Shown: positions 1-64,000 of the stretch, one piece after another
How the letters are laid out: every line of letters begins with the position of its first letter
Numbering within the stretch: position 1 is the stretch's first letter
DNA from: a virus
Lineage: Duplodnaviria; Heunggongvirae; Uroviricota; Caudoviricetes
Virus record (IMG/VR): IMGVR_UViG_3300032893_000003
Coordinates: 14,633 to 78,632 of that record
Length of the DNA stretch: 64,000 bases
Reading direction: 5' to 3' (one strand)
Notes under the pieces: generated by a model
The model's input: the letters and a program-made list of their open reading frames with translations, nothing else
Databases searched by the model: none
Told to the model about the DNA's origin: nothing
Made by a program: the position numbers and the translations under genes

Positions 1-3000
1 TTTTCGTCAGCCAAAGTCGACTATGTTCTGCCGCATCCTACAGCGCTCTTTAGCCATTCGACAAATCTCGTCCCATTCCTGAAAAACGATCAGGGCAATC
101 GCACGATGATGGCAGCTAAAATGTTGGGTCAGGCTATTCCTCTCGTGAACCGAGAAGCCCCCAATGTTCAAACGATGTCACCATCAGGCAGAACATTCCA
201 CGAAGAATTTGGCGAAAGGTTTTCGCTTAAAGCGCCCGCCGAAGGCACCGTTACGGCTGTCACTCCTGACTACATTAAAATCGGAAACGAGAAGATAACG
301 CTTTATAATAATTTTCCTCTCAATCAAAAAACAAGTGTCCATCACCAGCCCCTTGTCAAAGTGGGAGATAAAGTTCGAAAAGGGCAGCTCATAGCAGATA
401 GCAATTACACCCAAGGTGGAACCCTTGCAGTCGGTAAGAATCTAAATGTCGCTTATTTAGCTTATCCTGGCTACACTTTCGAAGATGGTATTGTCATCAC
501 CGAAAGTGCCGCGAAAAAGTTAGCTGCTGAACAGACTTATAAACACGCCTTTAAACTCGAAGCTGGAAAAAAGGAAACAAATCTTCGACGGTTTTTAAGT
601 TATTATCCGAACACCATGACCAAAGATATGATGGGCTTGTATGATCCAGAAGGCGTTATAAAAAAGGGCAGCGTTGTTAAGCCAGGTCAAATCCTGATTG
701 CGGGTCTTAACTATGCCGCCCATTCGCCAGAGAACATGACCCTCAGACGCTTAAGCCGCACGCTTACAATCCCGTGGTCAAATGCAGCCGTGAAATATAC
801 GGGCGAATTTGAAGGTGTTGTCACTGATGTTGTAAAGCGCGGAGATGAAATCAACGTCTTCGTTAAGGCTATAGAACCTGCTAGAGAGTCGGATAAGCTA
901 GCCGGCGTCCATGGAAATAAAGGTGTTATCACGAAAGTCATTCCAGATAGCGAAGCTCCCCGGACTAAGGATGGTCGCATCCCTGATATCCTACTTAATC
1001 CACATGGTATCATCGGTCGGATTAATATGGGGCAGCTTTACGAATCAGCAGCTGGAAAGATTGCTCAAAAGACTGGAAAACCTTACGTTGTTACGAACTT
1101 TGATGAGCACGAGACAAATAAAAAAGTCGAAGCTGATTTAAAAAAGCACGGGCTTTCCGATACGGAAGAAATGTTCACAGCAGACGGCAAGTCGCTCGGG
1201 CACGTGAACTTTGGAAGCCCTTATATCCTAAGACTAGCAAAGACTGGTAAAACCGGATTCTCAGCGCGTATGCCTGGTCAAGGATACGATGTGAATCGAC
1301 AACCTGTTAAAGGTGGCGAAGAGGGCTCTAAAGCTCTTGACCAACTAACATTCTTCTCCATGCTTTCTCACGGCGCTAAGAAGAACTTACTCGATGCTCA
1401 CGTAAAATCTGAGCGAAATGACGAGTATTGGCATGCTATTGAAATGGGTAAGATTCCCCCCACTCCACACACGACTTTTGCATTTGATAAGTTTATGAGT
1501 CTATTGCGAGGTGCTGGGATCAATGCGGACAAGCGCGGACCTGAGTTCGTGCTCGCCCCTATGACTGATGAAACGACAAAGAAATTAAGCAAAGGAAAGA
1601 TCAGCGAATTTAATTTTCTTTACGGTAAGAATTTAAAAGAAATCAAAGGCGGGATGTTTGATACTCAAATCACAGGCGGCATGAATGGAACAAACTATGC
1701 CCATATCGAACTGCCGGAGCGTATGCCAAATCCCGTGTTTGAAAACGCGATTAAGTCCTTAGCTAACATCAAGCAGCCTCAGTATGACGCGCTGGTTGCA
1801 GGGACTATGCATCTCGGAAAAGATGGAAGGCTATCTCAGACCCCATCTCCTGGTTCAAAGACAGGCGGTCCGGCAATTGCGGAGTTACTAAAAAACGTAA
1901 ATCCGGAAACAGAGATCCCGCGGTTAAAATTGCTTTTAAAGAAAACCACTAATGAATCGGACATAAATAAAATCAACAAAAAGATTCGTTATCTGGCAGC
2001 TTTAAGAGACATGGGCACTTCGGCTGATGAAGCCTATACGCGCAAACTTGTTCCAGTAGTTCCTCCGCAATATCGGCCAATCCAAGAGATTCAAAATCGC
2101 GGGCTTGTGGTCTCGCCACCCAACTACTTATATCAAAGTTTAGGAATACTATCCGAGGCTCACGATCATCCGGTTATGAAGTTCCTTGATGATTCTGAAA
2201 AGACACAGTTGCGCGCCGAAACCTACAAGGCTTCGCGGGCATTAGCAGGACTTGAAGATGTCTACACCCGCGGCAAAAGTCAGCCCACTAGGGGATTCAT
2301 TTCCCAGATTACCAACGCCACGCCGAAACAAGGCTTCTTCCTTGATAAGCTCATCACAAAGAAACAAGATATCGCCGGCCGCGGAGTTATCGTAAATGGA
2401 CCTGATTTACACATGGATGAGATCGGCATACCCGAGAAAATGGCAAAAACCATCTTCAGACCATTCACCGTACGAGAGTTTACAACTGCCGGCTACAAAC
2501 CAGATATGGCAAGAAAAGAAATAGAAGCAGGGACCCCGCTTGCAAAGCGTATGCTTGAAGCTGCAATGTCTAAGCGCACAGTTCTCATGAATCGCGCTCC
2601 TTCGCTCCACAAGTTTTCCGTCATGGCTTTTAAACCACGGCTCACAGAGGGTCTTGCTGTCCGCGTTCCGCCTCTTGTGTTTAAAGGTTACAATGCCGAC
2701 GTTGACGGCGATACGGTCACTCTACACGTGCCCGTAAGTGAAGAAGCCATTCGCGAATCAACGAAGATGTTTCCGTCAAATAACTTATGGAAACCTGGCA
2801 CGGGCGAGCTCATGACAACTCCTTCACAAGAAGCCGCCATTGGACTTTATTTCTTGTCTCAGAGCGAAAAGGGCCGCGGTGTGATTAATAACGCCTTACC
2901 GCCAAAGTATCACGTAACAAGCACCTTATCAGCTAGGGCCGCAAAAGAGCTCTATAACAAAATCGCTAAAGAAGACCCTGTCAAATTCCCGAACATCGTC

Positions 3001-4686
3001 CACAATCTGAAACTCTTAGGCGATAAGTATGCTTATGAAAGTGGATTTACTTCCACCATCAGCGACACTATTGCCGATACTAAAACGCGAGATGCCCTCT
3101 TTAAAAAAGCTGATATCGAGGCAGATAAGCTCAGAAAAGCGATGAAGCCTGGTCTTGAGCGCGACAACAAAATCGCAACGCTTTACGAAAAGGCAGCGCA
3201 AGACTCTTATCAAAACATCAAAGAACAGCTCAAGAAAAAGGACTCAAGCTTTTACCACATGGTTGAATCTGGCGCGCGTGGGAAAAACGAACAGCTCATG
3301 CAAATGGTCTCAGCTCCAGGGATCGTGATGGATGCAAAGAACCACAAAGTTCCAGTACCTCTTAAGAAGTCCTATGCCGAGGGAGTCTCGACTTCCGATT
3401 ACTTCATGTCAGCCTATGGTGTTCGTAAAGGGATGATGGACAGATCCATCCAAACAGAAAAACCTGGCGCTATGAACAAGGACATCATGGCGGCTGCAGC
3501 TGACCACATTGTTCACGAAGTTGATTGCGGCTCTAAAAAAGGTGTGACGCTACCGCTATCAAGTTCGGATGTGCAAGACCGAGTTTTGGCGCATGACCAG
3601 CACGGACTTGCGCGCAATACACCCGTCACTCCACAAGTGGTTGCCGCTCTCACAAAAGCCGGAATTAAAGACGTGACAGTCAGAACCCCTTTGCGTTGTA
3701 ATTCCTCTAAGGGAGTTTGTGCCCACTGCTTTGGTAAAGATGAATTTGGTCAGCTTCCGCAAGTGGGAGACAACGTCGGAGCCAAATCGGGCCAGACAAT
3801 GACAGAGCCTGTAACGCAATTCGTCATGAAAACTTTCCACACAGGCGGCGTATCGACAGGCGCACCCACAGCCAAAGGCTTTGAACGCGTCAGCCAGCTT
3901 CTCAATATGCCTAGCTACGTGTCTGGTGAAGCAGCCCTAGCCCGCCACAAAGGCCGCGTGACAAAGATCTCTAAAACGCCAGCCGGAGGTTATGATATTC
4001 AAGTTGAGGGAACTCCCCACATCGCACGCCCCGGGCTCACACCTCAAGTTAAAGTTGGGGATGTCGTCGAGGCTGGAGACAAGCTCACAGACGGTGTTAT
4101 TCGACCCCAGGAGCTTTTAAAACACAAAGGAATGCTCGCTGCCCAGAATTACATCGTCGATGAGCTTAAGAAAACCTACGCCCAACAGGGCGTTCCCATG
4201 CAGCGAAAAGTCTTTGAAACCGTAGTTAGAGCCGCCACAAACAACACTCGAGTTGTCGAAGCTCCTAAGCACACAGACTTTTTACCAGGGGATATTATCC
4301 CCTATACCACAGCGCTTCATTACAATGAGACCAGGAACGTGACAGTTCCGACAGACTCGGCTGCCGGGTATTTCTTAAAAGAGCCTGTTGGCAAGCTACC
4401 ACAGTTTCACGAAGTGACCCCAAAAGATGTACAATACCTAAAAGATATGGGCCATAAGCAGCTCTCTGTCTTAAAAGATCCGCTTATCCATGCGCCCATT
4501 ATCAAAGGTATAACCGAAGTTCCAGCCTTCCGTAAAGACTGGATGGCGCAGCTTGGATATCGCTACTTAAAACGCACACTCACTGAGGGTGCGGCGCAAG
4601 CTTGGAAATCGAATGTCGAAGGAGCACATCCGGTGCCAGCATTCGCTTACGGAGCAGGTTTTGGTAAAAAGAAGGAGCACTACTAA
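1..4686 (+). CDS. rpoBC: Multisubunit-type RNA polymerase, beta C-terminal half fused to beta' (5'-truncated by window)
   Basis: Frame 1 is open from base 1 (VPFLKNDQGNRTMM resembles beta IPFLEHDDANRALM). Beta motifs DKLAGVHGNKGV and PDILLNPHG. Beta' motifs VLMNRAPSLH, catalytic NADVDGD, CNSSKGVCAHCFG and trigger loop EPVTQFVMKTFHTGG, with no stop between the halves. Confidence 0.95.
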   Translation, partial: FSSAKVDYVLPHPTALFSHSTNLVPFLKNDQGNRTMMAAKMLGQAIPLVNREAPNVQTMSPSGRTFHEEFGERFSLKAPAEGTVTAVTPDYIKIGNEKITLYNNFPLNQKTSVHHQPLVKVGDKVRKGQLIADSNYTQGGTLAVGKNLNVAYLAYPGYTFEDGIVITESAAKKLAAEQTYKHAFKLEAGKKETNLRRFLSYYPNTMTKDMMGLYDPEGVIKKGSVVKPGQILIAGLNYAAHSPENMTLRRLSRTLTIPWSNAAVKYTGEFEGVVTDVVKRGDEINVFVKAIEPARESDKLAGVHGNKGVITKVIPDSEAPRTKDGRIPDILLNPHGIIGRINMGQLYESAAGKIAQKTGKPYVVTNFDEHETNKKVEADLKKHGLSDTEEMFTADGKSLGHVNFGSPYILRLAKTGKTGFSARMPGQGYDVNRQPVKGGEEGSKALDQLTFFSMLSHGAKKNLLDAHVKSERNDEYWHAIEMGKIPPTPHTTFAFDKFMSLLRGAGINADKRGPEFVLAPMTDETTKKLSKGKISEFNFLYGKNLKEIKGGMFDTQITGGMNGTNYAHIELPERMPNPVFENAIKSLANIKQPQYDALVAGTMHLGKDGRLSQTPSPGSKTGGPAIAELLKNVNPETEIPRLKLLLKKTTNESDINKINKKIRYLAALRDMGTSADEAYTRKLVPVVPPQYRPIQEIQNRGLVVSPPNYLYQSLGILSEAHDHPVMKFLDDSEKTQLRAETYKASRALAGLEDVYTRGKSQPTRGFISQITNATPKQGFFLDKLITKKQDIAGRGVIVNGPDLHMDEIGIPEKMAKTIFRPFTVREFTTAGYKPDMARKEIEAGTPLAKRMLEAAMSKRTVLMNRAPSLHKFSVMAFKPRLTEGLAVRVPPLVFKGYNADVDGDTVTLHVPVSEEAIRESTKMFPSNNLWKPGTGELMTTPSQEAAIGLYFLSQSEKGRGVINNALPPKYHVTSTLSARAAKELYNKIAKEDPVKFPNIVHNLKLLGDKYAYESGFTSTISDTIADTKTRDALFKKADIEADKLRKAMKPGLERDNKIATLYEKAAQDSYQNIKEQLKKKDSSFYHMVESGARGKNEQLMQMVSAPGIVMDAKNHKVPVPLKKSYAEGVSTSDYFMSAYGVRKGMMDRSIQTEKPGAMNKDIMAAAADHIVHEVDCGSKKGVTLPLSSSDVQDRVLAHDQHGLARNTPVTPQVVAALTKAGIKDVTVRTPLRCNSSKGVCAHCFGKDEFGQLPQVGDNVGAKSGQTMTEPVTQFVMKTFHTGGVSTGAPTAKGFERVSQLLNMPSYVSGEAALARHKGRVTKISKTPAGGYDIQVEGTPHIARPGLTPQVKVGDVVEAGDKLTDGVIRPQELLKHKGMLAAQNYIVDELKKTYAQQGVPMQRKVFETVVRAATNNTRVVEAPKHTDFLPGDIIPYTTALHYNETRNVTVPTDSAAGYFLKEPVGKLPQFHEVTPKDVQYLKDMGHKQLSVLKDPLIHAPIIKGITEVPAFRKDWMAQLGYRYLKRTLTEGAAQAWKSNVEGAHPVPAFAYGAGFGKKKEHY

Positions 4687-4874
4687 TGTTTACCAAAGGG
4701 TTTGAAAAAACAGCGATCCGCCTCAGTAGAATCGGCAGTAAAGCCGGCCGTCATCTCGCGCGCCACCGGAAAGATTATCTCATGGGAGCTGCAGCCGTGG
4801 GCTCGTTAGGCACCGCTTACGGAGCCAATAAAAGTAAGGAACTTGAAAAAGACCAGGCCTCAATTAGTGCCTAA
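4686..4874 (+). CDS. Small protein with MFxxGFxKxA leader (putative head cargo)
   Basis: Starts MFTKGFEKTA; ATG overlaps the RNAP stop (TAATG). Confidence 0.8.
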   Translation: MFTKGFEKTAIRLSRIGSKAGRHLARHRKDYLMGAAAVGSLGTAYGANKSKELEKDQASISA

Positions 4875-4887
4875 AGGAGCATTATCA

Positions 4888-5448
4888 ATGTCCGATGAAA
4901 TGGTAAAACTTGCGACTGAAGAGCTTAGAGAAATCGCAGAAGCTAAAGAATTAAAAAAGCATGGTTTTGTGGGCGGGTTTAAAAAGACGGCTGGAAAAAA
5001 GAAAAATAAACTTCGCTTTAGCCCGATGATGAGCCAAAAAGAAATCTGCAAATACATTGATAAAAAATCCGATCACGTTCCAAAGACTGGCTATGCAGAA
5101 GGTCCCGCCGATCAATATGTCTGGCACTTTGAAAAATCACTTCCGTTAGAGTTTGCGAAAGCGATTAAAAAAGACTGGCTCGGATGGTTCCAGGACGAAC
5201 AAGACGAATGGAAGTATAACCACGGACCCTATGAACGGTCCAATCACTTTGATAAATGGTCTGATGAGCCAGAGCTAAAACCCATTATTGTGGTCAAAGG
5301 AACTGACGGCAGACTCCATATTTGGGACGGACACCATCGTATAGGCAAGTGCTTAACGATAGGTAAAAAAGAAATCCCAGCTATAGTTGGGGTACGAAAA
5401 GATGGTAAATCTGATCGCGGAAAACCCGTTGCAGAAAAGAAAAAATAG
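4888..5448 (+). CDS. ParB/Srx-like domain protein with internal leader motif
   Basis: AAGGAG RBS before ATG 4888; PIIVV...WDGHHRI ParB-like motif; HGFVGGFKKTA near the N-terminus. Confidence 0.7.
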   Translation: MSDEMVKLATEELREIAEAKELKKHGFVGGFKKTAGKKKNKLRFSPMMSQKEICKYIDKKSDHVPKTGYAEGPADQYVWHFEKSLPLEFAKAIKKDWLGWFQDEQDEWKYNHGPYERSNHFDKWSDEPELKPIIVVKGTDGRLHIWDGHHRIGKCLTIGKKEIPAIVGVRKDGKSDRGKPVAEKKK

Positions 5449-5450
5449 CC

Positions 5451-5762
5451 ATGTTCACCAACGGATTTTTAAAAATAGCTAAATTTGATATAGCCGCTGC
5501 CGATAAAGAAATCGACAAAGGTGTTCATAAGATTCAGGTCGATACTGCCTATAAATGGGGTGGACTTGCTATCGCGGCTTACCAGAGATATCTCAAGACT
5601 AAGGACCCCAAATGGCTATTTGATGGCGATGAGTACTATCACGAATCGGTTGAACATGCGGCTTTAACTGAATACAAAAACCCCAAAACTCTGAAAGCTG
5701 TGCAAAGACAAGTGGGGCCAATCAGAGAGAAATCCCATAAAGAATTTGGCGCACTGGAGTAA
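5451..5762 (+). CDS. Hypothetical protein with leader MFTNGFLKIA
   Basis: Tightly packed ORF carrying the leader motif. Confidence 0.8.
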   Translation: MFTNGFLKIAKFDIAAADKEIDKGVHKIQVDTAYKWGGLAIAAYQRYLKTKDPKWLFDGDEYYHESVEHAALTEYKNPKTLKAVQRQVGPIREKSHKEFGALE

Positions 5763-5764
5763 CA

Positions 5765-6922
5765 ATGTTTATCGAGGGGTTCTTAAAAATAGCTTATCTC
5801 GAAAAGCGCCCTTACAAGTCGCTCGAGATCGGTAAGCTCAACCCCTCAAAAGAAGATGAAGCCTGGACTGCCAAAATCGACGGAGCGCATACAATCATCA
5901 ACATGAAAAAGGGAAAAATGCCGAGGCTTTTTTCCCATAGAATTTCAAAACGCACGGGCAATCCTATCGAATACACTCCAAAGCTCACTCATATTAAGAA
6001 CAAAAGTCCTGTGACAGCAGTTCTGCGTGGCGAAACCTTTGCAGTCGATGAAAAAGGCAAAGCTGTCCATCCAGATACCGTCACAGCCATGCTCAACAGA
6101 ACGGTTGAAAGATCTCTAGAACTTCAGAAAGAAAAGGGCATAAAAACTAAAGTTGCTCTCATCGATGTCGACGAGATTGGCGGCAAATCTGCCTACAATA
6201 AGCCCTTTGAATTTAAGAGAAAATTTATGGAAGGAATAGCAAAGAAGAACCCAGACTTTGTTCTACCTTCTATTGCCTACACCCAGTCTGAAAAAAAGAC
6301 TTTACTCAAAAAAATTCAGACCCATAAACTTCCAGAGACTAAAGAAGGACTCATCGTCCACAACCTCCATGAGCCTGAAAAACCCTTTGCAAAAGCTAAG
6401 ATAACCGCTGACCATGATGTCTACGTGACAGGGATTTACAAAGAAGAAAGCCCTACTGGCCGTCAGCCTATGGCCGGGGGTTTTGAATATTCCTGGGATC
6501 CTGGTGGCGAGATGGTAGGTCGAGTAGGAACTGGCTTTAGCCACGCGATGAAAGTGGACATGCTTAAAAATCCTGAAGATTACATCGGACGGGCAGCCAA
6601 AGTAACGGCCCACGATATCTCTCGAAACAAGGTCTTAATGAAGCCTTCTTTTCAGGGCTGGCACGTGGAAAAGAATATAGGGGATAACCCAGGGTTTGCT
6701 AAGCAAACCGTGATCATAGATAAATCACTGGTCAAGGATAGGGCTCACGCCCAGACCCTGGCCAAACCCTTTGCCGATCGCATTTATACGTCCAGGGAGA
6801 CGGGCTCTAGCTTTCGTTTTAGACAGCTTCCGCCAGGAAAATTCGTCCCAGGGACGTTTAAGACCTTCAAACCTAAGGAAGGAATTGCTATAGTGTATGG
6901 ACAGCTTAAAAAGGAGAAGTGA
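5765..6922 (+). CDS. ATP-dependent DNA ligase-like protein with leader and an extra C-terminal domain
   Basis: AKIDG (KxDG adenylation motif), RGETF, KEGLIV, AKAK, OB-fold GRVGTGFS; N-terminus MFIEGFLKIA. Confidence 0.8.
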   Translation: MFIEGFLKIAYLEKRPYKSLEIGKLNPSKEDEAWTAKIDGAHTIINMKKGKMPRLFSHRISKRTGNPIEYTPKLTHIKNKSPVTAVLRGETFAVDEKGKAVHPDTVTAMLNRTVERSLELQKEKGIKTKVALIDVDEIGGKSAYNKPFEFKRKFMEGIAKKNPDFVLPSIAYTQSEKKTLLKKIQTHKLPETKEGLIVHNLHEPEKPFAKAKITADHDVYVTGIYKEESPTGRQPMAGGFEYSWDPGGEMVGRVGTGFSHAMKVDMLKNPEDYIGRAAKVTAHDISRNKVLMKPSFQGWHVEKNIGDNPGFAKQTVIIDKSLVKDRAHAQTLAKPFADRIYTSRETGSSFRFRQLPPGKFVPGTFKTFKPKEGIAIVYGQLKKEK

Positions 6923-6924
6923 CC

Positions 6925-7185
6925 ATGTTTACCGACGGATTTAACAAGGTGGCAAAAGAGCTTACTACCGCTGCGCGTAAAAAAATACCGAAGAGCGAGT
7001 TTGCTCTGCCTGGTGCACACAAAGGCGAAGCCAATGAAGGAAAGTATCCGATTCCTGATAAGGCTCATGCTCGAAATGCTTTGGCCCGCGTAAGTGCGTA
7101 TGGCACACCGGAAGAAAAAGCCAAAGTGCGCGCGAAAGTGCATAAGGAATTTCCGGAGATCGGCAAAGATCATAAAGAAGACTAG
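6925..7185 (+). CDS. Small phage protein (YPIPDKAHARNALARV domain, possibly DUF6582-like) with leader MFTDGFNKVA
   Basis: ATG 6925 after AAGGAG; the domain is recognised from memory only. Confidence 0.75.
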   Translation: MFTDGFNKVAKELTTAARKKIPKSEFALPGAHKGEANEGKYPIPDKAHARNALARVSAYGTPEEKAKVRAKVHKEFPEIGKDHKED

Positions 7186-7187
7186 CC

Positions 7188-7355
7188 ATGTTCGTCCGCG
7201 GCTTTGAAAAAACTGCTAAAATAAAAAAGCCGCAGAAGAAATGCGTCTGTGCTGACGATCGCCCTGGTATTGACCAAAATATTCGGGCACAGCGGCCAGC
7301 GGAATTAGTCGATCGCCCGCTTGAAGGAGGACACGATGTTTACAGCTGGGTTTGA
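7188..7355 (+). CDS. 55-aa leader-bearing protein missed by the ORF track
   Basis: Manual translation: MFVRGFEKTAKIKKPQKKCVCADDRPGIDQNIRAQRPAELVDRPLEGGHDVYSWV*. Confidence 0.75.
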   Translation: MFVRGFEKTAKIKKPQKKCVCADDRPGIDQNIRAQRPAELVDRPLEGGHDVYSWV

Positions 7356-7809
7356 AAAAACAGCCCTCTCAGTACCAAGCCCGGGTGCCGCTATCGGCGC
7401 TCTGAAAGGTACTGCGCGATCAGCGACTAAAGCTGTAAAAGGTGCCGTTGAAAAGTTCAAAGGGCGAGAGTACGAAAAAGGTGTTCAAGCCTTTAGAAAA
7501 GCGACCACTGGAAAAGCTCGCGAAACAGGCACTAGTCTTTATGGAGCGCGCGCGCGAAAGCTCCAAGCCAAAGGCAAAGCTCCATCTTTTGAAGAAGCTG
7601 AGCAGATGGCTAGAAAATCAAAAGCAGATGTCTATAAAAGAAAAGCCACCATGGCAGAAAGTAAAAAAGCACGCGAGCCCTCTTTCGCCCGCAAGCATCC
7701 TTTCCTGACTGCAGGCGGTTTGTATTTAGCCGGCCGCGCAGCTTTTGGCGGCGGTGATGAAGATAAGCAGACCTCGCCACAACCGCAAGTTTATCAACCT
7801 AACTATTGA
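7336..7809 (+). CDS. Basic Ala/Lys-rich protein with leader MFTAGFEKTA
   Basis: AAGGAGG RBS before ATG 7336. Confidence 0.8.
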   Translation: MFTAGFEKTALSVPSPGAAIGALKGTARSATKAVKGAVEKFKGREYEKGVQAFRKATTGKARETGTSLYGARARKLQAKGKAPSFEEAEQMARKSKADVYKRKATMAESKKAREPSFARKHPFLTAGGLYLAGRAAFGGGDEDKQTSPQPQVYQPNY

Positions 7810-7814
7810 TAGGT

Positions 7815-7836
7815 AATTAAAAGCCCTTGTGGGCTT
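7815..7836 (-). terminator. Possible intrinsic terminator
   Basis: Minus strand AAGCCC-ACAA-GGGCTT followed by TTAATT, at a convergent boundary. Confidence 0.45.
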
Positions 7837-8202
7837 GACACGGGGATCGCCCCCGCAGCGTTTCCCAAAGCTTGCCGCCTTGGGATAGGCTACGGCACAC
7901 CCAGCTCGTGGTTGGCGAAGAATGCTCTTTCTCAGCGTGTATAACAAAGAATGCTTAGGTGACGACTTCATCTTGACCTTTCTAAACTGACGAAACTCTA
8001 CAACTAGAACACTTTTGAAAGACACAGGCAGTTTCGAGATCCTCGCAGTTCCCCTCGAACTGGCGAAGACATCCTTGTGGTATTTGACAACATACATACC
8101 ATATAATGAATGCAATCCATTACGTCTCCCCTGAACACAGGAAGCTGTCTGTCCTCTTCGTACTCGCAAGCGACAATTCTGACGATTGTCTCTATTACTA
8201 TT

Positions 8203-8229
8203 CTTATACCCGAAAAAGGGCTATTTTAG
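8203..8229 (-). promoter_or_regulatory. Phage promoter motif copy (CTAAAA-N15-TATAAG)
   Basis: Nearly identical to the copy at 24625-24651. Confidence 0.6.
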
Positions 8230-8661
8230 GGGCTTATAAGCCGGACAACATACATCCCCGGGCGCGGTCCCAAGAAGAATGCAAGAATCCTCCTCTTTGC
8301 CGTCTTCGAGGCAGGGTCCATGCCTAAAGTAAGAACATCCCGCACACCGCGGAAGCTCACCTGAAGCAGACATAGCCTGCTTCACGGCGAGTGGATAATC
8401 TTTAAATTGGATGGGTTTCCAGATGCGTTTTAGGCGCTTGTGGTTACGCGCTTCTTGCCATAGAGGCCCCAGGTACATGAGCTTACTCTTTTCTTCGTAC
8501 ATAAGATCAGAGAGCTGCTCATCTGGAGCATCTATGAACTGTTTAAGGACAGGCCGCTCGTTAGAGAGGTCCTTGATAAAAGCTCTAAAACCATCGATGT
8601 CGTGATTAACATAGATCGCGTGGAGTCTCTTTCGTTCTCTTTTTAAAGCTGCCTTGTCCAT
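8221..8661 (-). CDS. Hypothetical protein, Cys-rich C-terminus
   Basis: 146-aa ORF with GAGG RBS; CAGC..C..C..C cluster. Confidence 0.75.
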   Translation of the reverse strand: MDKAALKRERKRLHAIYVNHDIDGFRAFIKDLSNERPVLKQFIDAPDEQLSDLMYEEKSKLMYLGPLWQEARNHKRLKRIWKPIQFKDYPLAVKQAMSASGELPRCAGCSYFRHGPCLEDGKEEDSCILLGTAPGDVCCPAYKPLK

Positions 8662-8673
8662 AATTACCTCAGA

Positions 8674-9102
8674 TCAAAAGGGTATAGCATCGTCTTGGTT
8701 AAAGGTCGGAGGTGGTGTTGCACTTCCTGGAGGAACAGGATCCGGAGCGCCAGCGCCGGCACGACCGTCAGGATTACCGCCTAAGAACTGAACAGTACTT
8801 GCTACAACTTCTGTCGTGTAATGCTTTTGTCCTTGTTGGTCATCCCAGCTTCGAGTTTGGAGTTCGCCTTCGACGTAAACTTGGCGACCCTTCTTGAGAT
8901 ACTTACCGCAGCTCTCAGCAATTTTGTTCCAGGCGATGACCCGATGCCACTCGACCTTTTCCTGTTTTTGTCCTTGGTTGTCCGTCCATTTTTTAGACGT
9001 TGCAATTGAGAGTTTAGCGACAGTCGCTCCTCCGTTTTGCAGAACCTTTACATCTGGATCTGCACCCAGATTCCCAATTAACTGGACTTTGTTTAAACTC
9101 AC
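8674..9102 (-). CDS. ssb: Single-stranded DNA-binding protein
   Basis: GTG start after GGAGG; LNKVQLIGNLGADP, EWHRV, VYVEGELQTRSW, acidic DDAIPF tail. Confidence 0.97.
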   Translation of the reverse strand: MSLNKVQLIGNLGADPDVKVLQNGGATVAKLSIATSKKWTDNQGQKQEKVEWHRVIAWNKIAESCGKYLKKGRQVYVEGELQTRSWDDQQGQKHYTTEVVASTVQFLGGNPDGRAGAGAPDPVPPGSATPPPTFNQDDAIPF

Positions 9103-9163
9103 CTTATCCTCCTCTCCCACCAATCGGCAGGCATCATGAAAGCATAATTGCTTTCTTAAAATT

Positions 9164-9190
9164 CTTATTACCTAAAGTAGGCTAAATTTG
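9164..9190 (-). promoter_or_regulatory. Promoter motif copy upstream of ssb (CAAATT-N15-AATAAG)
   Basis: Same spacing as the other copies. Confidence 0.45.
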
Positions 9191-9192
9191 AC

Positions 9193-9417
9193 CTATTCTA
9201 GATATTTACCAAGCCGTTCCCATCCAAGTCTTTCCCATACAAACAAGGGATAAGCATTTGGCATCATCTTTACAATACTGCCCTTATCATCAAAAATGGA
9301 CATCGTAAAAAATGTCAGGTCGCCATTAGGAATGGCAAGAAATATATCTCCTTCTGGACTGAGCCACCATTCCGAATGCTGGGCAACATCGATACCTTTT
9401 TGAGTTTCCATAGGCAA
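9193..9417 (-). CDS. Hypothetical protein
   Basis: 74-aa ORF filling the gap. Confidence 0.6.
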   Translation of the reverse strand: MPMETQKGIDVAQHSEWWLSPEGDIFLAIPNGDLTFFTMSIFDDKGSIVKMMPNAYPLFVWERLGWERLGKYLE

Positions 9418-9469
9418 ATATTGCCTAGTGAGATGACCGCAGTCAACAGTTGTGGTAGGATTTAGACCT

Positions 9470-10438
9470 ATGAAAGAAAAAAGCCCCTACGAAGGGACGC
9501 TAGATAAGCTTAACGGGAGAATGTGTCTTGGCCGCGTCATATTCATTGACAGCACTTCCCGCACTTGCCGCGTCCGAACTATCGGTGCTGCAATGTTCGG
9601 AACCGATGATCAAGACCTCCAAAACGTTAAATGTCAGCACCTTCTCTGGGATGGGGCTGGCAGTTACGCCGTCGCTATGCCAACTGTTGGAACCTACGTT
9701 ATCATTGCCTTTGTCAACTCAGAGCCAGTGATCGTAGGAGTCTATCCCTTAAGCAACACACTTGGCGGCGGCGGCAGAACTAATCAGCAAGATCTTTTAC
9801 CTGGAGATCTGGCCTTCGTTACAGCCACAGGTAGCCGCGTGGTTATTCGCTCGGCCGGCACAGTTGAAATCGAGAGCACTAAAGGCTGCCGCACCTACTG
9901 GTTTCCGACCAAAGAAACCATCAACACTGTCTGCCAAAACTACGAGCTTGAACCTACTGGCGGGTACCTTCACTGGACAGTCGATCAGGATACAGGCGCT
10001 ACGGTTTTAGACATCAAGGCTTTTGACAATGCAACCGTGACAAATGCCACTCGCCTTCAATTTGGAAGTGCTGATTCTGGTGCACTATTAGATCTTGCTA
10101 TCGGTCCTGTTGATGAGAACCTAGATATCACAAGCCCCGTCATGACCCTTCAAGTGCAGCCAGATGGCGGTACGACAATCAACGTCGGTGGAGGTCAGGT
10201 CACAATCTCTGTCACGCCTGATGGAAAAATAGATGTAAACACATCGGGAGATGCGAATATCACTGCAGGTGGAGATATCAACGTGACAGCTTCGGGAAAT
10301 GCTAACGTAAAAGCGGCTCAAATTGCGCTCAACGGCACATCGTCTGGGATTACCACTGCCAACTCTCACATGGGCGTCATCGATCTAATCACGGGTGCTC
10401 CGGTCATGCCTAGCACTACGACATTTGGAGATGTGTGA
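9470..10438 (+). CDS. Baseplate central spike (gp5/gpV/VgrG-like)
   Basis: N-terminal OB-like GRVIFID...MPTVGTYVIIAF; C-terminal beta-helix repeats (GDANITAGGDINVTASGNANVKA). Confidence 0.75.
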   Translation: MKEKSPYEGTLDKLNGRMCLGRVIFIDSTSRTCRVRTIGAAMFGTDDQDLQNVKCQHLLWDGAGSYAVAMPTVGTYVIIAFVNSEPVIVGVYPLSNTLGGGGRTNQQDLLPGDLAFVTATGSRVVIRSAGTVEIESTKGCRTYWFPTKETINTVCQNYELEPTGGYLHWTVDQDTGATVLDIKAFDNATVTNATRLQFGSADSGALLDLAIGPVDENLDITSPVMTLQVQPDGGTTINVGGGQVTISVTPDGKIDVNTSGDANITAGGDINVTASGNANVKAAQIALNGTSSGITTANSHMGVIDLITGAPVMPSTTTFGDV

Positions 10439-10647
10439 TGTTTGGAAGCAGCTGGCGAAAGCCAACATTTGAAGATTATCTGAAAGACGAAGGAAGCCTG
10501 GCAATGAGTGGCGGTGATCGCTATGAAGAAAAAAAGCGCAAGCTTGAGCGCGCTAAAGAAATAGCTGATGGCACGACACTTGGCACCTTTGAGCGCGACG
10601 ATGAAGTATGGGATCTAGTTAATAGAATCGAACAAGAGGAGATTTAA
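10438..10647 (+). CDS. Hypothetical protein
   Basis: ATG overlaps the spike stop (TGATG). Confidence 0.6.
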   Translation: MFGSSWRKPTFEDYLKDEGSLAMSGGDRYEEKKRKLERAKEIADGTTLGTFERDDEVWDLVNRIEQEEI

Positions 10648-10648
10648 A

Positions 10649-10939
10649 ATGGGATTAAAATGGTTTTGCGATCTAACCGGCAAAGAAATTTTTATGAACC
10701 CACCTACGGAGCCTAAACCTACTGAAAACATTATTCAGTACAAAACTATGGGCCCTAACGGAAAGCTTCAAGTGCACAGTATGCTCAAACCTAAATATGT
10801 AAAAGAGAAGGCTTACCTCTTACGTCTTGCTGCAGGGTTTAGCGAAATCCAGCTCAGTCTCAGCGAAGAAGGAATGGAGCAACTAAAGCCAGAGATAGAC
10901 GCTCTTTTTAACAAAATGGAGAATATTTTAAACAAATGA
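10649..10939 (+). CDS. Hypothetical protein
   Basis: GAGGAG RBS, operonic. Confidence 0.7.
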   Translation: MGLKWFCDLTGKEIFMNPPTEPKPTENIIQYKTMGPNGKLQVHSMLKPKYVKEKAYLLRLAAGFSEIQLSLSEEGMEQLKPEIDALFNKMENILNK

Positions 10940-11529
10940 TCAGTGGAGCAGCCTGGGCCGCAGACTTGTATGCACAGTTTACCGGTATCGGCTTTGACGG
11001 TGCTCAGCTTAGCAACTTCACAAGTTTTGTTGGAAACGGATCCGCGAATCACGTCATAGGTCAGAGTTTTATGACCATGGACACTGGAGTTGTAGCCGGA
11101 AGTGGAATGGGCACCGGTATGGGAATAACTGGCATCTCCTCTTCGAATATTTCGGATAATATCTATTCCCTGTGCGTACAATCCTTTGGGCAAGCAGGTC
11201 CAAAACTTCGCGATTTCACGGATGCGATCGGTCGCGCCTGCGTGACAGCACTTGGACAGGCAACTTTAATGTCCACAGATAGCCCAGTCTTCGCGGGGAC
11301 GGGCATGATTGATATTGGCTCAATCACGGTGAGCGGAGACGCCTGGGGGTCCAGTATAGAGACGCAGGGCGCAAGTTTTGTTGGCTCTCAGTGGCCAAAC
11401 TTCACAAAAGCTATTGGGCAGGGACAAGCTATGGAAGTCCTTGCCGCGGGTACCGGAACGCTTACAATAACTGGCACAGGCTCCCCCGGGTCGCCTGGCA
11501 CTGGGACAGGAACTGGAACGATTTCCTAG
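10936..11529 (+). CDS. Gly/Thr-rich putative virion protein
   Basis: ATGA overlap; internally duplicated G-rich halves. Confidence 0.7.
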   Translation: MISGAAWAADLYAQFTGIGFDGAQLSNFTSFVGNGSANHVIGQSFMTMDTGVVAGSGMGTGMGITGISSSNISDNIYSLCVQSFGQAGPKLRDFTDAIGRACVTALGQATLMSTDSPVFAGTGMIDIGSITVSGDAWGSSIETQGASFVGSQWPNFTKAIGQGQAMEVLAAGTGTLTITGTGSPGSPGTGTGTGTIS

Positions 11530-11638
11530 ATTGCAGCCTTTTGAGATGCTAAAATAACAGGGTCTCGTCACTTTAGAGGCTAGACCACTTGTTTTATATG
11601 ACATATATAGTTAATCTTGACATTAGGAGTAAAAGCGC

Positions 11639-13810
11639 ATGGCCCTCGAAAACTTATTTGCGATAGAACCTACTCTACCGAACGTTCAAACCCACAAGAT
11701 GCCGGATAACTCCGAGCGTTGGGCCGAAGCTTTGACCACGTACATCCGCGAACAATATCCGGACATTGCAAAGATGCCCGTGACGGTTGAGATCCGTAAA
11801 AAAGATGAGCAAACCGGAACAGCTATCGGTGCCCTTCACATCATGTCTGAAGAAGCAAAAAAAGAAGTCCTTGTTCCGTTTGTTATCCGCAAGTTTGAAC
11901 TGAGTCCCCTTGATATCTGGATGGAACCAAAAACTCAGGAAGTTCACGCTCTTACGAAAGACACGTTTAAGGAACTTTTCTTCGTTCAAAGCCCTGCTGA
12001 GGGGCTTGATGCGCGTCCCACAGATTCAACTGGCACTTACTTCAATGATCCGAGCCTTTGGACTACAAACTATCCGCCGCTCCAAGGTCGTTACTCCTAT
12101 GCGTCGGCCGGCTTTCAAATGCTTGATGCACTTTCTGACACATTCTCTGCAGTCGATGGTGAAGTTTTCAAGCAAACTCTTCGTGAAAATCCGATGCTTG
12201 TAGCGAAATTCCAAAAGCATGGCTACGCCGAAGTTATTGAAAAGCTTGCCAGAAAAGTCTATCCGAATAGCAATGATTACACAGCGGCCGCCATGCAATT
12301 AATTCCTGTTGCGGCAGCCAGTGTTAAAAAAGAAGATCCTGATAAGTACTCTCTACTTTCCAGCATCGAGGGTCTCTTTGATACCATGCAGGTGCAAAAG
12401 TTAGATCGCCAGGATATGCAAAAGTTCCTTTCTAAAATCACAGGCAATCCGCAAGATTTCTTAAATGAAGTCGACGCCGAAGGTGAAAAAATGCTTGTCG
12501 TAAGGAAGCCTGCGCCTGGCATCTTCGTCTATGATGAGATGGCACAGCAACCGGCTCCTGAAATGGCCACTGACTTTGCTCTCTACCGCGTTAAGACCAA
12601 AACCGGTATGCAGGTCGACGGGATCGTAATTCCTAGTGTTGTGAACTTCAGTGGCGGTCGCTTGCCCATGAAACTCTTTATCTCGCGCACACACTCAAGC
12701 TTCCAGCCTAATATCGCAGGCATCCGCCTTGTCGATACCGATGATAAAGACATGACAAAAAAGATCCTACAACCATGGGATATTCGTGTTGGCGCAACTG
12801 GCACTTTTATCTACATCGATGATGGTAAAGCTGTCGCGACCGAACCCGTAACAATTAAAGCCATTGAGGATTATTGCGGTCCCTTGACCGTCGTGGATAT
12901 GAAAGGGCGTACGTTTAAAGTTGAGCGCGGCTTCGGTGATTTCTTCACAAAAGAAGAACGCGAATCAAGTGCTCCTATGACGGCACAGCCAAAAATGCCT
13001 GGTGCTCCTAAGCAAAAGCGCGTTTATCTCGATGCCCACGGATTTCTCGAAGTTCGAAAAGACATCTTCGTTATCCCGCGCAAAATGTGCTGGGTCCCTA
13101 TGAGCGGCTTTAACGACGTTACCGCTTCTCCTGGAGAATGGATTACCAAAGAAGCTGCCGCAAAAATGGAGCTTGATCCTCTCACTATCCACTATACAGG
13201 GATTGTCTACGATGTTAGCGGAGCCGGTCTTCCAAAGCTCGCCCTAAGTGAGCGGGAAACCAAAGTTCTTCTCGCTACCGCAGGCGTTCCGCTCGAGAAG
13301 ATTGCAGCTATCTTAAAGCGCGCCAAATCGCCTTTAAAAGCTAAAGTCCACGGGGTTGATCGCCTGGAGCCCAAAGCTTCGAAGGTTTCTAAAAACGCTA
13401 AGCTCATTGCAAAAATCTCATCGATTGTCGATGGCTTAAAGAAAAACCTCATCAAAGAAGCAGCCGATCTGCCCGAGGATAGTGATGCCACCGTTGATGC
13501 TTTACTGTCTCTTAACTTTCTAAATCCAAACAATCTGGCTAAATTCGTGGCCTATAAGCCCGTCTTTGATAAGGTCTTAGACTATTTAGCCGAACTCACG
13601 CTTGCCTCACGACTTGGACTAAAAGACATTAATGAAGGGTCGACGGTTCTTGCCATGTCAAAGCTCATGGAGGTCTGCGACGGTCTTCATAAATTACAGG
13701 CTTCAGTCAAACGTCCAAGCACTAAGACAGCAGCAACCGTACCCCCTACAAAGGGTAAACGGTATTTACCCTCCAAACGGGGTAAACTCATCGCTGCGAT
13801 CGGCGGGTAA
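11639..13810 (+). CDS. Large putative head protein with several K-x-A sites
   Basis: 723 aa, AGGAG RBS; EKLAR, TKEAA, EKIAA, IKEAA, TKTAA. Confidence 0.7.
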   Translation: MALENLFAIEPTLPNVQTHKMPDNSERWAEALTTYIREQYPDIAKMPVTVEIRKKDEQTGTAIGALHIMSEEAKKEVLVPFVIRKFELSPLDIWMEPKTQEVHALTKDTFKELFFVQSPAEGLDARPTDSTGTYFNDPSLWTTNYPPLQGRYSYASAGFQMLDALSDTFSAVDGEVFKQTLRENPMLVAKFQKHGYAEVIEKLARKVYPNSNDYTAAAMQLIPVAAASVKKEDPDKYSLLSSIEGLFDTMQVQKLDRQDMQKFLSKITGNPQDFLNEVDAEGEKMLVVRKPAPGIFVYDEMAQQPAPEMATDFALYRVKTKTGMQVDGIVIPSVVNFSGGRLPMKLFISRTHSSFQPNIAGIRLVDTDDKDMTKKILQPWDIRVGATGTFIYIDDGKAVATEPVTIKAIEDYCGPLTVVDMKGRTFKVERGFGDFFTKEERESSAPMTAQPKMPGAPKQKRVYLDAHGFLEVRKDIFVIPRKMCWVPMSGFNDVTASPGEWITKEAAAKMELDPLTIHYTGIVYDVSGAGLPKLALSERETKVLLATAGVPLEKIAAILKRAKSPLKAKVHGVDRLEPKASKVSKNAKLIAKISSIVDGLKKNLIKEAADLPEDSDATVDALLSLNFLNPNNLAKFVAYKPVFDKVLDYLAELTLASRLGLKDINEGSTVLAMSKLMEVCDGLHKLQASVKRPSTKTAATVPPTKGKRYLPSKRGKLIAAIGG

Positions 13811-13834
13811 TATGCGTGAGGGAATGGCTTATGA

Positions 13835-14758
13835 ATGACAAATTCTCGCCTGCCGTTCCACAAGCATCTTAAATGGCTTATTCTCGAAGGTAACTCGTAC
13901 GAGAATGTCTGCGAGTTTTACGAAAATTTACAGTTCCCAGAGCCCACAGAATCTTATTTCCAGAACCTAAAGGACGATGTTGATAGCCTTCCCATTCCGC
14001 CTATCACAAGGCGCAGGCTCGGGAAAAAAATTTACCACGAAAACGACGTTTTTGTGTGGAAAAAGCTCGATCTTGAAGAGATCTATCTTCATCGACTAAA
14101 AGGCGCTAAATGGAGCGGAGTCTTAAAGATTCTAAATAATCCAATCCTGCGGGTGGCAATTGATTGTTGCCTCATTGCCAGTGTCGACCTTGAGGAGCTA
14201 GGGCAGCTCGTTATCACAGCATACAATACCGAGATCGATGAGAACTCAGCAAAGATATATAAAAAATATTTCTTCGATGCTGAGTTGATGAAGCGAAATG
14301 ATTGGCAGAGTTATCTTAATTTGCTGGCTAGCGATCGCTATACCTATACGCGGGTATTTGCAGCGCTCACAAAGAGCCGTGATGAGGTCTTGCATCTCGT
14401 AGGGATGCCAACCAAGGCACAGTTCGGAACTATGCTTAAAAACGTCATGAACACCGCTCATTACCGCTTTGAGTACTTCGCTAGGCAGAACGGTCCGGAT
14501 GCTCAAGAGCAGGCTAGGAAGTGGGCTAAGATTCTTATGGATGCCGGCGCGAAACATGAGAAGTTTGGGGCTACGGACGCCACAGATTTCGCCAACCTCA
14601 TCCAAACAGAATTCCACTACATAGAAAGCGACATACAAACAGTGACCCCCGAAATGCTCGCCGACGCTAAGCCAAAAGCGCTTGAAAAAGAGCCCGAACG
14701 CAATGTCCCAATTCCTCCTGAAGGCGCAGCGTCAGGCAGACCCGCGAACGACATTTAA
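13835..14758 (+). CDS. Hypothetical protein (position suggests a packaging or small-terminase role)
   Basis: 307-aa helical ORF upstream of the terminase block; function inferred from synteny only. Confidence 0.55.
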   Translation: MTNSRLPFHKHLKWLILEGNSYENVCEFYENLQFPEPTESYFQNLKDDVDSLPIPPITRRRLGKKIYHENDVFVWKKLDLEEIYLHRLKGAKWSGVLKILNNPILRVAIDCCLIASVDLEELGQLVITAYNTEIDENSAKIYKKYFFDAELMKRNDWQSYLNLLASDRYTYTRVFAALTKSRDEVLHLVGMPTKAQFGTMLKNVMNTAHYRFEYFARQNGPDAQEQARKWAKILMDAGAKHEKFGATDATDFANLIQTEFHYIESDIQTVTPEMLADAKPKALEKEPERNVPIPPEGAASGRPANDI

Positions 14759-14759
14759 C

Positions 14760-15320
14760 GCCCAGCGCATTTGGAAAATTTGAAAAAGCACCCAGTTGAC
14801 ACCCGCCGCGTCATCATGACGTTTTCGTAATAATTCTACGCACAGCGTCTACTAGACACACTGTGCTAATCCAATAGGATACTTTTATACCGTATAGTTA
14901 AAGTAGTGAATCATGTTACAGTGACAATTTTTGCGCTGCCTTTAAAAAGGGCACTCTGTGCATCAAGATGATGAAACTGCTCGGATAAAAAATTGATGCA
15001 GCGGGTGTCATTAATGTAATAGGAAAACGCTATAATATATATGTGTGCGTAATGAAAAATTAAACACAAATATATATTTACCCGCATTTTTCAAAATTAT
15101 TTTTTCCATATACCCTTCTTATTTTGTAAGAGGTTTTAGATTACAAACCTATCTTGTTTAGTTACGACTCGGAAAGTCATTTCCTATTTGGATGTCACAC
15201 AAATTTGCATCATGTCTTGTGTCACATCCCTCCCGTTTATGTAACGAGTTTTATAGCGTCGGCGATATAAAGGCTTGTCTATATCGCCGAACGTATAGAA
15301 TCGCGTTTATAGAGCCACCC
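14760..15320. other. AT-rich non-coding region with multiple inverted repeats
   Basis: TGCATCAA/TTGATGCA (14959-15000), GGATGTCACACAA/TTGTGTCACATCC (15190-15229), TCGGCGATATA/TATATCGCCGA (15259-15290). Confidence 0.6.
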
Positions 15321-15411
15321 TGTGCGTCCTAGATGCCTTTTAACTTGCCCTCCAGATGTTTCTAGCTCATCATTCAGGAATAAACTTTTACACCGCCAAA
15401 AGGGGGACTCA

Positions 15412-15828
15412 ATGAAACGCACTTTGTTATTTTGTTTGTCGGCTGTGGCTCTGACATTAGCCGGCTGCCATTCGTCTGTTGTAAACAACGTCGTCTGTCC
15501 GGTTGAGACAGCCGTTGTAAATACTGTCGCAGTCACAATCGCTTCTGACCTTCAGTGCTCTAATCAAGCAGCCATCGTGACTTCAATTCAGGCAGTCGCT
15601 GCTAAAGCCAATATCTGTACTTCAACTGCAGCTATGCAGATTGGAAAACCCAAAGCCAAGGTACCGCTTAAGTCTGTTGGTAGCGATATCTGTCAGACAG
15701 TGGCCGATGGTCTTGTTGGGACTTTGGTCTCTGGCGCTATTCCCACAGCTTGGGGATGTACCGCGACCACAGCCACAGCCTCGCTTACGACTCTCGTGAA
15801 CGGCGCTTGTGCTAAAGCCTTTCCGTGA
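15412..15828 (+). CDS. Cys-rich lipoprotein
   Basis: MKRTLLFCLSAVALTLAGC lipobox; GGGGGA RBS. Confidence 0.8.
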   Translation: MKRTLLFCLSAVALTLAGCHSSVVNNVVCPVETAVVNTVAVTIASDLQCSNQAAIVTSIQAVAAKANICTSTAAMQIGKPKAKVPLKSVGSDICQTVADGLVGTLVSGAIPTAWGCTATTATASLTTLVNGACAKAFP

Positions 15829-15837
15829 ACATAGTCT

Positions 15838-15865
15838 AGCGCCCTCTTGCGGGGGCGCTTCCTTT
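15838..15865 (+). terminator. Intrinsic terminator-like hairpin
   Basis: AGCGCCCTC-TTGC-GGGGGCGCT then TCCTTT. Confidence 0.5.
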
Positions 15866-15883
15866 GGTGCACTATGACTGGAT

Positions 15884-16522
15884 ATGCACCGCAAACCACC
15901 ACACTTCATCCCAATAATCAGAGACGGAATTAAATACTGCGGAGTCCCCGATTGCGAACGCCCCCAGAAAGCGCGCGGTGTTTGTTCTGTTCATTATCAG
16001 CGCATTACTACAGGCGGCGGAGATGCTTTGAGAGATAGTCGTCTATCAGAAGCTATTTGTAAATTTCCTAAATGTAAGCGGAAACATTATGCCAAAAATA
16101 TGTGCCGTTGGCATTATAATCGCGACCCTGATACGCAGGTCCGTATTCGCACTTGGTGGCGTTCAGAGAAAGGTCGACAGCTTTCTAAAAAGACCAACGA
16201 TACTCGCCGCTTTTCTCCTGAAGGCCGTTATTCTATGGGTCAGTATCATGCAAAGACGCGCCAAAGGGAATGGACCCTATCCCTACAAAAATTTTCGGAA
16301 CTGATTAAACTTCCGTGTTCCTATTGTGGAACTCTTCCGCCACCGAAATACTGCGGAATCTGGTTAGATCGTAAAGATACGGATGGCAACTACTCAGAAG
16401 ATAACGTGACTCCCTGTTGCGCTCTCTGTAATCGCTTGAAAAATGATTTGCTAACACACGAAGAAACTCTGGAATTAATCAAGCGCCTCCGAGAACTACG
16501 TGGCGGTGTCGTTTGGTCATAG
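15884..16522 (+). CDS. HNH-like (homing) endonuclease with N-terminal Zn-finger repeats
   Basis: Two C-x4-C...C-x2-HY repeats; CSYCG...LDRKD...YSEDNVTPCCALCNRLK. Confidence 0.8.
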   Translation: MHRKPPHFIPIIRDGIKYCGVPDCERPQKARGVCSVHYQRITTGGGDALRDSRLSEAICKFPKCKRKHYAKNMCRWHYNRDPDTQVRIRTWWRSEKGRQLSKKTNDTRRFSPEGRYSMGQYHAKTRQREWTLSLQKFSELIKLPCSYCGTLPPPKYCGIWLDRKDTDGNYSEDNVTPCCALCNRLKNDLLTHEETLELIKRLRELRGGVVWS

Positions 16523-18237
16523 AAGATGAAGATGTCGAAACAGACGGGAAGAACCCTTTAGAATACAATAAATACGCGTCTTCGCGCCAACGATTAGAAA
16601 AAGCGATTCGGCCCCATAATGCGTTCAAAGTCAGTGAAAGTTTTTTTACCAAATACGGCCAGAAAAATATTTTTAGGGCAGCCAAATCGCAGTGGGTTCA
16701 TAACCTAATTTATTTAGATGGAAAAAGATTTGATTTCACTGGGCGAGATTATCTTCGCCCCATCTATGACTCAAATTACCAACACAAACTTTTAAAAACT
16801 GGGAGACAGGTTGAAAAATCGACCATGCTTGCAAATGAGTTTATTACGAACTCCTGCATTATCCCTTATTTCAAAACACTGTATGTCAGTCCTAGCCATG
16901 ATCAGACACGGCAATTTTCAAACGCTAAACTGAAGCCGTGGATAGAAGACTCTCCAGTCATTATGAAGTACCTGCAGTCAAGTTCCGTAAGTCGCCAAGT
17001 TTTCGAAAAAAGTTTTTCCAATGGCTCCATAGGATTTTTACGTTCAGCTTTTTTAAGTGCGGATCGTACCCGTGGAATCTCAGCGGATTGTTTAAATATA
17101 GATGAAATTCAAGACATTCTGACTGCTAATATTCCGGTAATGCTTGAGACTCTATCCCACTCTAAATACGGATGGAAACTATTTTCCGGTACCCCGAAGA
17201 CTTTGGATAATCCCATAGAATTTTATTGGCAAGAATCATCTCAGTGTGAATGGCTAGTAATTTGTGATCATCATGTCCCTGTACATTATAACTATTTAGA
17301 CGAGAAGTGTATCGGGCAAGAAGGAATTATTTGCAATAAATGCGGTCATCCGATCGATCCCCAGAAGGGCAAGTGGATCGCATTTAGTAGTAATCGCGAT
17401 ATTATGGGATTTAGAATTTCTCAGCTCCAGGTTCCTTGGATGCACACTCCAACAAAGTGGAAGGAAATTTTATGGAAACTGAAAAACTATTCTAAAGGGC
17501 TATTTTATAATGAGGTTTTGGGCATTAGTTGGGATAGTGCTTCAAAGCCTGTCACGCGCACAGAGCTTATTGCGTGTTGTTCCTCAAGCCACGCCTTCCG
17601 GATTGTTCCAGATGGTTTTACAAAATCAAATCATGTCTTTGCTGGAATTGATTGGGGGGAAGGTTCAGATGGAAGTGAGCGCGGGATGAAGGGGAAACTT
17701 AAAAATGCCTCTTATACGGTCTTAACTTTGGGGTGTTATCTCACGCCTCATGTTTTTTATCCGTTCTTCATGAAGCGCTATACAGGTGAGGAAGCGCTTC
17801 CTTCAAACTGCGTGAGAGATATTATTAAAATTTGTAAGCTTTTTAATGTGGCATGTATCGGTGCTGACTGGGGACATGGATGGGGAGTGAATGAACAGCT
17901 TGAACAAGCGTTTGGAGTCCCTAAGGTTATAAAATGGCAGTATGTCGGAATGCAGCGCGAGCGTAAAAAATTTGATCCTGTTGGATTAAAAATCCAAATC
18001 AATAGAACTGAAGTGATGACGGATTTTTTCACAGATATAAAAAAACAAAGATACTGTTTCCCGCCCTGGGCCATCATGCAGTCCTTTCTGTGTGATGTGG
18101 AGCATATCCACGCGGAATTTGGCACCGCCATTGCGACAAATCTTATTAAGTATGATCACAGACCGAGTGAGCCGGATGATGCGGCTCACTCCATCATTTT
18201 GTGCCGCGAGACTGCGGATCATTTTTATCACCCCTGA
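16513..18237 (+). CDS. terL: Terminase large subunit, GpA-like
   Basis: Walker A-like KTGRQVEKST, Walker B LNIDEIQD, GTPKT, nuclease AGIDWG and PDDAAHS; TTG start uncertain. Confidence 0.9.
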   Translation: MVIEDEDVETDGKNPLEYNKYASSRQRLEKAIRPHNAFKVSESFFTKYGQKNIFRAAKSQWVHNLIYLDGKRFDFTGRDYLRPIYDSNYQHKLLKTGRQVEKSTMLANEFITNSCIIPYFKTLYVSPSHDQTRQFSNAKLKPWIEDSPVIMKYLQSSSVSRQVFEKSFSNGSIGFLRSAFLSADRTRGISADCLNIDEIQDILTANIPVMLETLSHSKYGWKLFSGTPKTLDNPIEFYWQESSQCEWLVICDHHVPVHYNYLDEKCIGQEGIICNKCGHPIDPQKGKWIAFSSNRDIMGFRISQLQVPWMHTPTKWKEILWKLKNYSKGLFYNEVLGISWDSASKPVTRTELIACCSSSHAFRIVPDGFTKSNHVFAGIDWGEGSDGSERGMKGKLKNASYTVLTLGCYLTPHVFYPFFMKRYTGEEALPSNCVRDIIKICKLFNVACIGADWGHGWGVNEQLEQAFGVPKVIKWQYVGMQRERKKFDPVGLKIQINRTEVMTDFFTDIKKQRYCFPPWAIMQSFLCDVEHIHAEFGTAIATNLIKYDHRPSEPDDAAHSIILCRETADHFYHP

Positions 18238-18428
18238 TGTTCTAACGGAACTTCGTCGCCCTCTTCAAGCTGATTTTCTAGAAAACTTTCTCTTCGAAGC
18301 TCTGCTTGATACTCCAGCATTTCAAGGCGATTTTGCGCTTCACGCTCAATTTCCCAACTCATGGGCCTTCTGCCGAGAGTGGTTTCTAAATGCTCTTCTG
18401 CGTCATAGTAGATGTCTTTGTAATCCAT
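18228..18428 (-). CDS. Acidic hypothetical protein
   Basis: GAGGAGG RBS. Confidence 0.7.
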   Translation of the reverse strand: MDYKDIYYDAEEHLETTLGRRPMSWEIEREAQNRLEMLEYQAELRRESFLENQLEEGDEVPLEHQG

Positions 18429-18664
18429 TTGTCCTCCTCGTTGACTTCTGTGATGTGTAAGCCTTCAGCCTCTGTCCATAAAATTTTCCGAGTCCATTCT
18501 CCGTAGATCCAGAGCCTTGAACCCCAGTCACTCATGTCTTCTTTATCCACAGACTGCATGGCTTTTCTCTTTGCTTCTTCAATACTCTCAGCCTGAACAT
18601 AAACGGTTCCGACTGCCGGAACCATCACTTGTCCAGTGACTTTGAAAGTTTTTTCTTCGTGCAT
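18386..18664 (-). CDS. Hypothetical protein
   Basis: AAGGAGG RBS, downstream of a promoter motif. Confidence 0.7.
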   Translation of the reverse strand: MHEEKTFKVTGQVMVPAVGTVYVQAESIEEAKRKAMQSVDKEDMSDWGSRLWIYGEWTRKILWTEAEGLHITEVNEEDKWITKTSTMTQKSI

Positions 18665-18686
18665 TTTATTAAACCTCCTTTGTTTA

Positions 18687-18713
18687 CTTATAACAACAAA
18701 GGTTTGGTTTTTG
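18687..18713 (-). promoter_or_regulatory. Promoter motif copy (CAAAAA-N15-TATAAG)
   Basis: Exact consensus and spacing. Confidence 0.65.
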
Positions 18714-18718
18714 ATCGG

Positions 18719-18758
18719 TAAAAAAAGAAGAAGAAGGAGGGGCTTTTAAACCCCTCCT
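18719..18758 (-). terminator. Intrinsic terminator closing the RAMP/repeat unit
   Basis: AGGAGGGG-TTTAAAAG-CCCCTCCT followed by TCTTCTTCTTTTTTT. Confidence 0.75.
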
Positions 18759-18764
18759 CAAGAT

Positions 18765-19985
18765 GACACCTTACGGTACCCTGCTAAAGCTGTAGCTCGC
18801 AACACTTTACCTATACTATGCCACGCTGTACTTCGCTTTTGCCCAACATAACGATGCGACGCCTTGCCTTCACGTTACTTTACCTCGAGATACTACGCCC
18901 TCGCTTTGCCATAGGGCACGCCACCTCGCCCTGCCGCTACTTGACATTGGCTGACCATATTGCGCTTCGCCTCACCTTGCCAGAGCTAGACAAGAGACCG
19001 CCTCACTTTGCCTTCACATTGCTAGACTAAACTTCGCCATAACCTTACTGTAGGGAGCTTCGCCATACTTATGCCGCAACGAGACCTTGCCTTACTTCGC
19101 CAAACCATAACCACGCAATGGGGTACACCAGATCGCTTTACCTCTACGCCACCGCAAAATTACGATACTTGACCTCAAGATACCATACCATCGCTGAACC
19201 TGAGTTCACGACACCTGTGCCTAATATGACATTACTTTACCTTAACTGGGCTGTGCGTCGCAAAACCAAACCAAAACGATGCCTCGTGGGACTTTACCAT
19301 ACTCCACTCGCGCCGGATCTTACTTCGCGCTAGGGTGCCACAACGTTACCGCGTAAAACAGGGCTTCGCCGCAACGTAGCTTTACCATACCTTGCCGACA
19401 CGAGACCCCAAACGAACTCAACCGGATCACACTGAAGCTGTACCAAATATGGCTTTACTGTGCCTTTACCGTGTTAGACATAACTGGACCGTGCCCTTAC
19501 TATACCTCAAGCGACACCGCCCCACTGTACCTCTGCCATACGTGACAAGCTAGACTGTACTATACCAACACTCTGCACGACATCACAGTGCCTGTGCTAG
19601 ACTGTACTAGGCTTATGCGTGACATCGCTATAGTTCACCCAGCCGTTGCAAAACAAAGGAAAACGTCAGAATGCCGTGGCCTCACTGCGCCCAACTTAAG
19701 CTCTACTGAAAATAACTAGGCGGTGCTTTACGAAAGCAAAACTTGATTTTACTCTGCCATACCTTGGCGCAACACCAAGTCACCTCAGCACACGATGCCG
19801 TTACTATACTAAACTATGCCCTACAATACTCACACAGCACATCAGAATGCCTGAGCGTGCAAAAACTTTGCTACACCAGACTGTCGGTACAATGCCGGCA
19901 CTATATTGCACTCCACCTTGCCCTAACAGGACACAACGCAGCTATAAGACACTTTGCCCTAGCGGGGCACAGCGTAGCAATGCAG
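18765..19985 (-). repeat. Degenerate period-5 array, (R/N)GY-NN, candidate guide-RNA array
   Basis: Example minus 19120-19076: GGT-tat-GGT-tt-GGC-ga-AGT-aa-GGC-aa-GGT-ct-CGT. GY recurs every 5 nt (occasionally 6) over about 1.2 kb; no credible ORF or RBS. Confidence 0.85.
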
Positions 19986-20900
19986 TTACTGAACAGCTTC
20001 GGCGCGCTTATCGCGATAGTCATGAAGTGCGTTTAGCTCATGAGAAAATACCCCCCAGCCTGCGTTCCTCCATTGTCCGAGTCCGCAGAAATACTCCCCG
20101 TATTCAAAGAGTGTGCGCAACACGTCCTCTGTAACAGCGGAGTTTTTCAACACTCGGATATTAAATTCAAAAGAAGCGCCGGCTGGGATGATCTCGGACT
20201 TAGCTAACGTCACCCGCGGCCCTTGAGCTGTAATGACCCGAAGAGAGCGCTGGAGATGTTTGGGATTCCCATGCTCATCGCGCCTGATATCACGGTCAGC
20301 TACAATGAACTGCTCTGTGCACCTAACGTGTTGGTTAATCAGCATCTGCGTGTAGGAAGCTGAGTGGAGCACTGTGCCCTTTTTAGCAGGCATTGTGCGC
20401 GCAATAGCTTCAGCCGCAGCCTTTAAGTAGCCATAGATCATGTGATCGCCAATACAAGGCCGGTTTGTTTTTTTATCCCAAAAGAAGATCGTTGTTCCTT
20501 TGGTATCAAGCTCTTCGAAGGTTTCTTTAAGCTCGTCGAGCTTTCCAGAAAGTGCCGCTTCCCGCTGTTCAGGGGTGAATTTGTAGCCAACCATCTCTTC
20601 GAGTTTGTCGATAGTGCGCTCAATCTCCTCTTTGCTTTTCTCAGGCGAGATGTCCATTTGTCCTAAGTACTTGTTGATGGTCGTATTGATCTTACTTTTT
20701 TCCATGATGAGCTTTCGCTGCTTCTCATGGATGTGGGTGTCAAGTACATAAGGGTCAGCAGGGTTAGTGCCGAGCATATCACGGATGAGCGTGAGCTTGA
20801 CCCGGTATTCATCGAAGATTTTTGAAGGCCCGCTTGGAGTTTGCTTGGCAAGCGTTGCCGAGACTGCCTGGGCTTTTCCTTCAGTTGTTGTTTGGGACAT
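19986..20900 (-). CDS. Stand-alone RAMP/Cas7-like protein (Vipr-like)
   Basis: N-terminal YRVKLTLIRDMLGTNP strand, IGDHMIYGYLKAAAE (cf. Cas7 IPGSSxKGxLR), SEIIPAGASFEFNI and C-terminal Gly-rich loop GLGQWRNAGWGVF; AAGGAG RBS. Confidence 0.8.
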   Translation of the reverse strand: MSQTTTEGKAQAVSATLAKQTPSGPSKIFDEYRVKLTLIRDMLGTNPADPYVLDTHIHEKQRKLIMEKSKINTTINKYLGQMDISPEKSKEEIERTIDKLEEMVGYKFTPEQREAALSGKLDELKETFEELDTKGTTIFFWDKKTNRPCIGDHMIYGYLKAAAEAIARTMPAKKGTVLHSASYTQMLINQHVRCTEQFIVADRDIRRDEHGNPKHLQRSLRVITAQGPRVTLAKSEIIPAGASFEFNIRVLKNSAVTEDVLRTLFEYGEYFCGLGQWRNAGWGVFSHELNALHDYRDKRAEAVQ

Positions 20901-20943
20901 AGGATCTCCTTTTGTTTGACTGCGGATTTATTTCCGCACACGA

Positions 20944-20970
20944 CTCATAACAATAAAGGAGTGTTTTTTG
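20944..20970 (-). promoter_or_regulatory. Promoter for the RAMP/array unit (CAAAAA-N15-TATGAG)
   Basis: Consensus match 44 bp upstream of the start codon. Confidence 0.65.
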
Positions 20971-20976
20971 ATAGGT

Positions 20977-21000
20977 AAAAAAAGCCCCTTGGGAGGGGCT
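20977..21000 (-). terminator. Intrinsic terminator insulating the RAMP unit
   Basis: AGCCCCTCCCAAGGGGCTTTTTTT. Confidence 0.75.
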
Positions 21001-21184
21001 ATGCGGGATCTTCGCCAATGATCTTTGCTACAAAATCATCTACGAAGGCATCAAACTCATCTGGTTCAACAGCGGAATGCACCTCCACTTCTATTTTATT
21101 CGGATACCGTATAAGTAATATCGTACCCACAGCTTTTCCCGTGGGATCCCTCGCAACTAGAACTAATTTCCTTGTAAATTCCAT
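20999..21184 (-). CDS. Hypothetical protein
   Basis: AAGGAG RBS. Confidence 0.65.
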   Translation of the reverse strand: MEFTRKLVLVARDPTGKAVGTILLIRYPNKIEVEVHSAVEPDEFDAFVDDFVAKIIGEDPA

Positions 21185-21200
21185 CCGTTCTCCTTTCGAA

Positions 21201-21230
21201 TAAAGAGCCCCCTTGGTAGGGGGGGGCTCT
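21201..21230 (-). terminator. Intrinsic terminator
   Basis: AGAGCCCCC / GGGGGCTCT stem then TTA. Confidence 0.55.
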
Positions 21231-21238
21231 AGCTTTGG

Positions 21239-21565
21239 CTAATCTGTCGGATCCTTGGGGCCAAATATCTTATCCACGGCCTTGTCTGCTTTCCGAAGAA
21301 TTTCGTTAAAGACTTCATGTCCCTCCGGATCTATAATCTTATCGATAAATTCTCCAGCATCTTGGGCTTTATCTAGCACTTCTCCAATAATTTTCAAGAG
21401 AGGTTCTGGGTCGAGATGGGAGCCTCCGTAGCTGAGCGTTACGAGCTGCTTAATCATATCTTTGGCATCCTCGTAATGCATATCTCTACCGTCCGGATCA
21501 TCAGCAGTTTTCTGGAAAAAATGCTGTGCTATAAGCCTGAATAGTTCTGATTCTTCAAATTTCAT
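21239..21565 (-). CDS. Hypothetical protein
   Basis: GGAGGG RBS, ATGA overlap. Confidence 0.7.
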   Translation of the reverse strand: MKFEESELFRLIAQHFFQKTADDPDGRDMHYEDAKDMIKQLVTLSYGGSHLDPEPLLKIIGEVLDKAQDAGEFIDKIIDPEGHEVFNEILRKADKAVDKIFGPKDPTD

Positions 21566-21867
21566 CGCCCCTCCTTCTCGGCCAAAGCCGCAAGTTCAAC
21601 TACAATATCGTCCGCAGCGTCCATAGACTTTGCGAGCTCCTTAAGATCCAATTCCACGCTGTAGCTATTGATTGTACAGATACGGAACTGTAGATCTCCT
21701 AGGAGTAACAAGTCCTTCCTCCATTTTTCATACGTCTGATCTAGGACGCCGCCTGCCCGTGCATGATCAAAGCGTTCCTTAACACTCTCCATAACGGGCT
21801 TTAAGTTTTCAATCCAGCGGTCAGCCCGTTTTAGAATTTGTTTTTGTTCGTCAGTCAGCGTTTTCAT
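21562..21867 (-). CDS. Hypothetical protein
   Basis: AAGGAG RBS. Confidence 0.7.
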   Translation of the reverse strand: MKTLTDEQKQILKRADRWIENLKPVMESVKERFDHARAGGVLDQTYEKWRKDLLLLGDLQFRICTINSYSVELDLKELAKSMDAADDIVVELAALAEKEGR

Positions 21868-22126
21868 GGATCTCCTTTCGTGATTTCTTTTTAATCTTCT
21901 TTTTAATATTTCTTTTCTTCGTAGCTGGTGCGCGCTTAACTACTGGCTTTTCGGCGTAAAATGCTTTTTCAAGCTCAGCATCTGAGTCGGCAGCAACGGT
22001 CATCGTTTGGGGCGGTGGTTTACTTGTATCGACAACGATCTCGTTATTTGGCAAATCTATGCCCGTCATGAGTCCACTACAGCCTGTCAGTAGCACGGCG
22101 ATTAGAAAGAATTTTAGTTCGTCCAT
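21851..22126 (-). CDS. Putative lipoprotein with basic tail
   Basis: FFLIAVLLTGC lipobox. Confidence 0.65.
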   Translation of the reverse strand: MDELKFFLIAVLLTGCSGLMTGIDLPNNEIVVDTSKPPPQTMTVAADSDAELEKAFYAEKPVVKRAPATKKRNIKKKIKKKSRKEIHENAD

Positions 22127-22182
22127 AATGTCTCCTTTTAAATAGGAATTAGGTCCCTCTTGGGAGAGGGACCTGTCTTTGG

Positions 22183-22461
22183 CTATTTGTGCGTTGCGCG
22201 CCAGTAGGCCACGAGAACCCTGAATATTTCTGAGGCACCCATTCCAAGAAAGGCAAAGGCTATTCGCTCATACCACAAAGATTCTTCAAGGGCTTTATAG
22301 GCTCCTTTGAACTTCTTTGATGCCTTTCTCAGTTTATGGATCCAGAGAGGTTCTAATACCGTTTTGGTTGCAGGTCCTGTTATCTTAAGCGTTGGGTCTG
22401 TTACTGGTACTAATTTCCCTTCGGTATTCTCGCGCATTTTTATTGCTTTATTGCCATCCAT
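22183..22461 (-). CDS. Hypothetical membrane protein
   Basis: AAGGAG RBS; C-terminal hydrophobic segment. Confidence 0.65.
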   Translation of the reverse strand: MDGNKAIKMRENTEGKLVPVTDPTLKITGPATKTVLEPLWIHKLRKASKKFKGAYKALEESLWYERIAFAFLGMGASEIFRVLVAYWRATHK

Positions 22462-22471
22462 TCAGACTCCT

Positions 22472-23254
22472 TTAGTTTGGTACGAATACAACTTGCGGTG
22501 GATATGCTACGCTGAGGGGCATACTAGTTGTCACAGCCGTTACAGGAGTGTCATCGTATCCGGTGATGGCGGTATTCTTACACGAGGAGCTAGTATTTAG
22601 ATCTATATATGAGGCGTACGTAATCTGGCGTACCGAAGGACCTGTTGCCTTATATATCAATCCTGTACTTGCTGTAGTACCAGCAAAATGTGTGAGTGAG
22701 TTCATAATGGCTGGTGCTTGCATATAAGTGGACCCTGTGCAATTGGCTCCTGTGTAATATAGCAGGTACCACGATTGCATCACAGCCACTGTATTGCCCG
22801 CGCCTCCTATTTGTAATACCGGCACATAGGTGACTACCGCGCTATCTGTGCTGTCATAAACCGTGAAGTTGCCGTTATACTGAAGCCCCAGGTATTGGGT
22901 CCCGATTTGCACTCCATTGGCATCCTTCGCCACGAAACCTCCATTCCCTCCAGCAGGACCTGTAGGACCTGTAGCGCCCTGCGGACCCGTGGCACCCGTA
23001 GCGCCAGTAGGACCTTGAGGTCCTTGCGGACCTGTGGCTCCAGTGGCACCTGTTGCGCCGTTAGCCGCTAGAGCTGAAGAGCCATCAGAACATGAGAATT
23101 CGGCACCTCCGGCTGCTTGATTTACAGAGCAGCCGCTAGAGGCTAGAGCATTAGGTGCGCCTACTGAAGGAGCCGAAGCTGTCGTCGTGGTGCTAGTGCC
23201 TCCAAGGCAGGCAGTAAGTGACAACGATGCGAGTAATAGAATTAGATATTTCAT
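22472..23254 (-). CDS. Collagen-repeat lipoprotein
   Basis: MKYLILLLASLSLTAC lipobox; about 13 G-X-Y triplets (GATGATGATGPQGPQGPTG). Confidence 0.8.
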   Translation of the reverse strand: MKYLILLLASLSLTACLGGTSTTTTASAPSVGAPNALASSGCSVNQAAGGAEFSCSDGSSALAANGATGATGATGPQGPQGPTGATGATGPQGATGPTGPAGGNGGFVAKDANGVQIGTQYLGLQYNGNFTVYDSTDSAVVTYVPVLQIGGAGNTVAVMQSWYLLYYTGANCTGSTYMQAPAIMNSLTHFAGTTASTGLIYKATGPSVRQITYASYIDLNTSSSCKNTAITGYDDTPVTAVTTSMPLSVAYPPQVVFVPN

Positions 23255-23274
23255 ATAAATCTCCTTTAATTAGT

Positions 23275-23493
23275 TTATTTTAAAGCTCCGGGTCTTTCTG
23301 CGCAGAGATCGTGAAATCCCTGAAACCCGATTGCTGGAATGGCTAATACACCATAGATTACATTGAACATACAAACCTGGACGGTCTCTACATTCTCTGC
23401 ATATCTCTGGCTTAGGTCGCGCTTCTCGGCACTGGCGCACCCCATGACGGCCAGAAACAGAAGCATCACGATGAACAGAAAGAATAGTTTCAT
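23275..23493 (-). CDS. Small putative lipoprotein
   Basis: MKLFFLFIVMLLFLAVMGC; GGAGG RBS. Confidence 0.65.
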   Translation of the reverse strand: MKLFFLFIVMLLFLAVMGCASAEKRDLSQRYAENVETVQVCMFNVIYGVLAIPAIGFQGFHDLCAERPGALK

Positions 23494-23502
23494 TTAAACC
23501 TC

Positions 23503-23802
23503 CTATGGCACCAGCGCAAGAGCTACGTCTCGTGCCATTTTCTTAAATACTTCTTTTCTGAGTTCCGCGAGGCATTCATCAATACACTCATACGTGAAGT
23601 TATCCACGTCGCCCTTTTCGGCAGCGTCATAGAGCAGATTTCTTATGAACGTTAAGTGATTGATCGTTTTCTTGATCCCTCCGGATTGTTCTCTCAGATA
23701 AACACGATCTTCTTGCGGTATCTTTTTCATATAGGCGGTGGCTTCTCTTCGTGAATAGCCCACCACTTTTACGAGCAGATCTTTGATTTCTTTGGTCGTC
23801 AT
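23503..23802 (-). CDS. Hypothetical protein
   Basis: GGAGGAG RBS, ATGA overlap. Confidence 0.7.
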   Translation of the reverse strand: MTTKEIKDLLVKVVGYSRREATAYMKKIPQEDRVYLREQSGGIKKTINHLTFIRNLLYDAAEKGDVDNFTYECIDECLAELRKEVFKKMARDVALALVP

Positions 23803-24167
23803 AACTCCTCCACAATTTGCTTAAACTTCTGATATGTTGAAAACTCTTTAAACCTGAGCAGCCTGGCGATCCACCGTTTCGGAAGACACGTTTCTTGTGC
23901 CCAGCCATTTAGACAATCTTCAACCGTCTGTACATGGCCTCTTAAAATCTTTAGGACATATTGATCAACTTGATGGGGATCGAGCACGACAACAAGTTCT
24001 GTATCGTCGGCAATCTCTTCCATCAATGTCAGGCCAATATTGTCGGTCAGATCTATCACAGACTGTGTCGCACCTTTTTGTTTTACGAGACTGACTGCTT
24101 TCTCTCTGACCTTTTTTGCGACTATAAGAGACATTTGCTTTTGGATATCAAATAACTCTGGCTTCAT
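23799..24167 (-). CDS. Hypothetical protein
   Basis: Start moved to ATG 24167 (AAGGAG RBS). Confidence 0.7.
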   Translation of the reverse strand: MKPELFDIQKQMSLIVAKKVREKAVSLVKQKGATQSVIDLTDNIGLTLMEEIADDTELVVVLDPHQVDQYVLKILRGHVQTVEDCLNGWAQETCLPKRWIARLLRFKEFSTYQKFKQIVEEL

Positions 24168-24183
24168 AATAAATCTCCTTTGT

Positions 24184-24327
24184 TTATTCCTCTTCATTTT
24201 CATAGATCAGAAACTCGATAAAGGATGCTAGAACCCACAAAACAATGAGCCCTATAATCACTAAACCTGTTTTCCAGATCCATGGATTTGCGATAACAAG
24301 AAAGTAGATCCAGATTGGGATCACCAT
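24184..24327 (-). CDS. 47-aa membrane peptide missed by the ORF track
   Basis: GGAGG RBS; MVIPIWIYFLVIANPWIWKTGLVIIGLIVLWVLASFIEFLIYENEEE*. Confidence 0.65.
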   Translation of the reverse strand: MVIPIWIYFLVIANPWIWKTGLVIIGLIVLWVLASFIEFLIYENEEE

Positions 24328-24370
24328 ATAAACCTCCATAGTTAAGTCGAATCTTGATTAGTCCTTTGGA

Positions 24371-24412
24371 AGCCCTACACTAAAAGGTGTTCTGCACTCT
24401 TAGTGTAGGGCT
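24371..24412 (-). terminator. 13-bp perfect hairpin
   Basis: AGCCCTACACTAA / TTAGTGTAGGGCT. Confidence 0.55.
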
Positions 24413-24468
24413 GACGGTATGGACAAATACCGTATAAATTTGTTGAAGGAATTGCTTCCTTCAAAGAC

Positions 24469-24495
24469 CTTATACCGGAAAAAGGGGTTATTTTG
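24469..24495 (-). promoter_or_regulatory. Promoter motif copy (CAAAAT-N15-TATAAG)
   Basis: Consensus match. Confidence 0.65.
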
Positions 24496-24534
24496 CCTCT
24501 GTATAGAATAGGTAAGTTTTCAGCTGGTCCTTAG

Positions 24535-24573
24535 AAAGAAAGCCCCTACATGGACATATATCCATGTAGGGGC
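24535..24573 (-). terminator. 13-bp perfect hairpin with U-rich tail
   Basis: GCCCCTACATGGA-tatatg-TCCATGTAGGGGC then TTTCTTTCT. Confidence 0.65.
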
Positions 24574-24624
24574 GAAAGGAAAGTTCAAGGCCAATTCCAA
24601 AGTTTAAATTTTGCCTCTAAAATT

Positions 24625-24651
24625 CTTATACCCGAAAAAGGGCTGTTTTTG
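24625..24651 (-). promoter_or_regulatory. Promoter motif copy (CAAAAA-N15-TATAAG)
   Basis: Exact consensus. Confidence 0.65.
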
Positions 24652-24652
24652 C

Positions 24653-24847
24653 CTAGGCGTTTGGACCTGGTTTTTGACCTTTTACATAGCCACTTACGTT
24701 GACTTCTGGCGGGGTGCCGATATCGATGTATTTCGCACCAGTGCGTAGCTTTAGCCGATCGCGCGCGATGGAAGGACCTAATGTTTTAGCTATTTGAGTT
24801 TCTCCGCGGAGTGCTTTGGTTAGTCCTTTTAAAAAGCTCATAGGCAC
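24653..24847 (-). CDS. Hypothetical protein
   Basis: 64-aa ORF continuing the operon. Confidence 0.55.
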   Translation of the reverse strand: MPMSFLKGLTKALRGETQIAKTLGPSIARDRLKLRTGAKYIDIGTPPEVNVSGYVKGQKPGPNA

Positions 24848-24880
24848 ATTGTGCCAGAAAGTCTGAGTAAGTTCAATTTG

Positions 24881-25336
24881 TTATCTCGTGGGCGGTTTTT
24901 GTGTAATTTGGCTACGCGGCACAAACCCGTAGGAATGCTGGACTGGGGGTTTTTGTGTAATCTCCCGCAGCAGCCTTAAGTACAGCTGTCCTATCACGCT
25001 ATTCCCCCTATGAATTGTAATTATATCTGAAGCTATTATCACTTCTTCAGGTATACCGAATTCCGGAATAATAACGGCGTTTGAACATTGGCAAGAACTT
25101 TCCGTTTTACCAAGATTGAAAGAAAACTCGATGGGATATCCCAGTCGCATTGAAGTTGGTTCAACCTCGATGGGGTCTTCGATGACCCCAACAAGAGTTG
25201 TGACTTCTAATGAGACCATAGCGACAAAAAGGTCAGCGGGTTCTTTTGAAGTGAGCGCGGCAAGTGAAATCATAATATATCTCCTACTGAATAACCTATA
25301 CCATAAATAACGCTTATTTAGTCCAACAGGGAGCAA
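24881..25336 (-). CDS. Hypothetical protein
   Basis: Overlaps the polymerase end; start uncertain. Confidence 0.6.
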   Translation of the reverse strand: MLPVGLNKRYLWYRLFSRRYIMISLAALTSKEPADLFVAMVSLEVTTLVGVIEDPIEVEPTSMRLGYPIEFSFNLGKTESSCQCSNAVIIPEFGIPEEVIIASDIITIHRGNSVIGQLYLRLLREITQKPPVQHSYGFVPRSQITQKPPTR

Positions 25337-27206
25337 GGTGCCCCTCGACCTGCATTGGTACTTTTGAAAGCATTTTATTGGCTTCCTCGATCATGATTTT
25401 CTTTTGAAGTTCATGAGCTTCTTGACCGCAGGATGCGGCTACGTCTTGGACGATCTCATCATAGACAGAGTTGTACATTCGCGCGTCGTAGCCCCGCTTT
25501 TTATTCTCCTTTCGTATGCGAGCCATGGAGCGTTTTGTAAAATCCGCGTTAAGTGACTGGATATGGAAATTGGCACCCTCTCTGCGGATGGCTGAAAGGT
25601 GTGCATTAACGCGTCTATCGACTTCAGCCTTGATGTCCCATTCCATAGATTCGCTAACTGGAATCCGCCCGTTTTTTGTCAGCTCTGCCGTTACCTTTTC
25701 TTTGAGCATTTCTTCATTGGGTCTGAACCACGAGCGTCGTCGACCGTTGATGTTGGAAGCGTGGAAATCTCTGGAGGCTGCGTATTGTTTATCGGTCAGC
25801 CATTTGATGGTTGTTCTAAATGTGCTCTTATATTTGTCAAAGAGCTTTACACAATCATCGAATGTGATGGGGCTACCCATACCATTTAGTTGTTCATAAA
25901 GCGAGCCGGGGCCCATTCCGTAGGCAAGTCCGAAGTTTAGCGTTTTTGTCGGATCGCGCAGGGCTTTATTTTCATTTGTTTTTGTTACTTCTTTATTAAA
26001 AAGCATTGTCGCAACAAAGCAGTGAAAATCTACCCCTGAGTTAAACCCCTTGACCATCAGCTCGTCACCACTAAGATCGGCCATGATGCGAAGTTCGGCG
26101 GCTGAATAGTCAACCGTCGAAATCAGGCGGTTATCATCAGTGACGAAAGCATTCCGATATCGCTTATCCCTCGGGATGTTCAGACAGTTTAGCCCGCCAT
26201 AGCAAGCGGGTCTTCCTGTCTCAGTTCCATATGGGTTCATGCGGAAGTGAACACGCCCTGTGACGGGGTGGATGGCTTTTAGGTATTGATCCCCGTACGT
26301 CCCAGTAAGTTTGACAGCGGATCTGTAAGCTTCAAGGGCTTGAATGACGGGATAAGACCTGATTTTTCGCTGGGTCTTTTTATTGGTGTTTTGAATGAGC
26401 GCGCCATCAACTTTAATGTTGAGCCGCTGAAGAGCTGACAAAACGTCCGGCTGGGAATCGTAGTTGATGACGAGCTCACCAAAGAGATCTCGATCGCATA
26501 CCGGATCTAAGATCGCATCCAATCTTAGCTTAGCCTCCTTTGCTTTCGCTTCGTTTTCTGTCATGATGCGTTTCCAGGCGGCTTCATTGATCTTTTGCCC
26601 GTAAAACTCGATATCGCCAAAGGCCTGAATAGCGGCGCACTCTGTATTGATCCAGGTGTTGAGGACTCCTAACTCTTTTGCCTTTTCCTGCATCGCTTTT
26701 GCTAGCGGAAACATATAGAAGGAGTCAGTAGCTGAGTACTCAATCTGTTCTTTGGAGAAATCGCCGCGGTGACCAATGAAAGAAGCCTGGAGGGTTTTAT
26801 CGACTTCGATGTTACAGTATTTCTTTAGGACGTCGTCCAAACCGTAGCCTGAGAACTGACTTCCAGCAGTCATGGCATATTCGCCAAGCATTGTGCAATA
26901 AAGGCGTTCCGTGTCGACGCCTATAGTGCCTTTGCTCATCAAATACTCAAACACGGCGTTGTGGGAGAGCTTTATGATATCTTCGCTCTCTAGAAGCGGG
27001 GCCATAATTTTTAAATTATCGGCATTTCGCGTATCAACAACATAGGCGTGTTTTTCAGTTGAAAAGGAGGCGAGGGTTGCGACATCTCGGTGTGGATCTG
27101 TTCCAGTAGTCTCAAGGTCGTATCCAAGAACGCGCTCATTCCTGAGTTCTTGGCATACGCGTTCAGCGTGTGCAGGTTCTCTAACGTAAGTGTGTGGTAT
27201 TGCCAT
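25314..27206 (-). CDS. polA: Family A DNA polymerase with 3'-5' exonuclease domain
   Basis: ExoI GYDLETTG, ExoII HNAVFE, ExoIII YSATD; motif A VDYSAAELRI, motif B RDPTKTLNFGLAYG, motif C VYDEIV. Confidence 0.95.
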   Translation of the reverse strand: MAIPHTYVREPAHAERVCQELRNERVLGYDLETTGTDPHRDVATLASFSTEKHAYVVDTRNADNLKIMAPLLESEDIIKLSHNAVFEYLMSKGTIGVDTERLYCTMLGEYAMTAGSQFSGYGLDDVLKKYCNIEVDKTLQASFIGHRGDFSKEQIEYSATDSFYMFPLAKAMQEKAKELGVLNTWINTECAAIQAFGDIEFYGQKINEAAWKRIMTENEAKAKEAKLRLDAILDPVCDRDLFGELVINYDSQPDVLSALQRLNIKVDGALIQNTNKKTQRKIRSYPVIQALEAYRSAVKLTGTYGDQYLKAIHPVTGRVHFRMNPYGTETGRPACYGGLNCLNIPRDKRYRNAFVTDDNRLISTVDYSAAELRIMADLSGDELMVKGFNSGVDFHCFVATMLFNKEVTKTNENKALRDPTKTLNFGLAYGMGPGSLYEQLNGMGSPITFDDCVKLFDKYKSTFRTTIKWLTDKQYAASRDFHASNINGRRRSWFRPNEEMLKEKVTAELTKNGRIPVSESMEWDIKAEVDRRVNAHLSAIRREGANFHIQSLNADFTKRSMARIRKENKKRGYDARMYNSVYDEIVQDVAASCGQEAHELQKKIMIEEANKMLSKVPMQVEGHLAPCWTK

Positions 27207-27239
27207 AAAGTACCTCCTTAGTTCTTATTACAGGAGTCT

Positions 27240-28196
27240 TTAAAGTTTGGCGTAGATGCTATCAAAATATTTCACGAATGTTTCGGGGTTCCAGTAAGTT
27301 TCCATCCAGGCGCGCGCTCTTTGTCCTAATGACTTAGCCGCGGCGTGATCATACATAATGGACTCGATGGCTTTGGGGAGATCGTAAATGTCCGATTGGA
27401 TGTACGGCAACTTTCGGACATTTTCCTCACCTATGACTTTTGCCATTGCCTGTTTGGTGAGATCATCGAGATTGCCGATTGTGGCGCACCCGAAGGCTAG
27501 ATATTCAAGAAAGGATAGGTGGTAAGATCCCGTTATCACTTCCTCAATTCCAATAGTTGACCAGCGTTTGCGCATCATTGTGTCTTCGTAAGGTGTGTTA
27601 ACGATGATATCAACAGGAACGCGCCGGCCAATCTTTTGAAGAAGCGGCATAATAGTTGGATAGCCTTTGTCATCCCACCCCTTTAGATTCGTATTGCTTG
27701 GGGCGTAAGAAATCATCGTTTGTTTAAAGTCTCTGGGAAGACATCTGTACAGATTGTCAAAAATGGGAAGAACGTTTGGGACAACAAAGTCCACTTCTGG
27801 GTAAAGGCGCACCTGATATTGCGCCACAATGGCTCGCTTACCAGCGAAGAACTGATCGTTGAGGGTATCTTCGAAGGATTCAATCCCTTGGCGCGGGGAA
27901 TGGTATTGAATCAAGCATCTTTTTTTCTTAACTATTTCAATTAAGTGCGGGTGCACTTTAAAGATTTCTTGCGACCAGGCGAAGTTGTGGAAATGAACGA
28001 TGTCAGCTTCCTCAACGTACGCCGTTATTTGTTCCTGGGTCATGGTTGTCCAGATCTTCCCACCGACAAATATCTTGTTTGTGTTCGATTGCCGGTGCAA
28101 CACAGCCTGTGCGCTGTGTCCGAATTGGCGCTGGATGTTTGCCAGATTCGACGGCGAGTTAGAAAGTGGGGTGTTACTTAAGTGCAGGATGTTCAT
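27240..28196 (-). CDS. GT-B (family 4-like) glycosyltransferase
   Basis: MNILHLS start, ADIVHFHN, IGIEEV..SYHLSFLEYLAFGCATI, ARAWMETYWNPE. Confidence 0.7.
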   Translation of the reverse strand: MNILHLSNTPLSNSPSNLANIQRQFGHSAQAVLHRQSNTNKIFVGGKIWTTMTQEQITAYVEEADIVHFHNFAWSQEIFKVHPHLIEIVKKKRCLIQYHSPRQGIESFEDTLNDQFFAGKRAIVAQYQVRLYPEVDFVVPNVLPIFDNLYRCLPRDFKQTMISYAPSNTNLKGWDDKGYPTIMPLLQKIGRRVPVDIIVNTPYEDTMMRKRWSTIGIEEVITGSYHLSFLEYLAFGCATIGNLDDLTKQAMAKVIGEENVRKLPYIQSDIYDLPKAIESIMYDHAAAKSLGQRARAWMETYWNPETFVKYFDSIYAKL

Positions 28197-28618
28197 GGGA
28201 TTATTAGCTCTTTAACGAAAAGATCTTGGAACTTTTTTGAAAAGCGGATCCATATCGGCTTTGCAGGGTCGAAGTTGTATTCGAAAATCTCCACCCCACT
28301 TTCGTCGGTGTAATGGATATAGCCACGCTTTCTAAGCCCGTTTAGACCCGCTGCGACATGGCGGGGGTCAAAGCCGCACTGTTCAAACCCCCAGATGATA
28401 TTGCCCATCATTCCCTCGGCGACGAATCCAGCTTTTTTAAAGCATTTGTTGAGTTCAATAAAGACCATGGTGTCGGGCCCGTTTGCGGCTGCAAGTTCAG
28501 AAGGAACGTGCGTGATGCCCCGATACGGTGTTAAAATGATTTTTAACGGTTCTTTTGTTGGATCAACTAGAAGGCTAGATGGTAAAATAACTGACGGCTG
28601 TGGCTTAGGGTCCATCAA
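28193..28618 (-). CDS. Hypothetical protein
   Basis: GGAG RBS, ATGA overlap. Confidence 0.65.
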   Translation of the reverse strand: MMDPKPQPSVILPSSLLVDPTKEPLKIILTPYRGITHVPSELAAANGPDTMVFIELNKCFKKAGFVAEGMMGNIIWGFEQCGFDPRHVAAGLNGLRKRGYIHYTDESGVEIFEYNFDPAKPIWIRFSKKFQDLFVKELIIP

Positions 28619-28730
28619 AGTAAATCTCCATAAACGTCTTAAAAAGGGCGCTTAATGAAGGATACCGAGCCTAATTGTCTTAAACAAGTATATTGTGGCG
28701 TGTTGATCGAGCTGATAAACTTGGAGCGTT

Positions 28731-29069
28731 ATGTTTATAAAAGGATTCCATAAGCTGGCTGTGGCTGTCGTGACCATGACTCCTGAAGAATATTTCCAAA
28801 CGGTTGGGGAAAAAGATCCCTACATGGGTGCCGTAGGCGGTGCAGCTCTCGGGGCTTTGCATGGGCTGCGCAAAGGTAAAAAGGGCGGCAAAGGTAAGGC
28901 TGGTTTGATCGGGGCTGCGGCCGGTGGGGCGGCAGGCGCGACGGCTGGCCATTACGGCGGCAAACTCTTGCGGCGCTATCAAACAGGTAAAGTACATCGA
29001 ATGGCTGAAGAATTGAAATTGCGATCAACGCCGGCTCGAAAAGCCTATATGCATCACGAGGAGGACTAA
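28731..29069 (+). CDS. Gly-rich protein with leader MFIKGFHKLA
   Basis: First gene of the head module; GGAG RBS. Confidence 0.8.
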   Translation: MFIKGFHKLAVAVVTMTPEEYFQTVGEKDPYMGAVGGAALGALHGLRKGKKGGKGKAGLIGAAAGGAAGATAGHYGGKLLRRYQTGKVHRMAEELKLRSTPARKAYMHHEED

Positions 29070-29072
29070 GTC

Positions 29073-29924
29073 GTGACATTTTCTAAAGAAGTTCTTAACG
29101 AATTTGCCAAACTAGCTGCTGACAATTATTTGAAAAATAAAACGCCTCTTAACAAATCTCTGCAAAAGATTGCAAAAGACGAATCTTTGGAACCCCATCA
29201 AATTGAATACGTTGCGGCGACTGCTAACCACAACGTCTGGGAAAAGCTCTATGGGATGGACAAAAAGGCAAGTTACGATTTCCCCGTTGCCGACCCCGTG
29301 GCCATTATTGGCGATCTTCAGGTAAAGCCTAAAGTCATCAAGGAAGCATCTCTTGATTATTTGGGCGCTCCATCAGCGCACGGGTTTACCGAAAAGACGG
29401 CCTCTATTGAACTTGATAGCCTTGACAAAATTGCTGCAAAAAAACGTCTTCTTAAAAAACAGCTCCAAGAACGTATGGAGAAATGCTCTGTCGCAAAGGA
29501 GGAGTTTGAGCGTCAGATGTTCGTTCTTCATTCCCGCTATGAAGAGCATGAGCGCGACCTGATTAAGCAAGCCCGGACTCTGATCCTTGAGCAGCCGTTT
29601 GAGCTGCGCGGCGAGGCTATGATAAAAATTGCTGAATTTGTAAACGCAGCCTGTGGTGATGAAAAGACCTTTGCCCGCGGAATCATGAAAAAGCTTGCGG
29701 CTGTTGTTAAGGGTCAAGGGCTTATTAAGCAGGCCGATCTCAAAGCGCCGGAAGAGTATATCGCTGATAAACTCCCCGCTAAGATCGTAAATGGTCGCCA
29801 CGCGCTTTACATTACGATCCAAACTCTTCGAAATATCCGTCAAGAATATGATTCTTTGAACCGCGGCTATGAAATCGTGGATAGCTCGCTACCGGAGTTG
29901 AAGGAGAAGATCCGTGGTCTCTAA
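29073..29924 (+). CDS. Putative head/core protein with K-x-A sites
   Basis: GTG start, GAGGAGG RBS; FAKLA, IKEAS, EKTAS, DKIAA, IKQAD. Confidence 0.75.
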   Translation: MTFSKEVLNEFAKLAADNYLKNKTPLNKSLQKIAKDESLEPHQIEYVAATANHNVWEKLYGMDKKASYDFPVADPVAIIGDLQVKPKVIKEASLDYLGAPSAHGFTEKTASIELDSLDKIAAKKRLLKKQLQERMEKCSVAKEEFERQMFVLHSRYEEHERDLIKQARTLILEQPFELRGEAMIKIAEFVNAACGDEKTFARGIMKKLAAVVKGQGLIKQADLKAPEEYIADKLPAKIVNGRHALYITIQTLRNIRQEYDSLNRGYEIVDSSLPELKEKIRGL

Positions 29925-30093
29925 GGGATTTGTTAAAGGCTTTTCTAAAACTTCTGGTGTACTTGGCACTGTTGCAAAGAAAACTATCGGTGCTTTGGGC
30001 GGTCCTTTGAACGTTGGGCTAACCCTTTTGGGTGCTGGTTCTGAGGCGGCCGAAGGCATGAAGAAGATGAAAGCGGCTGGTGTGAGGACTTAA
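29914..30093 (+). CDS. 59-aa leader-bearing protein missed by the ORF track
   Basis: GTG after AAGGAG; MVSKGFVKGFSKTSGVLGTVAKKTIGALGG...GVRT*. Confidence 0.7.
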   Translation: MVSKGFVKGFSKTSGVLGTVAKKTIGALGGPLNVGLTLLGAGSEAAEGMKKMKAAGVRT

Positions 30094-31307
30094 TGAAGAA
30101 AGTTGCTGAACAAGCTCAACATGATTTAGATTGTCTCTTGAAGCTCGCGGCGACCCGCAAAGGCATCAACTGGGAGTGGGCTAAGTCTGTTGCAGCACCT
30201 TTGCTTGGGACTTTGGCGGCGGCTGGCACAACGGGTCTTGCGGCATATTACTTCAGCAAAAAAGACCGTGAAAGACACGAACAAGATTTGACTAATAGTC
30301 TCAATGTTTTGAGGAAGAGCCCTGAACTCGCTAAGAAAGAACCGCAGAAATTAATTGAGCGGTTTGGTGAGTTGACGGTTATTTCTCCGACTATTGCAAA
30401 GAGCCCGACACTCGCGGCAAAACTTCTTCAAAATAAAATCGATACGGGATTTGACCCTGATGATATCCACAGACTGACTGCAATTGAAAGTGGTGTTGCT
30501 CATCAGGGGGGCATCCACCCGGGCGCGGCCGGTATGGCGAGTGCAGCGTCCACGTTTCGGACAATGGTTCAAACTTTTGGACCGACTATGTATCACCACA
30601 TCCATGAAAGCACAAAGAAACGCGGCCGGCAGTTAGAGGATCTTGAGAAAAAAGAAGAAGAGCAAAATCTTGAGGCAATGGCTGAACGTTTCGCAGACAA
30701 AATGATGAAAAAAACTCAGGCGGGGTCTATGGAAAAAAAGAGTTCTGAACAACGTGTGAGCGATGAATGCTTAGGGCAGATGCTTGCTGAACGCTTTATA
30801 TTATTGAAGACGGCAGGTGTAGGCGATCTTCTAGCAGGGGGCGCTAAGCGTTTTGGCGAACAGCTTTTGTGGGCAGCTCCCGCTCTGGCTTTGGGTGGCG
30901 GCATCGAGCTTGTAAGACAAGCTATCGAAAGCCGGCGAAACAGAGCTCTTGAAGACCAGGCCGATAAGAACTTTAAAGTCATTATGAAGGATAGCGATGT
31001 CGCTAAGGGAAATCCGCAGATTGCTCTAGAGGCATTTAATACGTTAAAGGCTGTTGCTCCGTCTTTAGCTGCGCGGCCGCTTGTAGCAAATACGTTTATT
31101 GATCATGTTGTCACTCAAGGACGTTTGGCACCGGATACCGTTCAGCAAATCGCTGAAGCTGAGAACCAAGTTCGTGGCATTGGGGCTCCTGGACAAAAGC
31201 GCCCGAGCTTTGGCTTTATGTCCGAGCTTAAAGGAGCTATGGGTCTCATGGAATCAAAGTCAGATATGCCTAAAAGTCGTACCGCCAAGAAGGGGTATCT
31301 AAAATAA
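30093..31307 (+). CDS. Putative internal head protein (two related halves)
   Basis: KKVAE, LKLAA, LKTAG; the segments ISPTIAKSPTLA and VAPSLAARPLVA repeat. Confidence 0.7.
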   Translation: MKKVAEQAQHDLDCLLKLAATRKGINWEWAKSVAAPLLGTLAAAGTTGLAAYYFSKKDRERHEQDLTNSLNVLRKSPELAKKEPQKLIERFGELTVISPTIAKSPTLAAKLLQNKIDTGFDPDDIHRLTAIESGVAHQGGIHPGAAGMASAASTFRTMVQTFGPTMYHHIHESTKKRGRQLEDLEKKEEEQNLEAMAERFADKMMKKTQAGSMEKKSSEQRVSDECLGQMLAERFILLKTAGVGDLLAGGAKRFGEQLLWAAPALALGGGIELVRQAIESRRNRALEDQADKNFKVIMKDSDVAKGNPQIALEAFNTLKAVAPSLAARPLVANTFIDHVVTQGRLAPDTVQQIAEAENQVRGIGAPGQKRPSFGFMSELKGAMGLMESKSDMPKSRTAKKGYLK

Positions 31308-31310
31308 TAT

Positions 31311-33152
31311 ATGGACAAGCGGCTCATCTTTCCCAAGAATAACGGCCGCGAACGAGACATCTTTTTTGTCCGTGAGGACCGTCTTTATCTTCAGAAACAC
31401 GCGACCGCTTATCATCCGCGCGTTCAAGAATACATCTCTAAAGCAAAGCCCATGGAGGGTCTGATACAGATTCTTCTAACTGCCCTTGGCGGCTGGCCCT
31501 ATTGGCCACAAAACGTGAATGGAGATCGATTTTCTGTGCCGGCACTGTCCCACGAGGGACAAGATTACGGCTATCAGACATTCGTGAGTAACGCTAACTA
31601 CTTCGTCCATCACGTGAATAAAGATCCGGCTCTGGCGAAGGGCAAAGTTTTAGCGGCTGTGTGGAATGAAAGGGCAAAGCGAGTCGAGCTTGTGATCGGA
31701 ATTAATCCTGAGCTTGACCCCGATGCTGTTCGCGAGATCGATGCTGGGAATAATTTGGCATTTAGTATGGGCTGTAAACTCCCGTTTGATGTTTGCTCTA
31801 TTTGTGAAAATAAAGCAAAGACCAGACTCGAGTATTGCGATCATCTTCGCTATCAAATGAACCAAATAGATCCTGTAACTGGCATGCTTGTGGGTGCCTG
31901 GAATCCATTTCCCAAGTTCTTCGACATTTCCCGCGTTCTTATTCCGGCCGACAAGACGGCTTATATGTGGGAGAAGATTGCAAGTGCTGCCACTCCCCTA
32001 TCTAAAATGGGTTCTGCGGAGCTTGCAGAAACGCCGGCAAAATACTGGTTTGATGAGCAGTATCTAACCGAAAAAGTGGCAATGAAAACCGAGGCTTGGG
32101 CTGAGAAAACGTCAGCAAAAAAGTCGGCGAGTATCAACAAGCGCTCCACCATCACCAAGGAAATCCCCGTGACGAGTGTTAAACCTCTATTTATAGAGAA
32201 GATGCGACGAACAATACCGGTCATTAAGAATCTTCTCGACAAGTCGGCTGCCGACCTGGACATGGACCAATTAAAGGGATTTTCTTTACCTCAAATTTTG
32301 AGCACCCTTTTGGCATTGGGCGTGGTGCCAAAAGCTTCGGAGTCTAGCACGATTTATAACCTCTTTTCTAAGGACTCTAACCAAGATGCTAATGCATTCG
32401 GGCCGCAGGCTTTTTCACCGCTTCTTGCACAGAGACTTTTACCAGTCGCCGCAGAGCGTTCATTTGCGCGGCCAGTGCTACTTCGACGAATCGTGTTACT
32501 TTCTTGCAAACCAACAGAAGAGTTAAAGAAAATGGCTGCCGACGAGCGTCACAAGGGCTCATTTAACGCGGGGCTCGGTGCGGGATTGTTAGCCGCGGCT
32601 TTGGCGTTCAGTGGCAATCATGTTGTGCTGGGAAATTTGCTTGCCGAACATCCCTTTTTGACAGCCTTATTTGGGGCGACCATGATTCGCACTTTGCGAA
32701 GCCTTGGGGATTCGCGGCCGATAACAACCGGACAATATACTCTTGCGGAACCTGGCAATCCTTTATATAATAACGACTGGCAGAGACGTTTTGCCGAAGC
32801 GCAAGCACGACCTGTCACGGTTATAAAAACCGGTGCTGAGAACGAAAATTTATTCGAAAATACTTTTGGAGGCATTCCATTTTTGTTTGCCATTGAAGGT
32901 GTTAATCAGCAACCGGCAATCAAATTGTTTGAAAACAATCCGAACATTTTTAACAGTAGCTTGATGACAAAAGAGTCCAGCGACGTAGGGCAAGAGATTT
33001 CCCATCTTTTAACCTCCGCGCGCAGATTCCTAAAATCAGCTTCCTTGGAAGACCTAAACTTCTTGGAAGCCGTACCAGATCCAAGCCGAAATTCAGTCTG
33101 GGATTTAGCGATACTCAATGCTGCGGATAAGATTGTAAGGAAGTTAAGCTAA
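31311..33152 (+). CDS. Prohead maturation protease with C-terminal extension
   Basis: YFVHH, FSMGC (putative catalytic Ser), CSIC...YCDH, FFDISRVLIPAD; domain ends WEKIASAA; upstream of scaffold and capsid genes. Confidence 0.75.
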   Translation: MDKRLIFPKNNGRERDIFFVREDRLYLQKHATAYHPRVQEYISKAKPMEGLIQILLTALGGWPYWPQNVNGDRFSVPALSHEGQDYGYQTFVSNANYFVHHVNKDPALAKGKVLAAVWNERAKRVELVIGINPELDPDAVREIDAGNNLAFSMGCKLPFDVCSICENKAKTRLEYCDHLRYQMNQIDPVTGMLVGAWNPFPKFFDISRVLIPADKTAYMWEKIASAATPLSKMGSAELAETPAKYWFDEQYLTEKVAMKTEAWAEKTSAKKSASINKRSTITKEIPVTSVKPLFIEKMRRTIPVIKNLLDKSAADLDMDQLKGFSLPQILSTLLALGVVPKASESSTIYNLFSKDSNQDANAFGPQAFSPLLAQRLLPVAAERSFARPVLLRRIVLLSCKPTEELKKMAADERHKGSFNAGLGAGLLAAALAFSGNHVVLGNLLAEHPFLTALFGATMIRTLRSLGDSRPITTGQYTLAEPGNPLYNNDWQRRFAEAQARPVTVIKTGAENENLFENTFGGIPFLFAIEGVNQQPAIKLFENNPNIFNSSLMTKESSDVGQEISHLLTSARRFLKSASLEDLNFLEAVPDPSRNSVWDLAILNAADKIVRKLS

Positions 33153-33163
33153 GGAGAAAACTC

Positions 33164-33820
33164 ATGGCCACATTGGAAGAAATTTTGGCAGAGGTAGGGC
33201 TTGGCGAATCTTCGCAAACGAAGACAGCAAGCGCTGCAGCTCCAAGTACAAAGGAAGTGAACGAAGTTTTGGAAAACCTAGGTCTTAATGAAAAAGTTGT
33301 TGAGGCTGAGGGCGTAACCAAAACTGCATCTGACGAAAGGACAAGTATGGGACTGACAGATCTTTACGAAAACATTTTCGGTAGCAATGGTGAAACCGCT
33401 GCCGCTGCTCCTGCCGCTGAAGCCGGCGCTGAAAAAACCGCTGCTGCTACAGCCGAAGCTGCTCCCGCAGGCGAAGTTTCCGACGAACCCTCTACAAATT
33501 TGGGTGAGTTGACTGGCATTTATTTCAATGTCATGCACGATGCTTGCATTGAAAAGATCGCTGGCGATCTTGAGATGGAAGCTGGCTCTGGCTACAAACC
33601 GCAAGAGCACGCTGGTTCTACTGGCGAATTGTCTCGGATTGTTGGTCAGGAAGGCGACCCCGCTGTACCGAACAACTATGACGCCTCAAGCGGTGCCGGT
33701 TTGAAAGCCAACCCCGGTAACCAAACTCCCTATTCGCTGAAAGCTCAAGCTCAAATCAAGGCGATTTTAAAACGTCGCACGAAGATGGAGCCGGGCGATG
33801 TCGGCGGATATAACGAGTAA
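33164..33820 (+). CDS. Acidic scaffold-like protein
   Basis: AAGGAG RBS; QTKTAS, VTKTAS, AEKTAA, IEKIAG. Confidence 0.65.
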   Translation: MATLEEILAEVGLGESSQTKTASAAAPSTKEVNEVLENLGLNEKVVEAEGVTKTASDERTSMGLTDLYENIFGSNGETAAAAPAAEAGAEKTAAATAEAAPAGEVSDEPSTNLGELTGIYFNVMHDACIEKIAGDLEMEAGSGYKPQEHAGSTGELSRIVGQEGDPAVPNNYDASSGAGLKANPGNQTPYSLKAQAQIKAILKRRTKMEPGDVGGYNE

Positions 33821-33847
33821 CTTTGAGAAGAAAGAAGGAGTTCAAAT

Positions 33848-34672
33848 ATGGATTTAGAGCAAGTAATTGAAAAAATGAGTCCGGAAGAACAAAAAAAGTT
33901 CTTGAATCTGGAGTTGCCTGAGGAACTGGAAAAAGAAGCCGCTGCCGAAGTTGCAGAAGCTGATTTCCAAAACGCTCTGTACGCCTACGGTGCTTTGACA
34001 GCCGATGTAGAAATCGAGTCTGAAGAAGCCGGCGAAGCGGGTCTTAGCAAAGAAGCTTCTGAAAACTTCTCTGCTGCTGAAGCTGAGATTGCTGAAGCCA
34101 TCGAAAACGGCTATTCCGAGCTTGGCTTGGATGAAGTCGAGAGCGATGAAGAGCTTCACAAAACGGCCATGGCCGCTGCTGCTTTGATTTTTGAAGGCTA
34201 CTGCGATCAGATGGAAAAAGTCGCAAAAGGCAAAGTTAAGGGCTTCATGGGCGCTATGAAAAAGCACATGGGCCGCGCAGCTGAAAAAGCAAAAGCTCTT
34301 GGTTCTGCTGCTATGAAGCACGGCAAAAAGGGTGTGGCTCTTGTTAAAAAGCACCCGGGTAAAGCAGGCCTTATCGCTGCTGGTACCGCTGCTGCTGGCT
34401 ACGGCGCTCATCGCATGATGAAGAAAAAAGCCGATGAGCTGACAGCTGCTGAGCTCGTGGACATGGCACTTGAGAAACAAGCTACTTTGGATGTTATCGC
34501 TGACGGCGTTGAAAAACTAGCCGCCCACGGTAAAGGAAAAGGTGGTATGATTGCTAAAGGTCTGAAACACCTGAAAGCCCACGGCAAAAAGCACGGTAAA
34601 ATGTACGGTGCGGGTGCCGCTGGCGGTGTGGCAGGCTACTTAGCAGGTCGTATGCACAAGAAGCATGAGTAA
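33848..34672 (+). CDS. Scaffold/internal head protein with acidic N-half and basic C-half
   Basis: EKEAA, SKEAS, HKTAM, EKVAK, EKQAT, EKLAA. Confidence 0.7.
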   Translation: MDLEQVIEKMSPEEQKKFLNLELPEELEKEAAAEVAEADFQNALYAYGALTADVEIESEEAGEAGLSKEASENFSAAEAEIAEAIENGYSELGLDEVESDEELHKTAMAAAALIFEGYCDQMEKVAKGKVKGFMGAMKKHMGRAAEKAKALGSAAMKHGKKGVALVKKHPGKAGLIAAGTAAAGYGAHRMMKKKADELTAAELVDMALEKQATLDVIADGVEKLAAHGKGKGGMIAKGLKHLKAHGKKHGKMYGAGAAGGVAGYLAGRMHKKHE

Positions 34673-34675
34673 GAA

Positions 34676-35146
34676 ATGGCAGTTAAACCGCTTAAGGATC
34701 TTTTAAAGGAAGCAGATGAGTTTAGCCGTACACTCGGCGAAAGCAAAACTGCTTCTCCTAAAGTGGCCGTTTCTGACGAGGTTGCTGAGTTCGCACAAGC
34801 GCTTTTGAATGCAGATTCGATTAGCGTACGAGATGAAGGGTTTGAAAAGACGGCACTAGCATTAAATAGAGCCGAAGCCTTACTGCAAATCCAGACCCTT
34901 CAGAAGATCGCCCAGTTCCGGAAGCAAGCTGCTGCGGCAGGTTTCTCACCGGAACAAATTGAAGAAGCGATCAACAAAATAGCAGCTAAGAAAGTTCACG
35001 AGAATTTACGTATTCTCACGGCTGTAGATGGCATCGCTTACCAAGGTAAGGATACATCGCTTGAGAAAAAGAAGATCCTCGCGCAACAAATGGGTCAAGC
35101 CAAGGACGACAAAGACTTGACCAAAAGTTTGGGGTACGGGCTATGA
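34676..35146 (+). CDS. Putative scaffold/internal head protein
   Basis: SKTAS, EGFEKTAL, QKIAQ, RKQAA, NKIAA. Confidence 0.7.
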   Translation: MAVKPLKDLLKEADEFSRTLGESKTASPKVAVSDEVAEFAQALLNADSISVRDEGFEKTALALNRAEALLQIQTLQKIAQFRKQAAAAGFSPEQIEEAINKIAAKKVHENLRILTAVDGIAYQGKDTSLEKKKILAQQMGQAKDDKDLTKSLGYGL

Positions 35147-35493
35147 GCAAGACGATTACTGTTGAACAGGTAAAGCTCGCCGGAGAACTTTTGAGACGTG
35201 AACACGTAGCTCGTTTGACGATTGAAAAAGAGGCAAACGACTTAAAGCTTGAAAAGCGCGCGATGAAAGTTGCATTTCGTGAAGTAGAGCTTGGAATTTC
35301 TGAGCCTTATAAAACGCACGATGAGTTCCTAAACAAGATCGCGAATCTTGTAAAAGAGGACTTAGATGTTGTGGAAAAGGCTCTCGAACTTGGATACGGA
35401 TCAGCTCGCAAAAATGGTGAGCTGGCTGAATCGGCGGGAAAAGAAATGGACCCGCTGTCACGTTGGGTAAGACACGGCGAAGTAACTGATTAA
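35143..35493 (+). CDS. Putative scaffold-like coiled-coil protein
   Basis: ATGA overlap, directly before decoration and capsid genes. Confidence 0.65.
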   Translation: MSKTITVEQVKLAGELLRREHVARLTIEKEANDLKLEKRAMKVAFREVELGISEPYKTHDEFLNKIANLVKEDLDVVEKALELGYGSARKNGELAESAGKEMDPLSRWVRHGEVTD

Positions 35494-35510
35494 GAAAAGG
35501 AGTATTAACT

Positions 35511-35981
35511 ATGGCTACGCAAAGTGAATTAGTCGCACCAATTACAGTTGACCTACGGGCACCTGACTTGGATTTCGACATCATCAAAGGTATCGAGCAC
35601 GTCAACTATCAAGACGGCGCGCTTGTGGACAAAACGTTAACAGTCGCTCCCGGTGACTGGATGACCAAAGCTTCAAACGGCTTTGTCGTTCCTGCAACTG
35701 GTAACGCTGTTCCGAACGTTTACCCTGTTTGTGTTGGTAACACTCAGTATGATTCTATCGCTACTGGTGATCTGACCGTGATTGTAAACGGCGGGTTCTT
35801 GTACCAAACGAACAAATTCGTCGCAGGTTCTTACACTGTAGGTCAAAACCTCTGTGTTAAAGACTTGGGCGGTGGTGAGCGCGTTCCGTCGGCCGCAGGG
35901 TCGAACGACGCGATCGTTGCTCGGGTTTATGATTATGATTCTGTAAAAGGAATCATGACCATTCAGGTTCTGGATCGATAA
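35511..35981 (+). CDS. Head decoration/cement protein
   Basis: Beta-rich 156 aa immediately upstream of the capsid gene; AAGGAG RBS. Confidence 0.6.
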   Translation: MATQSELVAPITVDLRAPDLDFDIIKGIEHVNYQDGALVDKTLTVAPGDWMTKASNGFVVPATGNAVPNVYPVCVGNTQYDSIATGDLTVIVNGGFLYQTNKFVAGSYTVGQNLCVKDLGGGERVPSAAGSNDAIVARVYDYDSVKGIMTIQVLDR

Positions 35982-36104
35982 TCCCCGCGGGTCGTAAACG
36001 ACCTGTTGTGGAGATGCTTTTGCATCTCTTTGGGGTACGGGCGGTTGTTTATTCAGCCGCTTTGAAATGCTAACGAAACGCCAACCTATGAAGGAGGAGG
36101 CAAA

Positions 36105-37028
36105 ATGTTTTCAGAAGAAGCAGCAACATTTAACAACCTGTTTATCGAGCGGATGGACACGCAAGATGGACAGACGAAGACTGCTCAGGCAGGTCAAGCG
36201 TTTGTACGCTCGTTCCTGCGTGAACATTCTGTTGCGCGCAAGATTTTACCACCCGAGTCAGTTACGCGCGCAGATCTGACTCGCTCTACCCGCCATGACA
36301 CGCTGATCAAAATCGTAGATTTTGAGCATCCGTCGACTGCGGCTGCGATTAACTTTCGCTCGGCTGGCCGTGAGCGCTACCTCCAAGGTAAGCGCTATGC
36401 TGTGCCCTTCTTCAAAGTAGAGAGCGATCTCTTCACGAAGAATGAAGCTGAGTTGCTCGCTTACGAGTACCCGATTACTAAAGTAATCGAAGAAAACTCG
36501 ATCAAGGACATCATGTTCGTAGAGGACTCTGTGTTCTTGTCAGCATCTGCTGGTGCTGTATTCAATAGCGGTAAACAAATCGCTTCTGCCGATACGCAAG
36601 TATCGCGCGCCAACTTGAACAAACTGTTCAAGATGATCGATGTGGATAAACTCCAGTCGATGATTTGTTTGATGACCAACGTCGATTTCGACGATTGGCA
36701 AACCCAACAGGCCACGGATGTCGGTTCGCCGATGGCATCTGCGATGACCGTTGACGGCTACAAACACGACCATATTATGCGTCGTCGTTTGATCGTCACG
36801 AACAAAGTGGACCTGCTGACCCCCGGGACTCTGTATGCCTACACGGATCCTCAGTTCTTGGGTAACTTCTTCATCTTGAACGATGTTAAGTTCTGGATTA
36901 AGAAGGAAGCTGATAAGGTTTTCTGGAAGACCTGGGAATATGTTGGCATGGGTATCGCCAACCTGCACTCTGTTTCTCAGATCACTTTGCAGGTTCCGCA
37001 AATTATCCCTGGCGGCGGAAGCTTCTAA
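36105..37028 (+). CDS. Major capsid protein (HK97-like fold, inferred)
   Basis: Strong AGGAGGAGG RBS, 307 aa, position after protease and scaffolds, own terminator; QTKTAQA near the N-terminus. Confidence 0.8.
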   Translation: MFSEEAATFNNLFIERMDTQDGQTKTAQAGQAFVRSFLREHSVARKILPPESVTRADLTRSTRHDTLIKIVDFEHPSTAAAINFRSAGRERYLQGKRYAVPFFKVESDLFTKNEAELLAYEYPITKVIEENSIKDIMFVEDSVFLSASAGAVFNSGKQIASADTQVSRANLNKLFKMIDVDKLQSMICLMTNVDFDDWQTQQATDVGSPMASAMTVDGYKHDHIMRRRLIVTNKVDLLTPGTLYAYTDPQFLGNFFILNDVKFWIKKEADKVFWKTWEYVGMGIANLHSVSQITLQVPQIIPGGGSF

Positions 37029-37054
37029 TAGCTTTCGTCTTTATAGACGGCTTA

Positions 37055-37094
37055 AAAAGGCTGGGCGCTGTATGGCACCCGGCCTTTTGTTTTT
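37055..37094 (+). terminator. Intrinsic terminator after the capsid gene
   Basis: AAAAGGCTGGG...CCCGGCCTTTTGTTTTT. Confidence 0.75.
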
Positions 37095-37153
37095 ATTGCC
37101 TACTTTGGTTGCTCATTGTATGCTTATAGTGGACTTATTAAAGGAGACACAAT

Positions 37154-37753
37154 ATGTCAGAAGAAAATAAAAGACCCACCAAAATACGTGTTACCAACAT
37201 CACCAGAAACCCAGGCGCTTGCTTTCTGGACCCGGGCGAAAAGTATGGCAATAAGCTCATAGCTCCAGGGCACTCGATGTTTTTCGATTGCCCGAACGGG
37301 AACTATCCGGAATGCACTGATGCATGGATCCAGAATAAGCAGGTTCGCATCGAGGATGCTAATTCTGGAACGCTACTATCGGGTGCGCCCATTAGTGGTG
37401 AGATTACGCCTGGGCTTGTATCGCCGGTTCGTCCGATGAGCGGTAGCCGCGATGATGATATGGATCCGTTTGGTGAAGATGACATCAATCTTGACGACGC
37501 TCGAGAAGCGGTTCTTCCTGGCCAACTGGCTGGGCACTCTCCGGTTGAAAATCGCGCACCTATGCGTCCGGATACACGACAGATGCAGGGCAATGCCCGA
37601 GTCAGTCTTGGAACGCGGGATGAAGGTAACGTGGTGGCTGGCGAGCTTTCGCCTATCCCTGGCGATCGGCCGCGGTCGGTTGATGAGTCTGACAAATTCA
37701 CAATAAAAGCGCCGCGATCTCACTCAGTTGGGGCTGTAATCGGCAAAAGGTAG
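37154..37753 (+). CDS. Hypothetical structural-region protein
   Basis: AAGGAG RBS. Confidence 0.7.
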   Translation: MSEENKRPTKIRVTNITRNPGACFLDPGEKYGNKLIAPGHSMFFDCPNGNYPECTDAWIQNKQVRIEDANSGTLLSGAPISGEITPGLVSPVRPMSGSRDDDMDPFGEDDINLDDAREAVLPGQLAGHSPVENRAPMRPDTRQMQGNARVSLGTRDEGNVVAGELSPIPGDRPRSVDESDKFTIKAPRSHSVGAVIGKR

Positions 37754-37786
37754 TCTGTGTAAATAAGCCGTGGTATCCTATATACT

Positions 37787-38266
37787 ATGGCTTTATTTGA
37801 CATGAGCGAACTAGACCAGAGGCGTATGAGTAAGGCGAAGAAATTCCTTCGCCTTTTTACCCAAGATACTCCCGAACTTAACCGCTTAATCCGAGGTTAT
37901 GAACTCAATGATGATAAGCTTGAGCTTGCTCTCATACTCACTATTAGCGATTGGAATACGACTACTCCCGTTATTGGTAAGACCACTATTGGGAACTTTC
38001 CGTCACTTTATCTTCTCCTTCATGGGGGTGCTATCCAGTGCTTGAAGATGGCGGGTCTTTATCAGTCGCGCAATGAGCTGACTTATTCATCGGGCGGGAC
38101 TAGCTTCATCCGTTCAAATAAGACTCCGTATTATCAATCATGGATTCAGAACTTCGCTTCTGAGTATGAGGCTAAGAAGTTAAATTACAAAATACAACGC
38201 AACGTCGAAGGCGGATACGGTAAGGGCCTAGGTAGCGAGTACGATTTAATTGGCTATGACTGGTAG
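37787..38266 (+). CDS. Putative head-tail connector/neck protein
   Basis: Synteny between capsid and sheath genes. Confidence 0.5.
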   Translation: MALFDMSELDQRRMSKAKKFLRLFTQDTPELNRLIRGYELNDDKLELALILTISDWNTTTPVIGKTTIGNFPSLYLLLHGGAIQCLKMAGLYQSRNELTYSSGGTSFIRSNKTPYYQSWIQNFASEYEAKKLNYKIQRNVEGGYGKGLGSEYDLIGYDW

Positions 38267-38274
38267 GCTTCGCA

Positions 38275-39186
38275 ATGGTTGATGTTTCATTCAAACTTTT
38301 CCAAGCGCTCCCTCTATCTCGCTTTCCGGCGAAGGTTCTTGTCACATGGCAAATGAACAAGGGTGGTGCTGACCTCGCGGACTACGAATTCTATGTAGAG
38401 CGCGGTGAGGCGACGGAGAATATTCCTGGGTTTCAGCACGTAGACATCTATCAAAACCCGCTGCCGGCGACAGAGCATTCGCCTACTGTAAACTTTGTTG
38501 CTATCAGTAAAGCAATCAGTGGTCTTGATAATCTTCAATACCTTGATTATTCAACTCTACTTGAGAGCTTAGCTAGAAATTTTTGGTACCGTATTCGTTG
38601 CAGGAAAATATCTACTCAAGAAGATATCCTTTCGAGTATGTTTTCTTACGAGGGGGTTCTTGATCCGGTAGGGATTTATGTCACTGATGAAATCAATTTC
38701 CAGTTGGAAGACGTGAGTGGTGTGCCCTCACTTGTGTATAATCGCAGACGTGGTGGAGTGCCGTGCGGTAAATGCTTTGATCCGATCCAGAAGAAGAGGC
38801 TTATCTCTCAGTGCACGAACTGCTATGGGACGAACTGGGAGAAGGGGTTTTACGATCCAATTGATTGCTATGTCGGCTATGACCCAAATCCTAAAAATGC
38901 CTTGATCACTCAGTGGGGTGAAGTTCAGGAAAATCAGTCACGTCTTTTGATGTCTAATTTTCCGGTACTTCAGCCAGGTGATATTATTCGAGAGATACGG
39001 ACCAATAGGCTTTGGAGAGTGGTGCGCGTAGATCTGACTGAGAAGCGCAGGACTTTGCTGCTTCAATTTCCAGTTGTAATGGAGATCAAGCCAGGAGACG
39101 TCGAATACCACATCGTGCAAGACGAGCGGCTTGCAGTCGATAAGATGGAAGAATTATCAAAAACCAAGAAGCTTCGGGAGTTTTAA
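38275..39186 (+). CDS. Putative neck/head-completion protein with Zn-binding Cys pairs
   Basis: PCGKCFD...CTNCYGT; C-terminal beta-barrel PVLQPGDIIRE. Confidence 0.55.
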   Translation: MVDVSFKLFQALPLSRFPAKVLVTWQMNKGGADLADYEFYVERGEATENIPGFQHVDIYQNPLPATEHSPTVNFVAISKAISGLDNLQYLDYSTLLESLARNFWYRIRCRKISTQEDILSSMFSYEGVLDPVGIYVTDEINFQLEDVSGVPSLVYNRRRGGVPCGKCFDPIQKKRLISQCTNCYGTNWEKGFYDPIDCYVGYDPNPKNALITQWGEVQENQSRLLMSNFPVLQPGDIIREIRTNRLWRVVRVDLTEKRRTLLLQFPVVMEIKPGDVEYHIVQDERLAVDKMEELSKTKKLREF

Positions 39187-39665
39187 TGTTCACGGAAGGT
39201 TTTGTTAAGACCGCTTACGACGAGCGGGAAGAGTATGAGAAAGCCAACAAGGTTGATAATGCCATCAGCAAATTCCCTCATGGAGAGAAACTCAAAGCCG
39301 GCGATCGTGTCGTTTATTACAACGATGATCGTGGATGGAAACGCGGTCCATGGGCCCACCATACGAAGGGCTGCTCACATGATGAAGCAATGGATAAGCC
39401 GAGGGATGCCTATGAAAAGGCTCTTAAGAAAAAGGGCATTAAAGACGGCTTTGAACTTTCGCGCGAAGTGGATAAAAAGTTCCCGCGGCATCATAATGGT
39501 GACTGGAAAAAACACGCAGTAGGCATTGGTGATCTGGGGACAGTCGTTAAGGTTGATAAAAAAGGCGGTCTACCGCGCTATGATATTACGTGGGACAAGC
39601 ATCCGGATTGCATCTGGCCTGGCTATCAGGCGCACGAGCTCAAAGTTCCGCCGAAGGGTATGTAA
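39186..39665 (+). CDS. Protein with leader MFTEGFVKTA
   Basis: TAATG coupling. Confidence 0.8.
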   Translation: MFTEGFVKTAYDEREEYEKANKVDNAISKFPHGEKLKAGDRVVYYNDDRGWKRGPWAHHTKGCSHDEAMDKPRDAYEKALKKKGIKDGFELSREVDKKFPRHHNGDWKKHAVGIGDLGTVVKVDKKGGLPRYDITWDKHPDCIWPGYQAHELKVPPKGM

Positions 39666-40036
39666 TGTTTACAAAGGGCTTTAAAAAGAAAAAAGACGCG
39701 GCGCGTATCAATACTGCCCAATTCTCTGAACTTGAGTCTGAGAATAAGCCGCTTTATCCCGCCCCGAACATAATTCAAAATGTTTCTGGTGCTGATAAAT
39801 ACGCCGCGGCAATGCCTGGATTTCAGCCTAATAAAGCCCCTCTTCAGGGATCGCACGGCGGTCTTAAGTCCCTTTCAGGGCCGGCCCGTGTGACAACGGA
39901 CCTTGGCAACTACGGCGCTCCCAAGGGGGCTGTGGGTGTGACAGGGGTCTCGAACACAAAGCCCTTCCAGAGGGCTATAGGTAAGTTTGGGCGCAAAGCG
40001 CGGATGGGGTTAACCCGAATAAAACGGGGGTTTTAG
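39665..40036 (+). CDS. Protein with leader variant MFTKGFKKKK
   Basis: True start ATG 39665 (TAATG coupling). Confidence 0.75.
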   Translation: MFTKGFKKKKDAARINTAQFSELESENKPLYPAPNIIQNVSGADKYAAAMPGFQPNKAPLQGSHGGLKSLSGPARVTTDLGNYGAPKGAVGVTGVSNTKPFQRAIGKFGRKARMGLTRIKRGF

Positions 40037-40347
40037 TGATAACCCTGCAGTCGATTGAACCGCTATTCTCTGAGGAATCGCCGATACCGAAAGACACGCT
40101 AAAAGCTGAGATCATAGAGGATTTTAAATTAAAGGAACTGACCGGCATCCCTGATCAAAACCTGGAAATCTCTTTTAACCCAGATGAAGGCAGTGATATA
40201 ATAATTAAGCTGATAGACCCGCACGCGGCATCGGGATATCTCGTCTTTCAAGACGAAGCAGCCTATAATGATTGGGTCAGCCGACAGCTCTATGAGCCGT
40301 CGCAGGGCGAAATCGAGGAGGCGGCTAACCGTGGCACAGGGTCCTAA
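40036..40347 (+). CDS. Acidic hypothetical protein
   Basis: GTG overlapping the previous stop. Confidence 0.65.
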   Translation: MITLQSIEPLFSEESPIPKDTLKAEIIEDFKLKELTGIPDQNLEISFNPDEGSDIIIKLIDPHAASGYLVFQDEAAYNDWVSRQLYEPSQGEIEEAANRGTGS

Positions 40348-40981
40348 CGCACATTTCATCGATCCGAACGAACGTTTCCCCAATAGCCTCAGATTCATGG
40401 AGAATGCTTTTTTGATTTTTCTCCAGGGAATGTTCTCGGCCTTTGACCCCGATGCAAACGGAAGTCTCCACTATGATGACAATGATGCGCTGACCAAAAT
40501 ACGTATCGAAGGACAAAATACCGACAACCTCGAGGCAGTCGACACTAGACCAAAGATCGTGGTAGCTCGCGGACCGGTAGGAATTCTAAAGAGCGGAATT
40601 AATAATTTCATTGGCTCTAGGAATCTATCTCCTGAAATGCGACGGTTTGCGACTATACGTAGTGGAACTGTAGGCATTAGTTGTTATAGCCGTAACGACC
40701 TTGAAGCTGATAGAATAGCTGAGATTTGTGCAGATGGCATCGAGTCGATGGTTAACGTGATCAGGACCTTTGGGTTCCTAGAAGTTAGATCACAACAAAT
40801 TGGCCAACGTGCTATGATAAAGTCTGATTCAAGACCCGAGCTTTTTGTAACTCCGGTGCTTATTAAAGCGCAGGTAACAAAGAACTATAAGCTTAATGTT
40901 GTGGATCCGGTAAAGCTCAGACAAATTATTTATGAGTTTATCGTCAATCCAGTGAATTTGAAAATACCACCCACTGTATAG
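40331..40981 (+). CDS. Putative tail terminator/completion protein
   Basis: GTG 40331 after GAGGAGG; directly precedes the sheath gene. Confidence 0.55.
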   Translation: MAQGPNAHFIDPNERFPNSLRFMENAFLIFLQGMFSAFDPDANGSLHYDDNDALTKIRIEGQNTDNLEAVDTRPKIVVARGPVGILKSGINNFIGSRNLSPEMRRFATIRSGTVGISCYSRNDLEADRIAEICADGIESMVNVIRTFGFLEVRSQQIGQRAMIKSDSRPELFVTPVLIKAQVTKNYKLNVVDPVKLRQIIYEFIVNPVNLKIPPTV

Positions 40982-41010
40982 TGGACAGAAGTTTAAAAAG
41001 GAGTGTGTAA

Positions 41011-42972
41011 ATGGCATCACTTGATTCTTTACCGCCATATCGTCAACCAGGTGTGACCGTAGAAGAAGTTTTTACTGGTGTAACACCGGCATTGGCGCTT
41101 TTTAGCTTAACTAACATCAATGTGGGCCCTGCCTTTCAAGTTGTTAGCTTAGGTTCCGCTGGAACTTACGATGGAAATCTGGACACGTTTTCGTACCCAG
41201 GTCAGATTGCGGGAAGTCTTGTCGACACTCGTGCATCTAACCCGAGTGATTTAATCAACTATCCGGTTCAGGTCTTGCTCAATAGCACGGTTATTTCATA
41301 CTTAACCGGAACGGCCGGCGTTGTGACGAGCGGAAACTTAAACACGTTTAGCGACAGCACTCCTAGCCAGTTTCAGAATGTTAAGGCTGGCGATGTTATC
41401 GTCGTCACTGGCTCTTCAAACGGGAATGACGGCTCTTACACAGTTCGCTCTGTTACGGATGATAACGACGTTCAGACAAATGAAACTTTCGCGGCGGCTG
41501 AAACCGGACTTCATTACACGATTCGCCGAAATGTTCAGGCGACAGCTGGCAATATCGATGTGACAGCGTCAGCGGTTATCACTCAAGCTAACTTTCAGTT
41601 GCCGGCTGGTTTAACCTACACCGATCCGAATCTTGGCACTCAGCCGGTTGTTTCAGCAACTGTGCTGGTAAATTACCGCGCACAACGTTTGGAATTGTCT
41701 GCTGACGTAGCGACTTTTACTACTCCGCAAGACATTCAGGCTGCTTTTGGGGTTGATCAGATTGTTCCTGAAAACCCGCTCGCGTTTGCTGCAAATCTGG
41801 CTCTCAATAACCAAGCTCCTTCGACGGACGTTTTGGCTCTTGATTTTCAGTTCTTGAATGACGAAGTTCTGTCTTACGAAGATGCCTTTGCGATTCTCGA
41901 AAATAACGATGAGTACGCCATAAACGTACTTACGCAGAACATCGCTGTTCACACAGCTCTTCAAGCACACGTGGATGCTATGTCTGAGCCGACCGCGAAG
42001 CTCGAGCGTGTGGGCATTATCAATGCTCAGCTTGTTACGACTGCGGTTGTTGTTGACGAAATTACCACTACCGGTGGCGATGGCATCACAGGACCTTCTG
42101 GTGGTCCGTTCCTGACGCTCTTGTCTAGCGCCAGCCACTTCTTAACAGACGGTGTTGTGCCGGGAATGTTCGTGAACGTAACGGCTCCTTCTGGTGTTGT
42201 CGGACGCTACCAAATTGCCGCAGTTAACAGTCAAACGAAAATAACCCTAGCAACGGGCCCTGCAACCTCTGCTACTGGCGTTACTTTCTTCATCGACATG
42301 AACCTAAGCCTCGATCAGCAAGCAAGCACGATGGCTGCTTATGCTGCGAGCCTTGGCGATCGCCGCCTGGTAATGACCTGGCCGGATGTCGTTAAGATTC
42401 CGTCTGGATCACAGACGCGCACATTGCCAGGATATTTCCTTGGCTGTTCCGTGGGCGCTTTGACCACGGCACTTCCGACGCAGCAAGGGTTCACTAACCA
42501 GAACGTTGCCGTGTACACAGGCGTTGTTCACAGTACTAAGTACTTCAGCAATGCTCAGTTGAACGTGCTGGCCTCTGGCGGGGTGATGATCTTCGTTCAA
42601 GATATCTTGAACGTAACGGCTCTTTACATCCGCCATCAGTTAACAACTGACAGGTCGGCAATCAAGTTTCAGGAATACTCAATCACCAAAAACGTGGATT
42701 TCATTGCGAAATTTATTCGCAAAACGCATCAGCAGTTCATCGGCAAGTACAACATTGTCGACAACGCTTTTGATGATTTGAAGACCAACGCTGGCGGTAT
42801 CGTGACCTTCTTGAAGGATACGACGAAGAAGCCGAAAATCGGCGGCGTTATTAGAAGTGGTAAGCTCTTAAGCGCGGTTCAGGATCCTGTCAACATTGAC
42901 TCAATTGTTGAGCAATGGAGTTTGGATATCCCGATTCCGCTTAATAACCTTGAAATCACAATATTCGTGTAA
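41011..42972 (+). CDS. Tail sheath protein
   Basis: N-terminal YRQPGVTVEEV; C-terminal LYIRHQLTTD...EYSITKNVDFIA...PIPLNNLEITIFV. Confidence 0.9.
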   Translation: MASLDSLPPYRQPGVTVEEVFTGVTPALALFSLTNINVGPAFQVVSLGSAGTYDGNLDTFSYPGQIAGSLVDTRASNPSDLINYPVQVLLNSTVISYLTGTAGVVTSGNLNTFSDSTPSQFQNVKAGDVIVVTGSSNGNDGSYTVRSVTDDNDVQTNETFAAAETGLHYTIRRNVQATAGNIDVTASAVITQANFQLPAGLTYTDPNLGTQPVVSATVLVNYRAQRLELSADVATFTTPQDIQAAFGVDQIVPENPLAFAANLALNNQAPSTDVLALDFQFLNDEVLSYEDAFAILENNDEYAINVLTQNIAVHTALQAHVDAMSEPTAKLERVGIINAQLVTTAVVVDEITTTGGDGITGPSGGPFLTLLSSASHFLTDGVVPGMFVNVTAPSGVVGRYQIAAVNSQTKITLATGPATSATGVTFFIDMNLSLDQQASTMAAYAASLGDRRLVMTWPDVVKIPSGSQTRTLPGYFLGCSVGALTTALPTQQGFTNQNVAVYTGVVHSTKYFSNAQLNVLASGGVMIFVQDILNVTALYIRHQLTTDRSAIKFQEYSITKNVDFIAKFIRKTHQQFIGKYNIVDNAFDDLKTNAGGIVTFLKDTTKKPKIGGVIRSGKLLSAVQDPVNIDSIVEQWSLDIPIPLNNLEITIFV

Positions 42973-43002
42973 TCAAGGACGAACTTTTTAAGGAGTGATT
43001 AA

Positions 43003-43725
43003 ATGGCAGCAATTACGGATTTTTCAAACTGGGACTATAGCAATTACCACGTCCAGCAGGAGCTGCAGGGCGGACAATTCGTTTCGGCTGAGACAAGCTT
43101 GATCGCTTCGGGTCCGCCGCAACTAAATGGTACTGGCCCTTACTCTGAAGTTCCTGTCGGGCAGGTCGGTGCTGTTTACCCTTTGGGTCTTATAGAGAAC
43201 GCCGGTATTTCGCAATCCAAACAGATCCAGAAGATCTTTGAGATCGGTTCTAGCCGCTCGTATTTCATCCCAGGACGCGTGATCGGCTCTGTGAGCATGG
43301 GCAGGATCTTTTACTACGGTCCGTCGCTCTTACGCGTGCTGTATGCGTATTACTTCAACAACACGAATAACATCAATATCGGTACGGTCGATCCGTCGAC
43401 AAACATTACCCTTGCCGACGGCAGCTTGGCACAGTCACCATTAGCGCGGCTGCTTGATACCGGCTCGAATACCTATCACCAAGTTCGGATGTCGCCTGGT
43501 GAAGATCATTTCTACATCAACCTGGCTTCTGACCTGTTTAACCAAGGATTCGGGCTTGCCTTCTACTTTAAGGATGCAAACTTCAACTCCGTTGGTGCTT
43601 TCTACTTAGAAAACACTTACCTTCAAGGCCATCAGTTCAGCGTGAGCTCCGGTTCAGTGCTGATCATGGAAGGCGTAAGCGCGCAGTATGATCGTATTGT
43701 GCCGATTAAACTTCTGAATGACTAA
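43003..43725 (+). CDS. Tail tube protein
   Basis: Follows the sheath; GLIENAGISQSKQIQKIFEIGSSRSYFIPG. Confidence 0.8.
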   Translation: MAAITDFSNWDYSNYHVQQELQGGQFVSAETSLIASGPPQLNGTGPYSEVPVGQVGAVYPLGLIENAGISQSKQIQKIFEIGSSRSYFIPGRVIGSVSMGRIFYYGPSLLRVLYAYYFNNTNNINIGTVDPSTNITLADGSLAQSPLARLLDTGSNTYHQVRMSPGEDHFYINLASDLFNQGFGLAFYFKDANFNSVGAFYLENTYLQGHQFSVSSGSVLIMEGVSAQYDRIVPIKLLND

Positions 43726-43735
43726 GAGGTGAGTC

Positions 43736-44071
43736 GTGTTCGTTAAGGGATTTGAGAAGACAGCGATGCTTACCGGCGCAGCGATTGGTGCACTTGGTGG
43801 TGGGGAACGTGATCCCCATACCGGCAAGAAAAAACACCGCGGTATCGGTGCCCTTCGAGGGGCTGCTACCGAACTTGGAGCTGGTGTCGGAGCCGGTCTA
43901 GGACGGTTGGCAGGACATCTCGCTACGCGAAAGTCTAAGGACCTTATGGTGCCTCTTTACGGGCAGGCAATCGGCAGCTTAGCGGGCTTCCTTCCAGGGG
44001 CTTTGGCAGGCTACCGGCTGACCAAAAAGTATGGTCCCAAGTACGAGCATGAAGTAAAGCATAAGAAATAA
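43736..44071 (+). CDS. Gly-rich protein with leader MFVKGFEKTA
   Basis: GTG after GAGG. Confidence 0.8.
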   Translation: MFVKGFEKTAMLTGAAIGALGGGERDPHTGKKKHRGIGALRGAATELGAGVGAGLGRLAGHLATRKSKDLMVPLYGQAIGSLAGFLPGALAGYRLTKKYGPKYEHEVKHKK

Positions 44072-44076
44072 GGCCT

Positions 44077-44148
44077 ATGTCTTTTCTTAGCGGGTTTTTA
44101 AAACTATCAGCTCAAAGGTTATCCAAAGAAGCTAAAGAGACGAAGTAA
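44077..44148 (+). CDS. 23-aa leader-only peptide
   Basis: MSFLSGFLKLSAQRLSKEAKETK*; its stop abuts the stop of a convergent gene. Confidence 0.45.
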   Translation: MSFLSGFLKLSAQRLSKEAKETK

Positions 44149-44634
44149 CTACTTCATCAGGATATAAACCATCCACAAATAAACAATTCCATAAGCCGAG
44201 TAAGTAATACCCGTAGCCCACCAGAAGTACTTATTGCTGTCTGATTTGGCTTGGGCTGCGGCGACGACGGCCGGATCAGAGCTTTTGTAGTCTTGGGCAA
44301 TTTGGGCCATTTCGGCTGCGGAGGCCACTTGGAACTGTCCGAAAAGTTCAGGATCGACTTTAAAACGATCGATTATGATGTGCGCGAGCATATCTATCGA
44401 GGCTACACAGATCATCAATAAAAGCGAAAAGTCCGCGCCTGAGACGATGTAATATACAAAGGTCAGTACAAGGGTTGAAATCGCGTGAATGGCCGCACGG
44501 ATCATGAGAGGTCTAACCCAGGCATTGCCAGGGGCGGTGGAAAGTCCTTCAGCGGTGTAGGCTGTTTGAAGCGGATAGTTCGCTATCCAGTGCTTTATCA
44601 AAAAGGCTCCTGCGAGCAAAAGGGCTGATCCCAT
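44149..44634 (-). CDS. Membrane protein (DUF3307-like)
   Basis: HWIANYPLQ, IHAI, LAHIIIDRFK; GGAGG RBS. Confidence 0.65.
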   Translation of the reverse strand: MGSALLLAGAFLIKHWIANYPLQTAYTAEGLSTAPGNAWVRPLMIRAAIHAISTLVLTFVYYIVSGADFSLLLMICVASIDMLAHIIIDRFKVDPELFGQFQVASAAEMAQIAQDYKSSDPAVVAAAQAKSDSNKYFWWATGITYSAYGIVYLWMVYILMK

Positions 44635-44642
44635 AATACCTC

Positions 44643-45365
44643 CTATGGCTTGTGCGCGTCGTTTCCAATGACTCTTTTAGAATTCTCTCTTATATAGCGC
44701 TCTTTTACCATGATTTTATCACGGCGATCGCTATCGAAGATAAACGCGCTCTGCGGCATAAAGAGCATGGGGAGTGGATCTGAACCTTCGGTGGGGGATC
44801 GGTAACCATATATCCAGACTTTATTTTGCAAATAGACCGGAAGTTCCGTGAGCTCAGGATCTTCTTTATGAAGGATCAGGTCGCAATCAAATGTAGATAA
44901 AAACTCTGGATTTACTTTCGTATGGCCGGCGCAGTAGATGCGCGCGAATTCTAGCTGAAAGCCGTAAGTCCCGTTGGAGTTTGGAATGAAATTAATGGCT
45001 TCTGTGATGTGTTCTTCAGTGATGTTGATCTTTTTTACTGCCCGTTTTTGAAAACCTTCGATGTAGGATACGCGCTCAGCTACCTTATCAAGAAGTCGCT
45101 GCGGACAGGCTAGATAGGGCTTGTCGGCTGCATCGGCAAACACGGCTCCTATTTCGTCAAGACCACCGATGTCCATATTTGAAGCTCCGAGAGGCACGAT
45201 CATCCCGATCTTGTTAAGTGGTATGCCTAGAATCTCTAGGCGCGCTGGAGCTTGCGGTGGGCAGCCAATGAGTACGTTACTGTCGTGAGTTTGGATAAGC
45301 CAGCACGCAGGGATATTCGGCCATCTACAAAAAAGATTTCCTGTGCCTAAGGCTCTAAGCTTCAT
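44643..45365 (-). CDS. Degenerate metallo-beta-lactamase/RNase Z-like fold protein
   Basis: MKLRALGTG start and YCAGHT; canonical HxHxDH is absent. Confidence 0.5.
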   Translation of the reverse strand: MKLRALGTGNLFCRWPNIPACWLIQTHDSNVLIGCPPQAPARLEILGIPLNKIGMIVPLGASNMDIGGLDEIGAVFADAADKPYLACPQRLLDKVAERVSYIEGFQKRAVKKINITEEHITEAINFIPNSNGTYGFQLEFARIYCAGHTKVNPEFLSTFDCDLILHKEDPELTELPVYLQNKVWIYGYRSPTEGSDPLPMLFMPQSAFIFDSDRRDKIMVKERYIRENSKRVIGNDAHKP

Positions 45366-45877
45366 GTTCCCATACAGACCTTGCCGATCTGTTCCATCAG
45401 TTGAGGTATAGCGATATTTTCTAAGTTGGCGGCATCTAAGTTCCAGGCTTCGGCACCTTCGCGGATAACAAAACTTATTGCTTTAAGTTCATAATCAGCG
45501 CGCGGGAGGAAGATGTCCACCTGAAGGTTTGGAGGGATGATCTTATTTAAAATGATAACTGCCTCGCGCACGGCTCTGTCCAGAGCTTTTGGATTTGTCA
45601 GGTTCTTGTGCGGATGGAGCGGAGTGATATGGATCGCGTAGTTCGATTGTATGATTCCAAATTCAATGTCGAGCAGGCTATTTTTGGAATGCTTGGTTTT
45701 AACGACGTCAGCTTCGGCTTTGAGGGTATCTCCGAGAGCTATAGCAGCGTCCCCCTCCTTGATGAAGCCGTCTTTTTTTAAGACATCGATGAACGTATTT
45801 GTGTGCTCGCCCCAAGTCAGTCCTGTTTCCTCTTTAGCTTCTGGGTCTTCTTCGAAAAAGAATCTGTTGTTTCCCAT
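45362..45877 (-). CDS. Hypothetical protein
   Basis: Operonic, GAGG RBS. Confidence 0.7.
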   Translation of the reverse strand: MGNNRFFFEEDPEAKEETGLTWGEHTNTFIDVLKKDGFIKEGDAAIALGDTLKAEADVVKTKHSKNSLLDIEFGIIQSNYAIHITPLHPHKNLTNPKALDRAVREAVIILNKIIPPNLQVDIFLPRADYELKAISFVIREGAEAWNLDAANLENIAIPQLMEQIGKVCMGT

Positions 45878-46369
45878 TTAAGGCTTCCTCGCATCTTCGA
45901 GTGACGTGAAACAATCGACGGCTAAGTTAAGTGTATAGCGCCGTACAACCCCTAAAAAAAGATCGATGTCCCAGCGACCTTTGCGCCTCTGTATTGTAAA
46001 GCACTTTGTAGGGTCTAGCACTTCTTCGAGTGTGTAGTTGGACTTAATTTCTTTCATAACTACAGCTACATCTGGGAAGCCTATTAGAACTGCTGCGTGA
46101 TTTGAGGTGCCACGAATATTGTTTAGAAAGTCTGCTTGTTTAGCAGATACCTCGTGCTTTAGGCACTTCGATTCTTTCCGCTTGGGGAGTTCTCTTACGA
46201 ACTTGGCTTCGATAGCGTAAAAGCCGCCTTGATGAGATACACAGAAGTCTGGAAGGCCGACAACAAACCTATCGGTATTCGTCCAGATGACGGCTTCTTT
46301 GTGGTAATCTTTTAGATCACGTCTGAAGCTACTTTTAAAATCACTCTCGTTCGTCGCCAAGTTCCACAT
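45878..46369 (-). CDS. PD-(D/E)XK nuclease (VRR-NUC/resolvase-like)
   Basis: GLPDF...FYAIEAKF...VSAKQADFL. Confidence 0.75.
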   Translation of the reverse strand: MWNLATNESDFKSSFRRDLKDYHKEAVIWTNTDRFVVGLPDFCVSHQGGFYAIEAKFVRELPKRKESKCLKHEVSAKQADFLNNIRGTSNHAAVLIGFPDVAVVMKEIKSNYTLEEVLDPTKCFTIQRRKGRWDIDLFLGVVRRYTLNLAVDCFTSLEDARKP

Positions 46370-46736
46370 CCGCTGGTAAGATATTGAAACATCGAACTCT
46401 TACGCGCTCTTCGCCGTTAATACTGTCGGCGCGCATATAGCCTTCGACCAAGTACTCGTTGCCAACGATTAGGTCATTTAAGTAGGCGTCCACATTCTTA
46501 CCCAATACTTCATAGGTAAAAAAATTCTCGTGAAGACCTGGGGAACCGTCAGCTAAAGTGAAATGTTCATCAACTCTTAAAGTGAATGAGAGGATTTTTT
46601 TATAGTTTTTTAGGGTGATCACTTTGGGCTCATCAACCAACACGCCTGTGTGCGTCGTTTTGTTAATGTGCCGTCTAACCTTGCGTCGCATAAATCTCCT
46701 CATGGGCACACGGGGCACCCATGAGGATAGTATCAA
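46341..46736 (-). CDS. Second SSB/PriB-like OB-fold protein
   Basis: GVLVDEPK...SFTLRV...GNEYLVEGYMR; start uncertain. Confidence 0.55.
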   Translation of the reverse strand: MILSSWVPRVPMRRFMRRKVRRHINKTTHTGVLVDEPKVITLKNYKKILSFTLRVDEHFTLADGSPGLHENFFTYEVLGKNVDAYLNDLIVGNEYLVEGYMRADSINGEERVRVRCFNILPADVELGDERE

Positions 46737-48016
46737 GCCATTGGCGCAGCGGTCAATTGCTTGGTTCTTTGTTGAGTTAAAGCTCTAAGTCGGGCGGCCT
46801 GTCCAGGATGGTGGGGGCACTTGACTGCTGGACATATGGCACGGCCGCAGGCAAACCCGTCACCCAGGTTATTGACTGCGTTGAACATACAGCGCTGGCA
46901 TACGTAACCGCTCCTTGGGGGATGTACGCGCCTGTAGGCTTCGCAAGCCATGGAATAGTGGTCATAAGCATGGTTGCCTGAATGAAGGGGGTTTATAACG
47001 TCGCCACAAGAACAGAGCGGATGTCGTAAAGCCGTCACATTGACGTGCTTTGAGCAGTGTGTAGCAATCCCGCACAAGACACAAGTATCTGGAGCCTGAT
47101 TGGGCAGCTTCTCTAAGTCAGCCAGCGTATAAATCGAACAGCCATCGACGATAGCTTCGCCGCCTGTTTTAACATCTGGGATTAGTTTTCCATTATCCCC
47201 GACATCGAAGAGACTGCTATAAATGATGTGGTAGCGCGCTAAAAACGGCAAAGCTCTGGGGCTTTTAAACCACGTCATAACTCCCAGTGTGCACGCAAGC
47301 CAAAACAAATAATCCCCTGCAAGACCATCTTGAACTCTCGTGCGATCGTAGACGTCCTTCACGCGGCGATCTTCATAGATGAAGCATTCCAAGTGATCGT
47401 TTAACATCTCATCCACGAAGTTTTCAAGCCAACCAAAAGACCCCCAGACCACTTCCGACATTTTACTTAAAATGTGTTTCATAGCGGCTTCGCGATCTTT
47501 AAATTGCGGTGGGATGACGTTGTTGCGCAAGAAGTGTCGCATTCCTTCGTGCTCCATCATATTCTGGATAACTTTGTATGGCTTAAAGTCCCACCCTGGC
47601 TGATACTTGAAAACTTCCATCCGCGTTGGATCTAAGATGTCCTTTGTTACCCTGTGCTGATAGGTTATGAGCGAGGCGTCGTATTCTAATTGCACTAGGG
47701 TATCGACAAGGAAGAAGTAGGGCTCGCTATACTCGATTCGGCGAATGACTTCGTTACATGCGTCACGCACGGAGGAAAATTCCGAGCAAGATATACGCAG
47801 CTCCGACACAAAACCATCTACAAATTCGAGAAGATCTCGCGGAAGTTTGCCTTGTTGGATAACGTAATCAAACTGGCTGCACTCCCAAGTTTCAGTTGTT
47901 ATCTCAACGATCGGGCTTGTGCGCTTTGTAAACTTTTCTTCTGGAACTTCTAGAAAGTCGTCGTTAACTTTCCAGAGCTTAGAGTGATCGAGTAGTAGGT
48001 CAGCTGCATTATTCAT
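46733..48016 (-). CDS. Hypothetical protein with Cys/His-rich C-terminal Zn fingers
   Basis: 427 aa, GGAGG RBS; CVLCG, CSCG, CQRC, CPAVKC. Confidence 0.75.
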   Translation of the reverse strand: MNNAADLLLDHSKLWKVNDDFLEVPEEKFTKRTSPIVEITTETWECSQFDYVIQQGKLPRDLLEFVDGFVSELRISCSEFSSVRDACNEVIRRIEYSEPYFFLVDTLVQLEYDASLITYQHRVTKDILDPTRMEVFKYQPGWDFKPYKVIQNMMEHEGMRHFLRNNVIPPQFKDREAAMKHILSKMSEVVWGSFGWLENFVDEMLNDHLECFIYEDRRVKDVYDRTRVQDGLAGDYLFWLACTLGVMTWFKSPRALPFLARYHIIYSSLFDVGDNGKLIPDVKTGGEAIVDGCSIYTLADLEKLPNQAPDTCVLCGIATHCSKHVNVTALRHPLCSCGDVINPLHSGNHAYDHYSMACEAYRRVHPPRSGYVCQRCMFNAVNNLGDGFACGRAICPAVKCPHHPGQAARLRALTQQRTKQLTAAPMA

Positions 48017-48057
48017 AAGTCCTCCATGTTTCTAGAGGACTTATACCTAAAAATAAA

Positions 48058-48537
48058 TTATTTTTTCCTTTGATTTCGCTTACTTACAACTTCTGTTTTG
48101 GGTTCTTCTTCAACTTTTAGTTCACCCACAATCGTCTTTGGGGCTGCGACGACCGGAACATCTCCCACTAATTTTGTGGGATTTTTTTCAAGAAGTACAA
48201 CTTCCGGCTTTGCTGCCAGTTCGATGTCCGGCAAGCCAAACGAATCCTTCCCGGTCTTGTAGTGAACTTTAAAGGAGTGCTCTTTAGGAACATAAAAGCG
48301 TCCTGTGCGCGCTTTTGTTTGTCCCACCCATGCACGACCCTCAACCCAGGCTTCCCATTGGTCCTTGTCTTTGTTCATGCTGTGGAATTTTTCAACATGG
48401 ATTTTACTTTTCTCAACCCAGTAAATAGTGTCCCGAGTGTTCAATGCCTTTATAGCGCGGGTGACCGCGTGAGGAATAGCTTCTTTGGCATTTAGCTTGA
48501 TAGCGTCGCCTCTGCGACTGATCCCTTTGATAAGCAT
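48058..48537 (-). CDS. Hypothetical protein
   Basis: AAGGAG RBS, TAATG coupling. Confidence 0.7.
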   Translation of the reverse strand: MLIKGISRRGDAIKLNAKEAIPHAVTRAIKALNTRDTIYWVEKSKIHVEKFHSMNKDKDQWEAWVEGRAWVGQTKARTGRFYVPKEHSFKVHYKTGKDSFGLPDIELAAKPEVVLLEKNPTKLVGDVPVVAAPKTIVGELKVEEEPKTEVVSKRNQRKK

Positions 48538-48953
48538 TATTTTGCTCCTTTGATACGTTTTTCATGAACTTTCATGAATGTTTGTTTATAGCCTTTTGTG
48601 GTCACGCTACGAGACAGTTCTCTGAAGCGGATTGGATCTTCTTTCTGCATCTTGCGCAACTTGTCGCCAGGAATGTTGCCAATATTTTTTTCCCATTGAA
48701 GTCTGGTTGCTGAAACTGTGCGGGGCTTGCCGTCGCCTGAGTCGATTTTGTAGGCGACAAGTCCGTTACGCTCGAACTGGACTTTAAACGTCAAGTTAAC
48801 TTTACAAGGGAGCATATGGCTTTTTGTATAAACGTGGCCTTCGAATTTCACCACATCTTGAGGCTCTTCCTTGGCCGGATACTCGATTATCAGTTCCTTG
48901 CCGTCCTCATCTAGGTAAACGTACTGGATGTCCCGATCTTCTAGCCAGCTCAT
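48537..48953 (-). CDS. Hypothetical protein
   Basis: Start moved to ATG 48953 (AAGGAG RBS). Confidence 0.7.
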   Translation of the reverse strand: MSWLEDRDIQYVYLDEDGKELIIEYPAKEEPQDVVKFEGHVYTKSHMLPCKVNLTFKVQFERNGLVAYKIDSGDGKPRTVSATRLQWEKNIGNIPGDKLRKMQKEDPIRFRELSRSVTTKGYKQTFMKVHEKRIKGAK

Positions 48954-48990
48954 AAATCTCCTTAAAACCATACTCCCATATTTGATAGGT

Positions 48991-49016
48991 AAAAACAAGA
49001 AGCCCCGCGAGGGGCT
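48991..49016 (-). terminator. Intrinsic terminator
   Basis: AGCCCC-TCGC-GGGGCT then TCTTGTTTTT. Confidence 0.65.
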
Positions 49017-49020
49017 CCTT

Positions 49021-50373
49021 TTAAGCCTTGTAGCTTCCAAACCGCGTACTGCGATCTTTAACCACAAACTCTTTTAACATCTCAAGTAGCCCTGGTTTAT
49101 CAAGCCTCCAGAGATTCTTAAGCTTTTGGGACTGCCATTCCCTAAAGGTATTTGGGTCAATACCCCAGTGCTTAAGAACAGCCGCCAAATCCGGCAACCT
49201 AGCCATAAGTTCATACTTAATTCGCTCGGCGTCTGTGAGCTGTTCAGGGCTCACTAAAAGCTGCTTTGCGCGGTTGGATTCTTCTCTGATCTTCAGATCA
49301 GTCGAAACCCAGTCTACCGCTTCATCGCCAGCTTTAAATCCATACCATTCCCCTTCAATATCTACCCGTCCAGTTGGCGCGTGTTTTTCGATCCCCTCCT
49401 TTAGAGCTTGCTGGACCTCGCTCTTTAAAGCCTCGATCGCCTTAAGAGCGGATGCCAAGCGCGGAAGATCAGCATAGCTTCTCACATTTAGATCAAGCTC
49501 CCCGCGAGCCTTCTGCTCTCTGAGGGCTTGGTTCATCGTGCACTCTTGCGTTAGATGGCAATAGTCGCAGTGAGACCCAGGCTTTGCAGGATATTCTTGG
49601 TAGTTCTCGATCGCCCAGATTCGGCTCAAAATATAGCCTTCAAACTCCGCAAGCTCTTCTTGCGACCAATAAACTGGCGGGGCGTAGCAGTTCAGATTTG
49701 GGTGCGCATAATGTAGCACCGTCTTAATCTGATAACCTGGATAAAAGAGGCTCACAAGCCACGCATAAGCGCCCACCTGGAAATTATGGTCTTCATTCTT
49801 ATTTTTACTTGGTGTGCTTTTGTGATCTAAAATCACAACTGTTTTTGTGACCTCATCAACCGTTACTTGGTCGAGCTTTCCTCCAAAGAAAGCGGCCGAA
49901 TTTGGATATCCGTTTGCATCTTCATAGGACATAGCGACGTAAGCTTTCGCTGGCACGACGTTATCAAGGAACGAATCCTCTTCATAATACGCCACGGCGA
50001 ACGACTTCTCACACGACGTTGTTTTGTTGAGATACGGGCTTGGGTTAGAGACGTAAGCGCTTGCAGCGCCCTTAATCAAATCGATCTCTTCATACGATGC
50101 CGGAAACATACCAATAGCTTCTGATACCCAGTTAGAAATGAGAGATGGAGAGAGGCTTTGCTCCTCCACTTTTGCCATAGAGATTTTCGCTAGAACGTGG
50201 TGAATAGCGTTACCTCGAGCTGCGGCCGTAGTTGTGACGATGGATTTATCTTTCCGGATATATTGACCGAAAAATCGTTGGGGACATTTTGCAATGATAA
50301 GTCTTGATGGGGAGTAGGGTCCGTACTTTAGATTTGGTTGCACGTATCCCTTCGGCGGCTCTTGGTAAAGCAT
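49021..50373 (-). CDS. Cas4/RecB(AddB)-like PD-(D/E)XK exonuclease
   Basis: YSPSR...KCP, RGNAIH, GKLDQV...ILDHKS, QVGAY, HCDYC...C (four Fe-S Cys). Confidence 0.85.
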   Translation of the reverse strand: MLYQEPPKGYVQPNLKYGPYSPSRLIIAKCPQRFFGQYIRKDKSIVTTTAAARGNAIHHVLAKISMAKVEEQSLSPSLISNWVSEAIGMFPASYEEIDLIKGAASAYVSNPSPYLNKTTSCEKSFAVAYYEEDSFLDNVVPAKAYVAMSYEDANGYPNSAAFFGGKLDQVTVDEVTKTVVILDHKSTPSKNKNEDHNFQVGAYAWLVSLFYPGYQIKTVLHYAHPNLNCYAPPVYWSQEELAEFEGYILSRIWAIENYQEYPAKPGSHCDYCHLTQECTMNQALREQKARGELDLNVRSYADLPRLASALKAIEALKSEVQQALKEGIEKHAPTGRVDIEGEWYGFKAGDEAVDWVSTDLKIREESNRAKQLLVSPEQLTDAERIKYELMARLPDLAAVLKHWGIDPNTFREWQSQKLKNLWRLDKPGLLEMLKEFVVKDRSTRFGSYKA

Positions 50374-50449
50374 AATAAATCTCCTTAGTTGTTAGAGAAG
50401 TTTCTAACAACGAGTTGTAAATCCTAATTTAAGTCCTTATACCAGAACT

Positions 50450-50677
50450 TTAAGCTGCGTCGTCTGGCTCGAAGTCTTCGTTAACGGTGTCTACGTCGTC
50501 AGCAGGTTCGAAGTCGAGCTCTGCCGGACTTTCATCTTCCGTTGTGGGGCCGCTGTCTTCGACTTCATTATCGACTTCGTCGTAAACTTCGGTATCAGCA
50601 GTCAGATCTTCAACCGTTTCATCGCTTTCGTTCATAATTTCCTCTGCTTCCTCTTCAGGGGTTTTGTCTGTGGGCAT
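50450..50677 (-). CDS. 75-aa extremely acidic protein
   Basis: AAGGAG RBS before ATG 50677; 33 of 75 residues D/E by hand count, one Lys. Confidence 0.7.
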   Translation of the reverse strand: MPTDKTPEEEAEEIMNESDETVEDLTADTEVYDEVDNEVEDSGPTTEDESPAELDFEPADDVDTVNEDFEPDDAA

Positions 50678-50879
50678 ACATATCTCCTTTAAGTAATTGT
50701 GTCGCTTCCTCCACCAAAATCTGCAAAAGCTTTTCACGTACGTCAACCCCAAAAGAGGTTAAAACGCTAACCTCAACGGTACCTAGACATTCGGCTAACA
50801 ACCTAAACTGATTTTGATGAACGCGGCGACGAAGTGTCTTTTCGGCGGCATCCTTGATTTGATCAGGGCTTAGGGACAT
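50655..50879 (-). CDS. Hypothetical protein
   Basis: GAGG RBS. Confidence 0.6.
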   Translation of the reverse strand: MSLSPDQIKDAAEKTLRRRVHQNQFRLLAECLGTVEVSVLTSFGVDVREKLLQILVEEATQLLKGDMYAHRQNP

Positions 50880-51195
50880 TTTTAACCTCATCTAGAATGT
50901 CCTTCAAGTCTACGGCCATAGCGTCCGCTATCTGCTTCTGAGTAGTGTCTAATGTCTCGTAAAACTCTTTATCAGCTCTTTCCATGGTGGCGGCCACAAA
51001 CTCCTGGGAGGCGGCTATAACAGCCGGGCAGGGCTTTGTAAGAGCCCCTACGTCAGCCACACGAAGTTCTTTCTTACCCTCTTGCGTGTAAACCCATATA
51101 AAGTTCGCGCCGTGCCCAGTCAGAGTTTCAAGGCTTCTCAAGCCGTCATTGAAAAGGTTGGCTAATTTCACGTATTTGGGCAGTGCATCTTTCAT
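50863..51195 (-). CDS. Hypothetical protein
   Basis: AGGAG RBS. Confidence 0.7.
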   Translation of the reverse strand: MKDALPKYVKLANLFNDGLRSLETLTGHGANFIWVYTQEGKKELRVADVGALTKPCPAVIAASQEFVAATMERADKEFYETLDTTQKQIADAMAVDLKDILDEVKNVPKP

Positions 51196-51210
51196 AGGGT
51201 CTCCTAGCTA

Positions 51211-51238
51211 AAGAAAAGTGCCCCATCAGGGGCACTTT
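51211..51238 (-). terminator. Intrinsic terminator
   Basis: AAAGTGCCCC-TGAT-GGGGCACTTT then TCTT. Confidence 0.7.
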
Positions 51239-51241
51239 CAG

Positions 51242-52450
51242 TTAAAATAGCGGATTACTGTTTAAAGGCGATGCGGATGGGGTAGCGGGGGGCGGGGGCG
51301 TCGGAGCTGCCTGGGGCTTAGCCTCAGGGGCTTTCGGCGCTGCCTTAGCAGCTTTCTTGAGTTCCTTGATACGTCCTTTAAGGTACGTCACAAGCCGACC
51401 GACATCCGGAAATGCTTTGGTTGTAGTAAACCTATTTTCTTCAGAATTTTCTTTACCTAGAAGTAAAGCGATCTCTGCAAACAAAGGAGCCACGGACGGG
51501 TCATTTGCTCGCGCGCGGATGGCATCATCCGTTGATTGAGTCTGAGTTACAGACACCGGCTTTGTAGGTGATATCGCCTCTTTTGTAGGTTGATCGACAA
51601 AGGCTTCGACATCGGGATCTCCGGACTCAAGGAGCGGAACTCCTGTTGCTTCTGGCAGCAACTGACGTTCTTCTGGGGCTGCAAATGTTCCTGCGCGCCA
51701 TTGAAGAAGTGTTGCCCAGTTTACCGGATCGATCTTATCTCGAAACATCTTCTCATAATCTGCGAAGTTGATGTTCTCGATGTGCACTACATCCGTATCG
51801 CGCTTTGACAGATTACCCTGCTTATCAGGAAAATTGATTCCGACCTTCTTTTTGTAGGCTCTGAAAATCTGTCCTTTGAGCCGTCCACCGTAACCGTCAA
51901 ACGCTTTGTAGAACGCGCTTAAGGCATTCATCACGGCGTTGATGGACGTGTTATCCAAAGTAAAGATCGACAACATCGAATACTGTGGAATAATCACATC
52001 GAGGAACATATGCTCTGAGCATTTGCCGCCGATGTAATCAGGACAAGACCTATAGAGGCACTTTCTTTCAAAAGCCTTCGACATTCCAGGAAACGGATTA
52101 GCCGTCAGCCCGGGAACCTCAAGACCTACTTTAAAAAAGGCAGCTACACTCCCCATGCTCTGACCTGTTTTAGGATCGACATGGTTGTGCATACTTTTAC
52201 ACACAAGCTGGTTCTGGGAATAGAGCCTTAAGTCATCTCGGAAGAATTTCTGAATGTTGTTAGAGTTTACCGTAAAATAGATTTCAGTTGGTTTGTCGCC
52301 CAAAATGGGAACTAACTGGGGTGCGTCGTGCAGCGCAAAGTGGGGCAAGTTTTTGGGATATCCGGTAGCCGGATCTTTGATTCCACTTTTGATTTTTCCA
52401 TCACGGCGCGGAATGAACGAATCTGTGACTGTCAGTCCATTAATGGGCAT
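51242..52450 (-). CDS. Putative recombination/annealing protein (phage Gp3 RDF-like)
   Basis: GKIKSGIK...YPKNLPHF, QLVCKS, CLYRSC...KC, IFTLDNTS; Pro/Ala tail; close to the Cas4-like exonuclease. Confidence 0.5.
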   Translation of the reverse strand: MPINGLTVTDSFIPRRDGKIKSGIKDPATGYPKNLPHFALHDAPQLVPILGDKPTEIYFTVNSNNIQKFFRDDLRLYSQNQLVCKSMHNHVDPKTGQSMGSVAAFFKVGLEVPGLTANPFPGMSKAFERKCLYRSCPDYIGGKCSEHMFLDVIIPQYSMLSIFTLDNTSINAVMNALSAFYKAFDGYGGRLKGQIFRAYKKKVGINFPDKQGNLSKRDTDVVHIENINFADYEKMFRDKIDPVNWATLLQWRAGTFAAPEERQLLPEATGVPLLESGDPDVEAFVDQPTKEAISPTKPVSVTQTQSTDDAIRARANDPSVAPLFAEIALLLGKENSEENRFTTTKAFPDVGRLVTYLKGRIKELKKAAKAAPKAPEAKPQAAPTPPPPATPSASPLNSNPLF

Positions 52451-52499
52451 AATAAATCTCCTTTTATTTAGTTGTAACGGGTTCTATCCTACCGCGCAA

Positions 52500-52526
52500 C
52501 TTATATCGAAAACCAATTGATATTTG
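52500..52526 (-). promoter_or_regulatory. Promoter motif copy (CAAATA-N15-TATAAG)
   Basis: Consensus spacing, upstream of 51242-52450. Confidence 0.55.
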
Positions 52527-52527
52527 C

Positions 52528-52713
52528 CTATGTTTTGTCGGCAGACAATAGGTCTAATTTTTCTTTTATTGCAGCCATCTCATTTGCAACCATGGCACGT
52601 GCTGGCGCGGGTGCTGATGTTTTTTGAAGATCGTGCTCTTTCAAGCGCAATCGGCTGTACTCAGCCTGTAATTCTTCCACGAGCTGTTCTTTTTGCACAC
52701 CTAGCTTTTCCAT
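52528..52713 (-). CDS. Small coiled-coil protein
   Basis: AAGGAG RBS. Confidence 0.6.
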   Translation of the reverse strand: MEKLGVQKEQLVEELQAEYSRLRLKEHDLQKTSAPAPARAMVANEMAAIKEKLDLLSADKT

Positions 52714-52716
52714 GAG

Positions 52717-52962
52717 TTAACTCCTTTTATCTTTGTCCGGCGCGCTGATCGATACCGTAAGTTGGTTATCGACTATCGCGCTTAATAAAGCTCCTTCAAT
52801 TAAGAACGCTTCAGCAAGCCGTTCCTGATTCTCCAGGATAGCACGAATCATGTCATTTGGGTCCTTAGAATAACGTGCTTTTTCAGCCCTTTCACGCACC
52901 ATCTCCAATATATGCTGAAGTACTTTGTACGGATCCGTGGGACTTGAGACAGGCTTATCCAT
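52717..52962 (-). CDS. Hypothetical protein
   Basis: GGAGG RBS before ATG 52962. Confidence 0.65.
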   Translation of the reverse strand: MDKPVSSPTDPYKVLQHILEMVRERAEKARYSKDPNDMIRAILENQERLAEAFLIEGALLSAIVDNQLTVSISAPDKDKRS

Positions 52963-53020
52963 GAGGCTTCCCTCCTGACACATTAATTGTATCACGAGCT
53001 CGTAAGCCTTTTCTTAAAGT

Positions 53021-53695
53021 TTAATCTTCCTCGCCTGTATAGGCCTGGATGCGCGCGCCCTGCCCCTTTCTAAGTCGAGATTCAAATGACTTAGTGGCTT
53101 TGCGCGGGCGCTCACTATAGGGTCCTTGTCCTGCGTACCCGCGTGTAACGGTCGGGATCTCGTCATCCTCGCGCTCTTCTGGCTCACCCATAGCAGCGTC
53201 GAGAAATGCTTCGGCATTGCCTCCGGCATTTTTAATGTGGCTGTCTGAAAAAACCTTTTTTAGAGTTTCGTCTTCCTCATCTTCCGGCTCTTTAGCCGCT
53301 TCAGCTTCTGCTTGTTCTTCAAGGGATTTATTATTCTGGTCATCAACATCGCCCGAAAGTTCGTGTCCGGAGACCTCGTCCTTTAGCTCGATGCCTGAAA
53401 ACGCTTCTTCAACAGACGGAGCTGCCGCCGTTTCTTTATGAGCGTCCGCAAAAGTTTTCTTTGGAGCAGGTTTGACGGATAGAGAGGGCGTTTCCGCGTC
53501 TGTATCTACGTTGTAATTGAAAGTAACACTTTGCTCGACCCCCAGGAGCTCGGCACACTTCTTCGTAATGATCTCATCAAGAAATCCTGACAGTGTGCTC
53601 TCGATCGACCCCACCCCTTCGCCTGTGAGCATCGCTAGCGCGCGTAGCTTCCGCTGTGTCATCTCGCTGATAGGTAAATTAAGAGTGTCCGCCAT
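53021..53695 (-). CDS. Acidic protein with possible N-terminal ribbon-helix-helix
   Basis: TLNLPISEMTQRKLRALA. Confidence 0.65.
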   Translation of the reverse strand: MADTLNLPISEMTQRKLRALAMLTGEGVGSIESTLSGFLDEIITKKCAELLGVEQSVTFNYNVDTDAETPSLSVKPAPKKTFADAHKETAAAPSVEEAFSGIELKDEVSGHELSGDVDDQNNKSLEEQAEAEAAKEPEDEEDETLKKVFSDSHIKNAGGNAEAFLDAAMGEPEEREDDEIPTVTRGYAGQGPYSERPRKATKSFESRLRKGQGARIQAYTGEED

Positions 53696-53973
53696 TATTC
53701 TACCCTCCTGACCTTCTCAGAGGTTTCGGTAGCATGATACATAGGCACTTTCTTCTTATAAAGCCGTGCCTTTAAAGTTTCAACCTCTCGCTTCAATGTC
53801 GCATTTTCTGTTGTCAATTGTTCGGCTAGGGCCTCAAATTTCGCAGAATCGGTCGCAAAGTTAAGCTCCTCCCTTAAGAGAGCGATACCTTGACGAAGCA
53901 AAACTGCAGATGTTGTTTGAGATGCGATAGCTAAATCAAAAAGCTTTTGTGCGGTGAGTACGTCAGACGTCAT
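53695..53973 (-). CDS. Coiled-coil hypothetical protein
   Basis: AGGAG RBS. Confidence 0.7.
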   Translation of the reverse strand: MTSDVLTAQKLFDLAIASQTTSAVLLRQGIALLREELNFATDSAKFEALAEQLTTENATLKREVETLKARLYKKKVPMYHATETSEKVRRVE

Positions 53974-54038
53974 ATAAATCTCCTAAATAGGCAGTGGTTG
54001 CCTATTTGAAGACTATCAGCGAGAGAGGCGAGAGGCAA

Positions 54039-54719
54039 TTATTTTTTGCGGGGTTTAACCATAAAGGACGGTCCGCCGTCATCGATCCAGCCACAGCCCA
54101 GAGTCCAATGGGTTCGGCGTGTGGCCGTATAACGCAGGGGTACCTGTGACTCATCACTTGCAAATCCACAATCAAGTTCCCAAATCGTCTGCCCATGAAT
54201 TTTTCTATAGATGCTGCCGCCGCGGTGAGTATGGCCATGGACTACCGGCTGGAGATAATAATTCATGTGGTCGCCGAGCTTCATATAATGTCCGTGTATG
54301 TACAGCACACCGTCGAGTTCAAGCTCTTCTGAAGCGTCCATGATGGTCTTTACACCAGGAAATTCGAAGAGAGGCTGCATTGCCACCAAACTCTCGACCT
54401 CTGGACACATCTCTAGGATACGCTTGTCAGCGCGCACATCATGATTTCCGCGCAATTGGTAACAAACAGCTTTTGGATTGCCAGATTTGAGATGCTTCCA
54501 CATCGTCGCAGCGCCAAGTCTGCCTTCGGCAATTTCTTGCTTAGGCGTGCAAAGATTGTGAGTGCGCGCGAAGCGGCTGTGGGAGTACATATCGTAAAGA
54601 TCACCGAGCTGGATGATGACATCAGGCTTTCGCTCTTGGTTTAATTTGTAAATCCATGTGAGTGTATCTTGATCGTGCCAGGGAAAGTGAAGGTCGGGGA
54701 TCGCGAGGACTTTGCGCAA
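54039..54719 (-). CDS. Calcineurin-like metallophosphoesterase
   Basis: PDLHFP, LGDLYD, GNHD, IHGH, GHTH. Confidence 0.9.
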   Translation of the reverse strand: MRKVLAIPDLHFPWHDQDTLTWIYKLNQERKPDVIIQLGDLYDMYSHSRFARTHNLCTPKQEIAEGRLGAATMWKHLKSGNPKAVCYQLRGNHDVRADKRILEMCPEVESLVAMQPLFEFPGVKTIMDASEELELDGVLYIHGHYMKLGDHMNYYLQPVVHGHTHRGGSIYRKIHGQTIWELDCGFASDESQVPLRYTATRRTHWTLGCGWIDDGGPSFMVKPRKK

Positions 54720-54787
54720 ATGAACCTCCTAGATAGCTTACTTGGGCAAATTGTAAGCTATTTTGGAGCGTTTGTATCAAGGCGATA

Positions 54788-55018
54788 CTAAAACTGGCTT
54801 AACGTCTCGTCCTTTACTGACGGGATTTTCGTTAGGAAATCATGAAGATTTCTGATCGCTTCTTCCTCTGTTAACCCTGCAAGTTTAGTCGCTGGCGCGC
54901 CATGATTAACGTAATCCGCCAAATACTTTTCTTCAGGACCTACGCGCACTTTGCTCACCGTGACGTCACGGCCGAGCACTGATTTTAGTTCATCCTGGAT
55001 CTCATTTAGGGGCTTCAC
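54788..55018 (-). CDS. Hypothetical protein
   Basis: GAGG RBS. Confidence 0.6.
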   Translation of the reverse strand: MKPLNEIQDELKSVLGRDVTVSKVRVGPEEKYLADYVNHGAPATKLAGLTEEEAIRNLHDFLTKIPSVKDETLSQF

Positions 55019-55346
55019 TTGTAACCTCTACTGGCGCGGTTTCTTTAACCTCTGGTGTCGGTGTCGGTACAGCCGGCTCCGTTACAGCCACTTCCTCAGC
55101 TTGTTTAAGTAATGCCGCCAACGCCACAATATTGTTAGCGAAATCTATGTTTTGCTTAACAATCGCGCCGAACGTGTCGGAAGTATTCTCCAAAAAAATT
55201 GGATCAGCGCTCTCCGATGTCTCCGGATCTGGCAAACACATACCATAGCCGCCACCAAGAAGAATGTATGTGTCCCACCCGCCGTTATCGTTAGGAATGC
55301 GCCCTTGCCACAAAACTTTAAGGCCAACAAGTTTACTAAAATCCAT
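55002..55346 (-). CDS. Hypothetical protein
   Basis: AGAGGG RBS. Confidence 0.65.
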   Translation of the reverse strand: MDFSKLVGLKVLWQGRIPNDNGGWDTYILLGGGYGMCLPDPETSESADPIFLENTSDTFGAIVKQNIDFANNIVALAALLKQAEEVAVTEPAVPTPTPEVKETAPVEVTSEAPK

Positions 55347-56340
55347 CTGGAATCCCCTCTACCGCCTTCATGACATCATTGAACGGCGTTTTTAAAATTG
55401 TCGTCCGATCCTCGTCGAATCCATAGACTACGGTATCATTAGTCGCAGTTTCGCGCTTCTGAATAATACCAAAAACGTCGCCATGCAAGTTATCGATATA
55501 ATGGATAAAAGCGGCTTCCGGACACGCAAAGGTCATAGGACTTCCCCACCTTTTAAAGCGATGGTGGGACAACACTACATGCATCATGTGGTCACGTACC
55601 TCTTCCGGTACGCCTAGTTTGTTGCAGGTCTCAAGGATCCGCGCCGCTACCATCGGAATATGACCGACTAAAATGCCTTGCAGCCGCTTCTTAAATCCAG
55701 GCTCTGTGCTGTACTCATAGATCTTGCCGAAGTCATGGAACATAACCCCGAACATACAGAGGTCTTTGTTAAGCGGCTTTTTAAAGAAGGGGAACTCTAA
55801 AAGCTTTTCGCATATTTGAAGCATCTGGAGAGTATGCTCTAAAAGCCCGTGCAGGAATGCATGATGCATTCCGGTCGCGGCCGGCGCTTTACGAAATAGC
55901 TCAGTTGACTCTGCGTCGAACAAACTCGCAGCAACCGATTTAAAAGTTTCGCTCTCAAATCCAGTCAAATATTTTTGAAAGTCGGTCCACATCTGCTCAG
56001 GATCGTAATCCGAAGTTTTAAAGAAATCTTTCTCGTCAAATTTAATCTTCGGGTGGCTAAAGCCATTTAGTTTTCCAGACAGCTTTTCTTTATATTCTGA
56101 AACTTGGATGCTCACTTCGTAGACTGCGCCGGCTTTCATGCCCAGGCAAGTGCCCGCATCATCAAGGGTGTGGTTCCACACATTGGCTTCGAGCGTGCCT
56201 GTTTTGTCAGCGAGAACTGCGACGACAAACGGTTCGTTGTTTGATGCTTTATACTTTTGGTTGAGCGCCTGGATCAAGTATAATTCTGTTACCGTCATCC
56301 CCGGTTTTAGGTCTTTTATCCATACCCTTTGATCGTTCAT
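55336..56340 (-). CDS. OB-fold plus HD-domain 3'-5' exoribonuclease (YhaM/Cbf1-like)
   Basis: LADKTG..ANVW, PAATGMHHAFLHGLLEH, FHDFGKIYEY, SHH, IDNL. Confidence 0.85.
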   Translation of the reverse strand: MNDQRVWIKDLKPGMTVTELYLIQALNQKYKASNNEPFVVAVLADKTGTLEANVWNHTLDDAGTCLGMKAGAVYEVSIQVSEYKEKLSGKLNGFSHPKIKFDEKDFFKTSDYDPEQMWTDFQKYLTGFESETFKSVAASLFDAESTELFRKAPAATGMHHAFLHGLLEHTLQMLQICEKLLEFPFFKKPLNKDLCMFGVMFHDFGKIYEYSTEPGFKKRLQGILVGHIPMVAARILETCNKLGVPEEVRDHMMHVVLSHHRFKRWGSPMTFACPEAAFIHYIDNLHGDVFGIIQKRETATNDTVVYGFDEDRTTILKTPFNDVMKAVEGIPDGF

Positions 56341-56662
56341 AATCCTCCCGAAACTGATTCAAATAGCCATCAAAATGATGACGCAAAACCATAGTGCTCG
56401 CTGAAAAAACTTCTTTGGGCTTTAGTTGACCGCCCGCAAGCATGACCACTGAAGCGATACTCTGAGCTGCGCACTGAAAAAAAGCACCTTGTACAATAGA
56501 CATCTGAATATGCTTTGGCAAATCCGCAAAGGGATTTGAGGCATCTTTCAGAATGATGGCGGGCTTTTTAAAAAGCTCTTCGATGACTGCGCCGAAAGCA
56601 CCGATCAGTGTTGTAATGCCCTCTTCAACAACTTCCCCGTACTGAAGTTTTTCTTTCTCCAT
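56249..56662 (-). CDS. Hypothetical protein
   Basis: AAGGGAG RBS; long overlap with the next gene. Confidence 0.6.
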   Translation of the reverse strand: MEKEKLQYGEVVEEGITTLIGAFGAVIEELFKKPAIILKDASNPFADLPKHIQMSIVQGAFFQCAAQSIASVVMLAGGQLKPKEVFSASTMVLRHHFDGYLNQFREDYERSKGMDKRPKTGDDGNRIILDPGAQPKV

Positions 56663-56785
56663 GGATCTCCCTTAAACATGGGCCGCCTCTACAGTAAAGT
56701 GGCCGGCAGCCTAACAATTAAAAGCTATGTCGGATGTCTGTAGAAATTCTAGTCAACCCACCACACCATCCCGAGCGACCGCGGA

Positions 56786-57238
56786 CTAGCGCGTACGCAG
56801 CTTTTTCTTCTTTTCTTTAGCCTTAATCTTTAATTCCTGGAATTCAACCATTTTCTCTAAAGCTATTGCGATGCGCTCCACGATATCGTTCCCTTCGGAA
56901 CAAAGTTTTTCCATGGCATTACGATGCACTTGCGCATGCCTCATTTCCTCAACAACGGCTTTTCTGTGGGCTCTAGCGTTTCCAATGTCTTCTGCTATTA
57001 AGAGACGCTGGGCTGCTTCTGCTTCGCGCTCTTTTAAGCCATTTTCGATAAACTTATCGAGGCGCGCGACATTAGCCATCAGAACCTGATCGCGCTCTTT
57101 TCCAACCTTTTCAAAATGAAGAACATTGGTTGTGAAATCAAGACTTTGCTTCTTAATCTCATCTCTAATCGATGCCTGTCCGAGCCTTACGTGCTGAATG
57201 ATGAGTTGCTCGATCTCTTCGCGTTTCAATCCGAACAT
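56786..57238 (-). CDS. Coiled-coil hypothetical protein
   Basis: AAGGAG RBS. Confidence 0.7.
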   Translation of the reverse strand: MFGLKREEIEQLIIQHVRLGQASIRDEIKKQSLDFTTNVLHFEKVGKERDQVLMANVARLDKFIENGLKEREAEAAQRLLIAEDIGNARAHRKAVVEEMRHAQVHRNAMEKLCSEGNDIVERIAIALEKMVEFQELKIKAKEKKKKLRTR

Positions 57239-57407
57239 CTTGTGTCTCCTTTTTTAAAGTTTTTATTCCTTGCTCAAACCCTATGATCATTCCCCGCATA
57301 TAGTCGTATTCCGATAACAGGATTCTGAAATCAAATGGGTGACCATCGCGCAATTTCTCGTGCTCTGGAAAGGTGCCATCATCGTTTTTAAACTTGTTCT
57401 GGGACAT
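57165..57407 (-). CDS. Hypothetical protein
   Basis: Operonic small ORF. Confidence 0.55.
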   Translation of the reverse strand: MSQNKFKNDDGTFPEHEKLRDGHPFDFRILLSEYDYMRGMIIGFEQGIKTLKKETQDVRIETRRDRATHHSARKARTGID

Positions 57408-57630
57408 TGCTGTACCCCACATCCGGATAAGCTTTCTTAAGATAGCTCATGGCATTTTTATAAAACGTAAAATGCGGGTTCGGATCAGAACCATCCTTAC
57501 CGATCTTAGGAACTCCGCAAACCGAAACGATGCGGTAAGCATTGTCTGGTCCCTGATGTGCGATCAGTTTTTTGACCCAGTTAATCGGGTCTATTGTACT
57601 TGGATAAGTTGTTGTGTTTTTCGCGCTCAT
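57388..57630 (-). CDS. Hypothetical protein
   Basis: AGGAGAG RBS. Confidence 0.6.
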   Translation of the reverse strand: MSAKNTTTYPSTIDPINWVKKLIAHQGPDNAYRIVSVCGVPKIGKDGSDPNPHFTFYKNAMSYLKKAYPDVGYSNVPEQV

Positions 57631-57805
57631 AGTCTCTCCTATCAAAAATTGCTTTAAAAATTGCTACCAAAATTAAAATTGCGATGAATCCAAATAATGC
57701 TAAGACGGGTAATAGCACTACATACCATGACCACTGGATCACGCCAGAAATCTTCAACGATACAAAGATAATCGTGAGTATAACGGGGACGTCAACACTC
57801 ATCAT
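57581..57805 (-). CDS. Small two-TM membrane protein
   Basis: AAGGAG RBS; LKISGVIQWSWYVVLLP. Confidence 0.65.
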   Translation of the reverse strand: MMSVDVPVILTIIFVSLKISGVIQWSWYVVLLPVLALFGFIAILILVAIFKAIFDRRDYEREKHNNLSKYNRPD

Positions 57806-57996
57806 TTCTCCTTCCTTCGCCAAACGATTACTTTGGTGTTCCAGTCCGCGTAACAATACACAAATGCAATCGGAGCCAGTAGAACTCCGAGCACAATATC
57901 TCCTACAGTAAGTTCGTCTTGATTAAAATATGACCATGTTAAAAGTAGGACTATAAGCACAGCCCAAACTATCCCGACGTATTCGTACCAAACCAT
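57802..57996 (-). CDS. Small membrane protein
   Basis: AAGGAG RBS; hydrophobic. Confidence 0.65.
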   Translation of the reverse strand: MVWYEYVGIVWAVLIVLLLTWSYFNQDELTVGDIVLGVLLAPIAFVYCYADWNTKVIVWRRKEK

Positions 57997-58043
57997 AATG
58001 AGTCTCCTTAAAGTAAAAAGATTATAGGAAAAAAGTTCCTAGT

Positions 58044-58340
58044 TCAAGGGCATTGATTGATGTATTTTAGCCGCCAATCATCAGCATCGGCTTGAACGCT
58101 AAGTGTGTGGTCGCGACAATTTTGGAGCTCCGCTCGGCTCTTTTCGACCTGTCCATAGCAAGTCAATAAGAGCTCCTGGTAAGTCCTAAGACTCTCTAAA
58201 ATGCCTTTATTGGGCTTGCACTTAGGGACGATAGGCGGAGCTGGACAGTGGACTTCTACTGTATTGGCATTATGCGGCGAATACCGTGGGGCGAGGAAGC
58301 CAATTATGATTCCGGCAAGGAATGCCATCATGACCTTCAT
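58044..58340 (-). CDS. Signal-anchored Cys-containing coiled-coil protein (possibly spanin-like)
   Basis: N-terminal TM helix; function speculative. Confidence 0.5.
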   Translation of the reverse strand: MKVMMAFLAGIIIGFLAPRYSPHNANTVEVHCPAPPIVPKCKPNKGILESLRTYQELLLTCYGQVEKSRAELQNCRDHTLSVQADADDWRLKYINQCP

Positions 58341-58498
58341 ATCGATATTATAGCTTATTTGTTTAATTTAGATAAACTAGCGGCAGCCCTTAGACTGGTT
58401 CTCAGATCCCCACAGAGGCTGTAAGTTAGTGAAATGAAAACACTTTATCTGTTCGCTGATACGAGTGCGCCTTTTCTCGATTGCTTCTGGCGTAGGCA

Positions 58499-59491
58499 TT
58501 AATCGACGGTTATCTCGTCTTCCGACCGTGCGCGGAAATAATCGTGGATCTCGTGCTGAAGGCGGGGCTTATCGCGCAGATACAAGAGACCCTGACGATC
58601 GTAAGCTAGGTCATGGTCTGGCGAGAAATGGTTCTCATAGAGAATCGCCCAGCGCTCACGGTAATAGCGTTTTTTCTTGGGGCCGTGGAACTTGTGCTCG
58701 ATGCGGGTTTTTACGAAGCCTAAATGCCCCTGAGTAATGCGATAAGCGTGTCCCTGCCACTCATGGCACTTGCGTTTGAAATCCTCGCCCATGCGCTTAT
58801 GGATCGATCTATCAACCTCGTTAATCATCGCCCAGGCCATGTGATGGTCAGCTGAACCTAAAATAGCCCAATCAATCAGCCCCCAACCGGGGATATTCTC
58901 CCAGAATAGACGAGTGCATGCCCACTGAAATCCCGAATGCGCGTACATATACGGCTGTGAGGGATGGGTTTGCTTAGGAACCCCAAGACGGTGCACGTAA
59001 CAAAAACTTTGGAAGTGCTTTAATACCTCGCCGTAAGGACCCAGATCAAGGCAATCTCTCCATGGCTGCACAACATGATAATGCTGTAGTTGATGAAGCG
59101 TTTCTTGAGCCCACCCAGGAGTAGTGTGGAAAATGTCCGTATCCGACCAGCATACATACCGCCAGTTTGTTGGCAGCAGATGCCGGACGGCTAAATTAAT
59201 CATGTTTTCTTTGTGCCAAAGTTCATGCGATGTCCGGAGTTGCAAATGCCGCGGATTATTAGGATCTGTTACTTCAAATTGGCGATCGCCAAACGCGATC
59301 TCAACTGCATAAACCTGAACATGCGGAGTCTCCTCCATCTGTTTGTACCATTCTCTAAAAAGGCGATAACGTGAGTGATAACGAACAGGATTAGAAATGA
59401 CACCGACTACGTGCAAGGTGTTGTCATGGGTTAGCTCAGGATTGTGTATGTGATTCGGAATATGGTCATGAATTGAACATACTGCTGACAT
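58499..59491 (-). CDS. GT-A-like glycosyltransferase-family protein
   Basis: LWHKENMINL, VCWSDTD (DxD-like), VVQPW; AGGAG RBS. Confidence 0.6.
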   Translation of the reverse strand: MSAVCSIHDHIPNHIHNPELTHDNTLHVVGVISNPVRYHSRYRLFREWYKQMEETPHVQVYAVEIAFGDRQFEVTDPNNPRHLQLRTSHELWHKENMINLAVRHLLPTNWRYVCWSDTDIFHTTPGWAQETLHQLQHYHVVQPWRDCLDLGPYGEVLKHFQSFCYVHRLGVPKQTHPSQPYMYAHSGFQWACTRLFWENIPGWGLIDWAILGSADHHMAWAMINEVDRSIHKRMGEDFKRKCHEWQGHAYRITQGHLGFVKTRIEHKFHGPKKKRYYRERWAILYENHFSPDHDLAYDRQGLLYLRDKPRLQHEIHDYFRARSEDEITVD

Positions 59492-59571
59492 TTGGAGTCT
59501 CCTAGGTTTTATATCGACGCGTCGTCAATACTCTAACCTAGGTTGACTAATTGTGGTACAACTTTCAAGCT

Positions 59572-59808
59572 CTAAACTGTTGGATGCACCCAGACAATTT
59601 TGGTCTTTCCCCCGTGGCCATGGATTTTCTCACACTTTTCAATCGATTCATACCATGTGACACTTGCATCTTCAGTCAGCCAGCAAAGGCTGACCCATCC
59701 GTTTGACCAGACAATCCCCTCAGCCACGATACCCGTACCACTGGTGCCGGATAGATCCTCAAGCCGCTCGAACCAGAACTGTCTCGGCGCGGACCTCAAG
59801 AGTTTCAT
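59572..59808 (-). CDS. Conserved phage hypothetical protein
   Basis: RLEDLSGTSGTGIVAEG...HGHGG motif. Confidence 0.7.
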   Translation of the reverse strand: MKLLRSAPRQFWFERLEDLSGTSGTGIVAEGIVWSNGWVSLCWLTEDASVTWYESIEKCEKIHGHGGKTKIVWVHPTV

Positions 59809-59809
59809 T

Positions 59810-60091
59810 TTAGTGCCTAAAGAGCTTATCCAGCTTATGTCTCAAGTCGTTTACTAATATTTCTTTGACCTCTTTTGTTGCGGATTTAGTTAAGGCCGCA
59901 ATCTTAGGTAAGGTCTCGAGAGGCGGCATAGCCTCTCCCCGCTCCCAGTTTGAAACAAACTGCGGGGATTTATAGCCAAGTTTGGTGGCAAGATCAGCCT
60001 GTGTTACCCCAGCCTTTATTCTATTTCTCTTAATAACCTGGCCAACTTCGGCCATAGCTTTTTCGCTGAACATTTTAAATTTCCTTTCCAT
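59810..60091 (-). CDS. XRE/Cro-CI HTH regulator
   Basis: RIKAGVTQADLATKLGYKSPQFVSNWERG. Confidence 0.9.
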   Translation of the reverse strand: MERKFKMFSEKAMAEVGQVIKRNRIKAGVTQADLATKLGYKSPQFVSNWERGEAMPPLETLPKIAALTKSATKEVKEILVNDLRHKLDKLFRH

Positions 60092-60137
60092 CGTTGAGCA
60101 ATCCTTTTAGCGTAAACCTTGTCAGCAGTAAACACTT

Positions 60138-60632
60138 TTAGTTAATGACTTGAAGAGTCTTTCGGTCATACCACCAACTTCGCCAATATTCTTGCGGCCA
60201 TTTTTTCAAATGGACCTTCGTAATACAGCGCATTTCATTGGCAGCTTTAACTGCTTTTTGAATGTCATAAAAAGGAAACCATATAATAATGACCTTCTTA
60301 GTGACATAGCTCGTGGCACGAAGTTTTTCCTCTTTTAAACAAAAAACTTCCATGGGAATAGCGTTGTCCGGCCCGCCCCACCATTTTACAGGCTTTGAAA
60401 CATCCAAGCTATGTGCTGCATATTCATAAACCGTTCCATCCTCCCAATCCATGACGACTTTCGACGACACCGCTTTTGGCTGCTCATCCATGCTGTCAAG
60501 ATCGTACTCCTCAATAGAGTATGACGTGTTAAAGCCGCCAACCCATTGGACTGCGAGCTCTTCTTTTGTAAATACCCGCGCGACGCGGTAATCGGAATAT
60601 TCGCCTGATGTAACTACCCAGCATTTAGCCAT
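60138..60632 (-). CDS. Hypothetical protein
   Basis: N-terminal SGEYSDY motif common in phage ORFs. Confidence 0.7.
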   Translation of the reverse strand: MAKCWVVTSGEYSDYRVARVFTKEELAVQWVGGFNTSYSIEEYDLDSMDEQPKAVSSKVVMDWEDGTVYEYAAHSLDVSKPVKWWGGPDNAIPMEVFCLKEEKLRATSYVTKKVIIIWFPFYDIQKAVKAANEMRCITKVHLKKWPQEYWRSWWYDRKTLQVIN

Positions 60633-61071
60633 TGGGAATCCTTTCTCTTACGCGATCATAAATAACAATGCTTCCAGCAACAGCCAGGTTGAGAGAGAAC
60701 GTACCCGGGAGTCGCACTAAGTGATGACATCTGGCCAGAACTTGTTCTGGCAAGCCATGGTCTTCGGCACCTAATAGATAAATAGCCCTGTGCGGATGCG
60801 AAAACTTCTCGATAGATATGCCCTCAGGTACTAACTCTAAGCCAACAAGTTTACAATCGCGCGGAATATTTTCGTAGAATTTATCAAACGATTCGTACTC
60901 AAAAAGTGGCGTGTGCCTCGTGGCTTTAACAGTGTCAGATGCCTGGTTGCGGTATCTGTGACCTATTGTAGCTAAAAATTTTGCGCCAAGAATGTGAGCG
61001 GTACGCCAGAGGCTACCGACATTAATGGAGCGTTTGGGGTGATATACAGCCACCCCGAAATAGCCTCTCAT
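60625..61071 (-). CDS. SpoU/TrmH-family RNA 2'-O-methyltransferase
   Basis: NVGSLWRTA, LGAEDHGL, SLNLAVAGSIVIYD. Confidence 0.9.
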   Translation of the reverse strand: MRGYFGVAVYHPKRSINVGSLWRTAHILGAKFLATIGHRYRNQASDTVKATRHTPLFEYESFDKFYENIPRDCKLVGLELVPEGISIEKFSHPHRAIYLLGAEDHGLPEQVLARCHHLVRLPGTFSLNLAVAGSIVIYDRVRERIPNG

Positions 61072-61096
61072 TTAAATCTCCTTGAAGTTTAAAAAA

Positions 61097-61163
61097 CGCG
61101 CGCAGGCTGTTTAGGTTCTCACAGCATTACTCCTAATTGCCCCGCTGGGGTTAACTGCGCGCG
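61097..61163 (-). ncRNA. Cloverleaf-like structured element (non-canonical)
   Basis: 9-bp closing stem CGCGCGCAG/CTGCGCGCG with arms CCCC/GGGG, ATTA/TAAT and GCTGT/ACAGC, followed by T6. Confidence 0.35.
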
Positions 61164-61167
61164 CCGT

Positions 61168-61728
61168 TTAGTATGCTTTATTACCATGGCGAAAAGAACG
61201 GGTCTTATTGTAATCCATCTTAAGACGCATTACTTTTTCAAGATCCCAGCCGTTCTTTTGAAAATATTTCTCAATAAGTCTCACAGCTCCAGATAGACAA
61301 TCATGCGCCGCCCCGAACTCGGCACGTGAGATAAGCTTTACAAAGTGCATATGATGCTCAAGCGGGTCATCGCTAATACTAAGACCGCCAGGAATCCATT
61401 CTTCAACTTGCCAACCTTTGTGACCAAAATAGTCAAGAATGCGAATGACCGCGTCTGCGAGCTCGACGGCTTCGCCCTCGGGCTTCAGACTTGGTGTCCA
61501 GTGCTTACTGTCCGGAGTGAATGCCATAGGGCCGTCAAGGCCGCGGTCATGCACCTGATAGATTGCCGGCTTTTTCGACCGCACTTCTTCCGTGGCCTCG
61601 GCGATCTCAGAAACGATGAGCATCCTGATAGCATCAAACGATTTCATCGGAACATCTTTATGTTGTTCCGACGGCCACCAGCCTTTTTCTTTTGCGGTCT
61701 CGTAGATTTCCGATATTAAGTGGTTCAT
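61168..61728 (-). CDS. MazG-like nucleotide pyrophosphohydrolase
   Basis: MLIVSEIAEATEE, EGEAVELADAVIRILD, KMDYNKTRSFRHGNK; AGGAG RBS. Confidence 0.8.
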   Translation of the reverse strand: MNHLISEIYETAKEKGWWPSEQHKDVPMKSFDAIRMLIVSEIAEATEEVRSKKPAIYQVHDRGLDGPMAFTPDSKHWTPSLKPEGEAVELADAVIRILDYFGHKGWQVEEWIPGGLSISDDPLEHHMHFVKLISRAEFGAAHDCLSGAVRLIEKYFQKNGWDLEKVMRLKMDYNKTRSFRHGNKAY

Positions 61729-61751
61729 AGATCTCCTAAATAAATTAACGC

Positions 61752-61874
61752 TATTTACAGTAATTCGTAAGCCCACAAAAGGCAAACAACAAAAAGACCA
61801 AAGCTATGAATCGAGATAGACGTGATGAGTTGAATCAAAGCAACAGTGGCTGCCCCAAACAATAGATTCTTCAT
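61752..61874 (-). CDS. 40-aa hydrophobic peptide missed by the ORF track
   Basis: MKNLLFGAATVALIQLITSISIHSFGLLLFAFCGLTNYCK*. Confidence 0.45.
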
Positions 61875-62071
61875 GTTAACCCCCAAAGCTACCATTATAT
61901 CCCCCTTATCTTCTAGAATGTAAGTGCTTGAAATAACTCAGTTGACGCTCAGCTCAGAGCATCAACGTCTAGTAACCTCTAGCAATAACTTCTAGTAAAT
62001 TATTGTAAACTGTCTTTATTTACTTATAACCAGAAACCAGGCGAAATCGCCCAGTTTCTGGTCATTAAGAT

Positions 62072-62932
62072 TTAAGCAGCTTGCGGAAGTTGTGCAGTCG
62101 GCACAGTGGCAGGTTTTTTAGCACCGCTGGTGGCTGGAAGCCGGCGCAGAGTGTAGAAGTCATCAGCGTACATTTCCATGTAAGCGTACGGCAAGAAGCC
62201 ATAGCCCGCTTGACCCCAAGAAACGCCCCAGCTATTTCGGAAGATGAACCACTGGTTCATATCATCATAGCCAACACATAGAAGCGCATGACCACCTTGA
62301 ATGGTATCGCCACGGCCGCCAGGCATTGGGATAATACCAGTCATTGCCGCCTGCTGGCTCAGAAATGAGCTGTAAACAGGGATACCAAAAAGGTGCGGGA
62401 ATCCATTAGCGAGGCAACGTTTAAGCTCCGTAAGGTCACTGAGTTCGTAAAAGAACGGTACCTTGTGATGGTAAGCCTCTCCATAAGCCTGAGAAGTCGG
62501 GCAGCGCAGGAGATTCGATTGCAGGTAGGGCCATGTGCTTTCGCGGGGTACGCCTTTTGATTGGACGGCTACGCAAGCATCTCGCAGTGTCGTGGCACCG
62601 GCATCCTGTCCAGTTGTCCCTTCAAGCGCGCGCTCATTCCAGTAAATAAAAAGCCGCGAAACGGGATCAAACTTGCCAGGAACATATTCCTGAGGTTGTG
62701 CGCCAGGTAGCGGAAGCTCTTGAAGTTCAAGAAACTCCACAGCACCGGCTGTGGCATTCCCACTACAAGAACCCATTTGCAGTTGGTCCATGACGGGAGA
62801 GCATTTGGGTCTTAGATCCATGCTCGCCGGCAAGATGAGGCGCGGAACCGCAAGCTCGATGTGTTTATATTGTTTGTCGTTTGCATCCTTAAGCGATGGT
62901 CGCCAGTTAAGGACACGCCCTTGAACTACCAT
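62072..62932 (-). CDS. Papain-like C1A cysteine peptidase
   Basis: DQLQMGSCSGNA, GGHALLCVGY, FRNSWG. Confidence 0.92.
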   Translation of the reverse strand: MVVQGRVLNWRPSLKDANDKQYKHIELAVPRLILPASMDLRPKCSPVMDQLQMGSCSGNATAGAVEFLELQELPLPGAQPQEYVPGKFDPVSRLFIYWNERALEGTTGQDAGATTLRDACVAVQSKGVPRESTWPYLQSNLLRCPTSQAYGEAYHHKVPFFYELSDLTELKRCLANGFPHLFGIPVYSSFLSQQAAMTGIIPMPGGRGDTIQGGHALLCVGYDDMNQWFIFRNSWGVSWGQAGYGFLPYAYMEMYADDFYTLRRLPATSGAKKPATVPTAQLPQAA

Positions 62933-62989
62933 GATATCCTCCTTTGGATAGGAGGATACATTGTAGACCCTAAATGGTAGTTTTAAAAG

Positions 62990-63066
62990 TGGAGGTCGTA
63001 GAGGGATTCGAACCCACGTAAAACGGATTTAGAGTCCGTCAGCATATGCCGCTCTGCCATACGACC
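62990..63066 (-). tRNA. tRNA with CUA anticodon (amber suppressor), tRNA-Cys-like body
   Basis: GGTCGTA/TACGACC acceptor stem, U73, encoded CCA; anticodon arm ACGGA-CTCTAAA-TCCGT; TTCGAAT T-loop. Confidence 0.9.
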
Positions 63067-63414
63067 TTATTTAGATTGCAAATCCTTGTCTGACTTGAGG
63101 CCTCTAATAGACCTTATGATCGTGCTAGAAAGGTGCGCATTTTTGGGATCACACACGAAAAAGACAATCGGAATTTTAATCCCGTAGCTTTCATACCACG
63201 TTTTGAGGCTTCGCTCATATTCAAAGTCCAGAATGTTTCTTAAGCCTCTAACGATGGCATCGTACGGATTTTTTGCCAAATAGTCTGACAAAAGCCCCGT
63301 CTCTTTAGTCACCGTTAGGATATGGACTTCATCAAAGACCTTCTTTGCTTGCTGGTAAATGTCTTCGTGCCCCTCGTGCCAGGGATTAAAAGAACCTGGA
63401 TATAAAGCTCGCAT
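63067..63414 (-). CDS. Short CoaD/PPAT-like nucleotidyltransferase
   Basis: YPGSFNPWHEGH, IVRGLR..DFEYE, LSSTIIR. Confidence 0.8.
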   Translation of the reverse strand: MRALYPGSFNPWHEGHEDIYQQAKKVFDEVHILTVTKETGLLSDYLAKNPYDAIVRGLRNILDFEYERSLKTWYESYGIKIPIVFFVCDPKNAHLSSTIIRSIRGLKSDKDLQSK

Positions 63415-63724
63415 CTGCCCACCTCAATGTGTAAATTAAACACGTCATGTGAATGGCTTGATCAGCTCCAATCGTGATCCAAAAGCCTTTCATGTTCTGC
63501 TTAAGGTAAAAGTTCTTACTCAGTTTTGACGTAATAAAATCTGTCACAAAGTGGGCTGCGCCGTTGATCACAGCATACTGCCAGCCGAGCACAAATAAAA
63601 AGACTGTGTACTCGCAGCAATGACAAGTAAGCCACGAAAGCGATTTGCTCTTGTTATCAGCCATGCGGCGGGTTTGAAAAATGAAATCGGCAATGAAATG
63701 AATCCAGATAACTAAATAAATCAT
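63386..63724 (-). CDS. DUF3307-like membrane protein
   Basis: HFIADFIFQT, HFVTD, GADQAIH. Confidence 0.75.
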   Translation of the reverse strand: MIYLVIWIHFIADFIFQTRRMADNKSKSLSWLTCHCCEYTVFLFVLGWQYAVINGAAHFVTDFITSKLSKNFYLKQNMKGFWITIGADQAIHMTCLIYTLRWADASFISRFF

Positions 63725-63771
63725 AAATCTCCAGTTGGTGTCGGGGCGAAGATCGCCCCGACTTCATGAGC

Positions 63772-64000
63772 TTACTTTACTTGAGCACTTAGCCAGGCGT
63801 CAACAAAGCCATTGCCCTGCTGTTCTTTTGTTAGTTTTATGTCGCGCGCCTTAAGCTGCGCTCCGCGGGATTTACTGATCGCAAGCACAGCCGCCACGTG
63901 GGGAGTGGCCATAGAAGTCCCATCCCATGTCGCAAACCCGCCCGGGATCGTTGATCTAACGGCAACCCCTGGAGCAGCATAGGCTATCTCCGGACCGAAA
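63772..64000 (-). CDS. Subtilisin-like S8 peptidase, C-terminal fragment (runs off the window)
   Basis: Manual translation: AAPGVAVRSTIPGGFATWDGTSMATPHVAA...GNGFVDA. Confidence 0.9.
   Translation of the reverse strand, partial: FGPEIAYAAPGVAVRSTIPGGFATWDGTSMATPHVAAVLAISKSRGAQLKARDIKLTKEQQGNGFVDAWLSAQVK

Follow-up and report, generated by a model that had tools for sequence, protein, structure and literature searches.

A putative UAG-decoding tRNA with a partly tRNA-Cys-like body in a standard-code phage without a visible target

Phages that read TAG as a sense codon ('code 15') and carry a suppressor tRNA with a CUA anticodon are known among the crAss-like phages, the Lak phages and others (10.1101/2021.08.26.457843; PMC9523058; PMC10879173). 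The isotypes predicted for 180 phage suppressors were Gln (69%), Trp (19%), Ile (10%) and Tyr (1%) (PMC10879173). Phage suppressor tRNAs are usually taken as tools or forerunners of recoding, which insert glutamine. Amber suppressors in phages, including phages that use the standard code, are a known kind of finding (Borges et al., 10.1101/2021.08.26.457843). The case of the Agate clade concerns a TGA suppressor in a low-GC genome that is nearly free of TGA stops, and was read as a prelude to recoding (10.1101/2021.08.26.457843).

Amber suppressors were also engineered from tRNA-Cys, both by Normanly et al. in 1986, as cited in PMC5389517, and from the tRNA-Cys of B. subtilis (PMC4536326). As these two sources summarise it, U73 and the GCA anticodon are the most important elements for CysRS, and amber variants of tRNA-Cys are charged, if poorly (PMC5389517; PMC4536326). 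The bacterial Cys identity set comprises U73, G2:C71, C3:G70, G34 C35 A36 and, in E. coli, G15:G48 with a 13:22 mismatch (PMC9976931).

The phage genome studied here is a single contig of 175,168 bp with a GC content of 46.8%, which is rated by CheckV as a 100% complete virus record. We analysed a window of 64 kb, meaning the whole stretch of 64,000 nucleotides, in which ARAGORN found a sole tRNA (tRNA1, Table 1; genome positions 77622-77698) that is also the sole Rfam match. The first-pass annotation had placed an amber-type tRNA there, and the present data agree that it is well formed, with G1:C72, U73, an encoded CCA and a score of 50.8 bits against the RF00005 gathering score of 29 (E = 6e-8, model positions 1-71). 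The acceptor stem of 7 bp, GGUCGUA/UACGACC, gives the pairs G1:C72, G2:C71 and U3:A70 in both the sequence and the ARAGORN fold. All core marks are present, namely U8, G18G19, the GUUCGAAUC T-loop (which fits GUUCRAAUC), U33 and a purine at position 37, and the variable region has 4-5 nt. The D-stem consists of three pairs with G13/A22 unpaired. One additional nucleotide lies at the junction of D- and anticodon arm (position 26), where ARAGORN draws a sixth G-U pair, and the T-stem has a U50-U64 mismatch; these two features could lower the activity of tRNA1. Overall, tRNA1 is a complete elongator tRNA of the bacterial type, whose anticodon is CUA and whose CCA end is encoded in the genome.

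ARAGORN labels tRNA1 as tRNA-Pyl, a label that follows the anticodon alone and was rejected. None of the tRNA-Pyl marks (a variable loop of 3 nt, a small D-loop without G18G19, no T-psi-C consensus) is found in tRNA1, its D- and T-loops are canonical, and it has two nucleotides at positions 8-9 where tRNA-Pyl has one between acceptor and D stems. Minimum-energy folding of the RNA without its modifications does not yield a cloverleaf (z = -1.3); many tRNAs behave like this, and the result was given no weight.

The minus-strand order of genes is a 107-aa gene, a 106-aa gene, a second CUA tRNA (tRNA2), the S8 subtilase, the DUF3307 protein, the CoaD/NMNAT-type protein, tRNA1 and the papain-family protease. 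Genes for the SpoU methylase and the YhaM-like exoribonuclease lie beyond the protease, and NAMPT-like and PRPP-synthetase-like genes are found upstream. tRNA2 (genome positions 79490-79563, 74 nt, G73) lies just outside the window, and the subtilase gene starts just past it, beyond the window edge. The TAA stop of the CoaD/NMNAT-type gene directly abuts the 5' end of tRNA1 (0 nt), while the protease gene starts 57 nt past the 3' end of tRNA1 and is preceded by the ribosome-binding site AAGGAGG. No convincing promoter or terminator was found in the flanks of tRNA1, so that it is most simply seen as part of a polycistronic transcript; given these distances of 0 and 57 nt, it would be excised from that transcript. 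The SpoU-family methyltransferase gene belongs to the same gene string as tRNA1, to which it is tied by position alone. Besides the two CUA tRNAs the genome encodes six sense tRNAs and a tmRNA at 87.6-89.5 kb, and a genome-wide search revealed no gene for a release factor, CysRS or GlnRS/GluRS.

Table 1. Positions of tRNA1 and of neighbouring features in the 64-kb window
Feature	Position	Strand	Basis
tRNA1, 77 nt, anticodon CUA	62990..63066	minus	ARAGORN; Rfam RF00005 50.8 bits, full-length match 62993-63066
tRNA1 anticodon CUA (TAG on plus strand), 7-nt loop CU-CUA-AA	63030..63032	minus	direct sequence reading; ARAGORN anticodon position 35
tRNA1 discriminator U73 and genome-encoded CCA	62990..62993	minus	sequence; ARAGORN fold
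Shortened CoaD/NMNAT-type nucleotidyltransferase, 115 aa	63067..63414	minus	PF01467 E = 9.6e-12; TIGR01510 in two stretches
DUF3307 protein, 112 aa	63386..63724	minus	Pfam PF11750, E = 1e-7
S8 subtilase gene, 3' part	63772..64000	minus	PF00082 E = 4e-50 on L015:2405-3487
Papain-family (C1) protease, 286 aa	62072..62932	minus	PF00112 E = 3.6e-13; sequence
SpoU-family RNA 2'-O-methyltransferase	60625..61071	minus	PF00588 E = 3.5e-21; NCBIfam RlmB/TrmJ/TrmL matches weak
YhaM-like 3'-5' exoribonuclease, ends in TAG	55336..56340	minus	NCBIfam NF010007, E = 2e-42

The body of tRNA1 had been described as tRNA-Cys-like, and this is true only in part. The best matches in 50,697 phage records are the tRNA-Cys(GCA) of the Pseudomonas phages Milchi and Astolliot and the tRNA-Asn of Providencia phage PSTCR6. 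Outside the masked anticodon, tRNA1 agrees with the Milchi tRNA-Cys at 59 of 71 positions (83%), with the tRNA-Asn at 55 of 69 and with E. coli cysT at 52 of 68 (76%), and all others among the 204 tRNAs compared are less similar. Anticodon stem, variable loop and the 5' part of the T-stem are common to tRNA1 and the Milchi tRNA-Cys, and the D-loop and the anticodon stem resemble those of E. coli cysT; a similarity search over all E. coli genomes gave no match to tRNA1, and K-12 yielded nothing beyond matches of 16 nt. Concerning the identity elements, U73 and G2:C71 are present and A36 is kept, whereas C3:G70 is replaced by a U:A pair and G34 and C35 by C34 and U35. G15 faces C48, which is an ordinary Levitt pair and not G15:G48, although a 13:22 mismatch (G13/A22) does occur. 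Three of the six bacterial Cys determinants are lacking.

Two other isotypes were considered for this body. From the tRNA-Gly set (U73, G1:C72, C2:G71, G3:C70, C35, C36) tRNA1 has only U73 and G1:C72, and tRNA-Asn identity would require G73. Cysteine is the best single guess, with a chance near one in three. Since C3:G70, GCA and G15:G48 are missing and the tRNA-Asn is almost equally similar, charging with Cys can only be proposed. The main alternative would be an anticodon-driven charging by GlnRS or LysRS through U35.

An ortholog of tRNA1 was not found in any of the data sets searched. An exact scan of IMG/VR with the tRNA1 anticodon arm revealed only two unrelated CUA tRNAs and chance matches, and a pattern free of the anticodon (arm and T-stem) had no match in IMG/VR or in 185,579 species genomes. 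No counterpart lies beside the homologues of the papain-family protease at 20 loci (4 viral, 16 metagenomic), and the same is true for the loci of homologues of the CoaD-like gene. The protease loci include that of the closest relative found, G001 (IMGVR_UViG_3300037156_000269, 175,117 bp), which shares 106 reciprocal best hits with the present phage at a mean identity of 54%. Judged by its gene content, the block around tRNA1 is a set of variable accessory genes that is absent from G001.

More can be learned from tRNA2 and its surroundings. The 106-aa protein together with 13 homologues gives a profile that matches solved Pth2 peptidyl-tRNA hydrolases (2zv3, E = 1.3e-5, and four other Pth2 entries); Pfam alone gave no Pth2 match for this protein. 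PTH2-like homologues occur at 42 IMG/VR loci, where they are mostly followed by a tRNA-CUA. In the present phage this module consists of a small protein gene, the PTH2-like gene and tRNA2, and is located 1.8 kb upstream of tRNA1. The slot directly 3' of the PTH2-like gene is thus occupied by tRNA2 and not by tRNA1, which is an extra CUA tRNA three genes downstream on the same strand. The tRNA behind the PTH2-like gene of G001 is of the U73 type and has a body quite different from that of tRNA2, although the two phages are 58% and 36% identical in the proteins on either side. Because the tRNA bodies differ where the neighbouring proteins are similar, the tRNA appears to have been replaced and a CUA tRNA kept.

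The hydrolase-linked CUA tRNAs form a diverse population. The 37 distinct tRNAs have very different bodies, and their usual anticodon loop is CUCUAAA. The discriminator is U in 13, G in 12, A in 9 and C in 3 of them (8, 10, 5 and 2, respectively, among the 25 with an encoded CCA). U73 is commoner in these CUA tRNAs (13/37) than in the sense tRNAs of the same loci (9/65; p = 0.02), in which it marks Gly and Thr. Phages with two CUA tRNAs carry an unlike pair, as seen in L079/G009 (U73 and G73), in L086, in L008 and in the present phage (G73 and U73).

The module is found in three settings. In the recoded setting the hydrolase gene itself contains an in-frame TAG (L051, L057, L074, L087). In the amber-gated setting, which applies to 5 of the 43 loci examined (L069, L082, L084, L085, L086), UAG occurs at codon 3-7 of the hydrolase gene and no later start is available. 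The third setting is a standard code with neither of these features, and comprises the present phage (G000) as well as G001, G006, G007, G008 and G009 (complete); the latter five are all further carriers of a U73-type CUA tRNA. As G009 shares just 9 of 267 proteins with the present phage, the module is mobile.

Our preferred reading, to which we give a probability of about 0.5, is that tRNA1 is of the UAG-decoder type and serves as a spare, differently charged 'key' of a mobile module whose 'lock' is absent from this phage. A host synthetase would charge tRNA1, most plausibly CysRS by way of U73 and G2:C71; as G34 and C35 are lost, this charging would be of reduced efficiency. The charged tRNA1 would then compete with RF1 and read UAG. 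Because no gene of the phage contains an in-frame UAG or is gated by one, the effect should be a general and partial read-through of UAG. The stops exposed to it would be those of 16-18% of the phage ORFs and, in addition, those of host ORFs, and targets outside the genome are possible. In other phages the lock would be an amber-gated hydrolase gene or a set of recoded late genes, both of which are absent here. Two keys, one with G73 and one with U73, would probably secure charging in different hosts or by different synthetases. That tRNA1 is expressed, charged and decodes UAG in vivo is something we infer from its sequence and context. Against this reading stands the fact that efficient suppression would extend about one sixth of the phage's own proteins, while second stops are no closer after TAG than after other stops, and also that tRNA1 has no ortholog.

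The strongest competitor, unlikely as it is in our view, assumes that the CUA tRNAs come from an amber-gated or TAG-recoded ancestor or donor and that tRNA1, though intact, has lost its targets and is drifting to loss. It would explain why no target is present anywhere in the genome and why G001 has neither tRNA1 nor the variable accessory block in which it lies, and the T-stem mismatch and the additional junction nucleotide would also be in line with it. However, the cloverleaf, the T-loop, G18G19 and the CCA are all intact, and such tRNAs are kept by several unrelated standard-code phages. Moreover, the present phage and G001 both retain a CUA tRNA behind the hydrolase gene with completely different bodies, which has the look of a replacement under selection and not of decay.

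It is also conceivable, although rather improbable, that tRNA1 does not decode at all. It could be a decoy or substrate for a host defence that targets tRNAs, a punctuation mark in RNA processing, or an uncharged factor for peptide release in concert with the PTH2-like hydrolase if RF1 fails. The tight linkage of CUA tRNAs with a peptidyl-tRNA hydrolase fold and the tmRNA encoded by the phage itself point in this direction, as do the discriminator bases, which vary freely as though amino-acid identity counted little, and the position of tRNA1 in a block of genes of the counter-defence type (NAMPT, PRPP-synthetase-like). On the other hand, tRNA1 has every feature of an elongator tRNA, and G010 and four other loci have TAG inside coding sequence that is conserved, so that tRNAs of this kind do decode.

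G010 (IMGVR_UViG_3300034685_000200), which is unrelated to the present phage, is truly TAG-recoded, with up to 27 TAGs per late gene. The only CUA tRNA detected in this genome, which is 64% complete so that another one could be missing, is of the U73 type and has an anticodon arm identical to that of tRNA1. Since its carrier is recoded, U73-type CUA tRNAs can presumably decode. What TAG stands for in G010 is hard to read from its proteins. No PHROG or Pfam family covers the TAG-bearing genes, and an exhaustive search for homologues, which gave almost no usable ones, yielded two informative TAG columns, aligned to V and to A and both variable. A near-identical homologue in the databases was discarded as a guide to the meaning, as it is merely translated with Q at the TAG positions.

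An early step towards recoding, in which the suppressor comes first and in-frame TAG codons follow later, had been proposed in the first-pass annotation. Borges et al. suggested this route and observed a suppressor of TGA in a relative of recoded phages that keeps the standard code (10.1101/2021.08.26.457843), and some carriers of the module are indeed recoded (G010; L051, L057, L074, L087). To compare codes, the genome coverage was calculated with a greedy set of non-overlapping ORFs. It is 92.5% with code 11 and drops to 91.4% if TAG, or to 91.0% if TGA, is taken as a sense codon. As a positive control, a sense reading of TAG raises the coverage of the recoded G010 from 85.6% to 92.7% and lengthens its ORFs from a mean of 198 aa to one of 311 aa. 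In the present phage TAG ends 46 of 254 ORFs (18%), or 34 of 214 among those with at least 80 aa, on both strands and in all regions. The earlier observation that this genome still terminates at TAG is confirmed by these numbers, and the TAG triplets listed in its support (7185, 11529, 16522, 37753, 38266 and 40036) all close open frames of 91-214 codons. Genes supported by families or orthologs also end exactly at TAG, among them the GH108 endolysin, to which read-through would add 13 residues, the YhaM-like RNase and several ORFs of the structural block. The alignment with the G001 ortholog of the RNase spans residues 1-334 and reaches the TAG, and the orthologs of several structural-block ORFs align as far as the TAG and not beyond. 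The phage uses the standard code and is not TAG-recoded.

That is also true for G001, which carries a CUA tRNA as well (coverage 92.1%, TAG stops in 46 of 251 ORFs). At 54% mean protein identity the two genomes are in the same state, and the condition must therefore be old and stable. Between them 10 of 22 TAG stops and 14 of 22 TGA stops are conserved, so that TAG stops are kept about like TGA stops and show no special conservation. The model of Borges et al. starts from a low GC content and rare TAG, whereas TAG is not depleted here and the GC content is 46.8%. The spread of the module across recoded and amber-gated phages weakens the proposal further, and we consider an early recoding step quite improbable.

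Even less can be said for a programmed read-through or gating of particular phage genes, be it for extended isoforms, fusions or an amber-gated switch. This reading has its basis in the hydrolase genes of L069, L082, L084, L085 and L086 with their early in-frame TAG and no later start, and in four TAG stops common to the present phage and G001 that are followed by some similarity. The PTH2-like gene of the present phage, however, has an ordinary ATG start that is preceded by a stop (...Y*RRCK-MSRRLFVLVR), and the same is seen in G001; the amber gate is absent from both. A scan for a start codon, a TAG within 12 codons and a long open frame thereafter returned junk frames only, and there is no ORF gated by an early TAG in the genome. 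The similarities beyond the shared TAG stops, in a comparison with G001 that was based on called ORFs only, were traced to the following gene, which begins in a different frame, to a terminator hairpin or to a promoter-like motif (CAAAAA-N15-TATAAG) that overlaps the stop codon, and were rejected as conserved extensions. No TAG was found inside coding sequence conserved between the two phages.

The search for other genes in need of UAG decoding gave the same picture. With TAG as sense, 82 of the called ORFs contain a TAG. Ten of these have sizeable parts on both sides of it, and no PHROG match spans the TAG in any of them; by their translations these candidates are adjacent genes with an own start after the stop, or non-coding frames. 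Open frames run on into the next ORF after 3 of 46 TAG stops and after 11 of 137 TAA stops, and run-on is thus no commoner after TAG. The distance to the second stop is likewise no shorter after TAG than after TAA or TGA (p = 0.39). Regulated read-through and the rescue of amber-interrupted genes had both been offered as functions of tRNA1. The former, like the formation of gene fusions, found no support in these comparisons, and no gene to be rescued was detected in the whole 175 kb. We conclude that no gene of the present phage needs UAG decoding.

It is hardly credible that tRNA1 is an artefact, be it a sense tRNA whose anticodon was altered by an error of sequencing or assembly or a tRNA-like sequence that arose by chance, even though it comes from a single metagenomic assembly. 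The full tRNA model is matched with 50.8 bits, and the loop CUCUAAA is the usual one of the collected phage CUA tRNAs. The sense anticodons closest to CUA for a body with U73 (GCA, NCC) are at least two positions away from it, and a second CUA tRNA is present in the same genome and one in G001.

The locus is a case in which amber suppressor tRNAs are kept without a visible target. New are the Cys-like body with U73, the presence of two suppressors that differ from each other, and the lack of a target both in a complete genome and in that of its relative. The acceptor identity of phage suppressors is far more varied than the published picture of Gln and Trp. As the published calls list only Gln, Trp, Ile and Tyr (PMC10879173), the U73 suppressors appear to be an undescribed class. 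Should this class take cysteine or another residue, there would be natural amber suppressors that do not insert Gln, and UAG decoding would be ambiguous. A bolder version, which we regard as doubtful, holds that natural amber suppressors of phages comprise a second identity class, the U73-type CUA tRNAs, which would take Cys (or Gly/Thr) and not Gln. In that case phages with G73 and U73 suppressors would read UAG as two amino acids or as one that depends on the host, and the recoded G010 would use TAG with a meaning other than glutamine. If tRNA1 is idle instead, it marks the limit of a 'one key, one lock' reading.

In comparison with the code 15 phages, the present phage also encodes a CUA tRNA that relies on host synthetases, and the combination of a PTH2-like gene with a tRNA-CUA is found in truly recoded phages, too. 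In contrast to them, it lacks in-frame TAG codons and a release factor gene and ends a normal share of its ORFs with TAG, and tRNA1 has U73, whereas the published Gln, Trp, Ile and Tyr predictions are not U73 types (PMC10879173). With the Agate clade of Borges et al. it has in common that a standard-code phage carries a suppressor of a stop codon. Unlike in that clade, the GC content is 46.8%, TAG is a frequent stop, and a distant relative is found in the same state.

The engineered tRNA-Cys(CUA) molecules are E. coli or B. subtilis tRNA-Cys with the anticodon alone changed, and CysRS still charges them. tRNA1 resembles them in its U73 and in a CUA anticodon on an acceptor end of the Cys type, but it is a natural tRNA, shares only 76% identity with E. 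coli cysT when the anticodon is left aside, and lacks C3:G70 and G15:G48. The cultured Pseudomonas phage Milchi (PQ464597.1) is annotated with a 'suppressor tRNA' (CUA) and a tRNA-Cys(GCA). It is like the present phage in its size of about 175 kb and in the possession of a CUA tRNA, and among annotated tRNAs its tRNA-Cys comes closest to tRNA1. The two features are, however, distributed differently: in Milchi the CUA tRNA has another body and A73, and the Cys-type body carries GCA, whereas in tRNA1 the CUA anticodon and the Cys-like body are found in one molecule.

Behind the gene for a PTH2-like hydrolase (a peptidyl-tRNA hydrolase homologue), the CUA tRNA itself is not constant. At L009 it has a U73 body, versus the G73 body of the second CUA tRNA of the window's phage at L015, despite 58% and 36% identity of the two proteins encoded upstream; between these two related phages the tRNA is therefore swapped. 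Both types stand side by side in G009, a complete phage of 176.5 kb with terminal repeats and 31 tRNAs, where two neighbouring CUA tRNAs of unlike types, U73 and G73, follow the hydrolase gene. Only 9 proteins are common to G009 and the window's phage, and G009 uses the standard code, with 42 of its 259 ORFs ending in TAG.

The hydrolase gene occurs in two forms that carry an in-frame TAG. In the amber-gated form, seen at five loci, the TAG lies 3-7 codons past the start, and no further start codon is present between it and the conserved LYVLVR strand. The genome of the window's phage lacks this form. At four other loci the in-frame TAG lies within the conserved body of the gene, and TAG is therefore sense in those phages. 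The late genes of another phage, G010 (a contig of 126.5 kb, 64% complete), are clearly TAG-recoded: a single one can contain as many as 27 in-frame TAGs. Its genes at 5-44 kb are without TAG. The sole CUA tRNA detected on this 64% complete contig combines U73 with C1:G72.

Four TAG stops shared by the window's phage and its closest relative found, G001, are relevant here, one of them listed in the table. Several of the conserved stops are located within A-rich promoter-like motifs (C/TAAAA-TAG ... TATAAG) or shortly ahead of terminators, and TAG is probably kept there because of the overlapping motif or the following terminator.

The CUA tRNA of the window (tRNA1) matches a short-armed 'Leu-like' tRNA(UAA) of the same phage at 52 of 71 positions, including D-loop (GGCAUA), anticodon-stem and T-arm sequences, and judged by this similarity one origin of the two within the phage is possible. 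Upstream of tRNA1 a CoaD/NMNAT-type nucleotidyltransferase is encoded near NAD-salvage genes. Its similarity to the CoaD model is split into two stretches, the middle part being absent, and the enzyme may have been trimmed or have degenerated.

Coordinates of the features discussed
Feature	Position	Remarks
CUA tRNA, U73	L009:2232-2306	
CUA tRNA, G73	genome 79490-79563	L015:3491-3564
G009 CUA tRNAs	46344-46418 and 46424-46499	loci L104-L112
PTH2-like gene start, amber-gated	near 3000, or as listed	L069, L082, L084, L085, L086
PTH2-like gene, internal TAG	3001-3294	L051, L057, L074, L087
G010 tRNA	69063-69139	IMGVR_UViG_3300034685_000200; loci L113-L119
TAG stop shared with G001	window 8203-8229	minus strand
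'Leu-like' tRNA(UAA)	genome 88039-88116	outside window
CoaD/NMNAT-type nucleotidyltransferase	window 63067-63414	minus strand; 115 aa
Milchi suppressor tRNA (annotated), CUA, A73	L092:4915-4990	PQ464597.1

An annotated suppressor tRNA is also known from the cultured 175-kb Pseudomonas phage Milchi, where it adjoins an RNA ligase gene and lies 1 kb away from a tRNA-Cys. Milchi could serve as a laboratory model of amber suppressors in standard-code phages.
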